Part shown: positions 1 to 20,000 of the stretch, one piece after another
How the letters are laid out: every line of letters starts with the position of its first letter
How positions within the stretch are numbered: position 1 is the first letter of the stretch
From: Atractiella rhizophila
Lineage: Eukaryota
Assembly (NCBI GenBank): GCA_021432655.1
Contig: MU271203.1
Location: forward strand, 122,918 to 142,917
Direction of reading: 5' to 3'
Length of the DNA stretch: 20,000 nucleotides
Notes under the pieces: model-generated
The model's database searches: none
What the model was told of the DNA's origin: nothing
What the model saw: only the letters and a program-made list of their open reading frames with translations
Program-made: the position numbers and the translations under genes

Positions 1-2
1 CG

Positions 3-3000
3 ATCCCTATCCCCAAACCTGACATTCCACCAGCTCCACTTTCCGCCAATCCTCTCAATTACGGAAGGCCGAAAATGAAGAAGAACCTCAATAAGAAAAT
101 GCTTTCTCTTACCGTCAACCCTGCCCTCGCCGAAACCCAATCCTGTCCCCCATCACCTGGCATCTTTGCCCTGCTTCCGGATGAGGGAGACGAGGAGGAT
201 GGGGCGGGGAAGGACGAGTTTAAAGCTAAGATGATGTTGAAGGTGAAGGCGGAAGAGATGCGAGATCGACTTTCAGGTAAGAATGGAGGAATGGGAAGGA
301 GGAAATCCATACCTGGTGGAATGAGTTTAGCAACTCATGTTGCTGGGACCGCGCCAATTGACGATCAAGAGGAGGAAGATGAGGAATTCCCGTATCAACA
401 TGGACCGAAGGAGATCTTGAAAGGCCTCTACCTTGGAAGTGAGGGGAATGCGAAAGATGGAGAGATGCTGAGAAGAGAGGGGATCAAGTGGATCCTCAAT
501 GTTGCGGTGGAAGTGGTTGTGCCCTGGGAGGATGGGAACGTGGTTGATGGGATCGAAGGCTGGAACAAGCTGGATGAACAGGTACCCCGTCTAGCAATCG
601 AGAAAGTGGACGGAGACCGCACCCCTCTCAGCTCAGCTCAGCCAACCTTCAAGCTCGCCTTGGACGACCGGCCCCCTATGAGCTCCATCGAACCCTCGTT
701 TGGAGGACTGCCCTTTGGTCGAGACGACGACGACCGACCACCCATGAGCTCGATCGAGCCGTCGTTCGGTGGACTTCCCTTCACGCGAGAAGCAGATGAA
801 CCTGCCCCTCTGAAGAGCTTCCTTCTGCCTTCTTTGGGTGGATTATCATCTGCAGATGAAGACGACGATCGACCACCAATGAGTTCTATTGAACCCACCT
901 TCGCTGGTCTACCATTTGGAAGGGATGAAGATCGTGGACCGAAGAGTTCGTTGGCCCCGTCGTTTGGCGGCCTGCCTTTCAAGAGAGACGATGATGACGA
1001 TGATCGTCCCCCGATGAGTTCGATCGAGCCCACATTCGGAGGATTGCCTTTTGGAAGAGATGAAGACAGAGGACCGAAGAGCTCGCTTGCTCCCTCTTTC
1101 GGGGCTTTGCCGTTCAGGAGAGACGACGATGATCACCCTCCGATGAGTTCCATCGAACCCACTTTTGGAGGATTGCCTTTCGGAAGAGATGAAGATAGAG
1201 GACCAAAGAGCTCGCTCGCTCCTTCCTTCGGGGCGCTTCCATTCAGGAGAGAAGAAGACGACGACAAGCCACCCATGAGTTCGATCGAACCTTCCTTCGG
1301 TGGACTACCATTTAAGAGAGATGAACCTGCGCCGATGAGCTCGATCGAGCCCAGCTTCGGTGCATTACCCTTCAAACGGGATGACGAGGACGGGACTGCC
1401 CCCATGAGTGCCGTCGAGTCGACATTCTTTTCCCTGCCCGTCAACAATCGTCCCTCCATTCCACGATCGGAAAGGGCGCCGGAGCCTATCATGGAAGAAC
1501 CGATGGAGTATACCATCTCGATTTCCCCTCCGCAGGAGCCCGCCGCTTCTCCCCAAGTTTCTCCCAATAGATCGAAGTCAATGTTGATGCGTACTGCCAC
1601 GTCAACTCCAAATCTGAAAGCTTCATTTGAGGAGGAGGAAGATGCGCCTTCTCCTTCGAGGACTAGGAAGTTTACTCTTCCTCTTCCTATCGTAGATAAT
1701 GGACCAAAGGTACTCGACTTGAGATTCGAAGAGATGGGGAGTCGCCCGGCCGTCAATTACCGAAAACTGTTCTGGGGACATGATCAGAAAGATGTTGTTG
1801 ACCAGTTTGAGAAGGCTTTCGAGTTTATTGAAGCTGCACGCAGCAGGGGCGAAGGAGTTTTGGTGCATTGCCAATGCGGTATCTCAAGGTTTGTTGTTGC
1901 TTCCTTAATAGATGGCGCCGAACGTTGATTCTGAATACAGGAGCGGATGCGCTGTCATTCTCTATGTGATGAAGAAGGCATCAGAAGGTCGGATCAAAAA
2001 GATGGGATCAGAATGGGAGGGCGGAGAACTGGTTGAAGTGACGACGGAGTGGAGCTCTGCCTATGACTTTGCCAGAAAGAAGAGTCGACATGTTGGACCA
2101 AACATGAATCTCATTTGGCATTGTCTGGATTACGGAAAGACGCTCAAGAGGCTGGAAAGTGGCAAGGGAGAGGATTCGAACACGGATGACGAAGAGGAAG
2201 AACGACAGATAATGCAACAACGCAGGAAGCAGGAAGAACCTGATGAAGCCGCGTCCTCCGTCTCATCCAAGAACTCCTTCTCGACCAGACTTTATGCTGG
2301 TTCCAATCAACTTCCCGATAACGAGTCCATGTTCTCTCAGGTTTCGACACCAGTTTCGATGAAACCTCCAGTTGTTATTGCACCCATCCAGCCGAAAGCG
2401 AAACGAGCACCGCCGCCGCTGAAACTCAAAAAGGAGACGACGACAACGGTCCTTGCAGTCGGAGATGTTGACGACAAGGAAAGCGTCACCAGTCATGCCT
2501 CGTCGAAGTTAGACACGAAACACCAGTTATCGCCTCTTCCTCCTCACGTCGCTCCACCAATCCCCACCCCCTTCACCGCTCATCCTGCGAAGACGACTTT
2601 TACAAGGCCTATGGCTCCGACGCCTCATACCGCGAGTGCTTTCAAAACCAGCTTCGGCAGCAAGAGCCAAGCTGCCTCTTCGTCCTTTAGCAAGATCTTT
2701 CCATCGTCTGCCTCGATCAAATCTGCTTCTTCTAAAGGTTCCAAGACATCTAAACTGTCCCGTCTGCGGTCGTCTAAGTTTGCCCTGCCTTTCCCTCTGC
2801 CCCCTTCTGTCACTACTCAGGTGGGTGTTCGCCTCTAGACACCGTCTCCGTTTCAAGTGCTGATCTTACTTGATGGTTAGGTGGATACCCCAACTGCGTC
2901 TGCATTCAAGCCTTCGCCAGCTTTGAATGCTCTTAATAACACAGCGCAAGCTACCGGAACATACACGAGAAAGCGAGGTGCTTCTCTTCTGGTATCAACC

Positions 3001-3165
3001 ACTGCGAACATTGCGAGCGCGATTGCGAGCCCTCAGACCCCTGGACCGCCTCCCGCTACTCCCCATGGTAGGAGTAAGTCATTCTTTAGTTCTTTTCTTC
3101 GACGAGGCAGCTTCAGTCAGCACACGCATCCTTCCAATCAGTCCAGCAGCAGTGGACACCGATGA
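3..3165 (+). CDS. Dual-specificity (MAPK) protein phosphatase, Msg5/Pmp1-like, with internal repeat insert; probably 5'-partial. Exons <3-1888, 1941-2820, 2881-3165
   Basis: N-terminal DSP half: GPKEILKGLYLGSEGNA...GIKWILNVAVEV. C-terminal half: YRKLFWGHDQ...FIEAAR...VLVHCQCGISR|SGCAVILYVM (HCxxGxxRS active site joined across GT-AG intron 1889-1940) and AYDFARKKSRHVGPNMNLI. Second intron 2821-2880. The frame is open upstream of ATG 75 to the window edge. NKKMLSLTV resembles a MAPK docking D-motif. Confidence 0.9.
615..1440 (+). repeat. Coding tandem repeat, about 13 units of 60-72 nt, inside the phosphatase
   Basis: Ten well-conserved units ending LPFxR (type A: DDRPPMSSIEP[ST]FGGLPFxR; type B: DEDRGPKSSLAPSFG[GA]LPF[KR]R) plus three degenerate units, read from the translation of ORF 75..1928. 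Confidence 0.95.
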
Positions 3166-3485
3166 TTCTTCGTGCCAGCGACTCTTTCGTTTCTTTTCGC
3201 TACGGATTTCTCTGCTCGGTTTGATCATAAGTAACTTCACAGCCCTGATTGCATCGACACGTACTTTACTTCATCTATTTATTCATTGGAAGCGATGGCT
3301 GAAGCGTGTTGCGGGTTCAACGCGGTGTTGGGTGACTGGACATTTTGGATTGCCTTGAGCTCAAGTGGACATTTCTCCTTTTTCGTGAGTTCACAAGTGC
3401 TTGTATTCTCACATTTTGCAATATGATCGTGTGACAATGTTCGCGATATCCCATTACATTGTAGTTCAACAGAGCAAAGCGGACA

Positions 3486-4789
3486 TTACGTTTTGCGCTT
3501 CTTGGACTTTGGAGGTTCTTCGTCTTCAGAAGCGCCAACCAGATCCTCCATATCCTTTAGCTCGTCAGCATCAACCATCTCCAACTCCTCGTCACCTTCC
3601 TCGTCTTCTTCCTCGTCTTCCTCACTCTCGCTTTCATCCCTACCACGCTTTAATCCTTTCATCTTCCGTTGTTGCTGCTTCTCCAACTCTTCGAACTGCC
3701 GTCCGACATGGATCTGGCCAACTGTATCTCCCATTTCATCGATATCGACATTTTTATTTTGCTTCTTCTTGTCCCCGTCGACAGGTTTCGCTTTCGGAGC
3801 GACGTGCTTCGTAGCTGTCTTCCATACGGCAGGGTCTGCAGACTGAGTTCTGCGAAGGGAGAAGTCGAGGAAAGGACCATGAGGCTCGAGCTGCACTTTT
3901 GGAATCCGAGAGCCTGAACGAAGCAAAACTGTCTTGTACACTCGGAAGTGTACTTTTGGCAGATCGCCTTCTTTGATGGATGAAGACGACGGACCGGCTG
4001 TGGGATCGGAGAGAGAGACGAGAGGTGCAGGTGCTTCTTCACTGGTGGAATCCGTGACACTGCTGACAATGTCGGTTGTGCCGGCCGTTACGCAAATAAC
4101 ATGCTCAACGCCGGAAAGATTGATGTTGTTGGCCATTTGACCGTGAAAAAAGTCGAGTAAAAAAGACTTGAATTGGATGTAAAGGGGGTGAGTATCAAAG
4201 AGATGACCGCTGAACTGAAACAGTGGACGAGACGATGGGGAGGTTTTGATGCCCTTTACAACACCATGCTTTAACCCGAATTTTATAGCTAAGGTAGATG
4301 CGCGCACCTTGAACTCGCTCATCCCAATGGCTTTATCCACGCCTGTTTCCAACATCTCCATCACGTTCCCATCGAAAGTTCTTGCCCATATAAGGTCGTT
4401 TGGACGCTTTTTCGAGTGGAGTCCAACGAGAAACAGCGAAGCATCGTTCTTGTGGGACCAGAATGCTAAGCTTGAGGAATCCTCAAAGGGGTGTATAGCA
4501 TTCTTCTTGTTGAACAGCAAGCAGTCAGGTTTCTTTAGCTGAGCCTGAATCCTCGCGAGTTAGCATATTGCGGTAAATTGAGAGAAAATGCATACCAATT
4601 CTGAGAGTGCCAAGTTGACATTCTGCGATGTCTGGCTGCCCTTCACAAATATCGCAGTCTTAGGGCCCTCTACAACTTGAGGCTCGCGAGCTTTCATCGC
4701 TCGCTTGCTCCGTGCATTCTTTGGCTTTCTACTCACAGCAATCAGCGGCAATAGGGGAAGTATGGGGCAGCTCACACTACCCTTTGCAT
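3486..4789 (-). CDS. RPF2: Ribosome biogenesis protein Rpf2 (Brix domain). Exons 4789-4776, 4728-4596, 4544-4308, 4253-3486
   Basis: Spliced N-terminus MQRVVKPKNARSKRAM; motifs KKNAIHPFED, KNDASLF, HSKKRPNDL, RTFD, LLDFFHG, PKVQLEPHGP, DEMGDTVGQIHVGRQ, RKMKGLKR. Introns 4729-4775, 4545-4595, 4254-4307 are all GT-AG. Confidence 0.95.
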
Positions 4790-4966
4790 CCTGATGATCC
4801 TTCAGTATTCCAAAGCAGACTCCAAACCTTTTGGACCAAATTTTTTGGTCTGTTGTTTGGCCAGAAGGGTCATTGGTTGAAGAATACCATGAACTTTAAC
4901 ACAGCAACCTCTATTATATTCTTACCTCGAAACGATTTAATATCCTAAATATTGTCGAGGGATTGC

Positions 4967-6657
4967 ATGCGCTTCCCTGCTGTCTCTCCTTATAACTTGA
5001 AGTCACTCTGCCGAGCGCTGTCTCAGACTGTTCAAAGGCAAGCTTCAGGAAATGGCGAACTCTTGACAGTCGACGCTCTCACTGCACCGTTTCGAAAGGC
5101 TGGACTGCCCCTTTTTTCTGCCCAGTCAAAGGATATTCGAGTGTTACATGAACCGAAGGATTTTTATAATTTACTACTGGTGAGATTTACCCACACCTTC
5201 ATGTTGTTGACATCCCGAGCTAGCATAACGTGCGGTCAGCGAAAGAGCGAATATTTCTTTCCTCTCTCTACATAGGCAAGGAAGACACCCAACTTGCAAG
5301 TTTGGTCCTTGCGTTGTCACCAACGCTAACATTCAGTCCAGGTTGAAGCGCTACATCAAGCATTGGCGGCGAATCCGAACTTGCGCCTTTCTATCCTTGT
5401 CGACTACCTTCGTTCAACTAGAGAACATACCTCCCCCTCTTCGGCCTCTCTCATCTGCGGTCTCTCAGCGAGATTTCCGGAACAAGTTTCCATAGGTTTA
5501 TGGCACACTCCAGAGCTTTATGGATGGCGGAATTTAACACCTAACCGTTTGAACGAGGGGTGGGGTCTTCAGCACATGAAGTGCTATGGCTTTGATGATC
5601 GTGTTATTATGAGCGGAGCGAATCTCAGCAGCGACTACTTTACGAATCGACAAGATCGATATATCTCTTTTGAGAACAACAGCACTTTAGCGAATTATTT
5701 CTTTGCACTCCAGAAGCTGTTTATTCGCGCGTCTTACGCTTTGAAAGGACGATCAACCGCCAAAAATGCTGATTTTGATCTCGTATGGAACGGCGGTGAC
5801 AACATTCCGTCTCCTCAAACCAATCGCTCAAGATACGTCACTCAGCTGGCTTATCAGCTAGAAGAGGTTGTGAAGACGAAAGGCGATTCTTCTACTGAAG
5901 GCGACACCTTTGTTATTCCCAATCTTCAGATGGGCTCCTTCGGCATCAAGCAAGAGACAGAATCTGTTATCCCCACAATTTTGGAGCTTGAGCATAGACT
6001 GGCGGATCGTCAGATGTCTCTGACTGTCGACTGGACAAGTGGATATTTCAGCGTCAGGCCGGAAGACCAGGAAATGATTCTGCAGAACCAGGACGCCAGG
6101 TTCCGTATTGTCTCCGCCTCTCCTGAGGTATGATCCTCTTCATTAGGTCAGCGTGTATGGGACTGAAAGGGAGTGCAGGCTAATGGTTTTCTAAACTCGA
6201 AAGGTGTGTCAAGGCACGTCCCGCCGGCATATATGCATCTGGAGCAGCAATTTTACGACGCTGTAAGACGGGCTGGAAGAGACAGTATTGAGATAAAGGA
6301 GTGGAAGCGCGAAGGATGGACATATCACTCAAAAGGTGCCTTTTCAGCCATTTCTTCGCCCGTTGACTTGCTGATGCAATGAGCAAAGGGATTTGGCTGT
6401 CACCTTCAAATGGTAACCCATTCCTGACCCTAGTGGGTTCCTCAAATTATGGCCGCCGATCAGCAACACGCGACTTGGAAGCGAACCTTCTCCTCCTCAC
6501 TCTTAACGAAGGCTTACGGAGGAGTTTGAGGTCTGAAGTGGAGAACATTAGGAAGTACGCGACGGTCACCATAAATGAAGAGTTAGTGGCCAGACCGGAG
6601 AGGCAGGTACACTGGGGAGTACAAATCGCAGCTAGATGCATTTCAACCATGCTTTAG
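4967..6657 (+). CDS. PGS1: Mitochondrial phosphatidylglycerophosphate synthase (PLD superfamily). Exons 4967-5179, 5224-5295, 5342-6127, 6179-6335, 6389-6657
   Basis: Motifs EPKDFYNLL, RIFLSSLYIG, DYLRSTRE, RLNEGWGLQHMKCYGFDDRVIMSGANLSSDYFTNRQDRY, ASPE|ANGF, WTYHSK|GIW, GSSNYGRRS...DLEAN. Intron 5296-5341 is GC-AG. Confidence 0.95.
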
Positions 6658-6946
6658 TAACGAAAATCGTAGGGCACAAGCAAGGACGTTCACGTTTATT
6701 GAACCAGCCGCAAAGTACAAGGACATAGATAACTTAACTACATCTCACCGTTTGTAATAATCACATCGTTACCCCTCTGTCGGAATGAAAGATAGCGAAT
6801 CGCTTCGGATGTGCGACGACTAGAAATCTTGATGGGACAATTTCAGCTACAACGTTGCGAGTGGATTCAACGGCCTTGGCATTACTTGCTCTCACAGCAT
6901 GTGACAGTTTTGGGCACATTAACACACGGTGGAATATTGTTCGGGG

Positions 6947-6960
6947 AAAAAAAAAAAAAA
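6947..6960 (+). repeat. A14 homopolymer
   Basis: Fourteen consecutive A residues in intergenic DNA downstream of PGS1. Confidence 0.9.
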
Positions 6961-7009
6961 CGGAAAAGTAGATGAGCCTTGTGCCTTGAGTGAATATGAA
7001 TGAACGATG

Positions 7010-8340
7010 TTCTATTTGTCGCGGAGGAGGGCACGATAGATTAGAGAAATCAACTCCTTCATGATGCTTATGTTGTTCAAAAGCTTAATGTTATTTGAAG
7101 ACTCCTGCAGGTCGCACGCATGTATGTCGGGAACATCATCCTGAACGCGGGTTATCTTGATAGATCATTTGGGCACCATAGTGAAGAACAAACAAATGCT
7201 TCGATGCCAGAGAAGATATGGTACATCCCTATTTTCGCCCTTCGCCGGAAAAGGCCGCGGTACCATGATATAAACTCCTTCACTTGCTGTGGCAAAGGCC
7301 CGTAGAGATTTGGTGGTAGAGATTTCAACGAAGAAATACCTAATCCATAATTTCGCGAGGGCATAAAAATGGGCCTAATTCACTTTAGTTCATCTGTGGT
7401 GTATGTCCACCTAAACTGTCCCTATTGCCACCTGCGAAGTTCACTTGGTGCTGATACCCATGCAGTTACTCGAAGCCGCAAGAGCAGGATGGCAAAAAGA
7501 ATGACGTTCTGATCAATAATCTGACAACAGACCAGTATAAATGGGCAGTGAGTTGACGGTGTTTCTTCTTACATCGTGCTGAAGCTTGCTCCTAGTGCAA
7601 ATATTGTGCGTTCGAATTTTGAAAGCGATCACTTACCCGAAAGAATAGGCGGCCATACATACTTTACGGAACACCTGAAGAAACTCCACGAAGTAGACTG
7701 TCTCTCGAAGCCAGATCGAAATATTGGCGGATAGACTACTAGTAGCAGCCCAGAAACTCCAACTCCGCACCTCACTTCAAGTTTGTGTTAATAGGAGCAT
7801 CTCAACCGTGCAGGTGTTTGGTACCAAGGCGGTCCATATAAACTTAGCTATGTTCTTCGTAGACTACAGGTCCCGAGTAAATATTTTTGTCCATATTGTG
7901 CTCAGCATCTTTTTGTCAGCAATGTTTTTACGACTAATATCATGCGATTCCCAACAGAAGCTCAGATAACACAAGTCAAAGTTATCGTATTATGCCGAAG
8001 AATTCTGAGATCTAGGTTGAACAAACCTTCTTCTCTGTAAACACGTACAGCCTACAATTCCTGAAAGAACATTACAGGAGAGTCTTGACAACTCGCAACA
8101 GTTTATACAACATCTCAGGCAGTGAACAGTCCCATCCGAGAAATTCATGCCATAAAGTTCCTCCAAAAGCGCATAAAGTCATACAAGAGCGCCTCCTAGG
8201 TGATCAAAGCGGCATGCTTCTTCTTGAACAGCACCAGCAAGACTCACATGCTTCCCAGAGCTAGAGAGCCAAATCTTTAAATATAATTGTAAAGTCCTCT
8301 CTGTTTGCAGTGTCCGCAAGATCTTCAACATCAGGGATAT
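7010..8340 (-). pseudogene. Decayed intron-containing paralog of the Zn2Cys6 transcription factor at 16.7-18.9 kb; boundaries approximate
   Basis: Minus-strand fragments match the intact gene in the same order: TIWTKIF...IAKFI vs KTWTSY...LGKFV; AAYSFG|intron vs AQISFHS|intron; ARCKKKHRQLTAHLY vs ARFHAHRTLLFNLY; DQNVILFAILL vs DDAMILLLVLL; AFVCSSLWCPN vs KFARSKRWSPN. Interrupted by stops and frame changes; GTGAGT, GTACGT and GTAAGT donors remain. Confidence 0.6.
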
Positions 8341-8475
8341 GACGGAGTAATGGTAGGGGGTAGATTATTACTCACGGGACATGGGGATCGAAATGGCCTT
8401 CCTGCCACATAAACCTAACGCCAAACTTGAAGCGATTGGAGTTTCCCGTCCACAAATTCTCAAAGCAGCACCAAC

Positions 8476-10248
8476 ATGGCTTCTTCCTCGTCAGAATCAG
8501 ACGCGTCTTTTGTGGCCTCGGACGACGATTTGCCTCAGATGGCTGGCGACACGCGACGCTCAAACCGACGCAGAACGCAGACTGTGAGGGCTCAAGAGGC
8601 AGATGGTGCCAGTACTGAGAGGAAGAAGAGCAAGAAGGGGAAGGGGAAAGAGACATTGCATGTTTGGGAGGAAGAATATCAGAGAAGTTGGGATGTAGTG
8701 CAGGAAGATGAGAGTGGGAGCTTACAGACAAGTGTCGACCAGTGGTTGGCTGGCAATCGACGAAGACGGTGCGAATTTTCTCCTTTCTCTCTACAATTTG
8801 GTTGGGTGATGATGTCCTTGTAATGACGTACTCTGTCTTGAAATAAACTAGAATTTTACGAGACGCGACCGCAGTTCAGAGAGGCATCATTCGCCATCTC
8901 GTTCTTGTCATAGACTTGTCTTTGAGCATGATGGATCGCGACTTGCGACCTACCAGACTCGAGTTGTCAATTCAGTACGCCAAGGAATTCATCAATGAAT
9001 TCTTCGACCAAAATCCCATCTCTCAGCTTGCAATTGTCGGAACTCGAGATGGGCTGGCGGAAAGACTAAGCCCTCTAAGTGGTCAGCGTCGCGTTTCTTT
9101 CATAAACCAGGAGTTTTAGACTAAATTAGGCAACCCAATTGACCATGAAAAGGGCCTTGCCAACAAACGCAAACTTGATCCATCTGGTGAACCTTCCTTA
9201 CAGAATGCCTTGGAAATGGCCAAAGGCCTACTCAGGTATGCATCCGCCTGCGCCTCTACTCCATAAGACTAATTTCTTTCTAGCCATCTTCCTTCTCATG
9301 GCTCGAGAGAAATTGTTGTCATTTTTGGCTCCCTCACTACTTGTGATCCTGGGAACATACACACAACGATCGAATCTCTCGAAAAGTTGAGAATCCGCGT
9401 CTCGATAATTGGACTGGCCGCTGAGTTGCGTATATGTCGAGAAATTAGCGTCAGAACTCATGGTGCGCTTTGCCTTCTTCATGTGTTGCGCAAGAGAAGC
9501 TGAACATGCGGGAACGGAAATAAAGGCTCCTTCGGAGTGGTACTAAACGAGCAGCACTTCCGGGATCTTCTCATGGAATCGGTGCAACCTCCTCCACTGC
9601 CATCTTCTACGATCACCACAACAACACGCTCCTCCCTCCTGTCAGCCCTCAATGCACCTCCTACTCCCGCAGCCCCGAAGCCTGCTCCGCCTTCTACAGC
9701 AGATTTAATACAGATGGGCTTTCCCCTCCTCGATTTCTGCAAATCGTCATCGTTTCCTACCTTATGCACCTGCCATTCTAAGCTTCGGTTGAAGGTATTC
9801 ATCTGCCCTAGATGCAAAGCACAATATTGCGAGATCCCAGTAGATTGCGGGATCTGTGGATTGATGATTGTTTCAAGTCCATTGCTCGCAAGAAGCTATA
9901 AACATTTGGTACCCGTCCTTAACTTCAAAGAGGTCAACCAGTGCGCATTTATTCTAGTCCCACGACCTGTATCTGATCGTCGAACAGTCCAACTTCTCAA
10001 GAACAAGCCGATTCCTTCCCTTCTGCATGCCATGCTTGCTCGCTTCCTTTCTCTGCTCTCAAAATTATCTCAAAGGTTGCTTCGAATGAGGGGGCAAACT
10101 CGAATCCAAATACAAAGAGCGGGAGTGGATTAAGTCCGACTGGGAGATATGAATGTCCGAATTGTCATAATCACTTCTGTCTTGAGTGCGAGCTGATGAT
10201 TCACGATTCATTGGGGATGTGTGTTGGATGCACAACTGGAGTACGATG
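8476..10248 (+). CDS. SSL1: TFIIH core subunit Ssl1/p44. Exons 8476-8768, 8852-9081, 9130-9235, 9284-9462, 9526-9940, 9988-10248
   Basis: WEEEYQRSWDVVQEDESGSL, QRGIIRHLVLVIDLS, DLRPTR, EFFDQNPISQL, GEPSLQNALEMA, HGSREI, SLTTCDPGNI (vWA domain); MGFP; CPRC...C..C..L..SP.LARSY.HL zinc finger; C-terminal CHAC...YECPNCHNHFCLEC...IHDSLGMCVGC. Confidence 0.96.
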
Positions 10249-10311
10249 ATGGCACCATACTGCATTTGATTTGCTATTGAACAGTTGCTGTTACACGTCG
10301 ATGGAACTGAA

Positions 10312-11228
10312 TTACAACTCTACAACTTTTGTAGCTTCTTCAGCGATCTTTTCAGGTTCATTATCGATGGACACGATCGCCACCCCCGCCTCATCATTCG
10401 GTTCTTCGAGTGTCGCGAGCTGGGATTTGAGCATTCCCTCCTTCATGAAGTGGCCCTGTCTCGCCGTCATTCTTTGAAGCAGTAATTCTGGCGAGCCCTT
10501 CACTATTCCACACAGCTTCAAAACGGAAGACTTGACATGAGAACAGAGGATAACAAACAGTAGACGAATCTAGTCTCCAGTTCTGGCCGGGAAGTACGAA
10601 GGTAGTCCCGGTACGACTTTTTCAAAGCGGAGCTCGCGATCACGACTCCTGGTCGCCCACCGCTGTCGCTGTGGACGCGTCCGCCAGACACGGTTGGGTC
10701 ATGCAACTCGTTCGCAACTGAACTGGCTGTCGCCTCCACAGCCCGCGAGAGGATGATATCAAACCAGGGCATCCGATCCTGTACGAGGAAAGCATGTTAG
10801 CTCAACGTCATTCCCATACCAACGACCGCGTAAAACACTTTAAGACTCGATAAAGTCTCAAGACATTGCGCCGCGCTTTTGGCGTCACAAACGTCTGACT
10901 GCTTTAGTGACGTATGCAAGGTTCAGGGAAAGGCTCACTTCATCTGTCAAAGGTTCTCCCCTTGTCTGTTTCGCGATGTTGGCAGCGGGATGAAGGTCGT
11001 CGCCGTCAAGAAAGGGATATCTGAGCTTTGAAGCAAGGAGACGGCCGACAGTAGACTTCCTACATCAGCCAGTCGCGTCACAACAGATCATGCGTACTAT
11101 CTCCTTCAACAGAGACGCACCCGCTCCCAGCTGAATCAGATAACTGTTAGGATATAGGAGTAGTAAGAGGGAGGAGGAGGCCTACCCGTCCCCATCACAA
11201 TTATCAAAAGAGCTTTCGGGTCTGACAT
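10312..11228 (-). CDS. gntK: Gluconokinase (GntK/IdnK family). Exons 11228-11186, 11130-11121, 11059-10939, 10778-10559, 10502-10312
   Basis: Spliced product MSDPKALLIIVMGTAGSGKSTVG (P-loop), FLDGDDLHPAANIAK...GEPLTDE|DRMPW, ASSALKKSYRDYLR, FVYL KG, RQGHFMKEGMLKSQLATLEEP. Confidence 0.93.
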
Positions 11229-11683
11229 GGTCTTTCTCCTGCGCTCAGCAGACAAGGGCTCGCTCCGTCAACTTTTGAGTGTGCGTTTTGGCGAGTTTTT
11301 CAATGGCCGAGCTGAAAGGTTTACTCAAGTTTCTTCTGCCATTCAAATTGATTCAACCATGAATATCGCCAAGTGGGGGGACTTGGTGGGGAGGTTTACT
11401 GTTTGTGAGCAATTGTCTCCCCGAATAGGACTAATCTATCGGGTAGTCGTCCCTGTTCTAACATTTTTTTGTTGTTCCCAACAATTGCCAAGTTGCTAAG
11501 TTTCCCGTTTACAGTCATTTGAGCTTTGGGATATCTTAGTTATCACCTACTGCAATTTCTGTAGTTCTGGAGTTAACTGTCCTGGAAAGGCTGAAGAGAA
11601 CTTGTCTGTCTCCTGTAAGCGCCTAAGTTCACGTCCACCCTTCTCACCCATTCTCCTGCGTAGGTCTAAATAAAATCGTTAGC

Positions 11684-13021
11684 ATGTCGATGGTTTTTAA
11701 TGCTGCCGTTTTTGCTGGAGGGATAGCGGTAGGAGCAGCGAGTACAGTCTTGTTTTCGACGAGGAGAGAGAAGGAAATTGCTCCTCCAGCCCCTCCTCCA
11801 GTGCCTTCTCCGGCGGTAGCTCCATTACCTAGCAGGGCCTCCCCTGCGCAAACCAGCGCGTTTGAAGCTCTCACTACTTTTGGTGGTAATCCAGGTACTT
11901 TTCTCATTGACTTGGAGGTGGCACTGCTCCAACTGCTTCGTCTAGGGCCGTTCCACGATCTCTTTGTCCGTCAAGCTTACATTACCTCGTACGACCGAGT
12001 ACATCGACATCCAGCTTGGACGGCAGAGCATTTGACAGCTTCCTCGCTTCTCAGGACACCTGCCGTCTCCTCACCGGAGAATGTCTCTTCTTCCAGCGCC
12101 GCTGGAGACTTAATCGTTGGTACTGGTACACAACGTGCTGGAAGCCGTGAATCTAGTTTTTTTCGAGAGGATCCAGCTGTACCTGAGTTGTTCAGGGCAA
12201 AGTTGGCAGATTATGCCAAAAGTGGATATGATAGAGGACATATGGTACGCTCTCTGTCTTCGTTCTTTCAGGTCTTAAAAATTTTCTGATTTTCTGTGAG
12301 GTGTTTAGGTGCCTGCTGCAGACGCGAAACGCTCACAATCAGCAATGGACGAAACGTTTCTTCTCACCAACATCGCTCCTCAAGTTGGGGATGGGTTCAA
12401 TCGCCACTACTGGGCTTGGGTGGAAGATTTCTGTCGTCGCCTGACGGGCAAGTTCTCGGACGTCTACGTCTTCACCATCCCTCTCTATCTCCCGCGCCGG
12501 GATCCAGACGGAAAGTTTCGGGTGACATACGAGGTGATAGCGAATTCGTCTACCATGCCTCCCACGCCAAATGTCAGTGTACCGACCCACTTTGCGAAAG
12601 TCATTCTAGCAAATACTCCCTCAGTTGCTGGGGGAAAGGGGGGCGTTGCTCAAGTTGGACTCGGGTTAGCCAGCATTGGAGCTTTCGTGTTGCCTAACCA
12701 GCCTATTCCGGATCAGACACCGTTGAGGGCGTTTGAGGTGCCGGGTTCGTGTTTTTGCTGTCTCGATTTCCAGTTGATTAATCGTGAGAACGGATGACTA
12801 GTTGAAGCCGTAGAGAAAGCATCTGGTGTGCAGTTACCTTCTTCTGCTCGATAACTCCTAATCATTTTCTTGGGACGCAGGCTTGACTTTGTTTTCGCCC
12901 CAAGTGAAAGCCCAAGCGAAAAAGCTTTTGCGACACCACAGAATGCAACGTCGTTGTGCGACACTTCGACGATGCTGCTAAAAAGAACGATAGAAAGTCA
13001 TTACCTCCGCCTTCACCATGA
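11684..13021 (+). CDS. NUC1: Mitochondrial nuclease Nuc1/endonuclease G with an apparent +1 frameshift near 12925. Exons 11684-11894, 11946-12244, 12309-12744, 12802-12825, 12881-13021
   Basis: YDRVHRHPAWTAEHLT, FREDP..P..FRAKLADYAKSGYDRGHM|VPAAD (DRGH motif), MDETFLLTNIAPQVGDGFNRHYWA..EDFCR, VPTHFAKV, AFVLPN, VEKAS|GLTLF. Confidence 0.95.
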
Positions 13022-13333
13022 GAGTTAGGGATGGACTATTTGCAGGATGTGATTGTGGTAACACTGACATATCGTTTACTCGTTAATCTAACATTATTCT
13101 CACATATCCTTCACTTAACCGGAGCTCATATAGTGTCTAGAAGTCAGTAAAGGTGTAACAACATTCATTCATTGTATTCGGCGAAATCACGTGCTTTGGT
13201 TTTTAATGCGCAAAACAGCGCGAGGTTGTCATCACTTGCGACCACCTTGCGCACCAGGAGTGTGGTATTTCTTGACGCGACGCGACTCCCTGGTCCAAAA
13301 TTCGATCAGAACCTGTGCTCTATTAGTTCACCA

Positions 13334-16300
13334 ATGTCTGACCTGCACGGCACGGAGAGAAAACCGCGTGGAATAGAGGGGTTGGATGAAAGTGTGATAT
13401 TGCCTGATAATTTGAGAAAGAGGAAGAGGGCGACGACGGAGAGCTCTGATGTGCGCTTTTCCTTGCTTCTTAAATTGTAAAGAATGGGATGGGACGTACA
13501 TTCTCTGTAGGTGCCTAAAGAACCTGTGCAAGAAAACGCACTGGAGAACGAAGATCTGGCGACGGTGAACCAGTCTGCAATCGACTTTATTGACAGCGTT
13601 ACATCGCTCATGGACGTGTCAGTGCTATGAAGCCTCAATGAGGAGTTCGAGCTGAAGAATGGATAGTGACGATGACGGGATTGAGAGATACACCGCAGAC
13701 GTGTTTCTAAACCTCCCATCGAAGAGTACGCTATCTGTTGCGCTGCAGTTAGCAAGTTGACTAGACATGGTTGTGGGATAGAGGACTATGCCGATTACTA
13801 TGAGACTATCAAAAAACCGATATCTTTCAACGAGATTACGGCATGTTATTTTTTCCAATCCTAGAATGTTATCCTCACGCTTGGGCAGAAAAAAGCAAAT
13901 GCCAACAAGTATGGTTCGACCCAAGAAGTAAAAGGCGATTTCGATCTTGTATTCAACAAGCATGCCTTTCTCTGCCCCTCCCCCTGCTCTCTAATACCGA
14001 ATTCTCCAGTGCGAAACGTTATAACCAGAGCGGATCAAGCGTTCATCGTTTCGCCAGCCGGCTTCATGTATGTTCTGCTTCTTCTGTGGTACGAAGGACT
14101 GTGAGCTTAGGAGCTGTAGAAACTGGCGCGAAATTTTCCGGCCTTCGCAGCCAGGGGAAGCTCGCAACCCTCAACGAAAGACCCAAAGAAGGAAATCAAG
14201 CTTATAGCACATAAAGTCGTAAATCATCTGAAGACGCTGACCGCCGAGTATTCACTCTTGCATCTTCCCAAAGCTAGCTGCTCACAGATTGCTTGGTAGT
14301 GATATGGTTGAAGACCAGCCTCGTCTTATTTACGACGTCTTTTTCACACTTCCTGACCGCAAGGAGTATCCTGATTACTATCAAATAATTAAACGACCCA
14401 CGAGCATCGAATCCATTCTTGTTCGTCCTCCGACTGTCTATGGTCTTTTGCTAAACCGCTAAACTTACCTAGGCGAGAGCGAATAAAGGAGAAATATCCT
14501 CCGTTGAGCAATTACATGCTGAATTTGAACTGATATGGAAGAAGTAAGGAGCTCGTTGATGCAAACAGATGATGGCCACGTTAGGCTTAATTTAGATCGA
14601 TAGTGCACAAACTTACAACGCAGATGAGTCAATTATCTTCCAGGACTCTCTTAAACTTCAGGTAAGCTTTATGACCTCAGCTCGGAGCATTCTCATTGTA
14701 ATTTCTAGCAAGCAACCTCTTCCTTCATCTCAACCTTGACTGGAGCGGAACTTACAACCATGCCGAAGGTTGAGGAGGATGATGACGACGACGATGTTTA
14801 CGAATCTGAAGATAACGAGGAAGGGAAGTCGAGGAAGCGAAAAAGAACTAAAGCTGAACCAGGGGAGAAGAGACTGGTATTCAAGACCTGGTTAACACAG
14901 AAGACACAAGAACTAGTGGGCTATAAGGACGAAAGGTACGCCTTTTCTAACCCTTCACCACAAAAACGGATGACTTTCTCTTAGTGGAAGAGAATATTCT
15001 GAAAATTTCATGGATTTACCAAACGAGAAAGAGTATCCAGAGTATTATAAAGTCATCCGAAAGCCCGTTTGCTTCTCCGGCATCTTCGTCTGTCATCATC
15101 ATGAACCTATGTCCTCCATTCTGATTGGTTTTGACACAGGAGCGAATTGAAAAGCGACATTACCACATTCCTGAAAACTGGTACAGAGATGTGGAAATTA
15201 TGATTGCCAACGCTCTTAGCTACAATGAAGATGAGTCAAGGATTTGGAGGGATGCAAAAATGCTCCAAGTACGCCTATCCCACAGTCCTTGTATTGGAGT
15301 TGAATGCGATACAGAACAAGTTCAACGAAATCAAAGCAGGCGGTTACCCACCATTCCCTTTCTTGGCCAAACGAGCCGAGAGAATGGCATTGAAAGAAAA
15401 AGAAGCGCAGAAAAAAGCGAGACTAGAACAGGAAGCGCAGGAGAAAGCTAGGCAGGAGCACGAGCAGCGCCTTCTCGCAGAAGCTGCTCTTCAACGACCC
15501 GTCTCGCCTGCTTCACCTAGTCCAGGCATCCCTTCCCAAGCACTTACACCATCCTTCACCCCAGACTATTCTAAACCCTCGACCCCAAGCGCAATGGATG
15601 TCGTCAGCGACGAGGTTTCACGACCTGACGAAGTCACTGGTTCGGTTATTCCAGCCCATTCGCAGGTCAATTCTCGTTCCTCCTCTCAGAATGTGGGAAA
15701 CCTACAAAGACATGTTCCCCAACCACTTCAATCTGCAGCGCAGAGCCACCAGTATCAAGCGCCTCGGCAGCAACAGCCAATGCCAATGACAAATCAGCAG
15801 ATGATTCAAAACTACTTGAATGGCGCCGAGCGACCGCAAGGCACGAACACCGCGAGGCCAGCACGTTCACAACACGGTGGACTTCTTCAGCAACCGCAGA
15901 CTCCTCAGCAGCACGGTGGTTTGTACGCGAGAGGTTCCAATGTCAGTTACCCAGCGGCAAAACAAGTTCTTCCAAACCCAACCTCTGCTCCGCTCACCCC
16001 AATAAGGAGGAACTTCGTCAAGCTTCCTACCGAAATGGAGCCATCATGTATGCATTTCTCCCCTCTTCTTCACAGCTGATGAAGGTAGTAGTAATCGAAG
16101 AGTTCCATGTGGTGACTGATGCACTCACACCTGCTATTGTGCTCGAAAACGCAAAAGTTCGGCAGCATTCCTTGGTCTTCCCGTCCAGCGTCCAAGTTGT
16201 CAACATTTACGCCATTCCAAGGACACATTTCCCAGCTCACGACCGGCCATCAGAGCATACACGTTCTGCTCAACGAGCCGCTGAGAAACCGCACACTCAA

Positions 16301-16510
16301 ACGCCAGAAGTCCAAGTTTCAATTGCCTCACGTCCAATTGTGCATACGACGGCGACCGAACCGGAGAATGAGTGGAAGCAGAAAGGAGTTTCTCGCAAGT
16401 TCATCATCTCACCGAGGACGGGATTGACCGTGCTGGAATTCAGAGCTCAGAAAGTTGGCAGCAAAGCCGAGCCTGAGCTGTTGAGACTTTATTTTACGAA
16501 AACAAGATAA
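13334..16510 (+). CDS. Multi-exon protein with three bromodomains, a Q/P-rich linker and a beta-rich C-terminal domain; Rsc4/polybromo-like chromatin remodelling subunit
   Basis: BRD1: [23 protein letters not shown]...DFDLVFNNAKRYN. BRD2: [23 protein letters not shown]...EFELIWKNAQTYN. BRD3: [23 protein letters not shown]...[13 protein letters not shown]. All were assembled across short introns. No BAH domain was seen; Rsc4 orthology is inference. Confidence 0.88.
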
Positions 16511-16658
16511 TTATGTACTCTGTCCATATTTTGGAGTAAATTAGTGTAATACAATGCATTCCTGTGGTGTCCCCTAACTGGCATCTCTGCCTGTGTACAA
16601 TACGTCTTCAAGGGTTCGTGAGAAGTCTGAAACAGACGGAGAGCGACCTCGAGTGGGG

Positions 16659-18910
16659 TCACAATCCGGCGGCAGTTGCAGCTCGTCTTCTTGAACCTGT
16701 GAAGGAGAACTTTCTATGACAGTTGCAAACTGGTCTTCTACTTCTTTGGCCTAACTCCCAATAAGACAAACCTCTTCGCGACTTTGTCCTTACCATGACA
16801 CGCAGAGTGCACGCTTCCTGTAGCTGTTGCGCAGGTTCAGCAATATGTCGACCTCGGTACGCAAGGTGCTTCATTATACGCAGGAGCCTATCATAAAAAC
16901 GCGGTCAGTACCAGGTGAAAACGCAAGGGAAATGTCAACCTCATGATGATGCCTTCACTCTCAGGATATCGATCCATAAAGCCACTAAGATAGCCCCAGC
17001 CGCCAGGAAGTTCGTTAAACGGTCGAAGGTTGAAGTGGAACTCGCCAGCAAAGCGGATTAAAACGATGGGCTCTGTGTACCCTTCCCTCGTCCATCTGTC
17101 CAATGTCATTGAAGCCATGGTGAGAATAAGATGGATTTGAGCGTCGCATTGTTCATTCATTGACTTTGCAAGGTCGAGGAGCAATTTGCTATCGGGGAAG
17201 CGGCCTATAGAGTCGCTCACCAATTGTGCAACCAGAACGACATGACGCGAATTCAGTGCACGAAACACACGGGCCACGCCAATGCTCCATGAAGCAGCGC
17301 TTCTGTCTGCCCACTCATGGTCAAATCGGAGCACTGAGTGGAGGTGCGAGCATCTTTTCTCCAATTCCTTCCGTGTCAGTTCATTGAATGCTACACCTAC
17401 AATGTAACGTCAACGAGATCAAGTAGTGGTTGCTCACTAGCGTACGAATTTGGGCAATGACTCGCCGAACAGACATTAAATGCGCATAGAAGAAGTCGTC
17501 CATCATTTCCAGATCCATGATAGAAAGTGCGCGCTCAATAAAAACATCCGGGTTAATGAAAAAATTAGGAGACCATCTCTTAGACCGGGCAAACTTTCGC
17601 ACGTCTGCATCCGATCTATCCACTCCATTAGAATGCACATGAAAGTCGCGGCGCATTCACATTAAGAGTGGTTCTCCCAATTCCAGACTGTGCCTCACAT
17701 CCACGCCCTATGGAAGGTTAGGCAAGCTGTGGTGAAAAGAAAGTGGCTTACATACAAATTACTGAAATACGCATCAATTATACGAGTTCTCTCAGAGTCC
17801 GACGCTTTCTCGAAAAGTTTTGTGTAAGCTTGCCAACCTATCTGCAGTAATAACCGTCCAAGGCGAATGGCTGGAAGGTCGTTGAATGAATTGAGAAGCA
17901 CCAACAATAAGATCATTGCATCGTCTGTCGGTTCTGACAGTGGCGAGTCATGAACCGTTGCTATGGAGTAGAGATTGAAAAGCAATGTTCGGTGGGCATG
18001 GAACCGAGCCATGCCTTGTTGTGAGTAATCATAAAGTTCGTCGGACACGGATTGGCTTGGAATCGATAGCAGAGCAGCTTTCCCAATAATTGCCTGATGA
18101 TCGAAGCATGAGCCTCAGTGAGACAAGCCTGTGGACTCTTACAGAATGAAAAGAGATCTGAGCGGCAGTCGCAGCCACAAATGACATCCAGATCTTGATG
18201 AATGTTACATTAGCGCGACTCGGGAAGCGGCAGTGCAGAAAGGTTACATCGACAAATTTCCCTAGTGGTGCACGGTCAAGTTTCAGTTGCGCATAGGAAG
18301 TCCAAGTTTTAGGCACTATAGTCCTCGTATCAGGATGGGCATACTTCAAAGCTTCAGGTAGATCGGTCGAGGCAACTGGGGTCGCGAATCAGTACCTTTA
18401 TGGTGCGTGAGAAGAACCACACGTCGCAGAAGGTGGTCGCCCAGCTGGAGCTGCAGATGGAAGCTTCCGATTCTTATGGCCAATTGAGCCAACTCATTTA
18501 AGAGTTACCAACATCAAACGACTTACCTCTGGCTCGTGCAAGAGCTCGCTATGTTGACTCGTTGCAGATAACTCGATAAGGCTACAGACTGCTCCTTGTG
18601 AGGATCCAGACGAGAAATCTTGGAAGTTTGTTTCTGGGCATCATCTCTGCGCATAGAAGGAGCTTCAATGATTGTTTGAAGAGACGAAAAACTAGCTTAC
18701 GCATGAACCCGCTTTCGCTTCCTTGAGAGGAGTTGAGCGTTGAACTTGAAGGTGCAACTGTAGTCCATCTTTAGAAGGAAATTATGACACACGGAGAGTC
18801 ACGGACGATAGCTGAAGTAATTTACACCTCTCACACGGTACACGGGACCCTGAATGTGCTGGGATACATTCAACATCCAGCTTGCGGCATTCTTCACAAC
18901 GACTCGACAT
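16659..18910 (-). CDS. Zn(II)2Cys6 (Gal4-type) fungal transcription factor, about 10 exons; 3' end uncertain (16659-16720)
   Basis: ATG 18910 gives MSSRCEECRKLDVECIPAHSGSRVPCERCKLLQLS|CTF (C-x2-C-x6-C-x10-C-x2-C-x6-C, joined across intron 18758-18806), followed by the basic stretch RKRKR. Downstream exons splice in frame through GT-AG introns into ORF-track segments 18029-18349, 17695-18048, 17381-17656, 16891-17364 and 16659-16874. Confidence 0.85.
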
Positions 18911-19166
18911 TGTATTGGTCTTTCCCTATCGTCCACTGTTAAGATACTAGCGAACTTTTTTTCGTCGTCCTATCCTTCCTGCGACAGCATTAGCTCAGTA
19001 CAAAGGTCTGCAACGCAGAGGCGATTTCTCAGAGATTGTGACATGGTCAGCTCACAAGACTTGCAATCTCTCGTAGACACTCTATACGTCCAATCGTCTA
19101 CTATTAGATAGCTATCCACGACTCAAACAAGCTCCAATAAATGGTATGTGCGACCTGCCTTACCAG

Positions 19167-19862
19167 ATGGGGATGTATGTCTCCTTCTGAGAATATGAGG
19201 TCCATTTTACTGTACATTCGCCCCAAGCCATTTAGCGGAGTTGCGTGTTGAACAGAATAGGAAGAGTGATGCACTCCGTTCAAACTCTTGCACAAGTCTT
19301 GAGGTGGATGTGATCTCGGAAGCCTTTCTGAAGCGAGTCACCGCGTCGAAGAATGATGACGAGGTCAAGATTGCCCTGGGACGGACGAGAAGGGAGATCT
19401 TTGGCCTTGTTCAGTCCGCAGATTTCTTTCAGAGAAACACAAAGCATCTCTTCTTCAAACTTAGACTTGGAAAGGATCACCAATGCACTTTGAAAGCCAA
19501 CAATGCATGGGCTTTTGCATGCTCGCAGACATTATCTAACATCTGCGGACGTTGCTATGCTTTCTTGTCGTCATTTGTCGCGAGTTCACTCATCCATTCA
19601 GCTCTCCACTTCTTTCGAGATGTTCGACTTCGTAGCTTCATAGGTGCCGTCAACAAGCCTGATTCAGTGGAGCTTGCAGTACGTGACACGGCTCAGAAGC
19701 AGCCAAACTCGCATGCAGAGTCCCCAGAAGCTCTTGAACCAAGAACAGCTCACCTTGCTATTGTGCAAGCTGAATCAGTGGGCGTTGTTGTCCTTCCCGT
19801 CCCGTTTTGAGCCAGATTATGATCCACAAAACCAGCGCAAAACGACGCGACCCGTTGCGTAA
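19167..19862 (+). CDS. Hypothetical protein (tentative), divergent from the Zn-cluster gene
   Basis: ATG 19167 plus a candidate intron 19175-19227 (GTATGT...AAG) enters the 189-codon open frame. A GTACGT donor at 19679 can join frame 19644..19862 (KLLNQEQLTLLLCKLNQWALLSF). No recognisable motif. Confidence 0.3.
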
Positions 19863-20000
19863 TAGTAACCTTACGTTACCTACAGTTGGTGCTTGCGTGC
19901 GCTACTTGCGGACCTTTGGTCGTAATGAGGTGACTATTGGTTTTCGTGGCCTGGCCATAGTCTCTCGCCTCTCGCACCGAATAGTAGCTGGCAGCTCAAC

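Follow-up and report, generated by a model that had tools for sequence, protein, structure and literature searches.

A gene on the forward strand of the window, the whole 20,000-nt stretch of Atractiella rhizophila DNA analysed here, encodes a phosphatase whose catalytic domain is interrupted by a tandem array of a short, strongly conserved peptide unit. Our preferred reading, to which we assign a probability of roughly 0.55, is that this is a lineage-specific multivalent array of short linear motifs, situated in the variable loop of an Msg5/Rok1-type MAP-kinase (MAPK) phosphatase and presumably serving in binding. The features of the gene are as follows.

3..1888, forward strand: exon 1 of the phosphatase gene, with the frame open from base 3 and the 5' end cut by the window edge.
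75..116, forward strand: MKKNLNKKMLSLTV, a basic-then-LxL stretch fitting the MAPK D-motif pattern (translation, by eye; KKMLSL at 93-110).
297..329, forward strand: RRKSIPGGMSL, a second D-motif-like stretch, matching the family consensus M.RRTS.PRL.L.
390..527, forward strand: N-terminal half of the phosphatase fold (FPYQHGPKEILKGLYLGSE...ILNVAVEVVVPW), pLDDT 90-94, with strands 136-139, 142-146 and 161-166.
528..1748, forward strand: entire insert between the catalytic-domain halves, 415 aa from PW to WGHD (356 + 59).
675..1442, forward strand: tandem array in frame 3, with 10 well-formed and 2 degenerate units (807-854, 1401-1442) and acidic spacers.
855..1250, forward strand: three A+B double units, each 43-45 aa long, where the array is most regular (Tandem Repeats Finder period 129).
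1590..1625, forward strand: family-wide conserved island in the insert (RTATSTPNLKASF), with Thr-Pro; R530, S534, T535, P536, N537 and L538 are near-invariant.
1749..1888, forward strand: C-terminal half up to the P-loop, with the general-acid loop WGHDQ (Asp 1782-1784) and HCQCGISR from 1866.
1889..1940, forward strand: intron 1, 52 nt, GT..AG (joint 1886>1939, cut +2, in contigs of two RNA runs).
1941..2820, forward strand: exon 2, the remaining catalytic domain (SGCAVILYVMKK...PNMNLIWHCLDY) and a Ser/Pro-rich tail (spliced translation).
2821..2880, forward strand: intron 2, 60 nt, GT..AG (joint 2818>2879, cut +2, in contigs of two RNA runs).
2881..3165, forward strand: exon 3 to the stop codon (open frame 2881..3165; RNA contigs reach 3330 and 3577).

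The open frame containing the array spans 3..1928 (+), and an RNA contig extends beyond the window start. The transcript evidence consists of assembled contigs from related strains (95-99% identical) rather than reads of the same isolate. These contigs carry both introns in spliced form and thus derive from RNA; they are colinear with the genome over 432-694, 1011-1381 and 1229-1828, and cover exon 2 over 1939-2818. The array is exonic over most of its length: the spliced contigs retain it wherever they cover it and contain no splice joint inside it, with positions 841-960 uncovered, in line with the exonic status assumed in the original prediction. A small in-frame intron (GT at 582, AG at 636-637) was ruled out, as RNA contigs are colinear across 432-663 and 443-694. 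Minus-strand frames across the array (638-1132, 909-1304 and 1133-1756) were discounted as arising incidentally from the repeat; both introns are GT..AG on the plus strand.

Intron 1 interrupts the codon of the active-site Arg, and the active-site signature HCQCGISR|S, read across the RNA-confirmed splice, fits HCxxGxxR(S/T). Pfam analysis detected DSPc (PF00782) at E 1.5e-10, the score of 41.4 bits exceeding the cut-off of 33.5, and aligned residues 593-629 to positions 50-86 of the 133-position profile; the match is restricted to this part since both the insert and intron 1 interrupt the domain. The exon 2 piece alone returned no Pfam family at E <= 1. Residues W591, H593, C623 and R629 are invariant in the homologues and H622 and G626 near-invariant, the general-acid D594 is present in at least 90% of homologue sequences, and WGHD lies 31 aa from HC; the N-terminal half likewise contains invariant and near-invariant columns between P130 and P174.

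The AlphaFold model, built without the helices encoded by exon 2, has a pLDDT of 88-97 in the C-terminal half. Comparison of model residues 132..629 with human MKP-2 (3ezz_A) gave a Z score of 11.6 and an rmsd of 1.9 A over 93 aligned residues with 36% identity, both halves of the model together matching 97 consecutive residues of 3ezz_A; yeast SDP-1 (2j16_A) gave a Z score of 8.0. In the model, both halves form one dual-specificity phosphatase fold around the insert. The original placement of the array inside a dual-specificity phosphatase catalytic domain is thereby borne out by Pfam and by the MKP-2 match, and the split domain is predicted to fold around the insert with a pLDDT of ~90 in both halves. 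The flanking sequences are also as first described, with GLYLGSE...ILNVAVE upstream of the array and WGHDQ...HCQCGISR|S downstream.

The protein has in common with the Msg5-type enzymes (S. cerevisiae Msg5, U. maydis Rok1 and S. pombe Pmp1) the HCxxGxxR signature, an upstream catalytic Asp and N-terminal basic/hydrophobic stretches resembling D-motifs, and would belong with them as a fungal Msg5/Rok1-type dual-specificity MAPK phosphatase. A second Cys stands two residues past the catalytic Cys (HCQC), an arrangement (HCxC) reported for Saccharomycotina enzymes and Rok1 in the available excerpts of PMC6479966. The same excerpts give Rok1 a length of 1069 aa and a DSPc domain that domain tools find 'notably short', a likeness to the window protein, in which Pfam also detects half the domain. 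By analogy, the 'notably short' domain of Rok1 may possibly reflect a domain split by an insert, as in the window's family, rather than a truncation. The repeat array, in contrast, is absent from the description of the Msg5-type enzymes in those excerpts, Rok1 having been compared by description alone. The two N-terminal stretches are candidate MAPK D-motifs; both recur in homologues, which carry the first element as R..KNKKQLSLVVP, and both appear by eye to fit the consensus given in the excerpts ([KR]2-3, a short spacer, then hydrophobic-x-hydrophobic).

The closest homologues are also split, showing a variable stretch of 24-87 aa, then the conserved TASTPNL island, and then the WGHD loop. 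Motif search located the island in 21 of 29 homologues, and in these 21 parsable sequences the median lengths of the two insert segments are 62 and 69 aa; the segment from PW to the island is 356 aa in the window protein versus a median of 62 (range 24-87). Inserts at the array's position are thus usual in the family, as had been proposed, given the variable segments of the parsed homologues. An insert of ~400 aa had been described, and 415 aa are indeed present, but ~130 aa of these, including the TASTPNL island, are common to the homologues, and the array accounts for an extra ~280-290 aa. Judged by this alignment of family members, the array is an addition that lengthens the first loop segment, while the split catalytic domain itself is normal for the closest homologues.

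In topology the insert corresponds to the variable insert loop of VHR-type phosphatases, running from the LN(V/A)A strand to the strand leading into the general-acid Asp. The VHR variable insert loop lines the substrate groove. It measures ~15-20 aa and is folded onto the domain, whereas the loop of the window protein measures ~415 aa and is predicted to be disordered. Human MKP-2/DUSP4 (3ezz) and yeast SDP-1 (2j16) share the fold and likewise have a short loop in place of these ~415 aa.

The unit motif is P[MK]SS[IL][EA]P[ST]F[GA][GA]LPFxR, after which comes an acidic tract. Scanning the translation with a regular expression revealed 11 units, 10 well-formed and one degenerate (PMSAVESTFFSLPV), with cores starting at nt 675, 741, 876, 939, 1011, 1074, 1140, 1203, 1272, 1332 and 1401 (the degenerate one). 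A further degenerate unit, PLKSFLLPSLGGLSS, starts at nt 807, and AQPTFKLAL at ~640-665 (within 615-674) is a possible remnant, giving 12-13 units in all. The earlier figure of about 13 is therefore close as a total, but it is made up of 10 well-formed and two or three degenerate units, not 13 well-formed ones. Each unit has 20-24 aa, consisting of a 16-residue core and 3-6 Asp/Glu, and nine of the 16 core positions (P1, S3, S4, P7, F9, L12, P13, F14 and R16) are fixed across the 10 units.

Two unit types alternate mid-array, A (PMSSIEP...; seven units) and B (PKSSLAP...; three units). Tandem Repeats Finder reported 3.3 copies of a 129-nt period at 854-1291 (score 435, 77% matches) and 1.9 copies of a 66-nt period at 663-790, and because of these two periods the middle of the array is read as a higher-order repeat of A and B. 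The closest core pairs are 1011/1140, with 90% nt identity, and 1074/1203, with 83%. A degenerate DNA pattern for MSSIEPxFGxLPF matched six times in the window, each time within the array, and not at all in 200 of 200 dinucleotide-preserving shuffles.

Comparison of the units with one another gave pS 0.82 and pN 0.08 for the seven type-A units (pN/pS 0.10), and pN/pS 0.09 for the three type-B units. Identical residues use the same codon in 222 of 571 pairs (0.389), compared with 0.338 expected for random choice under the gene's own codon usage. The heavy synonymous variation at conserved residues that was noticed at the outset is real, with Ser3 encoded by AGC in five units and AGT in five, and Ser4 by TCG in seven, TCC in two and TCT in one. 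Ser3 is always AGY and Ser4 always TCN, an indication that the units share common descent. Four strain differences are listed within the array, all of them synonymous. On this codon evidence, the units go back to old duplications and are strongly selected at the protein level; pN/pS of ~0.1 between units and near-random codon sharing agree with the original prediction of selection on the peptide rather than recent slippage. The least probable account that we considered is a minisatellite expansion without function, tolerated by a permissive loop. It would suit the variable length of the first loop segment among homologues (24-87 aa) and the absence of an array-bearing relative from our searches. 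Recent slippage or gene conversion, however, would leave the units with similar codons, and under neutral drift the peptide would decay, whereas the synonymous sites are near saturation at a pN/pS of ~0.1 and a codon share of 0.389 versus 0.338.

A full phmmer search of 1.84 billion representatives gave 359 matches at E <= 1e-3, and in all of the best 150 of these the best stretch lies in the phosphatase halves. Neither FG[GA]LPF nor GLPF occurs in any of the best 150 of 359 homologues, nor in one extra protein from the array search, and the inserts of the other homologues showed no repeat arrays. A word-indexed protein search with array residues 205-485 yielded no match among 8000 candidates scored with lengths of 345-1101 aa and none among 7666 longer candidates; shorter proteins gave one marginal match (E 9.6e-3, 27% identity), to a protein with another kind of repeat. 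The ESM Atlas held no usable match to the array, and PDB sequences none at E <= 10. For JGI metagenome contigs, 401 pattern matches were obtained, none upheld by tblastn, and the degenerate DNA pattern gave none. By keyword, no description of such a repeat was found in the literature among the matches listed, and the motif strings matched only an unrelated plant cyclic-peptide paper. The initial impression that no such ordered array is known was thus sustained in protein, metagenome, PDB and literature searches, and the array is best read as a lineage-specific addition.

The model assigns the whole insert a pLDDT of mostly 40-55, with a short helix at 185-189 as its sole secondary structure; the array has a pLDDT of 40-50 within the whole protein and a mean of 44.8 (pTM 0.12) when modelled alone, without secondary structure in either case. 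The array is accordingly predicted by the model to be disordered, a single-sequence prediction that counts as weak evidence. A folded repeat domain such as a beta-solenoid is suggested by a Pfam match of array residues 101-219 to RDM3_C ('RDM3 beta-solenoid', PF23348; E 3.7e-4, 21.2 bits), which falls below the curated cut-off of 35; given also that AlphaFold places no strands in the array, at the low pLDDT and pTM values above, and that Pro, Gly and acidic runs abound in the sequence, such a fold appears very unlikely.

The composition of the array (P 16%, S 13%, D 12.5%, G 9%, F 8.5%) includes 53 acidic residues, 30 basic residues and 24 Phe in 281 aa, for a net charge of ~ -23. The roles first proposed for the array, a docking or phospho-site scaffold or a sticker-spacer region, are candidate ones. 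The regular spacing of Phe among charged residues, together with the predicted disorder, would be compatible with Phe, Leu and Arg acting as stickers and the acidic tracts as spacers, so that the region self-associates or forms condensates and controls local concentration with no one-to-one partner. Sticker-spacer regions usually tolerate sequence drift around the stickers, whereas Pro, Ser and Gly positions are fixed here as well (nine of 16 invariant), a better fit to a stereospecific binding site, and the net charge disfavours self-association; we regard this account as unlikely.

The unit ends bear on a further possibility, in which the array would offer the substrate kinase many weak reverse-type docking sites besides the N-terminal D-motifs. 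The protein falls in a MAPK phosphatase family, and in all three type-B units the last residues are LPF[KR]R (hydrophobic-x-hydrophobic, then basic), which we take to resemble reverse D-motifs. The docking groove of MAP kinases is acidic, however, and should clash with the Asp/Glu runs that directly follow each motif; moreover, type-A ends carry a single basic residue (LPFGR in four of seven, LPFTR in one of seven), making such docking distinctly improbable. The P[ST]FG element, regularly spaced in nine of the 10 well-formed units at intervals of ~22 aa, resembles the FxFG/PSFG repeats of nucleoporins and, with its charged spacers, might bind nuclear transport receptors or aid nuclear pore crossing or docking. 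Such a role is hardly probable, since conservation extends far beyond the FG pair to SS, LPF and R, which FG repeats do not need, and no Pfam nucleoporin-FG family matched the array at E <= 10 with HMMER filters that drop most weak matches. Consensus motifs for the AP-2 beta-appendage, PP2A-B56 (LxxIxE), calcineurin (PxIxIT), 14-3-3, SxIP and BRCT (pSxxF), compared by eye, showed no fit or a merely formal one.

The preferred reading, a multivalent motif array, is consistent with the following pathway. In this family a disordered loop normally interrupts the catalytic domain, running from the 'LNVA.EV..PW' strand to the general-acid loop 'WGHD', and the first part of this loop would have been enlarged in the window's lineage as a 20-24 aa unit was duplicated again and again, at first singly and later as the A+B double unit, with old copies retained by selection on the peptide. 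The unfolded array would then offer a single partner protein some ten equivalent short motifs to bind, and avidity could either hold that partner beside the active site or tether the phosphatase at the partner's location. The gene anatomy, the exonic status of most of the array, the fold around the insert, the selection and the rarity are shown by the results above; we infer the disorder (from the model), the binding and any effect on MAPK dephosphorylation. Against this reading, classical short linear motifs tend to be shorter than the conserved 16-residue core, and the sub-threshold RDM3_C match hints at a possible fold.

FG nucleoporins, the DPF repeats of Eps15 and the GW repeats of GW182/SPT5L are multivalent linear-motif arrays, and serve as a working analogy in having many short aromatic motifs and flexible spacers within a disordered region. 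The array of the window protein differs from them in its far longer core (16 aa) and its position inside a catalytic domain, and its sole match, RDM3_C, is sub-threshold. A more specific form of the reading, which we put forward tentatively as possible but rather doubtful, is that the array builds a multivalent docking platform into the enzyme, its roughly ten copies, in the loop bordering the substrate groove, trapping a partner next to the active site. The motif would then be SS[IL]xP[ST]FGxLPFxR plus the acidic run, and the substrate kinase, a transport receptor and a regulator are all conceivable as the partner.

In fungi, MAPK phosphatases determine how strongly and for how long mating, cell-wall and stress pathways signal. 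According to PMC6918084, Rok1 governs filament formation and virulence in Ustilago maydis and must be under an unknown post-translational control. An array in a loop next to the catalytic cleft may provide a handle on such post-translational regulation of MAPK phosphatases, and the unit peptides could be used as bait for a partner. The near-saturated synonymous divergence between the units would also make them a clean case of selection acting on a repeat predicted to be disordered. If the docking platform proves true, avidity, rather than the usual single N-terminal docking motif, would set substrate choice or localisation, and the array would represent a new class of docking motif and a new mode of MAPK phosphatase regulation.

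The phosphatase reading frame runs on the + strand from base 3 and remains open for 641 codons. The 5' end of the gene falls outside the window, as the open frame at base 3 and an RNA contig reaching beyond the window start both show; about 1016 residues are encoded inside the window. Translated exon 1 has its N-terminal regulatory region first, then FPYQHGPKEILKGLYLGSE...ILNVAVEVVVPW, followed by the long insert and finally VNYRKLFWGHDQ...VLVHCQCGISR.

Features of the phosphatase gene
528-1748, + strand: insert between the two halves of the catalytic domain
675-1442, + strand: array of tandem peptide units, part of the insert
1889-1940, + strand: intron 1 (52 nt, GT..AG), splitting the active-site Arg codon
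1941-2820, + strand: exon 2, carrying on the protein with SGCAVILYVMKK... and a Ser/Pro-rich tail
2821-2880, + strand: intron 2 (60 nt)
2881-3165, + strand: exon 3, the last exon of the gene

Past the P-loop helix there is another, smaller insertion at 1975-2060 (ASEGRIKKMGSEWEGGELVEVTTEWSSAYDF), where homologues also carry extra residues (REAARALEEG...). A K-F-x-L-P-x-P motif occurs twice, as RKFTLPLPI in the insert (1668-1706) and SKFALPFPLPP near the C-terminus (2775-2810), and a similar F.LP.PP motif is found in the C-terminal tails of several homologues.

A pattern scan of the translated array revealed 11 units, with a twelfth, degenerate one from nt 807; ten are well formed and fall into two kinds.

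Unit kinds of the array
Type A, n = 7: PMSSIEP[ST]F[GA][GA]LPF[GTK]R
Type B, n = 3: PKSSLAPSFG[GA]LPF[KR]R

A run of 3-6 Asp/Glu comes after every unit, usually with R-P or R-G next, and the middle of the array consists of three A+B double units. Docking of the MAPK through LPF[KR]R is an unlikely reading of the motif, as these acidic runs adjoin it. TRF reported a period of 129 nt (3.3 copies, 77% matches, score 435) and another of 66 nt at 663-790. All six matches of a degenerate DNA pattern for type-A cores in the window fell inside the array, and 200 shuffles produced none; a six-frame scan of the entire window did not find the motif outside the array. Acidic residues number 53, basic ones 30 and Phe 24 among the 281 of the array (P 16%, S 13%, D 12.5%, G 9%). 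FG-like contacts with transport receptors seem improbable. On the minus strand, 638-1756 contains three long stop-free frames (164, 131 and 207 aa), which were rejected as genes and attributed to the codon composition of the repeat.

Selection was assessed by Nei-Gojobori pN/pS on the 16-codon unit cores.

Divergence between array units
All 11 units pooled: pS 0.80, pN 0.17, pN/pS 0.215
Seven type-A units: pS 0.82, pN 0.08, pN/pS 0.10
Three type-B units: pS 0.75, pN 0.066, pN/pS 0.09

Even the closest pair, the units with cores starting at 1011 and 1140, gave pS 0.44 and pN 0.00, and 9 of 16 positions are invariant across the ten well-formed units. The same codon was used in 222 of 571 identical-residue pairs (0.389), compared with 0.338 from random draws on the codon usage of the gene. 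Synonymous sites between units are close to randomised, ruling out recent slippage or gene conversion, and the peptide is under purifying selection, as the original prediction had proposed. Ser3 is encoded by AGY and Ser4 by TCN without exception, which fits one ancestral unit as the source of all. Among the listed strain differences, all 4 in the array and 29 of the 33 coding ones overall are synonymous, with 37 more differences beyond those listed. Phospho-regulated binding at the invariant Ser-Ser would be in keeping with the Glu at +3 of the first Ser in type A, a CK2-like context, and we consider it a minor possibility.

Logan contigs from the sequencing runs X3 (a root metatranscriptome) and X1 were aligned to the window. 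Both introns are spliced out, demonstrating that the contigs derive from RNA, and their 95-99% identity to the window indicates that they come from related strains. Contig pieces covering 432-663, 443-694, 1011-1381, 1229-1828 and 1377-1736 align colinearly to the genome; coverage at 721-840 is thin and from X1 only. No splice joint within or skipping the array was found in either run, 841-960 being uncovered in both, so the array is exonic wherever covered. Units 876 and 939, in the uncovered stretch, are well formed and in frame. No change in array length was seen over the covered parts. Outside the array, the contigs of both runs carry an in-frame 3-nt insertion at 1688/1689, adding one residue.

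The Pfam DSPc profile matched above cut-off over positions 50-86 of 133 only, and exon 2 taken alone gave no DSPc match. In an alignment with 29 homologues, columns that are fully or nearly invariant flank the insert (P130-P174 before; W591, H593, D594, H622, C623, G626 and R629 after). An AlphaFold2 model built on this alignment, without the helices encoded by exon 2, reached pLDDT 90-94 over residues 130-170 and 88-97 over most of 580-629; for 190-560 the values were 40-55, with no secondary structure. A Foldseek-independent search of 48,161 PDB representatives returned human MKP-2 (3ezz_A) as the top match (Z 11.6, rmsd 1.9 Å, 93 residues, 36% identity), aligning model residues 132..629 to chain residues 193..289, followed by other dual-specificity phosphatases including yeast SDP-1 (Z 8.0). 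Both halves therefore align as one domain to an uninterrupted stretch of the canonical fold, and the insert is a loop around which the split domain folds. The array modelled alone gave a mean pLDDT of 44.8, pTM of 0.12 and no secondary structure, weak evidence as it comes from a single sequence; its sole profile similarity was to Pfam RDM3_C ('beta-solenoid') at 21.2 bits, below the cut-off of 35. Self-association of the array appears unlikely.

The enzyme family and the split domain are of known kinds. A full phmmer scan gave 359 matches at E up to 1e-3, the best at 131 bits, so this protein and its close relatives are absent from the library scanned. The closest homologues share the order LNVAKEV.CPW / variable / island RP..(V/I)RPTASTPNL..F / variable / GRPAL.Y.KLPWGHDE.D...LVHCQCGVSRS. 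Every anchor was identified in 21 of the 29 homologues; in these, PW to island spans 24-87 aa (median 62) versus 356 here, and island to WGHD 42-108 aa (median 69) versus 59. The array has therefore lengthened the first variable stretch alone. Among 151 proteins fetched (the best 150 of the 359 matches plus one extra), the NV strand and HC lie 44 aa or more apart (97 parsable), and about 120-260 aa in most best-scoring homologues; PW to HC here is 446 aa. FG[GA]LPF or GLPF occurred in none of the 151, and SS[IL]AP once each in three, taken as chance; counting repeated words revealed nothing like the array in the inserts of the other homologues. Neither array nor motif was found in the protein, metagenome and PDB sequence collections or the papers that were searched. 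Close relatives of the source organism are evidently missing from these collections, so 'lineage-specific' here means absent from every homologue examined, the closest being 49% identical over matched stretches.

The island R.TASTPNL..F (1590-1625) is near-invariant in homologues within an otherwise variable insert. With its Thr-Pro, it is a candidate site for MAPK docking or feedback phosphorylation; we know of no earlier description of it.

The phosphatase RNA contig reaches 3577, overlapping the 3' end of a convergent minus-strand gene (3486-4559) for a Brix-domain protein (Pfam E 6.8e-30); over 3166-3577 it is compatible with one transcript or two overlapping ones, which the contig alone does not distinguish. 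Housekeeping neighbours on the + strand are an Ssl1-like TFIIH subunit fragment (9504-10133, E 1.1e-6) and a DNA/RNA non-specific endonuclease over two open frames (11627-12797, E 2.7e-12 and 4.6e-28), presumably split by an intron. Sequence near-identical to 300-2300 occurs in root metatranscriptomes and in runs that carry eleven different organism codes, so the source fungus appears widespread, as an associate or a contaminant in samples of other organisms.

The array-bearing loop sits at the position of the 'variable insert' in VHR-type phosphatases, a loop along the edge of the substrate groove. The best fit is that an unfolded chain with about ten near-identical 16-residue motifs would present multivalent ligands to a single partner domain, and would work through tethering or through gating of active-site access.

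Ustilago maydis Rok1, at 1069 aa the longest member of the fungal MAPK phosphatase family, is described in a review of these enzymes (PMC6479966) as having a 'notably short DSPc' and as retaining a regulatory Cys at the second residue past the catalytic one. The window protein is alike in this Cys (HCQC), and its half-domain Pfam match resembles the domain of Rok1 as described there. Judging from that published description, the 'short' domain of Rok1 may be explained by a split domain.
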